Shown in pieces: positions 1 to 64,000 of a stretch of 64,000 nucleotides of DNA. Under the pieces are notes generated by a model. That model had not been told where the DNA came from, made no database searches, and saw nothing but the letters and a program-made list of their open reading frames with translations. Both the position numbers and the translations under genes were made by a program. Source of the DNA: Thermoanaerobaculia bacterium (GTDB lineage Bacteria; Acidobacteriota; Thermoanaerobaculia; UBA5066); contig CAVRAY010000001.1 of NCBI GenBank assembly GCA_963719225.1, positions 1,152,001 to 1,216,000 on the forward strand. Reading direction: 5' to 3'. Position 1 is the stretch's first letter; the number at the start of each line of letters is the position of its first letter.

Positions 1-440
1 AGGACCGTCCAGAGCAGCAGGCAGATGGCGAGCCGTACCGCGAAGAACGCCGGATTCATGTAAGGCGCGCGGTGCCGCAGGATCTCATCGCCCGCGACGC
101 GGGCCGGATCGGCCCACGGGTAGAGATGCTTGAGCCCGAAGAGGAGCGGGACCGCGAAGAGCGCGACGAGCGGCAGCGTGCGCGCCGAGGCCTCGAGGAT
201 CCGGCGGATGACGAGCCCCCACGCGCCGCCCGACATGTGGTGGAGCATCGAGATCGCAAGGCTTCCGAGGGCGATGCCGAGGACGAAGACGAACGCCACG
301 AGGTACGAGCGGTAGAACTGCGCGGGATTCGCGATGAGGCCGGCCGCCGAGACGACGCCGGCGAGCGTGCCGGCGACGAGGCTGCGCCGCCCGAGGGCGG
401 CGAGATCGGCAAGGGGCGGAGCCCAGCGGGATTCGGTCAT
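1..440 (-). CDS. actF: Alternative complex III membrane subunit ActF (partial, runs off the window)
   Basis: Not in the ORF track. Hand translation from ATG at 440 gives MTESRWAPPLADL...QFYRSYLVAFVFVLGIALGSLAISMLHHMSGGAWGLVIRRILEA...LYPW, typical of ActF. ATGA overlap with the actE stop. Confidence 0.85.
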   Translation of the reverse strand, partial: MTESRWAPPLADLAALGRRSLVAGTLAGVVSAAGLIANPAQFYRSYLVAFVFVLGIALGSLAISMLHHMSGGAWGLVIRRILEASARTLPLVALFAVPLLFGLKHLYPWADPARVAGDEILRHRAPYMNPAFFAVRLAICLLLWTV

Positions 441-1108
441 TTTGTTTCGGAAGAAGACGAAGGAAGAGAAGAATTCTTGGAAGGTGAATGTCCGGAGGCG
501 GCGGGTTTCGCCTCGCCCTGGCCCGCCACGAGAGCGGCTTTGTCCAGCGCCACTCGATCTTCCTTTCCAAGGAAATCTTCGGGCATGTGCCGGGAGGCCT
601 GGAGGGTGCGGATCCACGCGACGATCGCCCAGCGGTCTTCGGGCGTCACCTGCACGGCATAGCCAGACATCTGGCCGAAGCCGTTCGTGATGACGTCGAA
701 GAAGTAGCCCGCGCGCTCGGCTCTGAGTCGCTCCACGTGGTAGGAGGCCGGCTGCTTGAAGCCGCGGTGGACGATCATGCCCTGTCCCTGGCCGGTCCGT
801 CCGTGGCACGGCGAACAGAAGATGTTGAAGCGCTCCTGGCCGCGCAGGAGAAGCTCGCGCGTGACAGGCACGGGGATCTCCTCGACGAACTTGCCGTCGG
901 GGCCCTGGCCGCGCGAGAGAGCCGCGTCGCCGCGGAGGAACCCGCGCGCGACGGTGCCCTCGGGCAGCGCGCGTGCCGAGGCGCCGTCCGAAAAGAACGT
1001 GCTTTCGCGGAACGGCTTGATCTTGGCCTGGTGGTGCATGTCGTTCCGGCAGCCCGAGAGCGCGAGCGCGAGAACTGGCGCGGCGGCGAGGAGGAAGCTG
1101 CGGCGCAT
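437..1108 (-). CDS. actE: ACIII monoheme cytochrome c lipoprotein ActE
   Basis: Start MRRSFLLAAAP, lipobox LSGC followed by RNDMHHQAK, one CSPCH heme motif, position in the operon. Confidence 0.9.
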   Translation of the reverse strand: MRRSFLLAAAPVLALALSGCRNDMHHQAKIKPFRESTFFSDGASARALPEGTVARGFLRGDAALSRGQGPDGKFVEEIPVPVTRELLLRGQERFNIFCSPCHGRTGQGQGMIVHRGFKQPASYHVERLRAERAGYFFDVITNGFGQMSGYAVQVTPEDRWAIVAWIRTLQASRHMPEDFLGKEDRVALDKAALVAGQGEAKPAASGHSPSKNSSLPSSSSETK

Positions 1109-1718
1109 CAGTCCTCCACGTCCGAGACGAGGCTCGCGCCGAGCGTCTCCATGAAGCGGAAGGTGTCGCCGGCGCGGAAGCGCGGGTCGCGCGCGAGGAT
1201 CATGAGGAAGTACCGGTCGCGCGAGGCGAGCTGGAACCGCGGCACGGAGAAGACCGGGTGGTACGGCATCGGCAGGCCGTTCAGCACGAGCATGCCGAGC
1301 ACGGCCGCGATCCCCGCGAAGAGGATCGTGCACTCGAACGTGATCGGAATGAAGGACACCCAGCTGTTGTACGGGCGCCCTCCGATGTTCAGCGGGTAGT
1401 CGACGGCCGAAGTCCAGTACTGGAGGAAGAAGCCGAAGAAGCCCCCCAGGATCCCTCCGATCAGGACCAGGAGGGGAACCCGGGACGGGCCGTGCCCGAT
1501 CGCGTCATGCAGCTCCTCGATCGGATAGGGCGTGTAGGCCTCGATGACCTGGTAGCCCTCTTTGCGGACCGCGTGAACCGCGTGGACGAGCGCTTCGGGC
1601 TTTCCGAACTCGGCGATCACGCCGTAGAGGTGCGGGGGCAGATCGCCGCCCTCCTCGCGCGGGCCGGGCGTTCCGAACTCCGGCTTGACGTGGCGGGTGA
1701 ACAGCCGCGACAGGAAGC

Positions 1719-1722
<4 letters not shown>
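1108..1722 (-). CDS. actD: ACIII subunit ActD (DUF3341)
   Basis: C-terminal part of ORF 1108..2994. GTG start overlaps the actC stop. Motifs EAYTPYPIEEL, DYPLNIGGRP, FIPITFE. Confidence 0.88.
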
Positions 1723-3095
<1,373 letters not shown>

Positions 3096-3100
3096 TCGCC

Positions 3101-6009
<2,909 letters not shown>

Positions 6010-6013
<4 letters not shown>

Positions 6014-6666
6014 CGGTGGCACGTGCTGCAGTTCGTGAGCGCGATGGTGGATCGGAGGTTGTTCTGCTTCGCGAGCTCTCGTCCCAGCGTCTCCTGATCG
6101 GCCGCGGCCCAGGTGAGGTCGAAGATCCTGTCCTTCGGGCGCAGGGACTTCTCCGGGTTGCGGTGGCAGGCGATGCACCACTCCATCTGGAGCGACGGGA
6201 ACTGCGCCGTGAGGCGCATCTTGTCGACGCGGCCGTGGCAGGAGACGCACCCGACTCCTTTCGCCACGTGGATGCTGTGGTCGAAATACACGAAGTCCGG
6301 CAGGTCGTAGACCTTTCTCCAGTTCAGGGGCTTTCCGGTCCGGAAGCTCTCGCGGACCGGCTCGAGCATCGGGCTGTCGTTCCAGATGAGCTTGTGGCAG
6401 TTGATGCAGGTCGCCGTCGGCGGAATTCCGGCCGAGGCGCTCTTCTCGACGAAGGAATGGCAGTAGCGGCAGTCGATCCCGAGGCCGGCCACGTGATGCT
6501 CGTGGCCGAAGGGCACGGGCTGCTTCACCGTAACGCCCTGGTTCGTGTTGTAGGCGGATCGGTTCAGGATGGACGCCCCCCACCCGACGCCACCGAGGAT
6601 GAACACCGCGCCCCAGATCGAGAGGCGCGAGATGGCGTTCGTGCTCCGATTGAAGATCTGTGGCAT
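6010..6666 (-). CDS. actA: ACIII pentaheme cytochrome c ActA
   Basis: MPQIF start, N-terminal TM helix, five CxxCH motifs (CRYCH, CINCH, CVSCH, CIACH, CSTCH). Confidence 0.95.
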
Positions 6667-6745
6667 CGAGGCGCCGGGAATTTACCAGATAAAGGAAAGG
6701 CCGCCGGTCGCCCGGCGGCCCTTCGAGAACACGGCGATTGCCGCG

Positions 6746-6871
6746 CTATTTCGCGGGGCAGGTGGAAGCGCCGCAGCAACCACCGCCGCACGTTGCACTC
6801 GAGGTCGCGGAGGCGACCGTGCCGAGGGCGGCGACGAAAACGAGCAGCAGCGCGAACAGGGTCTTCTTCAT
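6746..6871 (-). CDS. 41-aa secreted Cys-rich small protein
   Basis: MKKTLFALLLVFVAALGTVASATSSATCGGGCCGASTCPAK. GAGGAG ribosome-binding site 7 nt upstream; classic signal peptide. Confidence 0.7.
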   Translation of the reverse strand: MKKTLFALLLVFVAALGTVASATSSATCGGGCCGASTCPAK

Positions 6872-6964
6872 GATTCTTCTCCTCGGAGCTCTTGCTCCGA
6901 TGTTTTCGGAAATCAGGAGATTCGGATTTTCTTCACGGAAGAAGCATACCCCTAGAATCCCCGC

Positions 6965-8674
6965 GTGACTTCCCGTTTCACTCGCTCGCGCTTCATGGCG
7001 CCCGTCGTCGTGCTGTCGATCGTCCTCGCGCTCCGCGCCGCCTCGCTCACCTCGCTCCTTGCCACCCCGCTCGCGTCGTGGCACCTCTGGATGGAGACGG
7101 ACGAGCACGCCTACGTCGAGTGGTCGGCCCGCCTCGCGGCGGGGAACTGGGCGGACGTGCCCGCGTACCGGGCGTACTTCAACTGGCAGAAGGAGTACGG
7201 CCCGCCGGAGACGTGGGAGCGCTGGTACCAGAAGAACGCGTACTATGCCGGGCCGCTCTATCCCTACGGCCTCGCTGTCCTCAGAAAGATCTTCGGCTCG
7301 CCTTTCCTGCCGGCGCGCGTTCTGCAACTTCTTCTGGCGTGTCTCGCATCCGCATTTCTTGCGGCGGCAATTCAAGGAGTCGGAGAAGATTTTCCTAGAA
7401 GGGAAGAAGGGAAGGGCGGGCGTGCGGTCTTGTGGTCGGCGATCGCCGGAGGCGTTCTCTACGGAGCGTACGGCCCCCTCGTCTTCCACGATTTCTTCCT
7501 TTACCGCGACGGCCCCGTCGCGCACCTCTCGACGCTCCTCGTGGCGTTGCCGCTGATAGCACGGGGAGGGAGCGAAGGGAAGATTTCTTCGAATGGTGAA
7601 GAGGGGAACGGCAAGCGGCGGGGATGGGCCGCGCTTTTTCTGGGCCTGCTGGGGGGCGCGGCAACCCTGATGAAGCAGACGGTGCTTCCCCTCGCGCTCT
7701 TCTCTCTCTATTCACTTTCAAAGAAATCCGAGTCCCCCGGCGGCCGCGGACGCGGCCGCTCCCTCCTCTTCGGACTCATCGGTCTCGCTCTTCCTCTCTC
7801 CGTCCTCTGCATCCGAAACGTCTCCGTCGGCGTCCCGCCGCTGACGTTCGACACGCGCCAGTCGATCGGCCTCGCGTGGGGAAACGGGTTCGGAGCCGAC
7901 GCGACGACGAATCCGGCGCCGGGAATGAAGGAGATCCTGGAGGAGGCCGGCGGGTCCACGTCGAAGACGGCGAAGCTCGTCCTCGCCGGCTACCGGGATC
8001 AGCCGCTCGAGCTGCCGAAGCTGTTCCTGAAGAAGACCGCGACTTTCTTCAACGTCTACGAGGTCCCCGACAACGCGAACTTCTACTTCTTCCGCGACCG
8101 GCTTCCGCTGCTGAAGGTACTGCCCGTCTTTCCCTGCCTCCTCGGCACCGGACTGGTCGGGCTGTTCGCCGCGCTCGCGCGCGGCGTGCTGAGAAAGGAA
8201 GAAGGGCTTCTGGCGGCCGTCGGCATCGTCGGGCCGCTCGCGGCGTGCTTGCTGGTTCAGACGACGTCCCGATATCGCGTGGGAGCGGCCGGGCCACTCG
8301 CGCTCGGAACGGGTCTCTTCTTCCTCTTGACCTTCGAAGAAATACGCGCGCGCCGGCAGCGAAACGCTTTCCTTCTGGCTGCGGCCGCGGGAGCACTGTC
8401 TCTCGTGACATTGCTTCCCTCGGTGATCCCGACGCGCAAGCACCGCTTCTCGGATACGCTCGTCTACGCGACGATCGTCGAGGCGCAGGAGGGGCCGGCG
8501 GCCGCGGCCGCCGAAGTGCGCCGGTATCTCGATGAAGGAGGCGATGACGAAAGCCGGGCAACCGGCATCGCGGCCCTACGCTACTGGGCGGAAAGCGGCG
8601 ACCGCTCGGGGTCGCTCGTCGAGCCCCCCGGCATCGCGCCGCCGGAGCGGCGCGTGCGGAAGAAAGAGAATTAG
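6965..8674 (+). CDS. GT-C fold membrane glycosyltransferase (ArnT/PMT-like, GT39/83 type)
   Basis: TM helix followed by a DE motif (TDEHAYVEW), PLYPY, many TM segments, C-terminal RYR. Confidence 0.7.
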   Translation: MTSRFTRSRFMAPVVVLSIVLALRAASLTSLLATPLASWHLWMETDEHAYVEWSARLAAGNWADVPAYRAYFNWQKEYGPPETWERWYQKNAYYAGPLYPYGLAVLRKIFGSPFLPARVLQLLLACLASAFLAAAIQGVGEDFPRREEGKGGRAVLWSAIAGGVLYGAYGPLVFHDFFLYRDGPVAHLSTLLVALPLIARGGSEGKISSNGEEGNGKRRGWAALFLGLLGGAATLMKQTVLPLALFSLYSLSKKSESPGGRGRGRSLLFGLIGLALPLSVLCIRNVSVGVPPLTFDTRQSIGLAWGNGFGADATTNPAPGMKEILEEAGGSTSKTAKLVLAGYRDQPLELPKLFLKKTATFFNVYEVPDNANFYFFRDRLPLLKVLPVFPCLLGTGLVGLFAALARGVLRKEEGLLAAVGIVGPLAACLLVQTTSRYRVGAAGPLALGTGLFFLLTFEEIRARRQRNAFLLAAAAGALSLVTLLPSVIPTRKHRFSDTLVYATIVEAQEGPAAAAAEVRRYLDEGGDDESRATGIAALRYWAESGDRSGSLVEPPGIAPPERRVRKKEN

Positions 8675-10920
8675 CGCGGGCGGAAGCCGCCGCCGCCCGG
8701 CCTGCCGCGGAAGCCGCCGCCGCCGCCAGGCCGCCGGTCGCGGTCGAAGTGGCGCGGGCGGTCGTCGCGTCCACCGTCTCCCTCGCCCGCCACGACCGCC
8801 GCCGTGAGGCCGAGCCGCTCGATCTCGGCGGCCGTCTCCTCGGGCGTGAGCGCCTGGCGGCGCGAAAGCTTGATCTTCCCGTTCACGGGGTCGATCGCGA
8901 TGATCTTGACCTTGACCTTGTCGCCCATCTTCACGACGTCGGTCGTCTCGCGCACGCGTCCCGGCGCGAGCTCGGAGATGTGGACGAGGCCGTCCATGCC
9001 CGGAAGGATCTGCACGAAGCAGCCGTAGGGCTCGATGCGCATGACCGTGCCGAGGTACTCGGTGCCGATCTCCGGGACCGTCGTGAGCTGGCGGATCGCC
9101 TCGATGCACTTCTCGGCCGTCGGCATGTCGCTGGAGGCGACCGTGACGGTGCCGTCGTCCTGCACGTCGATCTTGCAGGAGTATTCCTTCTGGAGCGCGC
9201 GAATGGTCTTGCCGCCGGAGCCGATGACGTCGCGGATCTTCTCCTCTGGCACCGTGATCGTGAGGAGGCGTGGCGCGAACGCGGAGAGCTCGGGGCGGGC
9301 GGCGTTCAAGGTCTGCTCCATCTTGTCGAGGATGAAGAGCCTGCCGTGGCGCGCCTGCTCGAGGGCCTGCTGGAAGATCTGCGGCGTGATGCCGCCGATC
9401 TTGATGTCCATCTGGAGGGCCGTGATGCCCGTGCGCGTGCCCGCGACCTTGAAGTCCATGTCGCCGTAGTGATCTTCCTGTCCGGCGATGTCCGTCAGGA
9501 CGGCGAACGCGTCGCCTTCCTTCACGAGGCCCATCGCAACGCCCGCGACCGCGCCCTTGACGGGCACGCCGGCGTCCATGAGCGCGATGGAGGCGCCGCA
9601 GATCGTCGCCATCGACGACGAGCCGTTCGACTCGAGGATGTCGGATACGACGCGGATCGTGTACGGGAACTCCTTCTCGTCCGGCAGGACCGCCTGGAGA
9701 GAGCGCCACGCGAGGCGGCCGTGGCCGATCTCGCGGCGGCCGGGAGAGCCGAACCGCTTGACCTCGCCGACGGAGAAGGGCGGGAAGTTGTAGTGAAGGA
9801 GGAACGCGCGCTCGGACTCGCCCTCGAGGTCCTCGATGAGCTGGGTGTCGTCGGAGGTGCCGAGCGTCACGGTGACGAGCGCCTGCGTCTCGCCGCGCGT
9901 GAAGAGCGACGAGCCGTGCGTCCGCGGGAGGACGCCCGCCTCGATCGTGATGGGGCGGATCTGGTCGAAGGCGCGGCCGTCGAGGCGCTTCCTCTGCTTG
10001 ACGATCGTCTCGCGCGTGAGCGTCTCGACGAGCTCGGAAAGCGCGCGCTTCGCCAGCTTGCGCGTCTCCGGCTGGTCCTCGGGGATCAGCTCGACGCCGT
10101 ATTTCTTGACTTCCTTGATCTTCGCGTACGACTCGATCTTCCCGGGATGCGTGAGGGCCTCCATCATCGGACCCTCCCACTGGCCGCGGACGGCCGCCGC
10201 GAAGTCCGCGGGGACGGGCGCCAGAGGCGTGAACGGCGCCTTCACCACGTTGCGCCGCGCGGCCATCGCGGCGATGGCCTCGACGATCTTCCTCACCTGC
10301 GCGTGCCCGCTCAGGATCGCCTCGAGCATCACGGCCTCGGAGACCTCCTTCGCGCCCGCCTCGACCATCGAGACCGCGTCGTGCGTGCCGACGACCATGA
10401 GATCGAGCTCGGATTCCTTGCGCTCCTTCGCGGTCGGGTTGAAGACGAAGCGCTCACCGATCTTTCCGACGCGGACGGCGCCGAGGATGTGGTGAAAGGG
10501 GATCGTGTTGATCGCGAGCGCCGCGGCGGCGCCGTTGATCGCGAGGACGTCGGGATCGTTCTCGCCGTCGGCCGAGAGGACGAGGCCCACGATCTGGGTC
10601 TCGTGGTTGAAGCCCTCGGGGAAGAGCGGGCGGAACGGCCGGTCGATCATCCGGCACGTGAGAATCTCCTTCTCGGTGGGGCGCCCCTCGCGCTTGAAGA
10701 AGCCCCCCGGAATCCGGCCCGCCGCGTACGCGTATTCCTTGTACTCGACGGTGAGCGGAAGGAAGTCGATGTCCTTCGCTTCCTTCGCGTAGCAGGCGGT
10801 CACGAGAACCATCGTGTCGCCGCACTTCACGACGGCGGCGCCGTCGGACTGCTTGGCGATCTTGCCGGTTTCGATCGTGAGGGGACGGCCATCGAGATCG
10901 ACGGTCAGGGTGTCGTACAT
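8671..10920 (-). CDS. pnp: Polyribonucleotide nucleotidyltransferase (PNPase)
   Basis: RIPGGFFKREG, HGSSLFTRGETQ, ESNGSSSMA, GDMDFKVAG, KH and S1 domains. RBS AAAGGA before the ATG at 10920. Confidence 0.98.
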   Translation of the reverse strand: MYDTLTVDLDGRPLTIETGKIAKQSDGAAVVKCGDTMVLVTACYAKEAKDIDFLPLTVEYKEYAYAAGRIPGGFFKREGRPTEKEILTCRMIDRPFRPLFPEGFNHETQIVGLVLSADGENDPDVLAINGAAAALAINTIPFHHILGAVRVGKIGERFVFNPTAKERKESELDLMVVGTHDAVSMVEAGAKEVSEAVMLEAILSGHAQVRKIVEAIAAMAARRNVVKAPFTPLAPVPADFAAAVRGQWEGPMMEALTHPGKIESYAKIKEVKKYGVELIPEDQPETRKLAKRALSELVETLTRETIVKQRKRLDGRAFDQIRPITIEAGVLPRTHGSSLFTRGETQALVTVTLGTSDDTQLIEDLEGESERAFLLHYNFPPFSVGEVKRFGSPGRREIGHGRLAWRSLQAVLPDEKEFPYTIRVVSDILESNGSSSMATICGASIALMDAGVPVKGAVAGVAMGLVKEGDAFAVLTDIAGQEDHYGDMDFKVAGTRTGITALQMDIKIGGITPQIFQQALEQARHGRLFILDKMEQTLNAARPELSAFAPRLLTITVPEEKIRDVIGSGGKTIRALQKEYSCKIDVQDDGTVTVASSDMPTAEKCIEAIRQLTTVPEIGTEYLGTVMRIEPYGCFVQILPGMDGLVHISELAPGRVRETTDVVKMGDKVKVKIIAIDPVNGKIKLSRRQALTPEETAAEIERLGLTAAVVAGEGDGGRDDRPRHFDRDRRPGGGGGFRGRPGGGGFRPR

Positions 10921-11014
10921 GGGCAATTCCTTTCGCGTGGCCCTGCCCGGCGCGCACGAGAATCCAGCCGCGGAATGCGGGCCGGGGCGTGCCGCCGAAC
11001 GTGAGGAAGAAGGA

Positions 11015-11284
11015 CTACTTGCGGAGTCCGAGGCGTTCGATCAGGGCCCGGTACCGCTCCGCGTCGCGCCTCTTCACGTAATCGAGCAGGCGCCGCCGCC
11101 GGCCGACCATCTGGAGGAGCCCCCTCCTCGAGTGATGGTCCTTGGCGTGGGCCTTGAAGTGCTCGGTCAGCTCGGAGATGCGCTTGGAGAGAAGGGCGAC
11201 CTGGACCTCAGGGGATCCCGTGTCGCTCTCATGGCGCCGGTAGCTGGTGATCGTTTCCGCCTTCTTCGTGGTGAGCTGGGCCAA
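11015..11284 (-). CDS. rpsO: 30S ribosomal protein S15
   Basis: [12 protein letters not shown]...[10 protein letters not shown]...LGLRK; TTG start. Confidence 0.98.
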
Positions 11285-11326
11285 TGTCTTTTTTTCCTTA
11301 GATATCTCTAATTTTTCAGCCCGCGA

Positions 11327-11355
11327 AGTCTACCGGGAACGCGGAAGGCGGTCAA
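11327..11355 (-). promoter_or_regulatory. sigma70-type promoter of rpsO-pnp
   Basis: TTGACC-17 nt-TAGACT on the minus strand, about 40 nt upstream of rpsO. Confidence 0.7.
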
Positions 11356-11432
11356 TCGGGCGGCAAGTGATGGTGAGGGAGCGGTTTGGCATGACCTCTT
11401 TGCTCTAGAACGCGATCGAGGTCTCATCCGCC

Positions 11433-11750
11433 TCATCCGTCGCAGCCCACGGCAATGGCGAGTGCCCGACAGACATCCCGCATTCTCCCCGGCGAGAGAC
11501 GACCGACGTAGCCCCTGAGGCGCGAGCGCTCGATCGTCTGGACGTGGTCGAGGTTCACCGCTGATTCGAATTTCAAGCCCTCGGGCACCCCGACACTCAC
11601 CTCGCTCGGGGCCCCTCGAATCGTCGAGGTGACGGGCGCGACCATGACGGTGTGAAGGAGCGGAATCACCTCGTCCCGCGTGAGAATCAGAACGGGCCGG
11701 ATCTTGTCGGGCGCCTTGAATCCATAGCGCCAGATCTCGCCCCGGCTCAC
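11433..11750 (-). CDS. PemK/MazF family toxin
   Basis: RGEIW...KIRPVLILT...VAPVTS...SAVNLDHVQTI. GTG start overlaps the antitoxin stop. Confidence 0.9.
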   Translation of the reverse strand: MSRGEIWRYGFKAPDKIRPVLILTRDEVIPLLHTVMVAPVTSTIRGAPSEVSVGVPEGLKFESAVNLDHVQTIERSRLRGYVGRLSPGRMRDVCRALAIAVGCDG

Positions 11751-11980
11751 TTCGCGGGCCACGACCCCTCGCGCTCCCATCCGCTGAACTCGTCGGAGAT
11801 TCCCAACCGGGTTCCGTAGGCTCGTTGATACGCTGCGGCGATTCGGCGCTTGCGGCTCCGGCTCAAGTACTCCGCGGCGGCCCGCCGCAATACCGCGGAC
11901 CGTCCCACCTGGCGGACCTCGGGGTCGGCGTCGAGCTTCTTGAGGAGCGGCTCATCGAGGACGACCTGTACAGCTTTCAT
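11747..11980 (-). CDS. Ribbon-helix-helix (CopG-like) antitoxin
   Basis: MKAVQVVLDEPLLKKLD...RSAVLRRA, directly upstream of the MazF-like toxin. Confidence 0.85.
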   Translation of the reverse strand: MKAVQVVLDEPLLKKLDADPEVRQVGRSAVLRRAAAEYLSRSRKRRIAAAYQRAYGTRLGISDEFSGWEREGSWPAK

Positions 11981-11986
11981 GTTGAC

Positions 11987-12014
11987 AGTATATAAACAGT
12001 GAGGGGAAGGTCAA
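11987..12014 (-). promoter_or_regulatory. Promoter of the TA operon (probably leaderless)
   Basis: TTGACC-16 nt-TATACT, with the -10 box 6 nt before the antitoxin ATG. Confidence 0.6.
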
Positions 12015-12086
12015 AGGCGAAGCGCACCTTCCGCGCGGTCGGACGGTACGGTCAGCGCCACCGCCCGAGCAGAACAATGTTCGAAA

Positions 12087-13019
12087 TCACTCCGCGAGGA
12101 CGATCTTCGGCCGGGCGAGCGCGAGGACGCCCCTGCCGAGCGGCTCGAGGATGCCGAGGGCGAGGAGGTCGCCGCCCGCCGTCAGGCGCACCATCGGCGC
12201 GCCCGCGGCGTCGGGCGGGACCCGGACGGGCACGCCGTGCCCGCTCTTCACCTTCGCCGCTTCGGCGGGAGCGAGAGGGACCGCCGGGAACGGGAGCGGG
12301 ATTTCCGAGAGAGAGAGCCAGAACGGCTTAGACAGGCGCTCCGCGGGCGCGAGCGCCTCGAGCTCGGCCAGAGTGCGCGCGTCCTCGAGTCGGAAGGGCC
12401 CGATCGAGGTGCGGCGGAGCGACGCGAGATGGGCGCCGAAGCCGAGCGCTTTTCCGACGTCGTGCGCGAGCGAGCGGATGTACGTGCCCGACGTGCACGA
12501 GATGCGGAAGCGGGCGACATCGCCCTCGAGGGCGAGGATCGCGAATTCGTGGACGGTGACCGTCTTCGGGAGGTCGGGCACGGCCTCGCCTTTTCGCGCC
12601 AGTTCGTAGAACTTGCGGCCTTCGAACTTTTTCGCGGAGAAAGGCGGCGGCGACTGCCGGATCTCGCCCGTGAACGAGCGGCAGACCTCCTCGAGGCGCG
12701 CGCGCTCCGGACGGGGATCGGGGTGCGGCTCTCCGGCGGGCGTCCCCTCGGTGTCGTACGTGTCCGTCACGATGCCGAAGCGCATCGTGCCCTCGTACGT
12801 CTTCTCCCAGCCCGTGAGGAACGACTGCAGCCGCCCGGCGCGGCCCACGCACAGGACGAGGAGCCCGGTCGCCGCGGGATCCAGCGTTCCCGTGTGTCCG
12901 ATGCGCCGCGTGCCGAGGAGCCGGCGCGCCACGTCCACGACGTCGTGGGACGTGAGCTTCGCGGGCTTGTCGACGAGGAGGAGGCCGGAAGGACCCTCGG
13001 AGCGCGGCGATCCCGTCAC
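12087..13019 (-). CDS. truB: tRNA pseudouridine(55) synthase
   Basis: GLLLVDKP, TSHDVV, GHTGTLDPAATG, SGTYIRSLA. GTG start overlaps the DHH stop. Confidence 0.95.
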   Translation of the reverse strand: MTGSPRSEGPSGLLLVDKPAKLTSHDVVDVARRLLGTRRIGHTGTLDPAATGLLVLCVGRAGRLQSFLTGWEKTYEGTMRFGIVTDTYDTEGTPAGEPHPDPRPERARLEEVCRSFTGEIRQSPPPFSAKKFEGRKFYELARKGEAVPDLPKTVTVHEFAILALEGDVARFRISCTSGTYIRSLAHDVGKALGFGAHLASLRRTSIGPFRLEDARTLAELEALAPAERLSKPFWLSLSEIPLPFPAVPLAPAEAAKVKSGHGVPVRVPPDAAGAPMVRLTAGGDLLALGILEPLGRGVLALARPKIVLAE

Positions 13020-14044
13020 TCGGGACCCGGCACGGCGGCTGTTCCGTCTGTGGCGGCTTCCACCGCCGCGGCGATCTCCGGAACGAGCGCCGCCTTCGCC
13101 GAGGCGAGCGTGCCGGCCACGCGGCAGCCCGAGGCGTTGCGGTGGCCGCCGCCGGCGTGGCGCGCCGCGACGCTCCGGATGTCCACGACGCCCTTGCTGC
13201 GCAGCGAGCAGCGGATCTCCCCGTTCTCGCCTTCCCTCAGGAGCACGGCGGCGCGGACGCCTTCGATGCCGCGCGCGCGGTTCACGAGCCCTTCCGTGTC
13301 CGAATCCTTCGCGCCGCTCTCCTCGAAGAAGCGGCGGGGGAGCTCGACCGTCGCGACGCTTCCGCCCGCGTGGAGCTCGAGCGTCCCGAGAACGAGCGCC
13401 TCGAGCTTCAGCGTCGAGAGCGGAGCCGCCTCGAAGAGAAACTCGTTCACCGGACCGGGCTCGGCCCCTTCGGCCACGAGCCTCGCCCCGAGCGCGAGCG
13501 CCTTCGGCGTCGTATTCGAGTAGCGGAACGAGCCGGTGTCGGAGACGAGAGACACCCAGAGGTTCGTCGCGATGTCCTTCGAGAGCGGCCAGCCGAGGAG
13601 GTCGAGGAGGTCGGCGACGATCTCGCCCACGGCCGCGGCCGGAAGGTCCACGAGGTTGAGGGCGCCGTAGCGCGAGTTGCCGGGATGGTGATCGACGTTC
13701 ACGACTCTGCCTGCAAGGAGGTTCGGCCAGCCGGCGCGGTCCGCCTCGGGGCACTCCATCGTGAGGAGCGCGTCCCAGCCCGCGGGCCAGTCGCCGGGCA
13801 ATGCGTCCGCCACGAGGACGCGGGAGATCCCGGGCATCTTCGAATAGGCGGAAGACCACCCGTCGCGCATGACGACGTGCGCCTCCTTCCCCGCGGCCTC
13901 GAGAGCGAGCGCGAGGCCGAGCGCCGAGCCGAGGGCGTCGCCGTCCGGGTTGCGGTGGCCGGTGAGGAGGAAGCGTTTCCCCGACGCGAGGAGCTTTGCG
14001 ACGTCCGCGTAGGCGGCGTCGACCTCGGCGTCCCGCGCCGTCAT
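13016..14044 (-). CDS. nrnA: DHH/DHHA1 phosphoesterase (NrnA-like)
   Basis: HRNPDGDALGS, VDHH, DTGSF, SLRS, GGGH. Confidence 0.9.
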   Translation of the reverse strand: MTARDAEVDAAYADVAKLLASGKRFLLTGHRNPDGDALGSALGLALALEAAGKEAHVVMRDGWSSAYSKMPGISRVLVADALPGDWPAGWDALLTMECPEADRAGWPNLLAGRVVNVDHHPGNSRYGALNLVDLPAAAVGEIVADLLDLLGWPLSKDIATNLWVSLVSDTGSFRYSNTTPKALALGARLVAEGAEPGPVNEFLFEAAPLSTLKLEALVLGTLELHAGGSVATVELPRRFFEESGAKDSDTEGLVNRARGIEGVRAAVLLREGENGEIRCSLRSKGVVDIRSVAARHAGGGHRNASGCRVAGTLASAKAALVPEIAAAVEAATDGTAAVPGPE

Positions 14045-14433
14045 GAGGCGTCCGACTCGTCCGGGCCCTTCGGGATCGAGCGGAGCAGCTCCTCGATGCG
14101 CGCGCCGCGCTCGAGCGTGTGGTCCTCCGCGAAATGGAGCTCGGGCGCGTAGCGCAGGCCGCAGTTCTTCCCGACGAGCGAGCGCAGCCGTCCGCGCGCG
14201 TGGTTCAGGGCGGCCACCGTCTTTTGGAACTGCTCTTTCGGGCCGAAGACCGACACGAAGACCCGCGCCGAGCGCAGGTCGTCGGCCATGACGACGTCCG
14301 TGATCGTCGCGAAGCCGATCGCCGGGTCTCGCAGGTCCTCTCTCAGGAGGCGCGCCAGCTCCGCGCGCACCACGTCCCCGACCTGCCTCGGGCGCCTGCC
14401 CGGCGCCACCGCGGAGCGTCTCTGAGTAGCCAT
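14041..14433 (-). CDS. rbfA: Ribosome-binding factor A
   Basis: LRDPAIGFATITDV, DLRSARVFVS, LRYAPELHF; GAGG RBS. Confidence 0.95.
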   Translation of the reverse strand: MATQRRSAVAPGRRPRQVGDVVRAELARLLREDLRDPAIGFATITDVVMADDLRSARVFVSVFGPKEQFQKTVAALNHARGRLRSLVGKNCGLRYAPELHFAEDHTLERGARIEELLRSIPKGPDESDAS

Positions 14434-14446
14434 GTCGTTACCTCTT

Positions 14447-14791
14447 TCAGCCGATCGTTCCGGCTCCGAAGGAGCTTCCCGGCGCACCGACGTCCCCGAA
14501 TCCCACGAGCTCGTGCCTTTCGCTCGCGATCTCGGCCCCGTTCTCGTCCGCGTAGGCCTCGATGAAATTGCGGATTTTCTGCAGCAGCGGCTCGAGGGCT
14601 TCCGGGTCGGCCCCGACCGCGGCGATTCCCAGAGTCGCGCGCTGCAGGAGGTCCTGGTGCGCGACCTCGGCCGCCGAGATCTCGAAGTCGCCCCGAAGGC
14701 GGGCTTTCAGCGGCCTGAGGAAAGAGCGTTTCTCCTTCAGCCCCCGGCATCCGGGAAGATGAAACTCGAAAACCGTGAGGGCGACGACCAC
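14447..14791 (-). CDS. DUF503 (YlxP-like) protein
   Basis: LKEKRSFL...SAAEVAHQDLLQRATLG; usual position between infB and rbfA. Confidence 0.88.
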   Translation of the reverse strand: MVVALTVFEFHLPGCRGLKEKRSFLRPLKARLRGDFEISAAEVAHQDLLQRATLGIAAVGADPEALEPLLQKIRNFIEAYADENGAEIASERHELVGFGDVGAPGSSFGAGTIG

Positions 14792-14798
14792 CCAAGCC

Positions 14799-17700
14799 TC
14801 AGGTCAAAGACCCCGCGAGCTCCTCGACGACGAACGCCTCGATGACGTCTCCGACCTTCACGTCCTGATAGCCCGCGATGCCGATGCCGCACTCGAAGCC
14901 CTGCTTCACCTCGGACGCGTCGTCCTTGAAGCGGCGAAGAGAACCCACCTTGCCTTCGTAGATCACGCGGCTGTCGCGAATCAGGCGGACCGAAGCCGAA
15001 CGCGGGATGACGCCGTCCGTGACCATGCAGCCTCCGATCGTCCCGATCTTCGGCACCTTGAACAGCTCGCGCACCTCGGCGTGTCCGCGCGTGACTTCCT
15101 TCTTGACGGTGTCGAGAAGGCCCGTCATGGCCTTCTTGATCTCGTCCGTGAGCGTGTAGATGACTGAATAGAGGCGGATGTCGATGCCTTCGTGGTCGGC
15201 GAGCTCCTGTGCCTTCTTCTCGGGCTTCACGTTGAACCCGATGATGATGGCCTCGGAGGCCGAGGCCAGAAGCACGTCGTTCACCGAGATCGCGCCGACC
15301 CCGGAGTGCAGGACGCTGACCTTCACCTTTTCGGTGGAGAGCTTGCCGAGGGACTGGACGAGCACCTCTTCCGAGCCGTGGACGTCGGCCTTCACGATGA
15401 GGGCGAGATCCTTCATCTCGCCTTCCTTCATCCGGTTGAAGAGCGAGTCCAGCGACATGCGGGAGGATTTCGTGAGCGATTCCTCGCGCTCCTTGAGCGA
15501 CCGGAACTGGGAGACCTGGCGCGCCTTGCCTTCGTCCTCGACGACCTGGAGCGTGTCGCCGGCGTTCGGGATGTCCTCGAAGCCCATGACCTCGACCGGA
15601 GTCGCCGGAGCAGCCGCGGTGACGCGGGCGGCGTGGTCGTCGAGCATCGCGCGCACGCGGCCGACGGCCGTCCCCGCGAAGAAGACGTCGCCGACGTGAA
15701 GGGTGCCCTGCTGCACGAGCACCGTCGCGAGCGTGCCCTTGCCCGCCTCGCGGCGCGCCTCGAGGACGACGCCCCGCGCGGGGCCCGTCGCGACGGCCTT
15801 GAGTTCGAGGAGGTCGGCCTGGAGCAGGATCATCTCGAGGAGCTGGTCGATTCCGATCTTCTTCTTCGCGGAGATCTCGCAGGCGACGACGTCGCCGCCG
15901 AACTCCTCGACGAGGACGCCCTTCTCGGCGAGCTCCTGCTTGACGCGCTGCGCGTTCGCCTCGGGCTTGTCGATCTTGTTGATCGCCACGACGATCGGCA
16001 CCTTCGCGGCGCGCGCGTGGTCGATCGCCTCCTGCGTCTGCGGCATGACGCCGTCGTCCGCCGCAACGACGAGGACGACGATGTCCGTCGCCTTGGCGCC
16101 GCGCGAGCGCATCAAAGTGAAGGCCTCGTGCCCCGGCGTGTCGAGGAAGACGATGGGCTTGCCCTTCGCGACGACGCGGTACGCGCCGATGTGCTGCGTG
16201 ATGCCGCCGGCTTCGCCCTCGGCGACGTGCTCCTTGCGGATCGCGTCGAGGAGAGACGTCTTGCCGTGGTCGACGTGTCCCATGACGGTCACGACGGGCG
16301 CGCGCGGGATGCGCTCGCCGACGACGGGCATCTCCGCCGACTTGGGCCGCGTCGACTCGGCGGCCGCCTGGTCGTTCGCGGTCTGCTGGCGCGAGAGCTC
16401 GAGCTCTTCCTCGAAAGAGACGACCGCCGCCTCGACGCCGAACTCGCGGGCGATCTCCACGGCCACCTTCGGGTCGAGCGGCTGGTTGATCGTCGCGAAA
16501 ACGCCGCGCGACAGGAACGACTTCATGAGGTCCTTCGCCAGGATCCCGAGCTTCTCGGAAAGCTCCTTGATGGTGACGCCTTCCGAAAGGAAGACGGGAC
16601 CTTCGGCCTTCTTCTTGACCTCGACGACTTCGCCGCTCTCGGTGGCCATCGTCTTCTTGCCGGCGCGGCGCTGCGCCGACTTGGACAGGGGCTTGGCCGC
16701 GAGAGCTTCGTCCGTCCCTTCCGCCGAGGGCGTCGGGATGTCCTCGTAGGTGTCCTGCTTGTACGTGCCGAGGTATTCGCGCACGTCCTCCTCGAGCGCG
16801 GAGACCTCCTTCGTGCGCGGCTTCTTCGACGCCGTCTTCTTCGCGTCGTCCTTCTTGACGCCGAGGCCCGGCTTCGTGGCGTCCTTCTTCCGGCGCTCTG
16901 CGGTATCGGGAAGAACGGCGGGCACCACGCCGCCCAGCGGCGGCCGTCCGAAGGAGGGACGAGGTCCGAACCCGGGGCCCGAGGGACCGCCGGGGCGCGG
17001 CGAGAAGCCGGGCCGCGGCGCGAAGCCCGGGCGCGGGGGCATGCCGGGGCGTGGCGAGAAGCCGGGTCGCGGGAAGCCCGTCCCCGCGGGCATCGCCGGC
17101 TGGCCGACGCGGGCGGGACGGACGGTGGGGACCGGCGGCGCCGCGATGACCGCACGGCCGAGCCCGCCGGCGCCGCGGAGAGGCGGGGCGGATGTCGCGC
17201 CGGCCTGCGGGGGAGGGGAAGAGCTCCTCACGTGCGTGACGCCCGGCGAATGCGGTCCGGCGCTCGCGCCGTGGGACATCATCGCGTCGGGACGTGGAGC
17301 GGACGCGGGGGGAGGAGGCGCGGAGACACCAGGCGGGAGATCGCCCGAGCGTTTCATGATGCGGCCGAGCGCACCTCCCGGAGCCGCGGGCGCCGGAGCT
17401 TTCGGCGCGACGGCAGGAGGACCGACGCGGACGGGCGTCGCCGGGACGGCGCGTCGGACGGCCGGCGCCGGAGCGTCGGCGGGCCGCGCCGGACGCGCAG
17501 CCGGAGTCGCGGCCTGAGCAGGCGGAGGCTGAGGCGGCGTGAAGGGCGTGAATGCGACGGGAGGCGCGGCCGGAAGAGGAGCCGGGGGCGCGGAGGACGC
17601 GGGCTCTTCGGCCGCTTCTGACGCGGACGCGGGCGGCGGCACTTCATCTTTCGACGGAGCGGCCGGCGCCTCGGATGCGGCGGAAGCCGCGGCGGCCTCG

Positions 17701-18047
17701 GGCTCGAGAGCCGTTACGGTCTCGCCCGCCTCGCCCTCTTCGGCCTCGAGCGAGCGCTCGACGATCTTGATGCGCTTCAGGGCGGCGCGCTCGGTGCGAG
17801 CCTTCGCCGCCGAAGCGCTCGCGGCCGCGGCAGCCGCGGCGGCCGACGGAGCCTGCCTCACGATGAGCGACTTGGGCGCCTGGGTCTTGCCCATGAGAAG
17901 GGCCTGGGCCGTGGCAGGGTCGAGGACGGACTCGGCCGTCTTGACGTCGACGCCGATGCCCTGGAGGAGAAAGAGGACTTCCTTCGCGGGCTTGCCCATC
18001 ATCTTGGCGAGCTGGGCGACGGTGAATTTGGCGGCTGTCGTCTTCAA
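14799..18047 (-). CDS. infB: Translation initiation factor IF-2
   Basis: GHVDHGKT, DTPGH, NKID. TTG start overlaps the nusA stop. Long Pro/Ala-rich N-terminal linker. Confidence 0.97.
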   Translation of the reverse strand: MKTTAAKFTVAQLAKMMGKPAKEVLFLLQGIGVDVKTAESVLDPATAQALLMGKTQAPKSLIVRQAPSAAAAAAAASASAAKARTERAALKRIKIVERSLEAEEGEAGETVTALEPEAAAASAASEAPAAPSKDEVPPPASASEAAEEPASSAPPAPLPAAPPVAFTPFTPPQPPPAQAATPAARPARPADAPAPAVRRAVPATPVRVGPPAVAPKAPAPAAPGGALGRIMKRSGDLPPGVSAPPPPASAPRPDAMMSHGASAGPHSPGVTHVRSSSPPPQAGATSAPPLRGAGGLGRAVIAAPPVPTVRPARVGQPAMPAGTGFPRPGFSPRPGMPPRPGFAPRPGFSPRPGGPSGPGFGPRPSFGRPPLGGVVPAVLPDTAERRKKDATKPGLGVKKDDAKKTASKKPRTKEVSALEEDVREYLGTYKQDTYEDIPTPSAEGTDEALAAKPLSKSAQRRAGKKTMATESGEVVEVKKKAEGPVFLSEGVTIKELSEKLGILAKDLMKSFLSRGVFATINQPLDPKVAVEIAREFGVEAAVVSFEEELELSRQQTANDQAAAESTRPKSAEMPVVGERIPRAPVVTVMGHVDHGKTSLLDAIRKEHVAEGEAGGITQHIGAYRVVAKGKPIVFLDTPGHEAFTLMRSRGAKATDIVVLVVAADDGVMPQTQEAIDHARAAKVPIVVAINKIDKPEANAQRVKQELAEKGVLVEEFGGDVVACEISAKKKIGIDQLLEMILLQADLLELKAVATGPARGVVLEARREAGKGTLATVLVQQGTLHVGDVFFAGTAVGRVRAMLDDHAARVTAAAPATPVEVMGFEDIPNAGDTLQVVEDEGKARQVSQFRSLKEREESLTKSSRMSLDSLFNRMKEGEMKDLALIVKADVHGSEEVLVQSLGKLSTEKVKVSVLHSGVGAISVNDVLLASASEAIIIGFNVKPEKKAQELADHEGIDIRLYSVIYTLTDEIKKAMTGLLDTVKKEVTRGHAEVRELFKVPKIGTIGGCMVTDGVIPRSASVRLIRDSRVIYEGKVGSLRRFKDDASEVKQGFECGIGIAGYQDVKVGDVIEAFVVEELAGSLT
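16989..17080 (-). repeat. Degenerate 18-bp coding tandem repeat in infB
   Basis: Encodes PRPGFS-PRPGMP-PRPGFA-PRPGFS-PRPG. Confidence 0.7.
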
Positions 18048-19819
18048 GTCTGCGGGTCTCCCTCGGGGCCCTTCTCGCCCTCGGTCTCGGCCACTTCCTG
18101 GAACTCGAGGCCTTCGTCGTCGGCCTCCTCTTCTTCGGGCGCCTCTTCGAAGGCATGGGCCGCCTCGAGGGCGGCCTCGCGCGCGGGTTTGTCGAGCGCG
18201 ACCGCGGAGAGCGGATCTTCGCCTTCCTTGCCCTCGTCGGCGCTCTCGGCGTCGAGGAGATCGCCGACCGTCGCGAAGCCCGCGGCCGTGAGGGCGGCGG
18301 TCGCCGCCTCGTCGAAGCCCGGGACGTCGGCGAGCGCCGTTCCGCGCCGCTGCGAGACGAGGAGCATCCGCTGGAGGGCCTGGGCGACCTCGGCCTTGAC
18401 GGCCTGCTCGCTCTTGATCTCGATGCGGGCGCCGATCAGGGCCGCGGCGAGGCGCACGTTCTGTCCGCGCTTCCCGATCGCGAGCGAGAGCTGGTCCTCC
18501 TCGACGATGCACTCGAGCGTCGGGACGGACTCCGCGCTCTCGCCGTCGGGGCCGGTCTCCGTCGCGTTCTCATCGTCGGCTGGCATCGCCGAGACCCGGG
18601 TGATCTTCGCCGGAGAGAGCGCGTTCTGCGCGTACGTGATGAGGTCGTCGGAGAACTGGATGATGTCGATGCGCTCGCCGCGAAGCTCGCGCATGATGGC
18701 CTGCACGCGCGAGCCGCGCATGCCCACGCACGCCCCGACCGGGTCCACGTCGCGCTCTCGGGATGAGACGGCGACCTTCGCGCGGTCGCCGGGCTGCCTC
18801 ACGCAGCCGCGGATGACGACCGTGCCGTCGTAGATCTCGGGCACCTCCATCTCCATGAGGCGCATGAGGAGCTCTGGCGCGGTGCGCGAGAGGATGATCT
18901 GCGAGCCCTTCGGGTTCTTGTGGACGTCCGCGAGGACGCCGCGCACGCGCTCGCCCTGCGTGTAGCGCTCCGCGCGCGACTGGTGCTCGCGCGGGATCGC
19001 CGCTTCGGTGCGTCCGAGGTCGACGATCATGTCGCCGCGCTCGAACCGCTTGACGGTGCCGGTGATGAGCTCGCCGAGCTTCGGGTAGTACTCGTTGTAG
19101 ATGTTGTCGCGCTCGGCTTCGCGGACCTTCTGATAGAGGACCTGCTTGGCGCTCTGCGCCGCGATGCGGCCGAGGCCCTCGGTCGAGCGATAAAGACGGA
19201 TCTCGTCGCCGATCTCCATCGCGGAAGGCTCGATGATCGATTCCTCGCCCTCGGATTCCTCGCCCTTCGGATTCCGCACCACTTGCCAGCTCTGCCCCGC
19301 GAGCTCGCCCTGAAGAAGCGCGCTCGCCTCTTCGGGGAGGACCTCGATGTACGGCAGCCGGATCTCCTTCTCGGGGTCGATGGGAGCGGCCGGAGTCGGG
19401 ACCGGCGCGACCGCCTGCCCGAGCGGCACGTCGTCCGGATCGACCGCCGACGCGGGCGCGGCCTCTTCGGGCTTGATCGTCTTTTCCGCCACGATCCGAT
19501 AGGGAGTCCATGCCGTCAGCGTCCCCGTCTTCGGATCGAAGCGGGCCGCCATTTCACGGACCTTGTAGACCTTGCGGGCGGCGGTCGCGATGGCTTCCTC
19601 GAGCGCGGCGACGAGCCGCTCGAAATCGATCTCCTTGTCGCGCGAGGCCGCGCGCAGGGCTTCGATGATCTCGTCGGCGCGCGTCGCGGGCGGAACCTGG
19701 GCCGCTTTCGACGCCTTCACCGCCCGGCCCTTGGCACCGGCGCGCGGGCTCTTGCCCGCTTTCTTCTCGGCTTTTTCCGGCGCCGCGCCGCTTTCCGTCG
19801 GGGGTTGAGTCGCACTCAT
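18044..19819 (-). CDS. nusA: Transcription termination factor NusA
   Basis: GRIAAQSAKQV, S1 domain, EVPEIYDG, DPVGACVG, SLAIGKRGQNVRLA. GGAGA RBS before the ATG at 19819. Confidence 0.97.
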   Translation of the reverse strand: MSATQPPTESGAAPEKAEKKAGKSPRAGAKGRAVKASKAAQVPPATRADEIIEALRAASRDKEIDFERLVAALEEAIATAARKVYKVREMAARFDPKTGTLTAWTPYRIVAEKTIKPEEAAPASAVDPDDVPLGQAVAPVPTPAAPIDPEKEIRLPYIEVLPEEASALLQGELAGQSWQVVRNPKGEESEGEESIIEPSAMEIGDEIRLYRSTEGLGRIAAQSAKQVLYQKVREAERDNIYNEYYPKLGELITGTVKRFERGDMIVDLGRTEAAIPREHQSRAERYTQGERVRGVLADVHKNPKGSQIILSRTAPELLMRLMEMEVPEIYDGTVVIRGCVRQPGDRAKVAVSSRERDVDPVGACVGMRGSRVQAIMRELRGERIDIIQFSDDLITYAQNALSPAKITRVSAMPADDENATETGPDGESAESVPTLECIVEEDQLSLAIGKRGQNVRLAAALIGARIEIKSEQAVKAEVAQALQRMLLVSQRRGTALADVPGFDEAATAALTAAGFATVGDLLDAESADEGKEGEDPLSAVALDKPAREAALEAAHAFEEAPEEEEADDEGLEFQEVAETEGEKGPEGDPQT

Positions 19820-19850
19820 CGTGTCGTGTTCTCCGTGGGCCGCAATCTGT

Positions 19851-20321
19851 TCAGAGCTCGGGGACGAGGCGCGCGAGCCGGACGTCGCCGAACCGCACAG
19901 TGTATCGTCGGTGCTGATCCTCATCAAGGACCGTGAGGGCGTCCCCCTGGACGTCCTCGAGGACGCCCCTGAGGCGCGCGGCGCCTTCCACCTTCGAGGC
20001 GAGCCGCACCATGACGCGTCGACCGCGGAAGCGCTCGCAGTCCTGGAGCGTCCACAGCGGCCGGTCGAGGCCGGGCGAGGAAACCTCGAGCGTGTATTTC
20101 GGGAGTTGTTCCTCGAGCGGGTCGAGGACCTCCGACGCCGCGCGCGACGCGGTCTCGCAGTCCTCCAGCGTCACGCCGGCGGGTTTGTCCACGATGAGCG
20201 TCAGCGTGGCGCGCGATCCCCTCTTCCATTCCGCGTGGCAAAGCTCCAGCCCGGCCGCGGCGATTCGCGCGCGCAGGAGATCGACCGTGTCCTCGTCGAA
20301 AGGGAGTCCCGCCTGTTTCAT
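19851..20321 (-). CDS. rimP: Ribosome maturation factor RimP
   Basis: GVTLEDC, YTLEVSSPGLDRPL. Confidence 0.95.
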   Translation of the reverse strand: MKQAGLPFDEDTVDLLRARIAAAGLELCHAEWKRGSRATLTLIVDKPAGVTLEDCETASRAASEVLDPLEEQLPKYTLEVSSPGLDRPLWTLQDCERFRGRRVMVRLASKVEGAARLRGVLEDVQGDALTVLDEDQHRRYTVRFGDVRLARLVPEL

Positions 20322-20358
20322 GAAGCCGTTTCGTACCTCTTCCGGGCCTTTTTGGGGC

Positions 20359-20386
20359 AAAAAAAAGAGGGCGTGTGCCCCCTTTC
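20359..20386 (-). terminator. Terminator-like hairpin in the rimP leader (attenuator)
   Basis: Minus strand GAAAGGGGGC-ACAC-GCCCTCTTTTTTTT: stem-loop plus U8, lying between the promoter and rimP. Confidence 0.75.
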
Positions 20387-20411
20387 AAGACCCTTGAAAG
20401 ACCGCTGGCGA

Positions 20412-20440
20412 AGTATAGGCCGCGAGGCGTTCCGGGGCAA
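20412..20440 (-). promoter_or_regulatory. sigma70-type promoter of the rimP-nusA-infB operon
   Basis: TTGCCC-17 nt-TATACT. Confidence 0.7.
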
Positions 20441-20604
20441 GGGTCGGCCGCCTGAAAGGCCCTGAAACCGCGTAACATCCGAGGCGGAACGAGCTGGCAC
20501 GGACTTCCCATGAAGGGAGGCCCGGCGCGCCAAGAATCGCCCTCCCGAGGAAACACATCAGCGATCTCATCGTCATCCCTCTGAACGACGAAGTTGTCGA
20601 GGGC

Positions 20605-21687
20605 ATGGAAACCGCCGAGGCCTGGCCTCCGCGGGACGGCCTGCCCCCCGGAGAGGATCCGTTCGACGAGAAAGCGATGCTCCCCGCTCCGGATTTCCTG
20701 CCGCCGGGCGCGGTCGTGCGGCAGGATTCGCGGCGCATCAACGTCGAGCGCGCGTTCGCGCTTTCGGTCATCCTTCACCTGCTCCTCGTCATCGCGCTCC
20801 TCACGGTGAAGCTTCCGTCGCGCACGGCCGCACAGGATGCGATGGATCCGCTCGGCATCCAGACCCTCATGAGCGCGCCCCCGCCCGATCCCGCGATCCC
20901 GATCCAGTTCTTCCCGTCGCCCGGCGAGCGCGCGAAGGAAGCGCCGAAGACCGGATTGCCCTCCGACGTCAACCGGCAGGCTCACGGCGGCGACCGGGCT
21001 CTGCCGGTGTTGCCGGTCCCGAAGGCGTATCCGCAGGCCGGCATTCGCGATCTCGAGGCCGGGAAGCAGGGCCCGAAGGTCGCGGCCGCGCCGGCGGCGC
21101 CGCCACCTCCGGGGAGCCCGGTGGGCGAGCACCGCAAGCTCACCGACCTCGCGTCCGGGGGGGCGCTGCACGACCCGCCGACGGCCGAGGAGCGCGAGCG
21201 GCAGCGGCAGCTGCGCGGGATTCCCGGCCCCGACCTCAATGCGATCACCGCCGAGGTGGCGCGCAAGGCCGCCCAGACCGGTGGCGGCGGAGAGGAGGGC
21301 GGCGGCTTCGAGCGCGAAGGGGGATTCGTCGACTCAGGTCCTCTTTCGTTCGACACGATCGGGTACGACTGGGGAGCGTACGCGGCCGAGATGATCCGGA
21401 AGATCAAGCGGAACTGGGATGTTCCGGCTCTCGCGCGCTACGGCATCAAGGGGCGGATCACGATCCGCTTCTTCATCCTGAAGGACGGGCGGGTTGAAGG
21501 CGAGCTCGTCCTCTCGGGCTCGGGGCATCCCCCGTTCGACAACGCCGCCTTCCAGGCCATCGCGCGCTCGAGCGCGTTTCGTCCGCTGCCCAGCGACCTC
21601 GGACACGACCGCGAGGGCGTGACGGTCACCTTCTTTTACAACATGCGGCCGGAAGACGAGTACGCCGGAAGGGGCCGGCCGCGATAG
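20605..21687 (+). CDS. TonB/TolA family energy transducer
   Basis: TM helix with SxxxH (SVILH), Pro-rich linker, TonB_C domain (IKRNW...FFILKDG...SGHPPFDNAA...VTFFYN). Confidence 0.85.
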   Translation: METAEAWPPRDGLPPGEDPFDEKAMLPAPDFLPPGAVVRQDSRRINVERAFALSVILHLLLVIALLTVKLPSRTAAQDAMDPLGIQTLMSAPPPDPAIPIQFFPSPGERAKEAPKTGLPSDVNRQAHGGDRALPVLPVPKAYPQAGIRDLEAGKQGPKVAAAPAAPPPPGSPVGEHRKLTDLASGGALHDPPTAEERERQRQLRGIPGPDLNAITAEVARKAAQTGGGGEEGGGFEREGGFVDSGPLSFDTIGYDWGAYAAEMIRKIKRNWDVPALARYGIKGRITIRFFILKDGRVEGELVLSGSGHPPFDNAAFQAIARSSAFRPLPSDLGHDREGVTVTFFYNMRPEDEYAGRGRPR

Positions 21688-21695
21688 GGAGCGAA

Positions 21696-22109
21696 ATGGC
21701 AGGCATCAACGACCCGGCCGAGATCGCGCGCGCCCTGAAAACCGCAAAGACGGTCGCCGTCGTGGGCTGCTCGCCCGACGAGACCCGGCCCTCGAACGCG
21801 ATCGCGAGCTATCTGTTGTCCGCGGGGTTCGAGGTGATCCCGGTGAACCCCGGCCATTCGGAGATTCTGGGTCGGGTGTGCTATCCGGACCTCGCTTCGA
21901 TTCCGAAGGACGTGAAGCTCGACATCGTGGACGTTTTCCGTCGCTCCGAGTTCGTGCCCGGGATCGCCGACGCCGCCCTCGAGCGCGGGGCGGGCTTCTT
22001 CTGGATGCAGGACGGCGTCGTCCATCCGGAGTCGGCCCGGCGACTCTCGGCCGCGGGCATCCCGGTCGCGATGGACCGCTGCATCTTCCGGGACCATTCC
22101 GCTCTTTGA
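21696..22109 (+). CDS. CoA-binding domain protein (YccU-like)
   Basis: VAVVGCS, VIPVNP, DIVDVFR, WMQDGV, DRC. Confidence 0.92.
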   Translation: MAGINDPAEIARALKTAKTVAVVGCSPDETRPSNAIASYLLSAGFEVIPVNPGHSEILGRVCYPDLASIPKDVKLDIVDVFRRSEFVPGIADAALERGAGFFWMQDGVVHPESARRLSAAGIPVAMDRCIFRDHSAL

Positions 22110-22134
22110 GGATGTCGCTTTGACACGGGAAGTC

Positions 22135-22149
22135 CGGCACGATCTTTGC
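22135..22149 (+). promoter_or_regulatory. Putative sigma54 (-24/-12) promoter of degP
   Basis: CGGCACGATCTTTGC matches GGCAC-N5-TTGC with correct GG/GC spacing, about 55 nt upstream of the start. Confidence 0.55.
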
Positions 22150-22203
22150 CCTTGACCTTAATCAGAGGCGGCAGAAGCCGTCCTCGACGAGGATCTATCA
22201 TCT

Positions 22204-23784
22204 ATGGACGGTATGCGTACGAAAACGAAGGTTCTGTCTCTCGCCGCTCTTCTCACCGGCTCGGTCGTCTTCGGAATGATCCTCGCCGGCACTCTCGATC
22301 TCACGAAGCACGCTTCGGCCCAGAAGTCGGCCGCGGCCCCTGGGGTCAGCACAGCCGCGACGGTCGCCTCCTCCGGCCGGTCTCCACAAATGGTGGCGCT
22401 GCCGTCCTTCGCCGACATCGCCGAGCAGGTCATGCCGGCCATCGTCTCGGTGACGGCGACGGACATCATCAAGGCCGACAAGCTGCGCGGCCGGAATTAC
22501 CACAACTTCTCGAACCCCGACGGCTCCGACCCGTTCGAGTTCTTTTTCGGCCCCGACGGACCGAAGCGCAGGGGCGCGGACGTCGACGAGGACCAGAAGC
22601 AGCTCTCGGGAGGGACGGGCTTTTTCATCGACAGTGAGGGCTACATCCTCACGAACAACCACGTCATCGACGGAGCCGACAAGATCGAGGTCAAGGTCGG
22701 CGACAGGGACGACTACCCGGCGAAGGTCGTGGGACGCGACCCCGCCTCGGACCTCGCTCTCCTGAAGATCACCGGCACCCGCCCCTTTCCGACCGTGAAG
22801 CTCGGCGATTCGGACCGTATCCGCGTCGGCGAATGGGTCATGGCGATCGGCGACCCGCTCAACTTCGACAAGTCGGTCACCGTGGGCGTCATCTCCGGCA
22901 AGGGCCGTTACGCGGGCCTGTCCCGTGCCACCGCGAGTTTCGAAAGCCTCCTGCAGACGGATGCCGCGATCAACTTCGGCAACTCGGGCGGGCCGCTCGT
23001 GAACGTGAACGGCGAGGTCGTCGGGATCAACACCGCGATGGCCCGCACCCAGAACAACTTCGCGCAGAACATCGGCTTCGCGGTCCCCATGAACATGGCC
23101 AAGCGCCTGATGCCGCAGCTCCGGAAGGGCAAGGTCGTGCGCGGCTTCCTCGGCGTGAGCATCGATTCGATCGACAAGAAATGGCAGGAAGCCTACGACC
23201 TGAAGGCGCCTGAAGGCGCCCTCGTGAACTCCGTCGAGCCCGGCAAGCCCGCGGAAAAGGCCGGGCTGAAGCACGACGACATCATCACGAAGGTCGACGA
23301 CGTCCCGGTGAAGAACAACCGCGACCTCATCGACTACGTGTCGGGCAAGGGTCCGGGCACGAAGGTCACGATCGCGTACCTCCGCGACGGCAGGGAGAAG
23401 ACCGCGGTCGCGACGCTCGAAGAGCGGCCGGAGTTCGGCGAGAAACCGGTCCAGGAAGAGGATTCGAAGTCGGGCAAGCAGAAGATGCTCGGCCTCGAGC
23501 TCGACGAGCTTTCGCCGCAGACAAGGCGGTCCTACGGCCTCGACCGCGACATCCAGAAGGGTGTCATCGTCACGCACGTCAAGCCGGTCTCGCCCGCGGG
23601 CGACGCGAATCTCCGGGAAGGGGACGTCATCCTCGAGGTGAACGGCACGCCCGTGGGATCCGTGGACGAGCTGCAGGCGCAGATCCGGAAGGCGCCGAAG
23701 GGCAAGTACATCCGCCTCTACATCCAGCGCGGCGGGGGGCGCGGACAGGCGCTGAAGTTCCTCGCGGCCGTGAAGGCCGAATGA
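22204..23784 (+). CDS. degP: Do/DegP (HtrA) serine endoprotease
   Basis: TNNHV, DLALLK, TDAAINFGNSGGPL, two PDZ domains. Start may be 22213. Confidence 0.93.
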   Translation: MDGMRTKTKVLSLAALLTGSVVFGMILAGTLDLTKHASAQKSAAAPGVSTAATVASSGRSPQMVALPSFADIAEQVMPAIVSVTATDIIKADKLRGRNYHNFSNPDGSDPFEFFFGPDGPKRRGADVDEDQKQLSGGTGFFIDSEGYILTNNHVIDGADKIEVKVGDRDDYPAKVVGRDPASDLALLKITGTRPFPTVKLGDSDRIRVGEWVMAIGDPLNFDKSVTVGVISGKGRYAGLSRATASFESLLQTDAAINFGNSGGPLVNVNGEVVGINTAMARTQNNFAQNIGFAVPMNMAKRLMPQLRKGKVVRGFLGVSIDSIDKKWQEAYDLKAPEGALVNSVEPGKPAEKAGLKHDDIITKVDDVPVKNNRDLIDYVSGKGPGTKVTIAYLRDGREKTAVATLEERPEFGEKPVQEEDSKSGKQKMLGLELDELSPQTRRSYGLDRDIQKGVIVTHVKPVSPAGDANLREGDVILEVNGTPVGSVDELQAQIRKAPKGKYIRLYIQRGGGRGQALKFLAAVKAE

Positions 23785-24128
23785 CCCGGGGAAGCCGGGG
23801 AGCGCTCGCGCTCTCCGGCTGCCTCCTTCTTCTCGTCTTCACTGCAGGGGATTCGTCCGCGGGCTGGCCTCCGAGTCAAAAACTCCGCGGCGCGAAAGCG
23901 CCGGAGGCGGCGCAGACCAGGGGCGCGGTCTTCACGGCCGAGATCCGCCCGATCCTTTTGGCTCATTGCGCGCCGTGCCACGAGCCCGGCGGGAAGATGT
24001 ACGCGAGGCTGCCGTTCGACGACCCCTCGGTCCTGTCGTCTCACGAGCCGGGCGTGAAGAAGCGCCTCAAGGGCGACGACCTCAAGGCCTTCGAGCGCTG
24101 GCTCGCGATGGCTCCGGAAAAAAGCTGA
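23781..24128 (+). CDS. Small exported protein with one CxxCH (putative c-type cytochrome)
   Basis: Signal-like N-terminus, IRPILLAHCAPCH, ATGA coupling to degP. Confidence 0.6.
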   Translation: MTRGSRGALALSGCLLLLVFTAGDSSAGWPPSQKLRGAKAPEAAQTRGAVFTAEIRPILLAHCAPCHEPGGKMYARLPFDDPSVLSSHEPGVKKRLKGDDLKAFERWLAMAPEKS

Positions 24129-24750
24129 GGCGAGGGCGCGTCGCCTCGCGGAGCTTTTCCGCGAGGGTTCGTTTGCACCTCTCGCAGAAGCCCGACGCTT
24201 CGTCCACGGATTGGATGCTTCCGCCGGCGTCGTTCATGAGGCAGTGACTCGCCGCGCAGTGGGGAAGGCCGAGACTGTGCGCGAGCTCGTGCGCCGCCAC
24301 GCGGCCGAGCCGCGTTTCGAAGACGGATTCGGAAACCTCCCCGGGGCGGAGGTGATTGGCGTGCAGGCGATACGTGGAGATCACGCCCGGCCGTCCCCCG
24401 AGCTTCGCGACTCCGAAGACGCCCCAGTCCGCGACGTCGCCTTTCGGCGCGGAGATGTCCCGCGCGGTGATGCCGATGACGTGCGGGAACCTCGGCCCGG
24501 TCGTGCGATCCAGAAACGCGACGAGGTCCTCGGCCCGATAGCGACGCCGCGGCGCGTAGTACGCCGACTCGGGCAAGGGCTTCGTCGCCAGCACCGTGAC
24601 CTTCAGCCCGAAAAAGGTGCTCAGCTTCCGAGCGAGGTTCTCGACGACGCGCTCGCTCACCTGGCCGAGCGGCTGCAATGCGACCCCGGGAGAGGCGGGA
24701 ATCGACGGGCGAGAGGCCAGCGTGACCGCAAGAATGCATGAGGTCAACAC
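24082..24750 (-). CDS. Archaemetzincin-like Zn metalloprotease (M54)
   Basis: HELAHSLGLPHC-x4-CLM...FCERC. Confidence 0.88.
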   Translation of the reverse strand: MLTSCILAVTLASRPSIPASPGVALQPLGQVSERVVENLARKLSTFFGLKVTVLATKPLPESAYYAPRRRYRAEDLVAFLDRTTGPRFPHVIGITARDISAPKGDVADWGVFGVAKLGGRPGVISTYRLHANHLRPGEVSESVFETRLGRVAAHELAHSLGLPHCAASHCLMNDAGGSIQSVDEASGFCERCKRTLAEKLREATRPRLSFFPEPSRASARRP

Positions 24751-24846
24751 GTCTCGCTATTCCCCCGGACCCGTAGGACGACGTTGGAGCCAGAAAATTT
24801 TATCGGCTCTTTCCGCGACCCGCAAGACCTCTTTGCGGAAAAAAGG

Positions 24847-26064
24847 TCAGCTGGAGGCGAGGGCGGCGTCCAGGGGCGAGAGATGCTTCGCAGGACCTTC
24901 TGACGGTGAGGCGGACTCCGCTGCGAAGTCGTGCCGGTTCGCGCGCAGGACGTGGCCGCCCGCGTCCCTGAGGACGCGCTCGTAGAACGCGTCGCGCTCG
25001 AAGGGCTCGCGGCCGGCGCCGCGAATCATCCGCTCCATCTCGGCGCGCGAAAGGCCGGACTCGGTCTTCGCGCCCGCCGCGTGCGTGATCGTCTCCTCCG
25101 TCACGGTGCCCACGAGGTCGTCCGCCCCGAAGTGGAGCGCCACGGGCGCGAGCTTCTCGCCGATCTGTACCCAGTACGCCTTGACGTGCTCGAGGTTGTC
25201 GAGCATGAGTCGCGCGACGGCGATGACCTTGAGATCCGTGAGACCCGTCGCGGGCGGGAGATTCGGGAGCTGCGTCTCCTCGGGATGGAACGCGAGCGGG
25301 ATGAACCCGAGAAATCCGCCCGTCTCGTCCTGCAGCTCGCGGACGCGCACGAGGTGGTCGACGCGCTCCTCGACGGTCTCGACGCTGCCGTAGAGCATCG
25401 TGACGTTCGTCTTGACGCCGTTCTCGTGGCAGAGGCGCGCGACCTCGAGCCAGCGCTCTCCGGAGATCTTGTCGCGGCAGATGACGTCGCGGACCCGCTT
25501 CGCGAAGATCTCGGCGCCCCCTCCGGGGCAGGAGTCCATGCCGGCGGCCTTGAGGTCACGAATGACGTCGACGACGTCCCGCTTGCCGACGCGCGCGATC
25601 CAGTCGAGCTCCACCATCGTCCACGCCTTGAGGTGCACCCCCGGAAAACGGGCCTTCAGCGCGCGGAGGAGGTCGAGGTACCAGGAATACGGGAGAGACG
25701 GGTGGAGCCCGCCCACGATGTGGAGCTCGGTGATCCCGTCGTGCCAGCCGGCGGCGGACTCGGCGACGGCTTCCTCGATGGACATGGTGTATCCGCCGTC
25801 CACGCCGGGCTTGCGCGCCCACGCGCACAGCGCGCAATCCACCCAGCAGAGGTTCGTGGGGTTCAGGTAGCGGTTCACGTTGTAGTAGCCGACGTTGCCG
25901 TGCCTTCTCTCGCGTACGAAGTTCGCGAGCGTGCCGACGCCGAGCACGTCGGGGGACGTGAACAGGGCGACGCCGTCGTCGAACGAAAGGCGGCGGCCTT
26001 CCGCGACCTTTTCGGCGATCGGAAGGAGCGGCGAGCCGGCGAATCGCTCCAGAAGGACGCTCAA
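24847..26064 (-). CDS. mqnE: Aminofutalosine synthase (radical SAM, CofH/MqnE family)
   Basis: NPTNLCWVDCALC, ELHIVGG, PGGGAEIF, FIPLAFHP, HVKAYW. Confidence 0.88.
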   Translation of the reverse strand: MSVLLERFAGSPLLPIAEKVAEGRRLSFDDGVALFTSPDVLGVGTLANFVRERRHGNVGYYNVNRYLNPTNLCWVDCALCAWARKPGVDGGYTMSIEEAVAESAAGWHDGITELHIVGGLHPSLPYSWYLDLLRALKARFPGVHLKAWTMVELDWIARVGKRDVVDVIRDLKAAGMDSCPGGGAEIFAKRVRDVICRDKISGERWLEVARLCHENGVKTNVTMLYGSVETVEERVDHLVRVRELQDETGGFLGFIPLAFHPEETQLPNLPPATGLTDLKVIAVARLMLDNLEHVKAYWVQIGEKLAPVALHFGADDLVGTVTEETITHAAGAKTESGLSRAEMERMIRGAGREPFERDAFYERVLRDAGGHVLRANRHDFAAESASPSEGPAKHLSPLDAALASS

Positions 26065-26309
26065 TCCGGCATGTCACCCTTGTCGATGGGGCGTGAAAGT
26101 GCGGGCGGGTTCTGCGCCTCGGACACGGCCTTCGGGTTCAGCTCGTCGTACCGTCCCGCGTAGCGGGCGTAGCACGACGCGCAGTAGCGCGAATCAGGCG
26201 TGAACTTGAAGTCGACCACGGTGCCCGAGGCGAAGAGCTCGTCGCGGGTCTCGCCGCAGGCGTCGCAGATTCCCCTGAGGCGGAGGCGTTTCCAGACGGG
26301 TCCTGACAT
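26061..26309 (-). CDS. Small putative zinc-binding protein
   Basis: CDAC...CASC pair; stop overlaps the mqnE TTG; -10-like TAAGAT 6 nt upstream. Confidence 0.6.
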   Translation of the reverse strand: MSGPVWKRLRLRGICDACGETRDELFASGTVVDFKFTPDSRYCASCYARYAGRYDELNPKAVSEAQNPPALSRPIDKGDMPD

Positions 26310-26318
26310 GCCGGGATC

Positions 26319-27548
26319 TTACCCGGCGGCGCGCGCGCGGGGAAACCGCAGAACGAGGAGGACCGCCGCGGCGACTCCGGCGATCGCCGCTCCCGCCAGG
26401 AACGCCGTTTTCGAGCCGGCGTGCTCCCAGATGAGGCCGAAGCCGACGCTCGCGGGCAGGGCGGCGAAGCCCATGAGGCCGTTCATCCAGCCGAATGCCC
26501 GCCCGCGCGACGCGGCGGGCACGAGGTCCGCGACGAGCGCGCGCTCCGTGCCTTCCGAAAGCGCGTAGTAGATCGAGTACACCCCGACGAGCCCGACGAG
26601 AGGCCACGGCGCGGACACGAACGCGAACCCGACGTAGCAGAGCGCGTAGAGCGTCCACGCGACGAGGAGCAGCTTCCGGCGTCCGAAGCGGTCCGAAAGG
26701 CCGCCGCCCCACATCGACAGCGCGGCCCTCACGGCGTTCGAGAACGCCCAGAGGACCGGCAGCCACGCGGCGGCGATTCCGATTTCCTTCGCCTTGAGGA
26801 GGAGGAACGTGTCGGACGACGCGGAAAGCGTGAAGAACGCGATCAGCCACGCCGCGCGCCAGAAGATCGGAGGAAGAACGGCGGCAGCGGCATCGCTCGA
26901 GGCGCCCTCGGGGCTCCCTGCCCTGTTCACCTTCAAAGAAATCTTCTCTTCTTCTTTTCTTTCCCTAACCCCGAATGCCAGGACCAGCAGCGATAGCCCG
27001 GCCGGAATGGCAGCGAGGAGGAAGACCATCTTGAAAGACAGTCCCATGAGGCCCATCAGTCCCGCCGCGAGGAGCGGGCCGAGGACGGCTCCCGCGTTGT
27101 CGAAGGCGCGGTGGAGGCCGTAGGCCGCGCCGCGCCGCTCTCCCGAGGCGACGGCCGCGATCATCGTGTCGCGGGGCGCCGTGCGAACGCCCTTGCCGAT
27201 GCGGTCGACGAAGCGGATGAAGACGACCACCGGCCACGTCGGCGCGAGGCCGATCAGGGGCTTGGAGAGGGAAGAGAGGGCATAGCCGATGAAGACGAGC
27301 GGCTTCTTCGCCTTCGCGCGGTCCGTCAGCCGGCCCGAGAGGATCTTCGCGAACGACGCCGCCGTCTCCGCGACGCCTTCGATCCATCCGAGGGCCATCG
27401 CGGGCACGCCGGTCAGCGTCGCGACGAACGCCGGCAGGAGCGGAACGATCATCTCGGAGGAGGCGTCGGTCAGGAACGAGACCCATCCGAGCCGCACGAC
27501 GACCGGGGGGAGACGTGCACCGGCGGGCGGAGCAGAATCGCTCCGCAT
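26319..27548 (-). CDS. MFS transporter
   Basis: SFLTDASSEM, GRLTDR, DRIGKGVRTAPRD, LSDRFGRR; about 12 TM helices. Confidence 0.92.
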   Translation of the reverse strand: MRSDSAPPAGARLPPVVVRLGWVSFLTDASSEMIVPLLPAFVATLTGVPAMALGWIEGVAETAASFAKILSGRLTDRAKAKKPLVFIGYALSSLSKPLIGLAPTWPVVVFIRFVDRIGKGVRTAPRDTMIAAVASGERRGAAYGLHRAFDNAGAVLGPLLAAGLMGLMGLSFKMVFLLAAIPAGLSLLVLAFGVRERKEEEKISLKVNRAGSPEGASSDAAAAVLPPIFWRAAWLIAFFTLSASSDTFLLLKAKEIGIAAAWLPVLWAFSNAVRAALSMWGGGLSDRFGRRKLLLVAWTLYALCYVGFAFVSAPWPLVGLVGVYSIYYALSEGTERALVADLVPAASRGRAFGWMNGLMGFAALPASVGFGLIWEHAGSKTAFLAGAAIAGVAAAVLLVLRFPRARAAG

Positions 27549-28182
27549 GTCGCTCGTCTCCACCACGGCCTTCATTCTGAAGCTCGACCCTCTCTCGGAG
27601 AAGGACCTCGTCGTGGCTCTTCTCACGAAAGATCACGGCGTCGTGCGCGCGGCCGTGCGCGGCGCACGTGGACGGTCGAGGCGGGCGGCCGCGCTGCAGC
27701 TCCTCACGGAGGTTTCGATGACGTATTTCCGCCGCGAGGGCGCGGATCTCGCGCGTGTCGACACCCTCGAGATCGTCGCGAGCGCGTTCGGCCTCGCGTC
27801 GCGCGCCGAGTCGGCGATGCTTCTCCCGTATCTCGCCGAGAGCGCGCTCACGTTCGTCCCCGAATCCGAGCTCGGAGGCGACGTTTTCCGCCTCGTGAGG
27901 CACGTCCTCGACGCGCTCGAGGCGGGCGTGCCGGCGCCTCTCGCCGCGCGGTACTTCGAAGTGTGGCTCCTGCGGTTCGCGGGCGTCCTCCCCGAGGACG
28001 AGGCTCCGGAGGAGACGCGTGCGCTCCTCAGATCGATGCGGACGCTTCCGCTCGTCACGCTTTCGAAAAGGCCGCCGCCGCCGGCGACCCTCGCCGCACT
28101 CGAGGACCTGGCCCGGGAGGCGCGCCGGAGCTTCCTCGGCCACGAGCTGAAGAGCTACCGTTTCCTCGCAGCGCTCGGCTGA
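27547..28182 (+). CDS. recO: DNA repair protein RecO
   Basis: MSLVSTTAFIL...EKDLVVALLTKDHG...RGAR; YFEVWLLRFAG; upstream of glyQ. Short form without the Zn finger. Confidence 0.85.
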   Translation: MSLVSTTAFILKLDPLSEKDLVVALLTKDHGVVRAAVRGARGRSRRAAALQLLTEVSMTYFRREGADLARVDTLEIVASAFGLASRAESAMLLPYLAESALTFVPESELGGDVFRLVRHVLDALEAGVPAPLAARYFEVWLLRFAGVLPEDEAPEETRALLRSMRTLPLVTLSKRPPPPATLAALEDLAREARRSFLGHELKSYRFLAALG

Positions 28183-28235
28183 GCGGCTTCGCGCGACGGC
28201 GTGGAGTAGGCTATCCCTCAAGACCCGGGAGGAAC

Positions 28236-29066
28236 GTGCGAAGCCTTCACTTCGTGGCTGCGGGCGTCCTGACGCTCGTGACGGCCCGCAGCGCGTCCGG
28301 AAGGACGACGGCGGAGTTCGACCGGCAGATCGGCGCCGAGCTTCGTGCCCGCGATCCCGCGTCGGCTGCCGTCTTCGACGAGGCGAATGCGCTGCGCGCG
28401 CGGGGGGACCATTCCGGCGCGGAGGCTCGATACCGGAGGGTCTTCGAGGCGGCTCCGTGGTTCGTTCACGCCCGTCGGCGCCAGGGATTCGAGCTGCTCA
28501 TGATGTTCCGGCGGGACGAGGCGCTCGCGATCGCGCGCGAAGTGTGCCGCGCGTCCGCCGCTCCCGAGAATCGCGCCTTTCTTGCGGTCGTTATTGCGGC
28601 CAAAGAGAAGATGTCGAAGGAGGAGTGGAAGGAAGCGAACGATCTGGCGCGAGCGTTGGAGCGTGAGGATCGGGAAGACGCCCCGATCCAGCAGTCCGTG
28701 GCGGGAGTCGCTATGAGGACTGGTGACCTCGCGCTGCTGGACTCGGCCGTCACGAACCTGAAGGTTCTGGCGCCTCGCGATCCCCAAACCCTGAGGCTAG
28801 ACGCCGTCCTTCAGCTCAGCCGCGGCCGGTTTCGCGAGGCGAAGAAGGTCCTCCTCGAGGCCCGGGCCGCGGGCCTTCCCGAAGACGAGTTTCGGAGAAT
28901 GTCGGAGGCTTTCGATCGCGCGCGCCCCTGGCGGTCAAGAGCGCTCGAGATCGGCGGCATCGCCCTCGGGGTCGCCGCGGCGATCCTTCTTCTCGTCTTC
29001 GTCGCGGGCTCGGTTCGTCAGCGGCGCGCTGGCCCGACGACGCCGGATCCCGACGCGGTTTCCTGA
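28236..29066 (+). CDS. Hypothetical TPR-like membrane-anchored protein
   Basis: GGAGG RBS and GTG start, signal-like N-terminus, helical repeats, C-terminal TM helix. Confidence 0.6.
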   Translation: MRSLHFVAAGVLTLVTARSASGRTTAEFDRQIGAELRARDPASAAVFDEANALRARGDHSGAEARYRRVFEAAPWFVHARRRQGFELLMMFRRDEALAIAREVCRASAAPENRAFLAVVIAAKEKMSKEEWKEANDLARALEREDREDAPIQQSVAGVAMRTGDLALLDSAVTNLKVLAPRDPQTLRLDAVLQLSRGRFREAKKVLLEARAAGLPEDEFRRMSEAFDRARPWRSRALEIGGIALGVAAAILLLVFVAGSVRQRRAGPTTPDPDAVS

Positions 29067-29096
29067 ACGCGGATTCGGTACACTCGGCGTCCCCTC

Positions 29097-30005
29097 ATGG
29101 ACCTGCAGACCCTGATCCTGAAGCTCTCGGCGTACTGGGCGTCGAAGGGCTGCCTTCTCGAGCAGCCGTGGGACGTCGAGGTGGGCGCGGGGACGATGCA
29201 CCCGGCCACGTTTCTGCGCGTCCTCGGGCCCGAGCCCTGGCGCGCGGCGTACGTGCAACCCTCGCGCCGGCCCACCGATGGGCGGTACGGCGCGAATCCC
29301 TTCCGGCTCGTCAAGCACCAGCAGTACCAGGTCGTCCTGAAGCCCGCGCCGGCCGACATCCAGGACCTCTACGTCGAGAGCCTCGTCGCGCTCGGCATCG
29401 ACCCGAGCGAGCACGACCTTCGCTTCGAGGAGGACAACTGGGAGTCGCCGACCCTCGGGGCGTGGGGAGTCGGGTGGCAGGTCCTCCTCGACGGCATGGA
29501 GATCACGCAGTTCACGTACTTCCAGCAGGCGGGCGGCATCGACCTCGCTCCGATCACGGGCGAGATCACGTACGGGCTCGAACGCATCACGATGTTCCTC
29601 GCGAAGAAGGAGAGCGTCTACGACATCGAGTGGGCGCCGGGCATCACGTACGGCGAGGCGCGGAGGCAGGACGAGTTCGAAGTCTCGAAATACGGGTTCG
29701 AAGTGGCCGACACGGCCCTCTGGCAGACGCTGTTCGAGCGCTTCGAGGCCGAGGCGGCGCGCTGTCTCGAAGCGGGGCTCGTGCTTCCGGCGTACGACTT
29801 CGCGTTGAAGTGCTCGCACGCGTTCAACATTCTCGATGCGCGCGGCGCCGTGTCGGCGACGGATCGCGTCGGCGTCATCCGGCGCGTGCGCGAGCTCGCG
29901 GTGGGTTGCGCGAACGCGTACGTCGCCTCGCGGGAGGCCCAGGGTTTCCCGCTCCTTCCGAAGCCGGCCCCGGTGGCCGCGCCGGACGAGGCGGCAAGTG
30001 GCTGA
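29097..30005 (+). CDS. glyQ: Glycine-tRNA ligase alpha subunit
   Basis: [40 protein letters not shown]. Confidence 0.98.
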
Positions 30006-32061
30006 ATTTCTCTTCGAGATCCTCGCGGAGGAGATTCCTGCCGGAGTCCTTCCCACGGCCCGCGAAGAGCTCCTCGCGCGGGCGACGGCCGCCTTCGCCG
30101 CCGCGCGGCTCGGGGGCACGCTCGCCGTGCACTCCACCTCGCGCCGGCTGGCGCTCGTGGGCGAGGACATGGCCGAACAGCAGAGAGACTTCGAGGACGA
30201 GGTGACCGGCCCGCCCGCCTCGGTCGGGTTCGACGCCGACGGCAACCCGACGAAGGCCGCGATCGGTTTCGCGAAGGCGCAGGGGGTCGCGGTGGAGGAC
30301 CTGCGCGTCGCGTCGATCCCGAAAGGGGCATACGTCGTCGCACGCAAGGTGACCACGGGGCGTCCCGCGAACGAAGTGATCGGGGAGATCCTTCCGCCGC
30401 TCGTCGAGAAGATGACGTTCCCGCGCATGATGCGGTGGGGCGACGGCACGCCGCAGTGGATTCGTCCGGTCCACTCCGTGCTCGCGCTCTTCGACGGGCT
30501 CGTGATCCCGATGACGCTCTTCGGCGTCGAGAGCGGGCGCACGACGTTCGGCCACCGCACGCTCGCCCCGGGGCGCATCGTCACGATGGGCGTCTCCGAC
30601 TGGTTCCAGAAGCTGCGCGCGGCGCACGTGGAACCCGATCTCGCCGTCCGGCGTCTCCGCTTCGAGGAGCTTTCCCGCACCCTCGCCGCCGAAGTCGGAG
30701 GCGAGCCCGCCGACGATCCCGCCCTTCTCGATACGTGGGCGCACCTCGTCGAGTCTCCGGGCGTGGTGCGCGGCGCGTTCGATCCCGCCTTCCTCGAGCT
30801 TCCGGAGGAAATCCTCGTCACGTCCATGCGCGAGCACCAGAAAATGCTCCCCGTCCGCTCGGGCGGGGCGCTCGCGGCGTACTTTCTCGCCGTCTGCGAC
30901 CAGGCGGGCGATCCGAAAGGACTGATCGCGCGCGGCAACGAGTGGGTCACCGCCGCGCGCTTCTCGGACGCGCGCTTCTTCTGGGACGACGACGGGAAGG
31001 CGAGGCTCGAGGACCGGCTCCCGCGGCTCGGCAGACTCCAGTTTCAGGAATCGCTCGGCGACTACCTCAAGAAGACGGGCCGCATCCAGGATCTCACCGA
31101 AAAGCTCGCCGCGCGGCTCGGCCTTTCGCACCTCGACGCGATGCTCGTGCGCGCGGCGAGGCTCGTGAAGGCGGACCTCGTGACCGACATGGTGCGCGAA
31201 TTCCCCGATTTGCAGGGCATCGTGGGCGGCCTTTACGCGCGTCGCGACGGCGAGCGCGAGGAAGTCTGGCAGGCTTTGTACGACCACTATCGTCCCACTT
31301 CGGCCGAAGACGGCGTGCCGCGTGGGGACGTGGGCGGCGCCGTGGCGCTCGCCGACCGCCTCGACACGCTCACGGGTCTTTTCGGCCTCGGCCTCGCGCC
31401 GACCGGCTCGCGGGATCCGTATGCCCTGCGGCGCGCCGCTCTCGGCGTCGTGAGGATCATTCTCGACAAGAAATGGCGGCTCGATCTGCCCGCCGCCTGC
31501 TCCGACGCCGCTGCGCTGCACGGCGGGCTGCCGCGCGCCAAGGACGAGATGCTCGAGGATCTGTCGGCGTTCCTCCTCGAGCGCCTGCGTTTCCTCCTCG
31601 AGAACGAGGGGCACGCGCCCGACACGGTCGCCGCGGTCCTCACGACTTCGTGCCCGGACCTCGCGGATGCCGCCGAGCGCGTCGAGGCCGTCGAGGCGCT
31701 GCGCACGGAACAGGACTTCGCTCCGCTGGCGACCGCGTTCAAGAGGATGCAGAACATCCTCGAGAAGGCTTCGGACGAAGGCGCCGAGATCGATCCCTCG
31801 AAGATGACCGACGACGCCGAGAAGGCGCTCGCGCTCGACTATCTGCAGGCGCGCGACGTGCTCGACGACCTCGTGGCGAATCGAAGGTACCGCGACGCGC
31901 TCTCCATCATGGCGTCCCTCGGCCCGAGCCTCGACCTCTTCTTCACGGAGGTCCTCGTCATGGCCGAGGATCCGGACGTGAGGGCGAACCGCATCGCGCT
32001 CCTGCGCTCGATCCGCGACCAGTTCGTGCGCGTCGCGCGGTTCTCGGAAATCCGGGGCTGA
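29998..32061 (+). CDS. glyS: Glycine-tRNA ligase beta subunit
   Basis: [51 protein letters not shown]. Confidence 0.96.
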
Positions 32062-32082
32062 GCCGGAGAGTCGGGAACGTCC

Positions 32083-34443
32083 GTGCAGCTCCCGGTTCAT
32101 TCCCCGCCGCCCGAGGGCGAGATCGATCCCGTCTGCGGGATGACGGTGGATCCCGCGCGCGCCGCGGCGAAGGTCGAGCACGGCGGCAAGACCTGGTACT
32201 TCTGCTCGAAGGGCTGCGCGGAAAGATTCCGGAAAGAGCCAGAGAGATCTTCTTCACCCCCTTCACTTTCTAAGAAATCTCCCGGTTCTCTCTGGACCTG
32301 CCCGATGCATCCCGAGATCGTCAGGGAAAAGCCCGGAGCCTGCCCGATCTGCGGAATGGCTCTGGAGCCGTTGATGCCGACCGCCGCCGGCGGGGAGGAG
32401 GAGAACCCGGAGCTTCGGGACATGTCGCGACGGTTCTGGGTGAGCCTCGGACTGACGATCCCGCTCTTTCTCTTCGAGATGGGCTCGATGGTGTCGCCCA
32501 CGCTGCGGGACGCGCTGCCGTCGCGCCTGAACCTGCTCGTCCAGCTTGCTCTCGCGACACCCGTCGTCCTCTGGGGCGGGTGGCCGTTCTTCGAGAGAGG
32601 CTGGGCCTCTCTTCGCACGCGAAACCTCAACATGTTCACCCTCATCGCCCTGGGAACGGGCGCGGCATACCTGTACAGCCTTGCCAGGACGGCACAAACC
32701 CTCTTCACCTTTCAAAGAAACTTTGCAGACCATGACATGAGCCACGCCGCGACCGGCGTTGGCGCGCTCCACGATGTCTATTTCGAAGCCGCGGCCGGCA
32801 TCACGACCCTCGTCCTGCTCGGGCAGGTGCTCGAGCTGAGAGCGCGTGCGCGAACCTCGGGGGCGATCCGGGCGCTGCTGGGCCTCGCGCCGAAGACGGC
32901 GCGCGTCGTCCGCCCCGACGGCCGCGAAGAAGACGTGCCGCTCGAAAACGTGGCCGTCGGAGACCGGCTGCGCGTGAGGCCGGGCGAAAAGGTGCCCGTG
33001 GACGGGCTCGTGCTCGAGGGCGCGAGCGCGGTGGACGAGTCGATGATCACGGGCGAGCCGGTGCCGGTGGAGAAGACGAGGGGGAGCACCGTGACGGGCG
33101 GCACGCTCAACAGCGTCGGCGGCATCGTGATGAAGGCCGAGCGCGTGGGCCGGGACACGCTCCTCGCGCAGATCGTGAGACTGGTCGGCGAGGCGCAACG
33201 GAGCCGCGCGCCCATCCAGCGGCTCGCGGACGCGGTCGCCACCTGGTTCGTGCCCGCCGTCGTCCTCGTCTCCGTCCTGACGTTCGCCGCCTGGGCCGTG
33301 TTCGGCCCGCAGCCGCGTTTCGCGCACGCGCTCGTGAACGCCGTCGCCGTCCTCATCATCGCCTGCCCGTGCGCGCTCGGGCTCGCGACGCCGATGTCGA
33401 TCATGGTCGGAACCGGGCGCGGCGCGCAGGCCGGCATTCTCGTGAAGAACGCCGAAGCGCTCGAAAAGCTCGAGAAGGTGAACACGCTCGTCGTGGACAA
33501 GACGGGCACGCTGACGGAAGGGAAGCCGAGAGTGGAGAAGATTCGCGCCTTCGGCGCGTTCGACGAAAAGGAATTGTTGCGCATGGCCGCCTCGCTGGAG
33601 CGCGCGAGCGAACACCCCCTCGCGGCCGCGGTCACGGCCGCCGCCGAGGCAGCCGGTCTTACTCTTTCACCTTCGAAGGAATTCTCTTCGATCCCCGGGA
33701 AGGGCATTGCCGGAAAGGTGGACGGCCGGCCGGTCCTGCTGGGGTCTCTTCCCCTATTCGAAGAAGATTCTCTTTCTTCTTCCTTTCCCAGCGACCTCCT
33801 CGCCGAAGCAGACGCGGAGCGCGCGCAGGGTCACACGGTCCTCTTCGTGGCCGTGGACGGCAAGCCGGCGGGGTTCCTCTCGGCCGCCGATCCGATCAAG
33901 GGATCCGCGGCCGCCGCCATCGCCGAGATGCATCGCCTGGGAGTCCGCGTGGTGATGCTGACGGGCGACGCGAAGGCCACGGCCGAGAGCGTCGGCCGGG
34001 CGCTCGGAATCGACGAAGTCGTCGCGGGTGTGCTGCCGACGGCGAAGGCCGAAGCGGTGGCGCGCCTCAAGGGCGAGGGCAGGATCGTCGCGATGGCGGG
34101 CGACGGCGTGAACGACGCGCCGGCGCTCGCCGCTTCGGACGTGGGCATCGCGATGGGAACGGGGACGGACGTCGCGATCGAGAGCGCGGACGTGACGCTC
34201 CTCAAAGGCGACCTCTCCGGCCTCGTCAAGGCGCGGCGACTCTCGGAGGCGACGATGAGGAACATCCGGCAGAACCTCGTCTTCGCGTTCGTGTACAACG
34301 TGATCGGCATCCCGATCGCGGCGGGATTGCTCTACCCGTTCTTCGGGCTTCTCCTGTCCCCCGTCATCGCGAGCGCCGCGATGACGTTGAGCTCGGTCTC
34401 GGTGATCACGAACGCGCTCCGTCTCCGGCGCGTCGCGCTCTGA
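32083..34443 (+). CDS. copA: Cu(I)/Ag(I) P1B-type ATPase with N-terminal YHS and heavy-metal-binding domains
   Basis: DPVCGM..YFCS..C, CPMHPE..CPICGM, TGE, CPC, DKTGT, HP, GDGVND, YN, MxxSS. Confidence 0.93.
32268..32276. repeat. Dispersed motif TTCTAAGAA (inside copA)
   Basis: Exact copy followed by ATCT; pyrimidine-rich flanks. Confidence 0.75.
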
Positions 34444-34480
34444 AACGCCGGGGTCGTAGAATCCGTGCCGGGAGCACTCC

Positions 34481-34732
34481 ATGCCTCTTCTGGAATATCG
34501 ATGTTCGGACTGCGGAAAGAAGACCGAGGACCTCGTCCTCGCGGGAGACACGGCGCGGCCGCCGAGGTGCTCGTCGTGCGGCTCGAAGAAGGTCTCGCGC
34601 CTGCTCTCGACGTTCGCGGCTCCGACGTCGTCTCCTTCCACGGGCGGCTTCGACGCGGCGACCGCCTGCGGCGGCGGCCCCTGCAGCATGCCCGAGGCCT
34701 GTGGCGCGGGCCGCGGATTCGACGAGAACTGA
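34481..34732 (+). CDS. FmdB family zinc-ribbon protein
   Basis: MPLLEYRCSDCG...CSSCGS...LLSTF; Cys/Gly tail; TAGAAT box and GGGAG RBS upstream. Confidence 0.88.
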   Translation: MPLLEYRCSDCGKKTEDLVLAGDTARPPRCSSCGSKKVSRLLSTFAAPTSSPSTGGFDAATACGGGPCSMPEACGAGRGFDEN

Positions 34733-34816
34733 GGGTTCCCGAGCTTCGCGTACCTGAGGCATCTGAATCACGCGGAATGCGCTCGCCCGTCGTCCTTTGC
34801 GTGTTAGCGTTTTCGA

Positions 34817-35080
34817 ATGGAAATCCTCGCCTCGCCGCGCGCGCCCGTCTTCGGACACGACCTGCTTTCCCTTCTTCAGCAAATGGGAGGGAAAGCGAGC
34901 GTCGAGGCCCTCCAGAACGCGGCGTCCGGCGCTTTCGGCGCGGGCGCGGTATACGGGAACTGCCACGGCGACCGCTTCTCGTTCCACGAGGTGCTCGCTT
35001 TCCTCGCGTCGCGCGGCAAGCTCGAGCGTCGCGGGGACGAGGTCTTCCTCGGGTCTGAGCCTGCCTGCTCCGGCCACTGA
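34817..35080 (+). CDS. YecH/DUF2492-like small metal-binding protein
   Basis: GHDLL...FGAGAVYGNCH...LAFLASRGK...ACSGH. Confidence 0.7.
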   Translation: MEILASPRAPVFGHDLLSLLQQMGGKASVEALQNAASGAFGAGAVYGNCHGDRFSFHEVLAFLASRGKLERRGDEVFLGSEPACSGH

Positions 35081-35119
35081 AGACACCAAGAGGCGGGACT
35101 CTCCGACGATCCCAGGGAC

Positions 35120-35171
35120 CTATTAAAGGTTGTGGTCTTATGCTTTAATAGTGCGGATCGCTATTAAAGGT
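35120..35171. promoter_or_regulatory. Operator-like repeats upstream of fic
   Basis: CTATTAAAGGT at 35120 and 35161, with an inverted copy CTTTAATAG at 35143. Confidence 0.6.
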
Positions 35172-35191
35172 GCGTTTTCGGGAAAGGATCC

Positions 35192-36352
35192 ATGAAACGA
35201 GGGCCGACCGGAGAATTCTCGAGCCTGAATCTTGGCGGGGAAATCGTGCGCGCCTTCGTCCCGCGCCCGCTCCCTCCCGTCCCCGGGATCTCGCTGGCGA
35301 CCGTCCGAGAGAAGCTCGACCGAGCGCTCCTCGCTCTCGGACACCTCGATGCCGTCTCGGCGCTCCTGCCCGATACCCACCTCTTTCTCTACAGCTATGT
35401 CCGAAAAGAAGCGGTCCTTTCGTCGCAGATCGAAGGAACGCAATCGTCGCTCTCCGACCTTCTTCTCTTCGAGCTCGAAGAGCTACCGGGAGTTCCGCTC
35501 GCCGACGTCTCGGAGGTGTCCCGGTACGTTGCGGCGCTCGAACACGGCCTCAAACGTCTGCGAGCCGGGTTTCCGCTCTCGAACCGGCTTCTGCGCGAGA
35601 TCCATGAAGTCCTCCTGGCGAAGGGGCGTGGTGCCGACAAGGCTCCGGGCGAGTTTCGTCGCACTCAGAACTGGATCGGAGGAACGCGCCCGGGGAGCGC
35701 ACGCTTCGTTCCGCCGCCTCCGGATCGCGTCGAGGAGTGCATGGCGGCGCTCGAGCGCTTTCTGCACGACGACCCCGTGCGTACGCCGCCCCTCGAGAAG
35801 GCCGCCATGGCGCATTTGCAGTTCGAGACGATTCATCCGTTCCTCGATGGCAACGGACGGGTGGGCCGGCTGCTCGTCACCCTTCTTCTGTGGAAGGAGG
35901 GTGTTCTCCGGGAGCCTCTCCTCTATCTAAGCCTCTACCTGAAACGGCATCGCGCCCGTTACTACGAGCTGCTCCAGGCGGTCCGTACGGAGGGAGACTG
36001 GGAGGCATGGCTCGCCTTTTTCGCGGACGGTGTGTCGACGACGGCGCGAGGCGCGGTCGAGACGGCCCGCGCGATCGAGAAGCTGTTCCAAAAGGATCGC
36101 GAACGGATTCATGCGTTGGGGCGCGGGGCGAATTCAGCGCTCCTGGTTCATCACGCGCTCGAAAAGCGCCCGCTCGAAACGATCGGCCGCCTCGCCTCGG
36201 CGACGAAGCTCACGGTTCCGACGGTGACGAAGGCGATCACAGCGCTCGAGAAGCTCCGAATCGTCCGAGAAATCACGAAGAGGAGACGGGGCCGCGTGTT
36301 CTCTTACTCGGCGTACCTCGGTCTTCTCGCAGAAGGAACGGAACCGGGCTGA
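35192..36352 (+). CDS. Fic family protein (class II, C-terminal winged HTH)
   Basis: HPFLDGNGRVGR catalytic motif; N-terminal inhibitory SSQIEG. Confidence 0.93.
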   Translation: MKRGPTGEFSSLNLGGEIVRAFVPRPLPPVPGISLATVREKLDRALLALGHLDAVSALLPDTHLFLYSYVRKEAVLSSQIEGTQSSLSDLLLFELEELPGVPLADVSEVSRYVAALEHGLKRLRAGFPLSNRLLREIHEVLLAKGRGADKAPGEFRRTQNWIGGTRPGSARFVPPPPDRVEECMAALERFLHDDPVRTPPLEKAAMAHLQFETIHPFLDGNGRVGRLLVTLLLWKEGVLREPLLYLSLYLKRHRARYYELLQAVRTEGDWEAWLAFFADGVSTTARGAVETARAIEKLFQKDRERIHALGRGANSALLVHHALEKRPLETIGRLASATKLTVPTVTKAITALEKLRIVREITKRRRGRVFSYSAYLGLLAEGTEPG

Positions 36353-36360
36353 ATTCCGGG

Positions 36361-37035
36361 TCAGCCCCCGATCGCTCCCACCGCGAGAGCCACGACCGCG
36401 AAGTGGCAGGCCGCCGCCGCGATCACGAGCGCGTGGAAGACCTCGTGGTACCCGAAGACCCTCGGAAAGGGATTCGGACGCCGGAACGCGTAGACGGCCG
36501 CGCCGAGGCTGTACACGACTCCGCCCGCGGCGAGGAGGACGACGGCTCCCGTTCCGAGCGCCGCCTTGAGCGCGGGGAGGATCGGAAGAGCCGCCCAGCC
36601 GAGGAGGACGCACACGGCCGCGACGAGGACCTTCGGCGCCCCGACCCACGCGACGGAGAGGACGATCCCGACGATCGCTCCCGCCCACACGACGCCGAGC
36701 ATGACCCACCCCGCGCGATTCTCGAGAAGAAAGGCGAACGGCGTGTACGTCCCCGCGATGAGCAGGAAGATCGCCGAGTGGTCGACGCGCCGGAGAATCA
36801 GGCGGACGCGCTCGGACCACGTTGGCCGGTGGTAGATCGCGCTCACGGCGAAGAGCGCGACCAGGGAGATGCCGTAGACGATCGCCCCGATGCGCGCGCG
36901 CGGCCCGGTGGCGGTCAGGACGAGGATTCCCCCGGCGATGGCCGCGACGAATGCGGCGACCTCGTGGAGGACGCCCCTGAGGACCGGTTTCGCGAGGATT
37001 TCGCCTTCGGCTTCCGCCATGGTCCCGTCCATCAT
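36361..37035 (-). CDS. Hemolysin III / PAQR family membrane protein
   Basis: KPVLRGVLH, SAIYH, DHSAIFLLIAGTYTP, GYHEVFH. Confidence 0.92.
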   Translation of the reverse strand: MMDGTMAEAEGEILAKPVLRGVLHEVAAFVAAIAGGILVLTATGPRARIGAIVYGISLVALFAVSAIYHRPTWSERVRLILRRVDHSAIFLLIAGTYTPFAFLLENRAGWVMLGVVWAGAIVGIVLSVAWVGAPKVLVAAVCVLLGWAALPILPALKAALGTGAVVLLAAGGVVYSLGAAVYAFRRPNPFPRVFGYHEVFHALVIAAAACHFAVVALAVGAIGG

Positions 37036-37045
37036 GCTCCTGCGC

Positions 37046-38161
37046 CTACGCCGTCGTCTTCTGGAAGCGCGCGACGGCGAGGGCGATGATGAGGATCGTG
37101 AAGCCGGTGAGCCAGGCGATGGGCTCCCAGAGCTCGGCCACCCCCGCGCCTCTCAGCACGATGCCGCGGACGACCTGGATGAAGTACTTCGCCGGGATCG
37201 CGTACGTGATGATCTGGAAGAACTTCGGCATGCCGTCGATCGGGAAGACGTAGCCCGACAGGAAGACGAACGGCAGGAGAAAGAAGAACGACATCTGCAT
37301 CGCCTGCATCTGCGTCTTCGCGAGCGTGGAAAGCAGCATGCCGAGCCCGAGGACGGCCGCGATGAACATGAGCCCGACGAGGTAGAGCTCGACGACGCTG
37401 CCGGCGATCGGAACTTTGAACAGGAACCTCATCAGGACGATGATGAGCGTGAGCTGGAAGACGCCGATCACGACGAAGGGCGCGATCTTGCCGAGGATCA
37501 GCTCGATGCGCGTGACGGGCGTGACCTGGAGCTGCTCGAGCGTGCCCCGCTCCCTTTCGCGCACGATCGCCATCGCCGTGAACTGGATGAGCGTGAACGT
37601 GAGGATGATCGCGATGAGGCCCGGGATGATGAACGTCGCCGTCCGGAGGTCGGGGTTGTACCAGGGCCTCACGCGCACGTCGACCGGCAGCTCGGGCGAC
37701 TTCCAGCCCGCGCGCTGCGCGAGAAGGCGGATCGAAAGCCCGTTCGCGATGCCGCTCGCGATCGCCATCGCCTGGGACGCCGTCGTCGTGTCCGACGCGT
37801 TCACGATCAGGAGCGCATGGGCCGGCGCGCCGCGGTGGATGTCCTTGCCGAAATCCGCGTCGATCACGAGGCCGACGGACGCGTGCGCCGAGTCGATCTC
37901 GCGGCGGAGGTCCGCCTGGGAATCCACGTACTTGACGACGTCGAAGTACTCGCTCGCGGTCATCTTCGAGACGAGCTCGCGGCTCTCGTACGAGCGCGAT
38001 TCGTCGAGGATCGCCGTCGTCAGGTGCTTGACGTCGTAGTTGATCGCGTACCCGAAGATCATCGTCTGGAGGAGCGGGACCATGACGATCATGCGCAGCG
38101 TCAGGGGGTCCCTCTTGAGCTGCAGGAACTCCTTGCGGGCGAGGGCCAGGAACCGTTTCAT
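37046..38161 (-). CDS. ABC-2 transporter permease (YbhR/S-like)
   Basis: RKEFLQLKRD, WYNPDL, RERERGTLEQL, LSGYVFPI. Confidence 0.92.
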   Translation of the reverse strand: MKRFLALARKEFLQLKRDPLTLRMIVMVPLLQTMIFGYAINYDVKHLTTAILDESRSYESRELVSKMTASEYFDVVKYVDSQADLRREIDSAHASVGLVIDADFGKDIHRGAPAHALLIVNASDTTTASQAMAIASGIANGLSIRLLAQRAGWKSPELPVDVRVRPWYNPDLRTATFIIPGLIAIILTFTLIQFTAMAIVRERERGTLEQLQVTPVTRIELILGKIAPFVVIGVFQLTLIIVLMRFLFKVPIAGSVVELYLVGLMFIAAVLGLGMLLSTLAKTQMQAMQMSFFFLLPFVFLSGYVFPIDGMPKFFQIITYAIPAKYFIQVVRGIVLRGAGVAELWEPIAWLTGFTILIIALAVARFQKTTA

Positions 38162-39108
38162 GCCGCGACCTCCTCCCGCGATCTCCTCTGCTTGCGCGCA
38201 AGCGAAACGAAGACGTCTTCCAGGGACGGCTCGGCCGGCTCCGGCGGCGCGAAACGGGCGAGCAGGTTTCGCGCTTCGTCGATGGAGCCGGGCTTCGCGA
38301 CGGCGCGAAGCCGCGCGCCGAAGAGGTAGGCGTCCTCGAGAGAGGCATCCTTCTGCACTTCCTCGAGCGCCACGAACGGGTCCGAGGGCGGCGTGACCTG
38401 CACGATCCGGTCCGCGAGGTCGCGCTTGAGGTCGGGTGGAGCGCCCTCCGCGATGATCGCGCCGTCGAGGATGAACGCGAGCTCGTCGCACTGCTCGGCT
38501 TCGTCCATGTAATGCGTCGTGACGAGGACCGTCATGCTCTTCTCCGCCGCGAGCTCGTAGATCAGGTCCCAGAAGAGCCGCCGTCCTCGCGGATCGACGC
38601 CTCCCGTCGGCTCGTCCAGGAACAGGAGCTCCGGCTCGTGGAGAAGCGCGGCCGCCAGCGCGACGCGCTGGCGATAGCCCGTGGAGAGTCCTTCCGTGAG
38701 GGCCGGCAGGAGCTTCGCGAAGCGGAGCCGTTCCGACAGCTCCTTGATGCGGTCGGCGAGGCGGTCCTTCGGAAGGCCGTAGATCGATCCGAAGAACGTC
38801 AGGTTCTCCTCGGCCGTAAGGTCCAGGTAGAGCGAGAACTTCTGGCTCATGTACCCGAGATGCGTCTTCCACGTGTCGGTGTCGCGCGCGACGTCGAGCG
38901 TGCGACCCTTCGGCTGCATCGTCGCGCGGCCCTCGGAGGGCTTGAGGAGCCCCGCGAGCATCCGGATCGTCGTGGATTTTCCCGAGCCGTTCGGGCCGAG
39001 GAAGCCGAAGACCTTCCCGCGGGGAACCTCGAACGAGACGTGGTCGACGGCGACGAAATTGCCGAACTTCCGCGTGAGGTTCTCGCAGCTGAGGAGGATG
39101 TCACTCAT
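38158..39108 (-). CDS. ABC transporter ATP-binding protein
   Basis: GPNGSGKST, YMSQKFSLY, LDEPTGGVDP, THYMDEAE. Confidence 0.93.
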   Translation of the reverse strand: MSDILLSCENLTRKFGNFVAVDHVSFEVPRGKVFGFLGPNGSGKSTTIRMLAGLLKPSEGRATMQPKGRTLDVARDTDTWKTHLGYMSQKFSLYLDLTAEENLTFFGSIYGLPKDRLADRIKELSERLRFAKLLPALTEGLSTGYRQRVALAAALLHEPELLFLDEPTGGVDPRGRRLFWDLIYELAAEKSMTVLVTTHYMDEAEQCDELAFILDGAIIAEGAPPDLKRDLADRIVQVTPPSDPFVALEEVQKDASLEDAYLFGARLRAVAKPGSIDEARNLLARFAPPEPAEPSLEDVFVSLARKQRRSREEVAA

Positions 39109-40001
39109 CCCTCGGCCTCGCTGAACAGGACGAACGCGTCCTCGAGGCTGGGCTCTACGCGCCGGATGTCCTCTGCCGGGACGAGACCCGCGAGCGCCTC
39201 GCGCAATTCACCTTCTAAGAAATCCCCCGTCTTCCCTTTATCTTCTCTTCCCCTCACGTGCAGCCTCGTCCCGAAGAGCGAGACGTCGTCGACCTCCTGC
39301 ACTCCCTCGAGGCGCTTCTTGACCTCGAGCCGCTTCGACGAGCGGATCTCGACGAGCGGCCGCGGATACGAGGCGAGGATCTCTTCGCGCGTGCCGAGGG
39401 CGGAAAGCCGTCCGTGATCCAGGAACGCGAGATGCGTGGCGTACTCCGCCTCGTCCATGTAGGGCGTCGAAACGACGATCGTCAGGCCTTCGTGGTGCAG
39501 CCGGTTCAGGAGCAGCCAGAACTCGCGGCGCGACACCGGGTCGACGCCGGTCGTGGGCTCGTCGAGGAGAAGGAGAGGCGGCTGCGTCATGAGCGCCGAG
39601 ACGAGCGAGAGCTTCTGCCTCATGCCTCCCGAAAGCGCTCCCGCGAGACGCTTCCCGAACCGGTCGAGGCCGACGCGCTGCAGGAGGTCCTTCGCGCGCT
39701 TCGCGGCGACGTCGTCGGGGATCTCGTAGAGCCGCGCCCTGAGGGAGAGGTTCTCGTCGATCGAGAGGTCCTCGTAAAGGCTGAAGCGCTGCGGCACGAA
39801 GCCGAACGCGACGTTTTCCGCGATGCGGACGGTGCCCGCGGTCGGCTTGAGAAGGCCGGCGACGATGCGGAACAACGTCGACTTGCCGGCGCCGTCGGGC
39901 CCGATGAGCGCGAAGAGCTCGCCCTTGTCGATCTCGAGGTCGATTCCCCTGAGGGCCTCGACCTTTTCGAACTTCCGGGCGACGCCCCGGATCTCGATCA
40001 C
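39105..40001 (-). CDS. ABC transporter ATP-binding protein
   Basis: GTG start overlaps the HlyD stop; GPDGAGKST, LSGGMRQK, LDEPTTGVDP, STPYMDEAE. Confidence 0.93.
   Translation of the reverse strand: MIEIRGVARKFEKVEALRGIDLEIDKGELFALIGPDGAGKSTLFRIVAGLLKPTAGTVRIAENVAFGFVPQRFSLYEDLSIDENLSLRARLYEIPDDVAAKRAKDLLQRVGLDRFGKRLAGALSGGMRQKLSLVSALMTQPPLLLLDEPTTGVDPVSRREFWLLLNRLHHEGLTIVVSTPYMDEAEYATHLAFLDHGRLSALGTREEILASYPRPLVEIRSSKRLEVKKRLEGVQEVDDVSLFGTRLHVRGREDKGKTGDFLEGELREALAGLVPAEDIRRVEPSLEDAFVLFSEAEG
39213..39221. repeat. Dispersed motif TTCTAAGAA (inside the ABC ATPase)
   Basis: Exact copy followed by ATCC and a long pyrimidine tract. Confidence 0.75.
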
Positions 40002-40993
40002 GGGCCGACCTTGACGCTCACTTCCGCGGGCTGCCCCGGGACGAGCGGCACGTTCCACCCCGCGTCGAGGTCCACCTTCGCGGCGTAGACCTGGTTCACG
40101 CGCTCCTCGCGCGTCTCGACCGGCTTCGGCGTGAACTCCGCGTCGGGGGAGATCTCCGTGACGTGCGCCGGGAAGGACTTGCCGGGGAACGAATCCACGG
40201 TGACGGTCGCGGGGAGCGATGTCCTCACCACGCCGAGCTTGGTCTCGGGGATGTAGGTCCGCACGTAGAGACGTCCCGTGAACGCCATCGTCAGCGCGGG
40301 CTGGGACGGCGAGAGCAGGAGGCCCGGCTCGGCCATGCGGTGGAGGACGACGCCGTCCGCGGGTGCGCGGATTTCCGCCTCTCCGGCGGTCGTCTCGGAC
40401 TGCTTGAGGACCGTGCGCGCCCGGTCCACGTCGCGCCGCGCCTGTTCCTTCTGCCACGAGCGCGTGCCTTCGCGGAGGAGGCCGAGTTTTTCTTCGCTCA
40501 TCTTGAGATTGGCCTCCGCGCGATCGAGATTCGCGCGCGCAACGTCCACGTCTCGAGGAGATCCCACTTTCTTAGAAAGTAATATCTGCTGGCGCTCGAG
40601 CTCCGGCTTCGCGAGATCCAGAGCGGCGCGACGGTCCGCGACTTCCTGCTCCGCAGCCTTGATTTCCGACCCCCGGCTTCCCGCTTCCAGGTCCTGGTAC
40701 CGCGCCTGGCTGGATTCCAGGCCGCGGCGATCGCGCTCGACGGCGAGCGCCATCTCGCCGAGGTCGAGCTTCACGAGGAGGTCGCCGGCCTTCACGCGAT
40801 CCCCTTCCTTCACCTTGACCTCGACGACGCGCCCGGCGACCTTCGGCGCGAGGTCCACGGTGGGTGCTTCGAGACGCCCGCTCAGCTTGACGAAGTTCGG
40901 GTCCTGCTTCGGCCGGCATGCGGCAATGACGATTGCCGAGGCCGCGAGTCCGGCGATCGCGACGGCCGGGAAGAAACGAGACGTCCTGCGCAT
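39998..40993 (-). CDS. HlyD family periplasmic adaptor (YbhG-like)
   Basis: SGRLEA, EGDRVKAGD, IRAPADG, ISPDAEFTPK. Confidence 0.92.
   Translation of the reverse strand: MRRTSRFFPAVAIAGLAASAIVIAACRPKQDPNFVKLSGRLEAPTVDLAPKVAGRVVEVKVKEGDRVKAGDLLVKLDLGEMALAVERDRRGLESSQARYQDLEAGSRGSEIKAAEQEVADRRAALDLAKPELERQQILLSKKVGSPRDVDVARANLDRAEANLKMSEEKLGLLREGTRSWQKEQARRDVDRARTVLKQSETTAGEAEIRAPADGVVLHRMAEPGLLLSPSQPALTMAFTGRLYVRTYIPETKLGVVRTSLPATVTVDSFPGKSFPAHVTEISPDAEFTPKPVETREERVNQVYAAKVDLDAGWNVPLVPGQPAEVSVKVGP
40566..40580. repeat. Dispersed motif as a 15-bp palindrome ACTTTCT-T-AGAAAGT (inside hlyD)
   Basis: Perfect inverted arms around a central T. Confidence 0.75.
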
Positions 40994-41005
40994 GCGGCCG
41001 CCAGC

Positions 41006-44000
41006 CTACAGTTCCGCGGGCGCGGGCGCGAGGGTCTGGTCCGCGGCCGGCTGCGCGCCGGGCTGCTTGCGCAGCCGCCGGACCGCGCGGCCGATCGCCT
41101 GCTGCGCGTCGTCGAAGAGCGAGTAGGCGACGGGCGTCGCGAGGAGCGTGAGGAGGAGCGCGAGCGTCTGGCCGCCCACGATGACCGACCCGATCGCGCG
41201 GTTCGTGCCCGCGCCCGGCCCGGAGGAGACGAGAAGCGGCAGCATGCCGGCCACGAAGGCGAGAGTCGTCATGAGGATGGGGCGGAGGCGCTCGCGGCTC
41301 GCGAGGATGACCGCCGCGTCGCGCTCCATGCCGCGTTCGCGAAGCTGGTTCGCGAACTCGACCTGGAGAATCGAGTTCTTCTTCACGACTCCGAACAAAA
41401 CGAGGATGCCGAGCGACGTGAAGATGTTCAGCGACTGGCCGGCGATGAGAATCGAGAGGAGCGCGAACGGCACCGTGAGCGGAAGAGCGAGGAGGATCGT
41501 GATCGGATGGAGCCAGCTCTCGAACTGGGCCGCGAGGATGAGGTACATGAAGATGAACGACAGCGCGAACGCCAGGAGGAAGTTCTGCGCGGCACGGCCC
41601 TGCTCCTTCGAGCGGCCGATGAAGCGATACGTGAAGGAGGGGTCGAGGTTCATCGCCTTCGCCTCCTTCGCGAGGAGATCGATCGCGACCTGAGACGAGA
41701 AGCCCGGGTTCATGTTCGCGAGGATCGTGACCTGGCGCCGGCGGTTCAGGCGCTTGATCTCCGACGGGCCCGTGCCCGCGCGGAAGGACGTCACGTCCTC
41801 GAGCGGGACCGCACCGAGGCGGTTCGACGGCACGTTGAAGCGGCGGAGGCTCGCCTCGTCGGTGCGGTCGCCCGGCCGGGCGCGGAGGTACACGTCGTAC
41901 TGCTCGCCCCCGTCGTCGAAAGCGGAGACTTTCTCGCCGCCCACGAGGACGCGGAGGGTCTCGGAGACGTCCGCCACCGAGACGCCGAGGTCCGACGCTT
42001 TCGAGCGGGCGACGGTCACGCCGAGCTCGGGCTTGCCGAAGATGAGCGACGAGTCCACGTCCACGATGCCGGGGACCTGCGAGAGCTTCTTCATGAGCGT
42101 GTCGGAGACGGCCGCGAGCCGCGTGAGGTCCGGCCCGTTCACGACGAACATGATCTCGGCGTTCTTCTGCCCGCCCGAGAAGGCGTTCACGTACGACACG
42201 TCCGAGCGCAGCCTGGAGTCCTCGAAGTGCGGGAGGATCTGCTTGCGCACGCGGTCCATGACGGTCGTCTGCGCGTCCTTGCGCCTGTGGACGTCCACGA
42301 GCTTCACGTAGATGCTTCCGACGTTCGGGGTCTTCGCGTCGTCGGCGCCCACCGTCAGAAGCGTGTATTCGACGCCGGCGAGCGCCTTGACCTCCTTGGA
42401 GATGCGGTTCCCGATGAGGGCCGTCGCTTCGAGCGACGTTCCCTCCGGCGCGCGGAAGTTCACCTCGAACTGCGACTCGTCGTCGTAGGGCAGGAAATTC
42501 TTCGGGACGAACTTGAAGAGGACCGGTACGGCGAGAAGGGCGACGACGCACGCGAGGACGACCGCCCAGCGCCGCGCCATGGACCACGTGAGCATCGACG
42601 TGTACGCCCGGTCGATGTGCCGATAGAAGCCTCGCGACTTCGTTGAAGAGCTCTCCGACGACGCGCCGCCCTCGCCCAGGCTCTCTCTCCTTCTAAGCAA
42701 ATCTTCTTTCTTCTCTTCTTTTCTCTTCAACAACCTGGCCGACAACATGGGCGTCAGCGAGAAGGACACGAGGAGCGAGACGAGGATTGCGAAGGCCATC
42801 GTGAGGCCGAACGAGTTCATGAACCGCCCGACGATGCCGCCCATGAAGGCGACGGGAAGGAAGACGGCCACGAGCGAGAGCGTCGTCGCGAGGACGGCGA
42901 GGCCGATCTCCTTCGTCGCGTCGATCGCGGCCTGGAAAGGCATGACCTTCTTCTCCTCGATGAACCGGAAGATGTTCTCGAGAACGACGATGGCGTCGTC
43001 GATGACGATGCCGACGGCGAGCGTGAGCGCGAGGAGCGTCAGGACGTTGAGCGTGAAGCCCATCGCGTACATGAGGGCGTACGTGGAGATGATCGACGTC
43101 GGAATCGCGATCGCCGCGATGAGGGTCGACCGGAGGTTGCCGAGGAAGAGGAGCACGACGAGCGCCGCGAGGAAACCGCCGAGAACGAGGTGCTCCTGGA
43201 CGGTCGAGACGGCGGCCTTGATGAACTGCGACTGGTCGCGGACGATCTCGGTCGTGTAGCCGGCCGGGAGCTGCGGAGCGATCTCGGCGAGGCGGCCCTT
43301 GATCGCATCGATGACCTGGACCGTGTTCGTGCCCGACTGCTTGCGGACCGACAGGACGACCGTGGGAACTCCGTCCTTGCTCGCGGCGCGCTCGGCGTCC
43401 TCTTCGCTGTCCTCCACGGTCGCGACGTCGCCGATCCGCACCGGCAGCCCGCTCCGCTGCGTGATGAAGATCGCCTCGAACTCCTTCGCGTTCGCCACGC
43501 GTCCGTAGACGCGGACGGTCGCCTCGTTCGCGCCGCTCTTGAGCGTGCCGCCCGGGAGCTTCACGTTCTGCGTCTGGAGAGCGCGGCGGACGTCGACGGC
43601 GGAAAGGCCGTAGGCCTTGAGGCGCTCGGTGTCGAGGCGCACGTTGATGCGGCGCGACCGGCCGCCGAGGATCGTGACCTGCCCGACTCCGTTGACGGAC
43701 TCGAGCTGGCGGCGCAGGACCTTGTCGGCGAACTCGGTCGTCTCGCGGAGGGTCCGGTTTCCCGAGAGAGCCACGGAGAGGACCGGCGTGGCGTCGGGAT
43801 CGAGCTTCTCCACGATGGGCTGGTCGATGTCGCGCGGGAGCTCGGCGAGGACGCGGTTCACCTTGTCGCGCACTTCCTGAGCGGCGACGTCGACGTTCTT
43901 CTCGAGGATGAACGTGACGAAGACCTGCGAGATGCCCTCGGCGGAGACCGACTGGAGGTCGTCGATGCCCGCGATCGTGTTGATCGACTCCTCGATCTTG

Positions 44001-44197
44001 TCGGTGACCTCCGTTTCGACCTCCTCCGGAGCCGCTCCGGGAAGGCGGGTGATGACGGCGACCGTGGGGAAGTCGACGCGCGGATACCGGTCCACTCCGA
44101 GGCGCGTGTAGCCGACGCCTCCGACGACGACGAGCGCGATGATGATCACCGACGCGAAAACGGGCCGGCGAACGCAAAGACGGGCGAGTGCCTGCAC
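41006..44197 (-). CDS. RND efflux permease (AcrB/AcrD/AcrF family)
   Basis: RRPVFA, GIVIDDAIVVLENI, SLTPML, KNSIL, RLRPILMTT. Confidence 0.95.
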   Translation of the reverse strand: MQALARLCVRRPVFASVIIIALVVVGGVGYTRLGVDRYPRVDFPTVAVITRLPGAAPEEVETEVTDKIEESINTIAGIDDLQSVSAEGISQVFVTFILEKNVDVAAQEVRDKVNRVLAELPRDIDQPIVEKLDPDATPVLSVALSGNRTLRETTEFADKVLRRQLESVNGVGQVTILGGRSRRINVRLDTERLKAYGLSAVDVRRALQTQNVKLPGGTLKSGANEATVRVYGRVANAKEFEAIFITQRSGLPVRIGDVATVEDSEEDAERAASKDGVPTVVLSVRKQSGTNTVQVIDAIKGRLAEIAPQLPAGYTTEIVRDQSQFIKAAVSTVQEHLVLGGFLAALVVLLFLGNLRSTLIAAIAIPTSIISTYALMYAMGFTLNVLTLLALTLAVGIVIDDAIVVLENIFRFIEEKKVMPFQAAIDATKEIGLAVLATTLSLVAVFLPVAFMGGIVGRFMNSFGLTMAFAILVSLLVSFSLTPMLSARLLKRKEEKKEDLLRRRESLGEGGASSESSSTKSRGFYRHIDRAYTSMLTWSMARRWAVVLACVVALLAVPVLFKFVPKNFLPYDDESQFEVNFRAPEGTSLEATALIGNRISKEVKALAGVEYTLLTVGADDAKTPNVGSIYVKLVDVHRRKDAQTTVMDRVRKQILPHFEDSRLRSDVSYVNAFSGGQKNAEIMFVVNGPDLTRLAAVSDTLMKKLSQVPGIVDVDSSLIFGKPELGVTVARSKASDLGVSVADVSETLRVLVGGEKVSAFDDGGEQYDVYLRARPGDRTDEASLRRFNVPSNRLGAVPLEDVTSFRAGTGPSEIKRLNRRRQVTILANMNPGFSSQVAIDLLAKEAKAMNLDPSFTYRFIGRSKEQGRAAQNFLLAFALSFIFMYLILAAQFESWLHPITILLALPLTVPFALLSILIAGQSLNIFTSLGILVLFGVVKKNSILQVEFANQLRERGMERDAAVILASRERLRPILMTTLAFVAGMLPLLVSSGPGAGTNRAIGSVIVGGQTLALLLTLLATPVAYSLFDDAQQAIGRAVRRLRKQPGAQPAADQTLAPAPAEL

Positions 44198-44220
44198 GGT
44201 TTGGTCTCCTTATTCGCCGG

Positions 44221-45276
44221 TCAGTTGGCGCGCTGGATCTCGAGGCCGTCCACGAGACGGCGGTCGGGGCCGACGGCGACACGTTCGCCCGCCGTGAGGC
44301 CGGACCGCACCTCCAGGGAGTCTCCGTGGCGGTCTCCGATCGAGACGATGCGCTCGACCACGCGCGTCTGCCCGAGCACGAAGACGCGCGAGACGCCCGA
44401 ATCCGTGACGACGGCGGCCGCCGGCACGAGCAGCGTCTTTTCGCTCTTGGGGAGGGAGACCCGCGCCGTCACGAAGAGGCCCGGCTTCAGGACGTGGCGG
44501 GGATTCGGGACCATGGCCTCCACGACGAGCGTGCGCGCTTCCGACCGCAGGGACGGGCCGATGTAGCGGACCGTCGCGTCGAACGTGCGGTCCGGAAACG
44601 ACTGGACGGCGAGCGAGGCCTTCTGGCCGACCTGAATGGCCGACACGGCGGCCTCCGGGATCGCGAGCTCGGCCCGGAGGGGATCGATCTTCACGAGGCC
44701 GCAAATCGCCGAGCCCTTCCGGATGTAGGCGCCTGCCGAGATCTTCTTCTCGGTCACCACGCCCGAGAAGGGCGCGCGAATCGTGCAGTCGGCATGGCTC
44801 TTCTCGGCGAGCGCGACGGACGCCGCCGCGAGATCGAGGTCCGTAGCCTTGCGCTGGTCCTCGGCGCGGGCGACGACCTGTCTCTTGCGAAGCTCGGCAT
44901 AGCGCTCGACTTCGGCCTTCGCCCACGCGAGGTTCGCGCGTGCCTGGTCGAGCTGCGCCCTGGCCTCCCGGTCGTCGAGCGTCGCGAGGATGGCGCCCTT
45001 TTCCACGAAGGTTCCGCGCTCGACGCGCACGCTCACGACTTGCCCGTCGCGTTCGGAAGCGACGTCGGCGGACTCGTCGGCGGTGAGAGCGCCCGTCACC
45101 TCGAGGACGAGCGGCAGGACCCTGCTCTCGACCGGCGCGCCGTGCACGAGGATGGGCGCGGGCGTCGGGCCCGCCGCCGCGGCATGGGAGCCCGCGCCGC
45201 GCGAACAGCCCCAGACCGCGATCGTGCCGAGTGCCGCCGCGAGAATCGAGGCGAGGTTCAACCGGGTCATCGTCAC
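44221..45276 (-). CDS. RND periplasmic adaptor (MFP)
   Basis: Lipoprotein-like WGC, IRAPFSG, LKPGLF, GLTAGERV. Confidence 0.92.
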   Translation of the reverse strand: MTMTRLNLASILAAALGTIAVWGCSRGAGSHAAAAGPTPAPILVHGAPVESRVLPLVLEVTGALTADESADVASERDGQVVSVRVERGTFVEKGAILATLDDREARAQLDQARANLAWAKAEVERYAELRKRQVVARAEDQRKATDLDLAAASVALAEKSHADCTIRAPFSGVVTEKKISAGAYIRKGSAICGLVKIDPLRAELAIPEAAVSAIQVGQKASLAVQSFPDRTFDATVRYIGPSLRSEARTLVVEAMVPNPRHVLKPGLFVTARVSLPKSEKTLLVPAAAVVTDSGVSRVFVLGQTRVVERIVSIGDRHGDSLEVRSGLTAGERVAVGPDRRLVDGLEIQRAN

Positions 45277-46937
45277 TTTCCCCCTTCGGCCTTCACCGCC
45301 GCCGCGTCGTCCCGGATCTCGATGCGTCGCTCGTCGAGAAGCGTTCCTTGCGCGCGGGCGAAGTCGGTCAGCGCCTTGCGATAGTCGGTGAGCGCGGCCG
45401 TCTCGGTGAGTACGGCCTGCGCGAGGTCGTTCTGGCGCGTGAGAACGAAGAAGTTCGTCGAGAGACCGACGCCGTAGCGTTCCTTCTCCGCGCGGAGCTG
45501 CGTCTCGGCCGCGGCGCGTCCGGCCTTCGCCGCGTCGATGCGCTGCGCGGCCGTGTCGAGGGTGAGGACCGCGTTCCGCACCTCGACCGCGACGCGCTGT
45601 TTCTGCTGCGTGACGAGGATCTCGGCCTGGCTCCTCTGCGCTTTCGCGATCGCGACGTCTCCCCGGGCCGCGCGGTTGCCGACGGGGACCGCGAGTGAGA
45701 GCCCGATCGATGCGTCGGGAAAACGCCCCTCGCCGATCGTCCCGACGGAGCGGCCGAAATCACCGGCCAACGCGTCCGGCACGACGGCCGGCCCACCCAG
45801 GAAGCCCGCCTCGGAGGCATTCGGATTGAGGCTGCCCGCGAGCCCGCGGCGGGCGTAGCCGGCCACGAGATCGAGCTGCGGTTTTAGCCGGTCCTTCGCG
45901 AAGTCCACGTCCACGTCGCGCTCGGCGAGCGCGCTCTTCGCTTCGGCGAGCTCGGGCCGGTTGCTCTCGGCCCGGGAGATTGCCTCGCCGAGGTCTATCT
46001 GAACGACCGAGGTCTCGGGCGCGTCCACCGGCTCGAGCGTCTGGTTCCAGAGAGGATCTCCGCTGTCCTTCAGGAGGAGAAGCTTGAGAGCGAGCTCGGC
46101 GCGGCGCATCTGCTCCTGCGAGGCGTACAGGTCGCCCTTCCGCCGCTCGAGCTCCGCGACGGGTTGCGCGATGTCCGTCTCCGGGAGCGCGCCGACGTCG
46201 ATCCTCGACTTCGTATCCTCGCGTTGCTCGGACGCGAGCCCCACGCTCGACGCGCGCACCTGGACGTCACGCCGCGCCGCGACGAGGTTCCAGTACGCCC
46301 GTTCCACGGTCGAGACGGTATCCGCGACGGTTCGCTTCAGAGAGGCCGTGGTGCGGGCCTTGTCGAGGCGCGCGATCCGGATCGCGCGGCGCGCGGGATC
46401 GATCGAGAGGTTCTGAAGGAGCGGCTGGCGAAGGTCCACGCCCACCGACGTGCCGTACGCGGGAGTGAGCAGGGCGAAGAAGTTGTTCGTGAGGTCTCGT
46501 GCAGCCGACGCTGAGAGACTCACGGTTCCGCCCGTCGGCAGGAGGGCGCCGATCGAAGCGGCTCCTGAATACCCCTCGTTCGAGGGTGCGAGCTCCCCCG
46601 CCGGCGCGCCGGAAAGAAGGGAATTCGCCGGGTCCGTGTGCTTGCGATATCGCGCGTCCAGGCGGAACGTGGGGTCGTAGGGCGCACCCGCCCTGAGGAG
46701 AGACGCGTCCGCGATGCGGAACGATTCGCGCTCGATGGCGATGTCGTTGTTGTTCGCCAGCGCGCGCGCCGTCGCGTCGGCGAGCGAGAGCGGGACGCCG
46801 GCCGGAGCCGCCGGCACGGGCGGGGCGGGAGGCTTCTGGACCGGAGCAGAAGGCTTCTGGAGGGGAGCGGGGGATTCCTGCGCCGGCATCGGAAACGCGA
46901 CGAAAAGCACAGCGAGGAGGACAGCCTTGCCGATCAC
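45273..46937 (-). CDS. TolC family outer membrane channel
   Basis: LSLADA..ALANN, QPLL, AYWNL, RPEL, PQLDL, YGVGLST. Confidence 0.92.
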   Translation of the reverse strand: MIGKAVLLAVLFVAFPMPAQESPAPLQKPSAPVQKPPAPPVPAAPAGVPLSLADATARALANNNDIAIERESFRIADASLLRAGAPYDPTFRLDARYRKHTDPANSLLSGAPAGELAPSNEGYSGAASIGALLPTGGTVSLSASAARDLTNNFFALLTPAYGTSVGVDLRQPLLQNLSIDPARRAIRIARLDKARTTASLKRTVADTVSTVERAYWNLVAARRDVQVRASSVGLASEQREDTKSRIDVGALPETDIAQPVAELERRKGDLYASQEQMRRAELALKLLLLKDSGDPLWNQTLEPVDAPETSVVQIDLGEAISRAESNRPELAEAKSALAERDVDVDFAKDRLKPQLDLVAGYARRGLAGSLNPNASEAGFLGGPAVVPDALAGDFGRSVGTIGEGRFPDASIGLSLAVPVGNRAARGDVAIAKAQRSQAEILVTQQKQRVAVEVRNAVLTLDTAAQRIDAAKAGRAAAETQLRAEKERYGVGLSTNFFVLTRQNDLAQAVLTETAALTDYRKALTDFARAQGTLLDERRIEIRDDAAAVKAEGGK

Positions 46938-47200
46938 GAGGGTCTCCTTTCATCGTCGGGGCGCGCGTCCGGGTTCGGGCGGAGGCTCGCTTTCTGGAGA
47001 CGGGGATCGATCGTCTCGGCGAGCCGCTCGAAGAGCGCGCATTTCGTCGCGAGGAGCGCTTCACGTTCCGCCTTCGTCAGCTCCACGCCGCATGCGGCCA
47101 GCTTGGCGAGCGTCGCCAGGGGATCCCTGCGGAATTCCCGCCGAAGCTCCTCGTCCGTCGCGAGTCTCCCGAATATCAGTTCCACGCATTTCTGAGACAT
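46934..47200 (-). CDS. Os1348-like NHLP-clan small protein
   Basis: MSQKCVELIFGRLATDEELRREFRRDP...GVELTKAEREAL resembles nitrile-hydratase-leader-peptide clan proteins; GGGAGA RBS; coupled to tolC. Confidence 0.75.
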   Translation of the reverse strand: MSQKCVELIFGRLATDEELRREFRRDPLATLAKLAACGVELTKAEREALLATKCALFERLAETIDPRLQKASLRPNPDARPDDERRPS

Positions 47201-47386
47201 GGCGGCCAGATCTCCCGCGAGCGCAGTTCATACGCCGTGCCATCGATGTGGACTTTCGTCAGCCCTGGAGGAAGTGTTTCTGAGAAGGGAGTTTAGAAGC
47301 GGGCGGGGGCGGCGCCGGAAGGTGCGGCGTGGCTCGATTCGATGCTGATTTATCGACACGTTGAACCCTCGCGTTCCCTCTTCCCC

Positions 47387-47395
47387 TTCTAAGAA
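47387..47395. repeat. Dispersed motif TTCTAAGAA (intergenic, upstream of the efflux operon)
   Basis: Exact copy; variant TTCTGAGAA at 47278. Confidence 0.75.
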
Positions 47396-47455
47396 GAATC
47401 CACCATGACCGACGCTCCGCCAATGCATGAAGCGCACGGGAGCAAGAATCTCTCC

Positions 47456-47749
47456 TCATTCCCCCGCGAGTCGGTTCATTTCCGCCGCGAGTCGGAAGTC
47501 GAGCTCCGTGAGGCCGCCGGCGTCGTGCGTCGAGAGAGCGACCGTGACGCGGTTCCACACGTTCGACCAATCGGGATGATGGTCCAGCTTCTCGGCCGCG
47601 AGCGCGGCGCGCGCCATGAAGCCGAAGGCCTCCGAGAAGTCGCGGAACGTGAACGTGCGGTGGAGCTGTTCTTCCCGGCGTGTCCAGCCGGGGATGTCGG
47701 AGAGCCGCGTGTCGGCATCGGCTGCGGAGAGTTTCGCGGGGCGCGTCAT
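47456..47749 (-). CDS. phhB: Pterin-4-alpha-carbinolamine dehydratase
   Basis: FRDFSEAFGFM, DHHPDWSNVWNRV, THDAGGLTELD. Confidence 0.93.
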   Translation of the reverse strand: MTRPAKLSAADADTRLSDIPGWTRREEQLHRTFTFRDFSEAFGFMARAALAAEKLDHHPDWSNVWNRVTVALSTHDAGGLTELDFRLAAEMNRLAGE

Positions 47750-47797
47750 GGCCGCATTCTGCCTCGTATCATGCGGGTCGGGCGCCGGAGGATCTGA

Positions 47798-48940
47798 ATG
47801 CGCACAGCTCGAACGATCGGCTTTCTCGTTCTCGCCCTCGCGGGCGCGACACTCGTCTGGCTGGGAGCAGGCACGGTCCGGGCCTCGCGGCGCGAGCGCG
47901 CGGCCGAGGCGGCCTGGGCCGATTCGTTCGGACCTCTCGGGGAGATCACGGCGAAGTTCCCGGCACATCCCACGAACGCCGCGGCGCGCGCCGTCGAGGA
48001 ATCGGCCGGGAGACTCGGCATCGAGCTTCGTCCGCGCGGGGAGATGCCGCCGGATGACGAACCGGGCAAGAGGAAGAAAACGGATCTGAGCGACGTCCGC
48101 GTGCCGCTCGAACGATGGGTGGACCACGAAGCCGCGAAACCCGAGGGCCTGCCGGACGCTCCGCCCGCGGCGGTCGCGGCCTATTTCGTTTCCCACGCGG
48201 CCACGCTCGACGCACTCGAGAAGAGCCTTCTCGCGGGCCCCGCTCCGGACTGGGCCGTCGATCTCACGAAGCTTCACGCCGCGCCCGTTCCGAATGTCCT
48301 CGGTCACATGCAGCTCACGCGTGTTCTCGTCGGTCGAGCCGAGGCGAGGGCGGCGGCCAGGGACAAACGCACGGACGAATCCCTCCGCGCCGCCTTTGCC
48401 TTCACGGGCTCCCTGCGCAGCCGTCCCGAGGTCGTGAGCCAGGTCGTCTCGGCGGCTGCGACGCGCCTCGAGCTCGGGGCCATCCGGCGGATTCCGGTCG
48501 ACGCCGCCGCCTGGCGCGAACGGCTGAAAACGCTCGACCCGCGCGCGGGTCTCCTCGTGTCCCTTCGGCGCGAGGCGTGGATGGAGTACGAGGCCGCGAA
48601 AGGGCTCCTGAGGGAGAAGCTCCGCGCCGGCCCGCTTTCCGGACGTCTCGCGGCGCTCTTCGGCGCCTGGCAGGAGCGGATCGAAGCCGCCGCGGTCCTC
48701 GACGCGTGGCGGGCCACGATCGACGCCGCGTCCAAGAGCCCGGTTTCGGACGCCGAACCACGCTTTCTCGGCGAGACCTTCCAGAAGGCCCTCAGCGAGG
48801 GCGGGGTCAAGAAACCTCTCGCGGTCCCGAACCTCATCGAGTCCTGGCGCCGCGCGAACGTCGCGGCCCTCGACATCCGGAAGACGGACGAGCTTCTCGC
48901 GGCACGGGAAGCGAAGCCGCAACCGACCAAAAAACTTTGA
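47798..48940 (+). CDS. Hypothetical membrane-anchored protein (paralog 1)
   Basis: GGAGG RBS, N-terminal TM helix, collinear similarity to the next gene. Confidence 0.7.
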   Translation: MRTARTIGFLVLALAGATLVWLGAGTVRASRRERAAEAAWADSFGPLGEITAKFPAHPTNAAARAVEESAGRLGIELRPRGEMPPDDEPGKRKKTDLSDVRVPLERWVDHEAAKPEGLPDAPPAAVAAYFVSHAATLDALEKSLLAGPAPDWAVDLTKLHAAPVPNVLGHMQLTRVLVGRAEARAAARDKRTDESLRAAFAFTGSLRSRPEVVSQVVSAAATRLELGAIRRIPVDAAAWRERLKTLDPRAGLLVSLRREAWMEYEAAKGLLREKLRAGPLSGRLAALFGAWQERIEAAAVLDAWRATIDAASKSPVSDAEPRFLGETFQKALSEGGVKKPLAVPNLIESWRRANVAALDIRKTDELLAAREAKPQPTKKL

Positions 48941-50151
48941 GCCGTCGCCGAGCCGTCGTCCTGTCTTTCGGGGCGCTGTTCCTGCTGGCGGTCGTGTGGG
49001 TCGTCGGAGGAAACGCGTGGGCGGCCCGAAAGGAGGAGCAGTGCGACCGCTCCTGGACCGCAACGTTCGGCAGCCTCGATGATTTGAAGAAAAAGTATCC
49101 GAAGCGCGAGACGAACGAGACAGCGAAGAGGCTGGAAGTGCTCTCGAAGGATCTTGGGTTCGATCTCGCTCCGCGGGAGCCCGGGAGCGAGCCGCGCCAC
49201 CTCACGGCCGCCGAAGAGAAGAGAGGCCAGTCCATCTACGATTACACCTCGGCACAGATCTCCAGGCCCGAGACCTCGCTCGATGCGCCGCCCGAAGAGA
49301 TCGGCCGATTCTTCGAAGAGAAGAGCGTCGGCCTCGACGCGATCGAATTGCTTCTTGTCGCTGGACCGTCTCCGCAGTGGTCTTTCGATCTTTCCTCTTC
49401 AGAGAATGATCGAATACCAAACGGACTCGGACAGATCCGCCTTCAAAGAGTCCTGATGGCACGGTCGCTGGCGGCCGCATGCGGCGGCCGAAATGAGGCT
49501 GCGGCGCGCTCTCTCGAGGCTTCGTGGAATCTCAACGAATCGCTCCGAGGGCGGCCGGAAATGATGCCGTTACTTATGGGGATGGCAATCGCAGGGCTCG
49601 AGGTCGGAGTGCTCCGAAAGGTGGATGTCGAAGAAGATCTCTGGAGAAAGCGGCTGGCGGCGCTCGATCCGAGGGACTCTCTTTTCGATTCGCTCGTGCT
49701 CGAGTACCGGCCGGGGTCGGCGAGGAACTTCTTTAGGCATCCTTTGTCGAGCGGCGACGAGCCGTCGTGGTATCAGCGACTCCGGGATTTTTTCTTGCGC
49801 CCGACATATCGGCTCATGATGGTCGATTACTCCAATATCCGAGACGCCGCGCACATCATCCTGGCCATCTCGATGCCGAACACCAGAAACGCCTTCCTTC
49901 GTGCCGATCGGCTCGTCGTCGACGCGGAGCTGACGTCGAAGATTCTCGAAGCCAAGCAGCTCAGGAAAGAGAACGGCGGACGGTGGCCGGGGGCGATTCC
50001 CGGGATCGATGCGTCACGTTATCCGGGCGCGTCCTGGCGCTACGAGGTCTCGCCCGATGCCCGCCGGATGTCGATTGCGTTCAGCCGCGAGCTGGTGTCC
50101 CCCTTCCCGCCGGATACAAAACTTCTTCCTCTCCGCTTCTCCTCGAACTGA
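48937..50151 (+). CDS. Hypothetical membrane-anchored protein (paralog 2)
   Basis: TTG start overlaps the previous stop; shares W..FG.L....KYP...N..A..LE, PNxLG..L.RVL, SLRxRPE, WRxRL..LDPR with paralog 1. Confidence 0.7.
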   Translation: MSRRRAVVLSFGALFLLAVVWVVGGNAWAARKEEQCDRSWTATFGSLDDLKKKYPKRETNETAKRLEVLSKDLGFDLAPREPGSEPRHLTAAEEKRGQSIYDYTSAQISRPETSLDAPPEEIGRFFEEKSVGLDAIELLLVAGPSPQWSFDLSSSENDRIPNGLGQIRLQRVLMARSLAAACGGRNEAAARSLEASWNLNESLRGRPEMMPLLMGMAIAGLEVGVLRKVDVEEDLWRKRLAALDPRDSLFDSLVLEYRPGSARNFFRHPLSSGDEPSWYQRLRDFFLRPTYRLMMVDYSNIRDAAHIILAISMPNTRNAFLRADRLVVDAELTSKILEAKQLRKENGGRWPGAIPGIDASRYPGASWRYEVSPDARRMSIAFSRELVSPFPPDTKLLPLRFSSN

Positions 50152-50184
50152 CGTCTCTGCCCTCTTACTCGTAGAATCCCCTCG

Positions 50185-51306
50185 ATGCGGATCGCAGTTG
50201 CGATGTCAGGGGGCGTGGACTCGTCGGTCGCGGCCCTCCTTCTCCGCCGCGAAGGCGCCGACGTGGTGGGTCTGTCGATGCACCTCTGGAATCACGACCG
50301 CGACGGGTCGGGGGCGAACACGGGCCGCTGCTGCACGCTCGACGACCTGTCCGTCGCGCGACGCGCGGCCGAGGCGATCGGCGTGCCCCACTTCGTCCTG
50401 AACCTCGAGCAGCGCTTCACGGAAGCGGTCGTGAAGCCGTTCGTGGAGAGCTATCTCGAGGGGAGGACGCCGATCCCGTGCACGGTCTGCAACACGGAGG
50501 TGAAATTCAAGACCCTCCTTCAGAAGGCCTCTGCCCTCGACTGCCAGGCCGTCGCCACGGGGCACTACGCGCGCATCGGAAGGGACGACGTCACGGGAGC
50601 CCCGCGCCTCCTGCGAGCGCGCGACCGCGCCCGCGACCAGTCCTACTTCCTCTACGACCTCACGGAAGAGCAGCTCTCACGCGCCCGCTTCCCGCTGGGA
50701 GAGCTGACGAAGCCCGAGGTGAGAGAAATCGCGCGAGAGGCGGGGCTGCCGAACTGGGACAAGCCCGATTCTCAGGAGGTCTGCTTCGTGCCGAACGGAA
50801 TGACGCCGGCGGACTTCATCCGGCTCGAGGCCGGACGTCTCGGCCTCGAGCTGCCGGCTTTCGCGGGCGCGAAGCGCGGGGAGATTTTCTTAGAAGGTGG
50901 AGAGAGAGTAGGAGCGCACGAAGGGACGATGGCCTATACCGTGGGCCAGAGAAAGGGGATCGGCGTCGCCGCGAAGGAGCCCCTGTACGTGATCGCAACC
51001 AACCCTGAAGAGAGCCGCGTCGTCGTAGGGCCGGCCCCCGCTCTCCTTTCTAAGAAAGTCTTCCTGGAGCGCGTGAGTGTGCGCTTGGCTGGAGGCGTGA
51101 GGTCGCCCGTTTCCGTGCTTGCCCGCATCCGCTCCCGCCATCCCGAGCAGGCCGCCTGCCTGACGCTCTCTGAGGGCGGTCGCGGCTCTCTCGACTTCGA
51201 GGAGCCCGTGTGCGCCGCGGCTCCCGGCCAGTCGGCGGTCTTCTACGACGTGGGCCGACCCGAGGTCGTCCTCGGCGGCGGCGTCATCTCTCGGCCCGCG
51301 GCCTGA
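50185..51306 (+). CDS. mnmA: tRNA 2-thiouridine(34) synthase
   Basis: AMSGGVDSS, TPIPCTVCN, ATGHY, DQSYFL, DSQEVCF, PGQSAVFY. Confidence 0.97.
   Translation: MRIAVAMSGGVDSSVAALLLRREGADVVGLSMHLWNHDRDGSGANTGRCCTLDDLSVARRAAEAIGVPHFVLNLEQRFTEAVVKPFVESYLEGRTPIPCTVCNTEVKFKTLLQKASALDCQAVATGHYARIGRDDVTGAPRLLRARDRARDQSYFLYDLTEEQLSRARFPLGELTKPEVREIAREAGLPNWDKPDSQEVCFVPNGMTPADFIRLEAGRLGLELPAFAGAKRGEIFLEGGERVGAHEGTMAYTVGQRKGIGVAAKEPLYVIATNPEESRVVVGPAPALLSKKVFLERVSVRLAGGVRSPVSVLARIRSRHPEQAACLTLSEGGRGSLDFEEPVCAAAPGQSAVFYDVGRPEVVLGGGVISRPAA
50887..51056. repeat. Inverted pair of dispersed motifs inside mnmA
   Basis: TTCTTAGAA at 50887 (purine flanks) and TTCTAAGAA at 51048 (pyrimidine flanks). Confidence 0.75.
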
Positions 51307-51336
51307 GAGATCAACACATTATTTTCGAAGCGGGGC

Positions 51337-51370
51337 TTGACTTTCGCCTTACTTACGCCTAACTTGCGCC
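51337..51370 (+). promoter_or_regulatory. sigma70 promoter overlapped by an 11-bp-period direct repeat (candidate SOS/LexA-type operator)
   Basis: TTGACT-17 nt-TAACTT; repeat CTTTCGCCTTA/CTTACGCCTAA/CTTGCGCC. Confidence 0.55.
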
Positions 51371-51384
51371 GGCGGGGTGATTCG

Positions 51385-52299
51385 ATGGTTGCCATCAAGA
51401 GGGGCGTGAAAATCGAGGGGCAAGACGCCGTCAACATCAGGGACCTCATCGTTCCCGGCGTCGGCAATCGACGCATCTTCCGGATCCTCCTCACGAATGC
51501 CTGCCGCTTCTCGTGCGACTACTGCCCCATGCGCGCCGAGCGCGACCTGCCCCGGCATGCCCTCGCACCCGCCAGCCTCGCGCGCCTCTTCATGACCGCG
51601 TTTCGCCGCGGCTGGTGCGACGGTCTCTTCGTGACGAGCGGCATCCCGAAGGACCCGATCTTCGCGATGGAGCAGATGCTCCAGCTCGTCGAGATCCTCC
51701 GCTTCACTCACGGGTACCGGGGTTATCTCCATGCGAAGGCGCTGGCGGGCGCCGAGCCGGGCCAGATCGAACGTCTCGTGCGTCTCGTGGATCGCGTCTC
51801 CTACAACCTCGAGGCGCCGTGCCAGCGCGCGCTCGACGAGCATGCTGCCGGCAAGAGCGGGGCAAGCGGGCTTTCGCTGCTCGAGACGGCTCGGGACGCG
51901 GCGCTCGCCGTGCGCGAAGCGCGGCGCGCGTCCGCGCGCCATGCACCGGCGCCTCTTCCGGCTTCTCTTCCCGCCGGGCCGACGCCTGGCCGTCGAGGCC
52001 CCGCACTGGCGCTCGTGAACTCCAGCCGGTTTCCCGTCGAGCTCAGCACGGCCACTCGCGAAGAGCTTCGAAGGGTGCCCGGCGTCGGTCCGCGCACGGT
52101 CGAACGCATCCTGGAAACCCGGTCGCGAAGGGCGCTGAGAGATCCCGCCGATCTCAAGCGGCTCGGCGTTCAGCTCGGTCGAGCCGGCGGTTTTGTCACC
52201 TTGCGCGGACGCCTCGTCGGCACTCGCTCCATCCAGACGCTGCTCTTTGCAAATTGCTCTACTGGAGAGACTTACAAATACAGCGCGGGCACGTTTTGA
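51385..52299 (+). CDS. Putative DNA modification/repair radical SAM-HhH protein (TIGR03916-like), shortened
   Basis: LLTNACRFSCDYC, GLFVTSG, GYLHAK, DRVSYNLE, FPVE...LRRVPGVG (HhH). Confidence 0.8.
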   Translation: MVAIKRGVKIEGQDAVNIRDLIVPGVGNRRIFRILLTNACRFSCDYCPMRAERDLPRHALAPASLARLFMTAFRRGWCDGLFVTSGIPKDPIFAMEQMLQLVEILRFTHGYRGYLHAKALAGAEPGQIERLVRLVDRVSYNLEAPCQRALDEHAAGKSGASGLSLLETARDAALAVREARRASARHAPAPLPASLPAGPTPGRRGPALALVNSSRFPVELSTATREELRRVPGVGPRTVERILETRSRRALRDPADLKRLGVQLGRAGGFVTLRGRLVGTRSIQTLLFANCSTGETYKYSAGTF

Positions 52300-52357
52300 C
52301 GAAACGCCGCTCCTCTCCGGAGTCGAAATTGATCAAGGCGTATGCTAGAATTGCGGA

Positions 52358-53149
52358 TTGCGTATGGTCAAGGCCACACCATCTGCCACCCTGATTCTCA
52401 AGGACATTCGAGCCGCGCTGGATTCCCGTCTGGACGGGAAAGAGAGAGGGGATAAAGCGAAAAGCATCGTCCCCAAGGGGCCGCTCAAGGCTCTCGGCCT
52501 CCGCGCGTCCCTCGTGAGATCGATCGCGCGGGACGTCGAGTCGAAGACGCGGCCCGCGATCGATTACACGGCCGCGCTCGCCGTCGTCGATTCGGCCATG
52601 ACGCGGAAGGTGCGCGAGGAAATCCTCGTGGCGCTCGAGATTCTCGAGCATCGCCAGAAGGAGTTCGCTCCGGGCCTTTTCGCGAAAGTCGAGAAGTGGA
52701 GCGCCGTGGCCGACGACCTCGAGGTCGCCGAAGCTCTCGGGATGCGCGTGGCGGCTCCGGCTCTCAGACTCGAGCCGGCGAAGCTGAACGTGGTCAAGAA
52801 GTGGGCGAAGCTCAAGAGCGTCGGGAAGCGGCATCTCGCCGTCCTCGCCGCGACGGGACTCGTGGTGGATGGACACCGCGAAGCGACGGCCGTGCTGAAC
52901 CTGGCGGAGACTCTCCTCGACGAGCAGAATCCGCTTATGGTCGGCGCCGTCGCGCGGCTTCTGCGGGAGACGACGCGCGTCGACGCGAAAGCCGTCCAGG
53001 ATTTCCTCTTCCGGCGCTCGATCGACGGCAACCCGGACATCCTCCGCGCCGGCTCCGAAAACCTCGACGCCGCGCGCCGGGCGGCGCTCATCGCGAAGCT
53101 CGAGGCTCAGGCCGCGCTCACGGCTCCTCTCGCCGCCGCCGAGAGATAA
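52358..53149 (+). CDS. DNA alkylation repair (AlkD-like HEAT repeat) protein, divergent
   Basis: LGLRASLVRSIA, REE, KKWAK, LLDEQ..V..AV..LLRE layout; extended -10 TGcTAGAAT upstream. Confidence 0.65.
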   Translation: MRMVKATPSATLILKDIRAALDSRLDGKERGDKAKSIVPKGPLKALGLRASLVRSIARDVESKTRPAIDYTAALAVVDSAMTRKVREEILVALEILEHRQKEFAPGLFAKVEKWSAVADDLEVAEALGMRVAAPALRLEPAKLNVVKKWAKLKSVGKRHLAVLAATGLVVDGHREATAVLNLAETLLDEQNPLMVGAVARLLRETTRVDAKAVQDFLFRRSIDGNPDILRAGSENLDAARRAALIAKLEAQAALTAPLAAAER

Positions 53150-55265
53150 CCTTTTCCCCTTTCGCTCCCCGAAAAAGCAGATAGCCCAGCGCTGCGAAGG
53201 CGAGGATGGGCAGAACGTCCGATCCGAAGAGCCCCGGCCAGAACCTCGGGCCGAGCGCGATTTTCATCGGCAGATCGAAATCCTCGTCGAACCCGAGCCC
53301 GAAGACGGGGAAGTGCAGGAACGCGACGAGGACGCCCACGAGCGCCCCTCCCGCGATGAGGCCCGAGGAGAGGAGCGTTCCTTCGCTCTCGCTCGCCTCG
53401 TCGGGCACGCGGCCGTATCTCCTGTCCGCGAGCTTGCGGACGAGGCCGCCGACGAAGATCGGCATCGTCGTGGACAAAGGCAGGTAGACGCCGACCGCGA
53501 ACGTGAGCGAGTGCCCCGTCAGGAGCTCGATGAAAACGGCGATCGCGGCCCCGATGAGAACGAGCCCCCAGGGCAGCTTCTGGTCGAGGAGCCCCGAGAT
53601 GAGCACGGCCATCAGGTTCGCCTGGGGAGCCGGAAAGTTGCGGTTTCCGATGCCGTCCACGCGGCGGAACACGGCAGCGCCGGTTGAGCGGTCCACGAGA
53701 TAGTTGCCGGATTCGAGCGCGGGGGCGTCCCCCGCATTAACCCTCACGAATGCGTAAGCCTTCCCATCCGGGCCCTTCACGTCCTCGGCGGGCGTGATCG
53801 AGGCGGCTGGGATCGGAACCGCAGCGGCGAGCCGGGTGAGCTTCGTCTCCGACGCGTTCAGAGCCCAGGTCGTCCAGCCGATCGCGAGCACGGACGTCAG
53901 GACTCCGGCGAGGATGGCGGCTTGCTGCGAGCGCGGGGTGGAGCCGACGAGGTAACCGGTCTTGAGGTCCTGAGCCGTGGTGCCGGCGTTCGAGATCGCG
54001 ATGCAGACGACGGCCGCCACGACGAGCGCGAGATAGGCATAGCTCGATCCCGTCCAGCCCACGGCGAGAAAGATGAGGCAGCTTCCGATCACGACCGCGA
54101 TCGTCATGCCGGAAAGCGGGCAGGACGACGAGCCGACGAGACCCGTGATGCGCGCCGACACGACGGAGAAGAGAAAGCCGAAGATGACGATGAGCGCCGC
54201 GCCGAGGACGTTCATCCGGAAGACGGGCACGACCGTGATGAAGGCGACGATGGCGAGCGAGCCGCCGATCACCCACGTGAGCGGTGTGTCCCGTTCGGTC
54301 CGGACGACGGAGGCCCCGCCGGCCGATCCGCTCCGAAGCTGCTTCACGGAGGCGGTGAGAGAGTCCCAGATCGACGGGGCGGCTCGCGCGAGGCCGAGGA
54401 CGCCGCCCATCGCGACCGCGCCCGCCCCGATGTAGCGCAGGTACTTGTCCTTGAGGGCGGCGTAATCCATGTCGCGGATGAGCGTCGTGGCGGGGGCGAG
54501 GGGCTCGGTCAGGTGGCTCCCGAAGAACACGACCATCGGTCCGAGAATGAGCGCCGCGAGCAGTCCGCCCGCCACCATGACGACGCTCGTCTCGTACCCG
54601 ATGATGTAGCCGACGGCGAGGAGCTCGGGCGACGTCTCGCATTCGAGGCGCGAGCCCGGATAGAAGGAGAACGCACGCCCCACGTTGTCCTTGAAGAGGC
54701 CGAGGAGCTTCGTGGAGAGCTTGAAGAGCGCGCCGAACCCGATCCCGAAGAAGATTTTTCGCGCCGACGTCCCTCCCTGCTCGCCGGCGATGAGGATCTC
54801 CGCGCATGCCGTGCCCTCGGGGAAGCGAAGAGCGCCGTGTTCCTTCACGATCAGATAGCGCCGGAGCGGGATCATCATGAGGACGCCGAGGACGCCGCCG
54901 GTGAGGGCGATCAGGAACGTGACGGGGATCTTCATCGGAAAGCCGAGGAAGATGAGAGCGGGGATCGTGAAGACGACGGCGGCCGCCACGGACTCGCCCG
55001 CCGACCCCGTCGTCTGGACGACGTTGTTCTCGAGGATCGTCGAATTCCCCAGTTTCTTGAGGATCGTGATCGCCATGACGGCGATCGGAATCGATGCCGA
55101 GGTCGTCAGGCCGACCTTGAGCCCCAGATAGACCGATGCCGCGCCGAAGACGATCCCGAGAATCGATCCGAGCGCGACGGCCCGGAACGTGAGTTCCGCG
55201 GGCGCCTCCGAGGCCGGCACCCATGGCTGGAACACGGCAGGGGTCGTCCCGTCGGGCTCGGCCAT
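53118..55265 (-). CDS. Oligopeptide transporter, OPT/YSL family
   Basis: ELTFRAV, YLGLKVG, ENNVVQT, FPEGTACA, QDLKTG, APQANLM. Confidence 0.93.
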   Translation of the reverse strand: MAEPDGTTPAVFQPWVPASEAPAELTFRAVALGSILGIVFGAASVYLGLKVGLTTSASIPIAVMAITILKKLGNSTILENNVVQTTGSAGESVAAAVVFTIPALIFLGFPMKIPVTFLIALTGGVLGVLMMIPLRRYLIVKEHGALRFPEGTACAEILIAGEQGGTSARKIFFGIGFGALFKLSTKLLGLFKDNVGRAFSFYPGSRLECETSPELLAVGYIIGYETSVVMVAGGLLAALILGPMVVFFGSHLTEPLAPATTLIRDMDYAALKDKYLRYIGAGAVAMGGVLGLARAAPSIWDSLTASVKQLRSGSAGGASVVRTERDTPLTWVIGGSLAIVAFITVVPVFRMNVLGAALIVIFGFLFSVVSARITGLVGSSSCPLSGMTIAVVIGSCLIFLAVGWTGSSYAYLALVVAAVVCIAISNAGTTAQDLKTGYLVGSTPRSQQAAILAGVLTSVLAIGWTTWALNASETKLTRLAAAVPIPAASITPAEDVKGPDGKAYAFVRVNAGDAPALESGNYLVDRSTGAAVFRRVDGIGNRNFPAPQANLMAVLISGLLDQKLPWGLVLIGAAIAVFIELLTGHSLTFAVGVYLPLSTTMPIFVGGLVRKLADRRYGRVPDEASESEGTLLSSGLIAGGALVGVLVAFLHFPVFGLGFDEDFDLPMKIALGPRFWPGLFGSDVLPILAFAALGYLLFRGAKGEKVISRRRREEP

Positions 55266-55287
55266 TCTCGTGAGTCTAAGGGACCGG

Positions 55288-56265
55288 TCAGCGCGAGAGG
55301 AGCAGTCGCTCGGCGCTCGCGAGCTCCTGACCCGTGAGCGGCTTCGCGAACGGCGTCGAACGCCACCGCGCCGCACGCTCTCCCTGGGGAAGGCGGCCGA
55401 TCAACCGGATCTCGGCCTCGAGGCGCTCGTGAGCGCGGGCGTCGAGGTCGTCCAGGCGGCTCGCGAGCCGGCGAAGCCCGGAGCGCTGGTCTTCGCTGAA
55501 GTCGCGCACGAACGTCCAGCGGTCCTCGAGAAGGGCTCGTTCCTCGTCGGGTCGGTTGCGGAACGCCCGTTCGAGGGCCGAGAGCCGCTCGCGCTCCTTG
55601 TGCGCCGTGCGCTGCCAGTCGAGGAAGCGCCCCGTCAGCGCGTCCGAGGAGTCGGGAGGGCGCGAGGAAAAGCCCCCGAGGGGCATCGGAACCGGCGCGC
55701 GCGGACCGACGGGCTCGGGAAAGAACGCGTCGAGGCGCGCGAGGGTCTGGAACGAGTTGAGGAAGTCGAAATCGTGAAGGGCCGCCGCTTCGGACTTTTC
55801 CTGCGCGGTCAGCGGGGGTGCCTGGAACGAGATCGGCGTCGAACGCACGGCGACGATGTCCGGAGGAGGAAGTTCGCGGGCTTCGGTGTGCATGCTCGCC
55901 GGCTTTGCAAGCACCGGCACGGTGGGTACGGCGCCGATCGCGGTGGACGAAGCGCCCCGGCCGCGCAGAAAACGTGGAGCGGCGAATGCCGCGATCGTGA
56001 GCACGGCGGCCGCGCCCGCCAGCATCCAGAAGCTTCGCTTTGCGGCACCGGGTCCTGCGTTCAGCCTCTGCCGCAACCTCACGTCGAGATCGGGTGCCGG
56101 CTCGGAGGGAGATCCGGGGCGAATGAGCCTGTCGAGCGCCGCGTAGTCACGCGCGGCGGACCGACAGGCCGCGCATTCCTCGAGGTGCGCAACGACGGGC
56201 GCGTGTCCACCCTGCGCGGCAGACGCGGGATCCACGATCCGCTCCCGAAGCTCGTCGCACGTCAC
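55288..56265 (-). CDS. Putative anti-sigma factor (zf-HC2, TM helix, helical C-terminal domain)
   Basis: MTC...HLEECAAC, TM helix, coupled to the ECF sigma. Confidence 0.75.
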   Translation of the reverse strand: MTCDELRERIVDPASAAQGGHAPVVAHLEECAACRSAARDYAALDRLIRPGSPSEPAPDLDVRLRQRLNAGPGAAKRSFWMLAGAAAVLTIAAFAAPRFLRGRGASSTAIGAVPTVPVLAKPASMHTEARELPPPDIVAVRSTPISFQAPPLTAQEKSEAAALHDFDFLNSFQTLARLDAFFPEPVGPRAPVPMPLGGFSSRPPDSSDALTGRFLDWQRTAHKERERLSALERAFRNRPDEERALLEDRWTFVRDFSEDQRSGLRRLASRLDDLDARAHERLEAEIRLIGRLPQGERAARWRSTPFAKPLTGQELASAERLLLSR

Positions 56266-56873
56266 GGGGATGTCACCGGCGGCCTGCCTGGCGCCGAGAA
56301 CGCCCGGTCTGCCGCGTCCGGCACCGCCAGCGCCGGCGAAGAGCCCGAGACCTCGAGCGCCGGTCCAAGAAATACCCGGAGGGTCTCGAGCGCTCGCACG
56401 AGGCGTCGCCGCACCTCCGTCTCGGAAACTCCGAGCGCCGCCGCGGCCGCGGCGACGGAAAGCCGCGCGACGCGCGTGAGCAGGAACGCGCTCCTTTCGC
56501 CGGCCGGCAATGCTGCGATCGCCGAACGCACCAGGGCCGTCCGGGCGGACGGAGACTCGGCGAGCTTCGAAGCCGGAACCTCGAGAACGGCGCCGGGCCT
56601 GGTGTCCTGCACGACTTTCGCGACGACGCCCCAGAGGAAGATCGGGAATGCCGATCCCGGCGCATAGGAGTCCGCCGTCCGAACGAGGCGCTCGAAGGCC
56701 TGGACGGTCGCCTCGGCCGCCGCGGAGGGCTCACGCGTGCGCTCGAAAAGCGCGTAGACCGGCTGGCGCCACCTGGCGACGATGCGCGTGAGAGCCGCAT
56801 CGTCCCCTGCCGCGACCAGAAGCAGATCACCGGAGTCTGGCGCGGGCTGGACCCCGCTCCTGGGAAAAGCCAC
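56262..56873 (-). CDS. ECF-type sigma factor, divergent
   Basis: GDDAALTRIVARW (region 2); AIAALPAGERSAFLL...LGVSETEVRRRLVRA (region 4); GTG start. Confidence 0.7.
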   Translation of the reverse strand: MAFPRSGVQPAPDSGDLLLVAAGDDAALTRIVARWRQPVYALFERTREPSAAAEATVQAFERLVRTADSYAPGSAFPIFLWGVVAKVVQDTRPGAVLEVPASKLAESPSARTALVRSAIAALPAGERSAFLLTRVARLSVAAAAAALGVSETEVRRRLVRALETLRVFLGPALEVSGSSPALAVPDAADRAFSAPGRPPVTSP

Positions 56874-56911
56874 CGGGTCGATTTTGCCAGAGGAGGACGG
56901 GCCGCGCGACG

Positions 56912-57409
56912 TTACTTCTCGGATTTGAGGAAACGCGAGGTGAAGAACTCCTGCACCGCTGCATCTCCCTTTCGGGTCAGCGCGGCCATTTCGCCGTGCG
57001 CGAGCACCTCGATGACGCGGCCGTCCGGCATGAAGATCACGATGCCGGGCTGTTCGGCGCGCGTGTCGATGTTGTAGCGGACGAGAAGCTGTGCGTTCGT
57101 GCCGCTCGAGACGTCGACGAAGACGGGGACGAACTGGTTGATGAACGGTTCGAAGAATTTGCCTTTGTGGAGCGCGCGATTGAACGTGCGGCACGGCGCG
57201 CATTCGTTCGTGCCGAAGACGAGGAGGAGCCGGCGCCCGGAGTCCAGAGCCACTTTCTGGTAGTCGACGATCTGCTTTTCTCCGACGGCGTCCGCATCGA
57301 AGATGGGTCCTTCGGGAACGGCGGGCGTCGGAGCGGGCGCCGCGCGGCCGGCGAGTGAAAGGCAGACGGAGAGGCCGAGGAGAAAGGCGAAAGAGGTCCG
57401 CGGATTCAT
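56912..57409 (-). CDS. Exported thioredoxin-like protein
   Basis: Signal peptide, LLLVFGTNECAPC, FVPVFVDV. Confidence 0.8.
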   Translation of the reverse strand: MNPRTSFAFLLGLSVCLSLAGRAAPAPTPAVPEGPIFDADAVGEKQIVDYQKVALDSGRRLLLVFGTNECAPCRTFNRALHKGKFFEPFINQFVPVFVDVSSGTNAQLLVRYNIDTRAEQPGIVIFMPDGRVIEVLAHGEMAALTRKGDAAVQEFFTSRFLKSEK

Positions 57410-57437
57410 CGTTGGTTGTTTCCTTGTCTCGAAGAGT

Positions 57438-57758
57438 TCAATTCGGCCGAAACGATTCCGTGCCGCTTTGTCGCGGCGCCTCGAAATCGATGCGGATCGT
57501 CCCGAAGGTCTTCTCGTAGAGCGCCACGTTCTGGGAAAGGGCGTTGAGCAGTTGCTTGGCATGGACCGGGGTCGTGAGAACGCGCGACAGGACGCGGACG
57601 TCGTTGCGACCCGGCACGATGCGCCCGAAGTCGAGGACGAACTCCGCCGGGTTGTGGATGATGTTCGCGAAATTGACGTAAACGCCGTTCGCGACCGAGT
57701 CATCGATCTGGAAATGGAGAGACGGAGTCTGGGATTCGGGCTTGGGCTGGTCAGCCAC
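57438..57758 (-). CDS. DUF3467 family protein
   Basis: GVYVNFANI...EFVLDF...TPVHAKQLLNAL..N...YE..FG.I; GAGG RBS. Confidence 0.88.
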   Translation of the reverse strand: MADQPKPESQTPSLHFQIDDSVANGVYVNFANIIHNPAEFVLDFGRIVPGRNDVRVLSRVLTTPVHAKQLLNALSQNVALYEKTFGTIRIDFEAPRQSGTESFRPN

Positions 57759-57821
57759 GGCGGCACCTCGCGATTCGTGCGTGTGCCTCCTCGCAAGAGG
57801 CGCGCCAGTATAGTGGACGTC

Positions 57822-58685
57822 ATGCGCCGCGTCGCGATCCTCTTTCTCCTCCCGACTCTCCTCGCCGCCTCGGAGCCGACTCCGAAGCCCGCCGAAATCG
57901 ATGTGCTTTGGGGTCTTCGCGCGGAGGGGTCGACGGGGGGACGCGCTCTTCCCGGCCCGATCGATCACGTGATCGAGGCCTGCCGCGCGGCCCTCGCCGC
58001 GAAACCGGACATGCTCGAGGTGCGCTGGCGCCTCATGAGGGCCCTGTACTTCAAGGGCGAGCACACGACGAATGACGTTGCCGCAAAGAAGACGATCTTC
58101 GACGAAGGGCGGACGGTCGCCGAGCAGACCCTCATCATCCTCAGAGGAGAGGCCGGCCGTGAGGCGCACCGGGACCTCGGCAGGGCCACGCCTGTCGACC
58201 TCGTCCCGTACGTCAAGGGAAACGCCGCGGCCGCGCCGTCCTTTCTCTGGGCCGCCGTCGACTGGGGGAAATGGGCTCTCGCGTTCGGGAAGATGGCGGC
58301 GGTCAAGCAAGGCGCTGCTTCGAAGATCCGCGACTATGCGCAGGCGGTCATCCTGCTCGACCCGACGTACGACGGCGGCGGGGGATACCGCGTTCTGGGC
58401 AGGCTCCATCACCAGACGCCGGCCGTGCCGTTCTTCACGGGGTGGGCGTCGCGGTCACTGGCCCTGAAGAATCTCCGCCTCGCCGTCGAGACGGGTCCCC
58501 GGAATCTCGTGGGCCGCCAGTTTCTCGCGGAGGCGATGTGGGATTACGAGCCCGCCCGCCGTGCCGAGGCGCGCGCGATGCTGGAGAAGATTCTCACCGA
58601 GACGCCGGATCCCGACTATCTCGTGGAGAACCGGAAGACGCAGGAGGAGTCGTCGCAGCTCCTCAAGGACTGGGCCGGCCGGTGA
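57822..58685 (+). CDS. Exported TPR-like protein
   Basis: Signal peptide; W...RALYF.G, LDPTYDGGGGYRVLGRL...P. Confidence 0.75.
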   Translation: MRRVAILFLLPTLLAASEPTPKPAEIDVLWGLRAEGSTGGRALPGPIDHVIEACRAALAAKPDMLEVRWRLMRALYFKGEHTTNDVAAKKTIFDEGRTVAEQTLIILRGEAGREAHRDLGRATPVDLVPYVKGNAAAAPSFLWAAVDWGKWALAFGKMAAVKQGAASKIRDYAQAVILLDPTYDGGGGYRVLGRLHHQTPAVPFFTGWASRSLALKNLRLAVETGPRNLVGRQFLAEAMWDYEPARRAEARAMLEKILTETPDPDYLVENRKTQEESSQLLKDWAGR

Positions 58686-58689
58686 GAGA

Positions 58690-59607
58690 ATGAGCCGCGT
58701 GAGCGACAACCGGCTGCGCACCGCGATCGACCGGATCGTCTCGGAGGCCGAGAACCGTCCTCTTCTGTCCGCCATCGACGCGGCGCCGAGGCCCCAGAAG
58801 AAGGAGATCATCGAGATCCTGCGGCTCCTTCAGGAAGTCGTCTATCCCGGATTCTTCGGCGACGCGGTGCTCTACCGCGCGAACCTGCACGACCATCTCG
58901 GAGACGTCCTCTTTCACATTCACCTGAGGCTCGCGAAGGAGATCGAGAAGGCGCTCCCTCTTGCGGGGGGCCGCGACGCGAATGCCGTCGACCTGACGAC
59001 GCGCTTCTTCGAAGGCCTGCCCGGGATCGCCGACCTCCTCGCCGAGGACGTGCGTGCCGCGTTCGACGGCGATCCCGCCGCGACCGGCTTCGACGAGATC
59101 GTCCTCGCCTATCCGGGAGTGAAGGCCGTCTTCACCTATCGTCTGGCCCACGCGCTCTACGACCTCGGCGTGCCGCTGATCCCGCGCATCATGACCGAGT
59201 TCGCGCACCTCGAGACGGGCGTCGACATCCATCCCGGCGCGCGCATCGGCCGCTCTTTCTTCATCGATCACGGGACGGGAACCGTCATCGGCGAGACCAC
59301 GGACATCGGCGATCGCGTGAAGCTGTACCAGGGGGTCACGCTCGGCGCGCTGTCGTTCCCGAAGAACGAGCGGGGAGAGCTCATCCGCGGCCGGAAGAGG
59401 CATCCGACCGTGATGGACGATGTCGTCATCTACGCGGGGGCGACGATCCTCGGCGGCGAGACCGTGATCGGGAAAGGCTGCGTCATCGGCGGCAGCGTGT
59501 GGCTGACGTCGTCCGTGCCGCCGGGCACTCGCGTGACCCTTCCGAACGACCAGCTCCGGATCGAAACGCGTGCCGTTCTCGAGGCGCCCATCCACTCTTC
59601 AAAATGA
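58690..59607 (+). CDS. cysE: Serine O-acetyltransferase (CysE/EpsC)
   Basis: GDPAA, YPG, GVDIHPGARIG, FIDHGTG, YQGVTLG, KRHPT. Confidence 0.93.
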   Translation: MSRVSDNRLRTAIDRIVSEAENRPLLSAIDAAPRPQKKEIIEILRLLQEVVYPGFFGDAVLYRANLHDHLGDVLFHIHLRLAKEIEKALPLAGGRDANAVDLTTRFFEGLPGIADLLAEDVRAAFDGDPAATGFDEIVLAYPGVKAVFTYRLAHALYDLGVPLIPRIMTEFAHLETGVDIHPGARIGRSFFIDHGTGTVIGETTDIGDRVKLYQGVTLGALSFPKNERGELIRGRKRHPTVMDDVVIYAGATILGGETVIGKGCVIGGSVWLTSSVPPGTRVTLPNDQLRIETRAVLEAPIHSSK

Positions 59608-60129
59608 CCGCGCCCGCCTGACGGCCTCCCGCGAGAGCTGCCGGGCCTCGGAGAGGAGCCGCGCCACCGTCTTTCCGGTTCCGGGCACCACGCGCCGCGG
59701 CGCGACGTCCGCGAGCGGGACGAGGACGAAGAGACGGCTCGTCATCCGCGGGTGCGGAACGGTCAGGCGCCGCGTCGCGATCCGCTCGTTTCCATAGAGG
59801 AGGAGGTCGAGGTCGAGGGGGCGAGGCGCGTTTCGAGGCCCGCCCGGCTTTCGGCCGGCAGAGATTTCGGATTTTCTTAGATGGGTGAGGAGGGCCTGCG
59901 CAGAGAGCGAGGTCGTTCCGACGATGACGGCATTGAGGTAGTCGGGCTGATCGGATGGGCCTCCGACCGGCGAGGTGCCATAGAGAAGAGATATTTTAGG
60001 ATTTCTTAGAAAGGGAGAGAGGCTTCGGAGCGCGTTGCGGAAGGCGCGACGGGTGTTGCCGACGTTGCCGCCCACGCCGATGGCCACGAAGACGGGCCTG
60101 GGGCGCGCCAGGGCTCTTTTCACCTTCAT
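59599..60129 (-). CDS. folK: 2-amino-4-hydroxy-6-hydroxymethyldihydropteridine diphosphokinase
   Basis: IGVGGNVG, QPDYLNAV, PRPLDLDLL, LTVPHPR, FVLVPL. Confidence 0.93.
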   Translation of the reverse strand: MKVKRALARPRPVFVAIGVGGNVGNTRRAFRNALRSLSPFLRNPKISLLYGTSPVGGPSDQPDYLNAVIVGTTSLSAQALLTHLRKSEISAGRKPGGPRNAPRPLDLDLLLYGNERIATRRLTVPHPRMTSRLFVLVPLADVAPRRVVPGTGKTVARLLSEARQLSREAVRRARSF

Positions 60130-60207
60130 CCACGTCCCCGCCTCGCGGCTCGGCCGCGGCACGTACCTACGATCCTCGCCTGCGGCTCGGCTCTTCGGTT
60201 CTAAGAA
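59874..60207. repeat. Cluster of three dispersed motifs in and upstream of folK
   Basis: TTCTTAGAT at 59874, TTCTTAGAA at 60003, TTCTAAGAA at 60199. Confidence 0.75.
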
Positions 60208-60261
60208 AATCTTCCGAGCGGTTTACCGAAGCGCGACTCGCCGCGCGCATCGCTCCTGCGC

Positions 60262-60597
60262 TCAGTATTCGTCGTCCGAGTCCCCGGCGCCCCCCTCGAG
60301 CGTCTTCGCCTCGCCGAGGGGGAGCTCCTCGTCGTCGTCGACGCGCTTGGCGGCCGGGTCCTCGGGCTCGCCGGTCGCGACGTCTTCGTCCTCGCGGTTG
60401 CGGTCGAACACGTCCGGGTCCGCGAACTCGTCACGCTTGGCGCGGCGCGCGGCATGAAGGACGACTGGAGACGTCGGTTGCGGAGGCGCATCTTTCTGAT
60501 CCGCGCCGCATTTCGGGCAATGGACGGGCGTCTTCCGGAGGTCGTAGAACTTCGTTCCGCACCTGAAACACGTATGTTTGAATCCGAGGTCCGGCAA
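60262..60597 (-). CDS. FYDLN acid domain protein (TIGR02300 family)
   Basis: LGFKHTCFRCGTKFYDL...CPKCG plus acidic tail; GGAGG RBS and TTG start. Confidence 0.9.
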   Translation of the reverse strand: MPDLGFKHTCFRCGTKFYDLRKTPVHCPKCGADQKDAPPQPTSPVVLHAARRAKRDEFADPDVFDRNREDEDVATGEPEDPAAKRVDDDEELPLGEAKTLEGGAGDSDDEY

Positions 60598-60682
60598 TGC
60601 GCCTCCTGCCAAACGGGGCCGGAACATAACATCCTTGGTTTTTCAGGGTCAACGCGCCGGGGAACCGTACACTCCGGTCGAG

Positions 60683-61876
60683 ATGCCGGCCCCCTCCACG
60701 GTCCCCAGGATTTGCGCCCTCGCGGTCTGTCTCTCGGCCGTCGTCCTTTCCGGACCCGCGCGCGCGCAAATGCCGTTCGCTCCCTTTGGCGGGCGCTCCG
60801 TCGCGCTCGGAGGCGCCTCGATGGGGCTCGGGCCGGACGTCGCGGCCGGAGTCGACAATCCGGCGGCCGTCCCGGACCGGAAGTTCGCGTTCACGATCTC
60901 CGCGGGCCTCCTGACGCGGGAGAGCGGCGACTTTCTGGCCCCGCTGCGCCTCATCCCGGGGAACAACCCGGCCGCTCTCGCGTCGGGCTCGCAGCCTCAG
61001 AGCTACGCCGACGTGGTTCGGGCGCTCCGCACCCTCGCGGATCCGGGAAACGGCCTCGCCGGCAACGGGAGCGTCGGCCTTGCGATCGCCCACGGCGGCT
61101 GGGAGCTTTCGTTCACGGACTGGGGCTACAGCGGTCTTTCCGCCCGCGTGGACCTCGCCCACACGGCGCTCGGAACGAGCCCGGCCACGTCGATCGCGTT
61201 CAACGACTCGGCGGCGGCGTTTCGGGGCCTCGAGCTGAAGGACCTCGCGCTCGCGAAATCGATGTCGTTCTTCCTCGGCCGCGTGACGGTGGGCGCCGCG
61301 GTTCATGCGCTATGGGGCACGACGTACACGAAGGAGGAGTCGGCGTTCACGGTGGACGTCGGCGATCCCTTCAACCTCGCCCAGCGCGCGCTGACGGGAA
61401 CGGCGCGTTCCCATACCGACGTGTCGTTCGACGTCGGCGCTCTCGTGTCGCTGGGCGTCGTGAAGGTCGGTGGGTCCTGGCGAGGAATCAACAAGCCTTC
61501 CTTTCCCTTTACCGACGACGGGCCGGCCGCGGACCGCGGCCGTTCCGTCACGTACGGCCAGCAGGCCCGGATCGGCGCCTCCGCGAAGATCCCGGTCCTC
61601 GGTCTCCTCGTCGCGGCGGATTACGACCTGATCGCCAGCGACACGCTCGTGCCCGGCCTGCGCGTGCGGCAGGTCGGCGGAGGCCTCGAGTGGGAGTTCC
61701 TGCTCGTCGCCGTGCGCGCCGGCGCCTCGTTGAACCTGGAGTCGCCGGACCGATCGCCCGCCTTCACGGGCGGCGCCGGGGTCGTCATCGGCCCCGCGAA
61801 GGTGGATCTCGGGGGCTGGTACCGCACGGATCAGAGCGCGCTCGGCGTCTCGCTCACGGCCCGCGTCGGCCTCTAG
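60683..61876 (+). CDS. Outer membrane beta-barrel protein (TraF_2/PorV/FadL-like)
   Basis: Signal peptide, GGRSVALGGA..., NPAA, alternating beta strands, C-terminal strand. Confidence 0.7.
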   Translation: MPAPSTVPRICALAVCLSAVVLSGPARAQMPFAPFGGRSVALGGASMGLGPDVAAGVDNPAAVPDRKFAFTISAGLLTRESGDFLAPLRLIPGNNPAALASGSQPQSYADVVRALRTLADPGNGLAGNGSVGLAIAHGGWELSFTDWGYSGLSARVDLAHTALGTSPATSIAFNDSAAAFRGLELKDLALAKSMSFFLGRVTVGAAVHALWGTTYTKEESAFTVDVGDPFNLAQRALTGTARSHTDVSFDVGALVSLGVVKVGGSWRGINKPSFPFTDDGPAADRGRSVTYGQQARIGASAKIPVLGLLVAADYDLIASDTLVPGLRVRQVGGGLEWEFLLVAVRAGASLNLESPDRSPAFTGGAGVVIGPAKVDLGGWYRTDQSALGVSLTARVGL

Positions 61877-61888
61877 GAGGCTGTCCGC

Positions 61889-63025
61889 GTGCTGCGCTTC
61901 GAGCTCCTCGGCTCCGACGCGGGCGGCCCGCGGCGCGGGCGCCTGACGCTCGACCACGGGGTCGTCGAGACGCCCGCATTCCTGCCCGTCGGCACGGCCG
62001 GAACCGTGAAGGCGGCGCGGTGGAGCGACCTCGAAGCCGCGCGCGCCGAGATGGTCCTCGCGAACACGTACCACCTCATGCTCCGCCCGGGAGGGGACGT
62101 GATCCGCCGCCTCGGCGGCCTTCACCGCTTCATCGCGTGGGAGCGGCCGATCCTCACGGACTCCGGCGGGTACCAGGTGATGTCCCTCGCCGGAACCCGG
62201 AGGCTTTCCGAGGAAGGCGTCCTTTTCCGGAGCCACGTCGACGGGTCGGAGCACTTCCTCTCGCCGGAGCGTGCGGTGGACCTGCAGCTCGGCGACTTCG
62301 GAGTCGACGTCGCGATGGTCCTCGACGAGTGCACCCCCTATCCCGCGACCGAAGAGGCCGCGCGCGCGTCGATGGAGCTCACGCACCGCTGGGCCCGGCG
62401 GTCCCTGGAAAAGCATCTCGAGATCGGAGGAGACCGCGGCGCGCTCTTCGGCATCGTGCAGGGCGGGGTTTTCCCGCGCCTTCGCGACGAGAGCGCGGCG
62501 GCGGTCGCGTCGCTGCCGTTCGACGGCATCGCATGCGGGGGTCTCTCGGTCGGCGAGCCCAAACCCGAGATGCGCGCGATGGTGGCCCACACGGCCCCGC
62601 TTCTTCCCGCGCACAAGCCCCGCTACCTCATGGGCGTCGGGCGCCCGGACGACCTCCTCGACGCCGTCGCCCGCGGCTTTGATCTCTTCGATTGCGTGCT
62701 CCCGACGCGCGCGGCGCGCCACGGCCTTCTCTACACGGCGCGGGGCACGCTCGCCATCAAGCACGCGCGATATCGCGAGGACGAAGATCCGCCGGACCCG
62801 GGTTGCACCTGCCCGACGTGCCGGCGCCACTCCCGCGCGTACCTCAGACATCTCTTCCTCGCGCGCGAGCCCACGGCCGCGACACTGCTCACCGTCCACA
62901 ACCTCACGGCGATCCTTGACTTGATGAGGGGAATCCGTGAGGCTCTCGACGCGAAACGGTACGCGGCGTGGGCGGCGGAAACGCTCCCGGCATGGTCGCG
63001 ATCGATCGGAAAGGACTCGACATGA
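61889..63025 (+). CDS. tgt: tRNA-guanine transglycosylase
   Basis: TPAFLPVGT, NTYHL, TDSGGYQV, GIVQGG, YLMGVG, DCVLPTR, CTCPTC. Confidence 0.97.
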   Translation: MLRFELLGSDAGGPRRGRLTLDHGVVETPAFLPVGTAGTVKAARWSDLEAARAEMVLANTYHLMLRPGGDVIRRLGGLHRFIAWERPILTDSGGYQVMSLAGTRRLSEEGVLFRSHVDGSEHFLSPERAVDLQLGDFGVDVAMVLDECTPYPATEEAARASMELTHRWARRSLEKHLEIGGDRGALFGIVQGGVFPRLRDESAAAVASLPFDGIACGGLSVGEPKPEMRAMVAHTAPLLPAHKPRYLMGVGRPDDLLDAVARGFDLFDCVLPTRAARHGLLYTARGTLAIKHARYREDEDPPDPGCTCPTCRRHSRAYLRHLFLAREPTAATLLTVHNLTAILDLMRGIREALDAKRYAAWAAETLPAWSRSIGKDST

Positions 63026-63345
63026 ACCCGATCCTCCTTCAGGCGGCGCCCGCGACGGCGACCTCGCCGATCGTGCAGATGGTGCCGTACATCCTCATGT
63101 TCGTGATCTTCTACTTCGTGCTCCTCGCGCCCATGCGCAAGCAGCAGAAGAAGCAGAAGGAGCTCCTCGCCGGCCTGAAGAAAGGCGACCGGGTCGTGAC
63201 ATCGGGCGGCATTCACGGGACGGTCCAGCAGGTCGAAGACCAGATCGTCTGGCTGAAGATCGCGGACACGGTGAAGATCAAGATCAACCGCAGCGCGATC
63301 GCGGGCCCGAGCGGGGAGCCCGACTCGAAAGAATCCGCCGCGTAA
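63022..63345 (+). CDS. yajC: Preprotein translocase subunit YajC
   Basis: IFYFVLLAP.RKQQK, LKKGDRVVTSGGIHG. Confidence 0.95.
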   Translation: MNPILLQAAPATATSPIVQMVPYILMFVIFYFVLLAPMRKQQKKQKELLAGLKKGDRVVTSGGIHGTVQQVEDQIVWLKIADTVKIKINRSAIAGPSGEPDSKESAA

Positions 63346-63359
63346 TGCGAAACTAGGGG

Positions 63360-64000
63360 GTGCCTTCCGGGCGTTTCCTGACGTTTCTCCAGTCTTCCGA
63401 CTGGCATCTGGGCTCCGCCCTCACGGGCGGCGGGCTGTCCCTGACGCCCGAGGCGCGCGCGGCGCGGCGCGACGAGGTGGATGCCGCCGCGGAGCGGGCC
63501 GTGGCCGCGGCGACCGCCTGCGGCGCCGAAGCGCTGCTCGTGCCGGGCGATTTGTGGGACGCCGAGAACGTGCCCGCCGCGACGATTCACCGGCTCCTCG
63601 AGACCTTCGCGTCCTTCGCGCCGCGCCCCGTGTACGTGGCGCCGGGGAATCACGACTTCGCGGGGCCGGGCGGGTACTACGACCCGGCTCTTCTCTCCGC
63701 TCTGGGCATGAAGGCGTGGCCGCCGAACGTGGTCGTGTTCCGCGCGGCGGAATGGACGGCCTCGCCGTTTCCCGGGCGCGACGACGTCACGGTCGTCGGT
63801 CGCGCGTTTCTTTCCCCGGCGATGGTCGTCGAGCGCCCCCTCTCGCCGCCGCCGTCGCGTCCGTCGACGCCCCTCGCCCTCCTCCTTCTCCATGGCTCGC
63901 TCGAGTCCTACACGGGACCCGACTCGCCGCGGGGGACGAAGCGCACGGCGCCGTTCTCGGTGCGCGAGATTGCCGCGGCGGGCTTCTCCTGGGCCGCGCT
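63360..64000 (+). CDS. Metallophosphoesterase, SbcD/Mre11-like nuclease (partial)
   Basis: Not in the ORF track. Hand translation from GTG: ...FLQSSDWHLGS...VPGDLWD...APGNHD...LLLHG. Confidence 0.85.
   Translation, partial: MPSGRFLTFLQSSDWHLGSALTGGGLSLTPEARAARRDEVDAAAERAVAAATACGAEALLVPGDLWDAENVPAATIHRLLETFASFAPRPVYVAPGNHDFAGPGGYYDPALLSALGMKAWPPNVVVFRAAEWTASPFPGRDDVTVVGRAFLSPAMVVERPLSPPPSRPSTPLALLLLHGSLESYTGPDSPRGTKRTAPFSVREIAAAGFSWAA

Follow-up and report, generated by a model that had tools for sequence, protein, structure and literature searches.

The 64-kb window analysed here (C1:1,152,001-1,216,000, the whole stretch of DNA under study) belongs to a genome of 4.75 Mb (68% GC, 97% complete) that carries 815 copies of an asymmetric DNA motif, hereafter referred to as arms (iterated matrix, score ≥18). 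Of these, 530 make up 265 back-to-back pairs, in which two arms on opposite strands enclose a spacer of native DNA of 35–200 bp. The element is real, is selected or driven, and matches none of the families tested. There is, in our estimate, nearly an even chance that the arms are sites for a putative bridging protein, one that joins the two sides of a folded-back duplex and contributes to chromosome organisation. No description of such a paired element was found in the full-text literature searched, the coverage of which leaves out most subscription papers, and among the listed papers containing the 9-mer none has a title on a bacterial genomic repeat; against the literature searched the element is categorically new.

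The 9-mer TTCTAAGAA occurs 273 times in the genome, compared with 3.7 occurrences expected from an order-3 Markov model, and on contig C1 the matrix yielded 749 matches, compared with 3 in a shuffled control. The matrix is asymmetric and consists of 29 columns amounting to 27 bits. Each arm begins with a C/T inner part of ∼12 bp, often ending in TTCACC, which is followed by the TTCNAAGAA core, AATCTT-like bases and a G-poor tail that fades by about +40. The profile is similar in 241 intergenic and 520 coding arms. Outside the matrix window the share of pyrimidines is 0.716 at positions +13 to +22 and 0.606 at +23 to +32 from the core centre (0.50 at random places). Furthermore, 129 of the 194 pure purine or pyrimidine tracts of at least 20 nt in the genome are located within 60 bp of an arm, in zones that constitute 2% of the genome, and all 129 have their pyrimidines on the TTCNAAG strand.

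An earlier note, based on the window, had described a strand-polarised and directional patch, longer than a 9-mer, around the motif TTCTAAG/TTCTTAG. Polarisation and direction are borne out by the oriented profile, the uniform tracts and the asymmetric matrix, with a flank that is still skewed at +23 to +32. The patch is indeed extended, but its proposed size of 30–80 bp does not apply to both sides, the footprint being about 12–16 bp before the core and 30–40 bp after it. Similarly, the motif is over-represented, but its central base is not fixed (T 0.49, G 0.32, A 0.11, C 0.07). The note had also called these tracts CpG-poor. As a feature of its own this could not be upheld: the observed/expected ratio of CpG is 1.29 in the tail and 1.35 genome-wide, just the inner arm is low (0.74), and the apparent loss of CpG arises because G is lost. 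Called genes (4071, predicted with our own hexamer model, their starts being approximate) contain 560 of the 815 arms, 274 in sense and 286 in antisense orientation (92 and 105, respectively, for the unpaired coding arms). No enrichment was found between divergent or convergent genes, and the arms are therefore neither promoters nor terminators.

The patch singled out in the note, at 42680–42735, reads as described there: a C/T run, the core and a tail of A, C and T. It is found within a gene for an RND efflux pump of the AcrB/MdtB family (41006–44197, minus strand; Pfam ACR_tran), whose closest relatives come from Thermoanaerobaculia or Acidobacteriota genomes. On the plus strand, a short inner C/T arm (42679–42690, corresponding to matrix columns −12 to −1; the run proper is seen from 42681) precedes the core, a TTCTAAGCA variant at 42691–42699 with a matrix score of 31.8, and a 28-nt G-free outer tail at 42700–42727, as in the oriented profile. 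The minus strand of the tail codes for KRKEEKKED; translated from 42727 downwards, the minus strand reads KRKEEKKEDLLRRRES. In the pump the arm is positioned in the loop following the LTPMLSAR helix, which we take to be the cytoplasmic loop after TM6, and in alignment with MdtB (PDB 9lyq) the patch appears as a 16-residue insertion directly past a membrane helix.

This arm is unpaired. The best opposite-strand candidate upstream scores only 6.1, and no partner with a higher score was present in any of the close RND orthologues examined. The arm itself is present in 12 of 23 close orthologues, where the loop is 17–40 aa long, compared with 11–20 aa in those without it (loci L013, L014, L024 and L026 were dropped from this count as unmeasurable and six distant loci were kept separate). 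Outer tails often expand among these orthologues. In one relative-derived contig assembled from sequencing runs, a 73-bp stretch of the loop is replaced by 13 letters; contigs of this kind gave no usable inversion signal, and among the sequencing runs listed none was of RNA. Lone arms such as that at 42691 would be weaker or incomplete sites.

Altogether the window contains 21 arms, ten of which form five pairs. The first pair (474–573, 91 bp; cores at 474–482 on the minus and 565–573 on the plus strand) is located at the 3' end of a cytochrome c gene in the alternative complex III cluster. The second, at 7585–7725 (132 bp), is accompanied by a further minus arm at 7392–7400 and a plus arm at 8333–8341. 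A third pair, at 47278–47395 (109 bp), occupies the spacer upstream of the efflux operon, many close relatives having arms at the corresponding position, while the fourth, at 50887–51056 (161 bp), is located within mnmA and, as judged from orthologue alignment, arose by codon substitution without indels. The fifth, at 60003–60207 (196 bp), lies at the 5' end of folK (HPPK), next to a second minus arm at 59874–59882. Single plus-strand cores are found at 3109–3117 (score 25.8), midway through an MFS transporter gene at 26932–26940 (33.2; peptide ERKEEEKISLK) and in an ABC ATPase gene at 39213–39221 (32.1; peptide GREDKGKTGDFLEGE), and four more (32268, 32711, 33672 and 33757, spanning 32268–33765 on the plus strand; scores 26.8–34.3) at or in copA, an NCBIfam heavy-metal P-type ATPase. 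A near-symmetric core with weak flanks at 40569–40577, found at the matching place in many relatives, scores 16.1 and 12.5, below the threshold of 18. All six peptides quoted in the note are present where it placed them; the 13-residue peptide assigned to CopA (32242) is in frame, albeit upstream of the called start at 32305, and may not be translated.

Pairing, the principal property of the arms, had escaped the earlier note. Neighbouring arms less than 400 bp apart are far more numerous than expected (365 versus 54), and 265 of the 365 are back-to-back, compared with 91 expected if strands were random. Counted by order, minus-then-plus neighbours within 400 bp amount to 265/291 and plus-then-minus neighbours to 13/291. 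The short inner arms face each other and the long tails point outwards. Distances between core centres begin at about 65–68 bp, peak at 70–95 bp and tail past 200 bp; neither the 10.5-bp helical phasing, sought in 232 pairs after removal of the 93-bp kinase paralogues, nor a 30-bp periodicity was detected. As many as 157 of the 265 pairs are contained in a single gene. Pairing might extend to arms counted as single: 55–220 bp from the 285 (of 815) arms unpaired at the main threshold, a weak opposite arm was found upstream in 106 cases and downstream in 4, with 7 at random places. In total there are about 450 loci. The same arrangement was observed in G177, a second member of the genus (86/89 minus-then-plus neighbours are close, compared with 6/87 in the reversed order), and in G158, a member of the sister genus (18 back-to-back versus 2 other).

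Inverted arms of this kind could pair with each other via their shared consensus, in single-stranded DNA or RNA, as cruciforms or as mobile repeats resembling REPINs or Rickettsia palindromic elements, or their tracts could form a triplex. In-frame insertions, which coincide with 46 of 118 aligned sites and in some instances contain a whole pair, are in keeping with this explanation. Against it, the two arms of a pair were not found to covary among 236 pairs (z 1.35, or 2.3 when just the core is considered), and the duplex energy of paired arms (−17.0 kcal/mol) is close to that obtained with shuffled partners (−16.7±0.24 kcal/mol). The spacers, sampled in 110 pairs, do not fold beyond their shuffled versions (mean z 0.07 for intergenic and −0.08 for coding spacers); they have 70% GC and are mostly unrelated to each other, 189 of 251 being singletons and the largest group consisting of 15 kinase paralogues. 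In addition, the pair in mnmA brackets native coding sequence without any indel, one third of the arms are single, and no Y1 (RAYT) transposase (PF01797) was found in this genome. Because the arms do not covary and the spacers do not fold, the element is no hairpin, REPIN or MITE. The hairpin version of the explanation is thus largely refuted, and nucleic-acid structure or a mobile repeat as a whole is very unlikely to account for the pairs.

Comparison with G177 at four-fold degenerate sites revealed where the element is constrained. Identity at such sites is 0.83 in the core (n=75) and 0.74 in the inner arm, compared with a background of 0.57 (n=8239), and drops to 0.51 in the outer tail. 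At an overall nucleotide identity of 72%, the two genomes share 157 of 202 alignable sites at the same position. Because conservation at four-fold sites holds in the core and inner arm and fails in the tail, the core is maintained and the tail represents a soft preference or a mutation bias. The note had considered a local mutational footprint, whereby a bound protein or a repair bias turns nearby DNA into C/T on one strand and the change is tolerated in loops. Several features of the tail are what such a process would leave behind: T accounts for 0.32 of its four-fold sites, compared with 0.05 elsewhere, there is no base-by-base conservation, tails often expand, and the load differs widely among members of the sister genus. 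The conservation of core and inner arm at synonymous positions speaks against it as the main cause, as do the persistence of orthologous sites across two genera (30/46, see below) and the lack of a single dominant substitution type; pairing, moreover, would be left unexplained. We consider a neutral footprint highly improbable for the element as a whole, but a soft mutational bias may act in the outer tail.

The consequences for proteins are considerable. In 66 orthologue pairs between this genome and G052, a member of the sister genus that is not a clean outgroup (12 sites with weak pairing, so that the contrast may include reversion in G052), amino-acid identity is 0.25–0.45 at site codons and 0.69 elsewhere. 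Insertions of at least two residues relative to the same genome, with the same reservation, accompany 46 of 118 aligned sites and 27 of 884 background windows. Some pairs are wholly contained in one in-frame insertion. The altered peptides are Ser/Pro/Phe-rich when the arm is in sense and Lys/Glu/Arg-rich when it is in antisense, with Ser enriched 4-fold at sense arms and Lys and Glu 2.9-fold at antisense arms. Both mnmA arms occupy identical codon positions in this genome and in 12 of 13 other orthologues from the genus, and in none of 15 orthologues from outside it (one partial locus having been dropped); within the genus the same DNA motif is kept by differing codons and residues. Among nine motif-free relatives, the corresponding MnmA segments are at the 5th and 10th percentile of conservation; for the RND loop the figure is the 1st percentile, among 15 motif-free relatives. 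Sites occupy protein segments that were variable beforehand, changing them by substitution, as in MnmA, or by insertion, as in the RND loop. This agrees with the suggestion of the earlier note that the patches remodel proteins at tolerant places; the changes are not confined to loops and insertions, as the substituted codons of mnmA show.

The origin and terminus of the chromosome were assigned from the GC skew, a single parS site at C2:333,827 and dif at C1:2,037,576. Arms are distributed unevenly relative to these landmarks, their density being 23–28 per 100 kb up to 1 Mb from dif and 6–13 at more than 1.2 Mb. Contig C2 contains two stretches homologous to each other (about 77% protein identity) and could be chimeric in part, and because of this the origin-side densities rest on C1 and G177. 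On C1 alone, there are 14.2 loci per 100 kb inside and 6.1 outside 1.1 Mb of dif (2.3-fold, p = 8e-15). In G177, at least 84 of 119 exact matches are within 1.1 Mb of its own dif (p = 1e-4), and the bias in G173 agrees among the matches listed. Genes that have an outgroup match display the terminus bias, and so do those that lack one. KOPS, Chi and Ter sites are polar along the chromosome. Such polarity was found neither for unpaired arms relative to the terminus (153 versus 132) nor, in a KOPS-like sense, for the purine run of the arms (282 versus 287).

A moving machine could make use of such sites: a pair might load two outward-facing motors on its spacer, or halt an SMC-type extruder or a translocase from either side. 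The fixed orientation, the minimum spacer and the absence of phasing fit two independently bound oriented complexes, in the terminus half there is a locus about every 7 kb, and dif is flanked by arms at distances of up to about 210 bp in 10 of 12 loci of the genus as well as in G158. In archaea, a roadblock protein for SMC is known at AT-rich motifs (PMC11840125). Contrary to this proposal, the SMC protein is unremarkable: it shares 69% identity with its orthologue in G052 and is also present in motif-free relatives, which led us to reject it as the reader. The unpaired arms lack polarity towards the terminus, and the GC skew switches just once, which speaks against numerous origins of replication. 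In our opinion it is quite unlikely that the pairs serve to load or stop a moving machine.

The element is restricted to a narrow clade. The strict paired pattern was detected in all 29 genomes of the genus (reversed control, 0), and 11 of 11 genus genomes contain 63–197 copies of the exact TTCTAAGAAA. No comparable excess over the control was seen for this sequence in 140 other genomes, the highest counts being 14 and 8 copies in two genomes. At the aspS locus, three of three genus loci contain pairs (three each) and none of 26 others does. A class-wide range was ruled out by the TTCTAAGAAA counts and the aspS loci. In the sister genus (g3), six of eight genomes have 8–30 exact matches, mostly with G in the centre, while G052 has 1 and G159 none; 26 genomes from the other eight genera have 0–1 each. 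Within 400 kb of G158 the arms are paired likewise, and 30 of its 46 arms map no more than 60 bp from one in this genome; many sites are therefore older than the divergence of the two genera. Searches of metagenomes returned 13 paired matches, with best protein matches to this genome at 73–96% for 12 of them and at 49% for one. Carriage by viruses was also considered; the paired pattern gave 2 matches and an 18-mer 34, all in DNA of 31–59% GC without the pair architecture of the lineage, and these were read as chance.

Clade restriction is also a property of DNA uptake sequences, and a drive of this kind is the main rival explanation. Uptake or packaging would prefer paired fragments, for instance as a doubled-back loop passing through a pore, and alleles carrying them would spread without helping the cell. 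Hundreds of copies on both strands, in genes, in variable segments and with an altered proteome are found for uptake sequences too (PMC2817400). The 100 genes whose codon usage most resembles that of ribosomal genes carry fewer arms (2.0 per 100 kb), which the drive would accommodate, and ComEC, the competence gene covered by our search, is present. However, ComEC was found in all five genomes checked, motif-bearing and motif-free alike. None of the eight maintenance genes found by motif (gyrase, a second type II topoisomerase, recA, ftsK, topA and similar; nine with two Xer-like genes) bears a site. The terminus bias of two genomes is not predicted by the drive, and pairing at 70–200 bp is foreign to the uptake-sequence model as presented in the accessible part of PMC2817400. 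We regard an uptake-like drive as unlikely.

No protein that might read the arms was found among the candidates considered, and synteny screens for gained genes covered 1.2 Mb of G052, 0.8 Mb of G177 and 0.4 Mb of G158; given this partial coverage and G052 as an unclean outgroup, the reader may have been missed. Histones (PF00808) were detected in 0 of 5 genomes and MatP (PF06303) in 0 of 13. HU/IHF proteins, with 4–5 copies both with and without the motif, were rejected. The most tempting candidate was a second parAB operon adjacent to dif. This was rejected too: the dif-linked ParB occurs in 45 of the 46 genomes of the order, its helix-turn-helix is unchanged, with no genus-diagnostic residue among 29 aligned sequences, and both ParB genes occur in motif-free relatives. 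Also discarded were a Myb-like/TPR protein (45 of 49 family genomes), a 70-aa protein (5/5) and an 86-aa basic protein (0/5). A 107-aa orphan (C1:1350154-1350477), modelled with a long basic helix and a beta-sheet domain (pLDDT 80), is encoded by all 27 genomes of the genus that were checked, by none of seven from the motif-bearing sister genus and by both of two from a motif-free genus, and is a candidate reader as a lead only.

Returning to the bridging protein, each arm would be read on double-stranded DNA. The arms drift around the 27-bit consensus independently of their partners, which agrees with a protein that reads every arm by itself rather than with base pairing between the two. The putative protein would hold both arms side by side, with the intervening DNA folded into a short loop. 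A duplex U-turn in the spacer would set the inverted arms parallel, their long tails running outward along the stem, and would account for the one preferred orientation, the abrupt minimum near 65–70 bp and the outward tails. Such short loops would likely help to organise the chromosome, mainly its terminus half, and the altered peptides would be a tolerated cost. Tentatively, we suggest that the protein may read oriented motif pairs and pin short duplex loops in the terminus half, which would represent a young, lineage-specific chromosome code, with selection or drive strong enough to rewrite hundreds of core proteins and with the sister genus gaining or losing the system; we find this possible, if somewhat short of an even chance. 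Some observations do not sit easily with bridging. Rigid loops under 100 bp usually show helical phasing, absent from the 232 spacings, and about a third of the arms are unpaired, including that at 42691, which 12 of 23 close orthologues have retained or regained although it has no partner there. As regards a role in chromosome architecture, amino-acid changes in core enzymes at hundreds of sites are puzzling and more easily accounted for by drive, the terminus bias is about 2-fold and not exclusive, and the almost motif-free G052 and G159 indicate that the system is dispensable there.

Knowledge of sequence-specific chromosome organisers comes from few model bacteria, and the purpose of highly iterated motifs such as HIP1 is debated. 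To these the element adds a geometry that can be tested: the arms are independent and fixed in orientation, their spacer has a minimum length and their distribution is biased towards dif. A natural gradient is provided as well, from a heavy load in one genus to a light or almost zero load in the sister genus, the element not being found beyond these in the genera searched. Finally, protein change is here clearly driven by a signal at the DNA level, and tests for protein adaptation would be misled by it in this lineage.

Comparison with known systems places the element apart from each of them. The uptake sequences of Pasteurellaceae (USS) and Neisseriaceae (DUS) likewise comprise hundreds of asymmetric, clade-specific copies with AT-rich flanks, on both strands and in genes, and reshape the proteome by mutation in place; kinking at uptake sites has been proposed as well (PMC2817400). 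In contrast, two thirds of the arms described here are in oriented pairs, they are denser near dif, and their flanks are strand-polarised purine/pyrimidine tracts. The matS sites of E. coli, 13-bp sites present in 23 copies in the terminus region only, resemble the arms in being sequence-specific, biased to a dif-centred region and reportedly looped to each other (PMC4756834), but here there are ∼800 directional arms with a 2.3-fold bias instead of confinement to the terminus, the pairs are short-range and MatP was not found in the 13 genomes. With the HIP1 sequences of cyanobacteria the arms share over-representation in and between genes, conservation at the DNA level, the lack of a peptide or RNA role and a proposed nucleoid function; HIP1, however, is an 8-bp palindrome tied to methyltransferases (PMC5861425), whereas the present motif is degenerate, asymmetric and of 27 bits, forms oriented pairs and changes amino acids. 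REPINs are over-represented inverted doublets around a spacer, comparable to the 265 of 365 close neighbours here, yet they are extragenic, hairpin-folding mobile units associated with RAYT (PMC3116915), while 560 of 815 arms are in genes, the spacers are native and non-folding and the Y1 transposase is absent. Rickettsia palindromic elements and MITEs similarly cause in-frame changes in unrelated housekeeping proteins, but the former are inserted units of ∼150 bp coding for a conserved peptide (PMC10969869), unlike the present elements, whose interior is unshared and whose arms can arise by substitution alone. A parS- or NBS-type system with a ParB-family reader differs in that neither the distribution of ParB nor its recognition helix tracks the motif here. 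Protein-bridged duplex hairpins do exist in E. coli, at kilobase scale (PMC12460168). These H-NS-bridged CHINs are about 2 kb in size, occupy silenced foreign genes and lack a defining pair of oriented motifs in core genes; nevertheless, their duplex is folded back and bridged along AT-rich arms, which is the very geometry proposed here.

A 93-bp pair, consisting of two motif arms placed back-to-back, is common to fifteen Ser/Thr kinase paralogues of the source genome (contig C1, about 2.29–2.32 Mb, and elsewhere), and its placement matches two conserved kinase peptides. The same pair is also present in G158, a genome of the sister genus. Since the fifteen paralogues have this pair in common, gene duplication is an additional route by which pairs have spread. 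In the window, two adjacent genes lie downstream of the pair-hosting gene mnmA (window 51337–53149): the product of one is a radical SAM protein that carries helix-hairpin-helix motifs, that of the other a DNA alkylation repair protein.

The terminus site dif is adjoined by a second complete parA-parB operon (C1:2037865–2039524; positions 4865–6524 of the extracted stretch L289), separate from the parAB genes on the origin side. Across the order, 45 of 46 genomes have the ParB of this operon, and 29 of 30 such ParB loci also contain dif. No account of such an operon was found in the literature searched; it could represent a terminus-linked partition or clamp system. The region upstream of the operon (C1:2040050–2040330) contains a 9-mer that resembles a DnaA box, as well as an AT-rich stretch, and adjoins another arm pair.

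An orphan protein of 107 aa is encoded at C1:1350154–1350477 (L351:254–577, a further extracted stretch). It occurs in all 27 genus genomes (27/27; 88–100% identity) and is predicted to combine a long basic N-terminal helix with a beta-sheet domain; comparison with Pfam and PDB sequences gave no match.

Positions 1–220000 and 600000–800000 of contig C2 are homologous in inverted order, with protein identity of about 77% and a duplicated smpB. Contamination of the assembly is 6%, and the homologous stretches are likely a chimeric portion of it.

In G052, also of the sister genus, a 22-bp palindrome occurs about 30 times, always within one 64-kb stretch (G052:C1:950–64200; extracted as L098–L101). 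The palindrome was not found in other DNA examined. Its copies lie mostly close to gene starts, and the set looks like the operator array of a mobile island.
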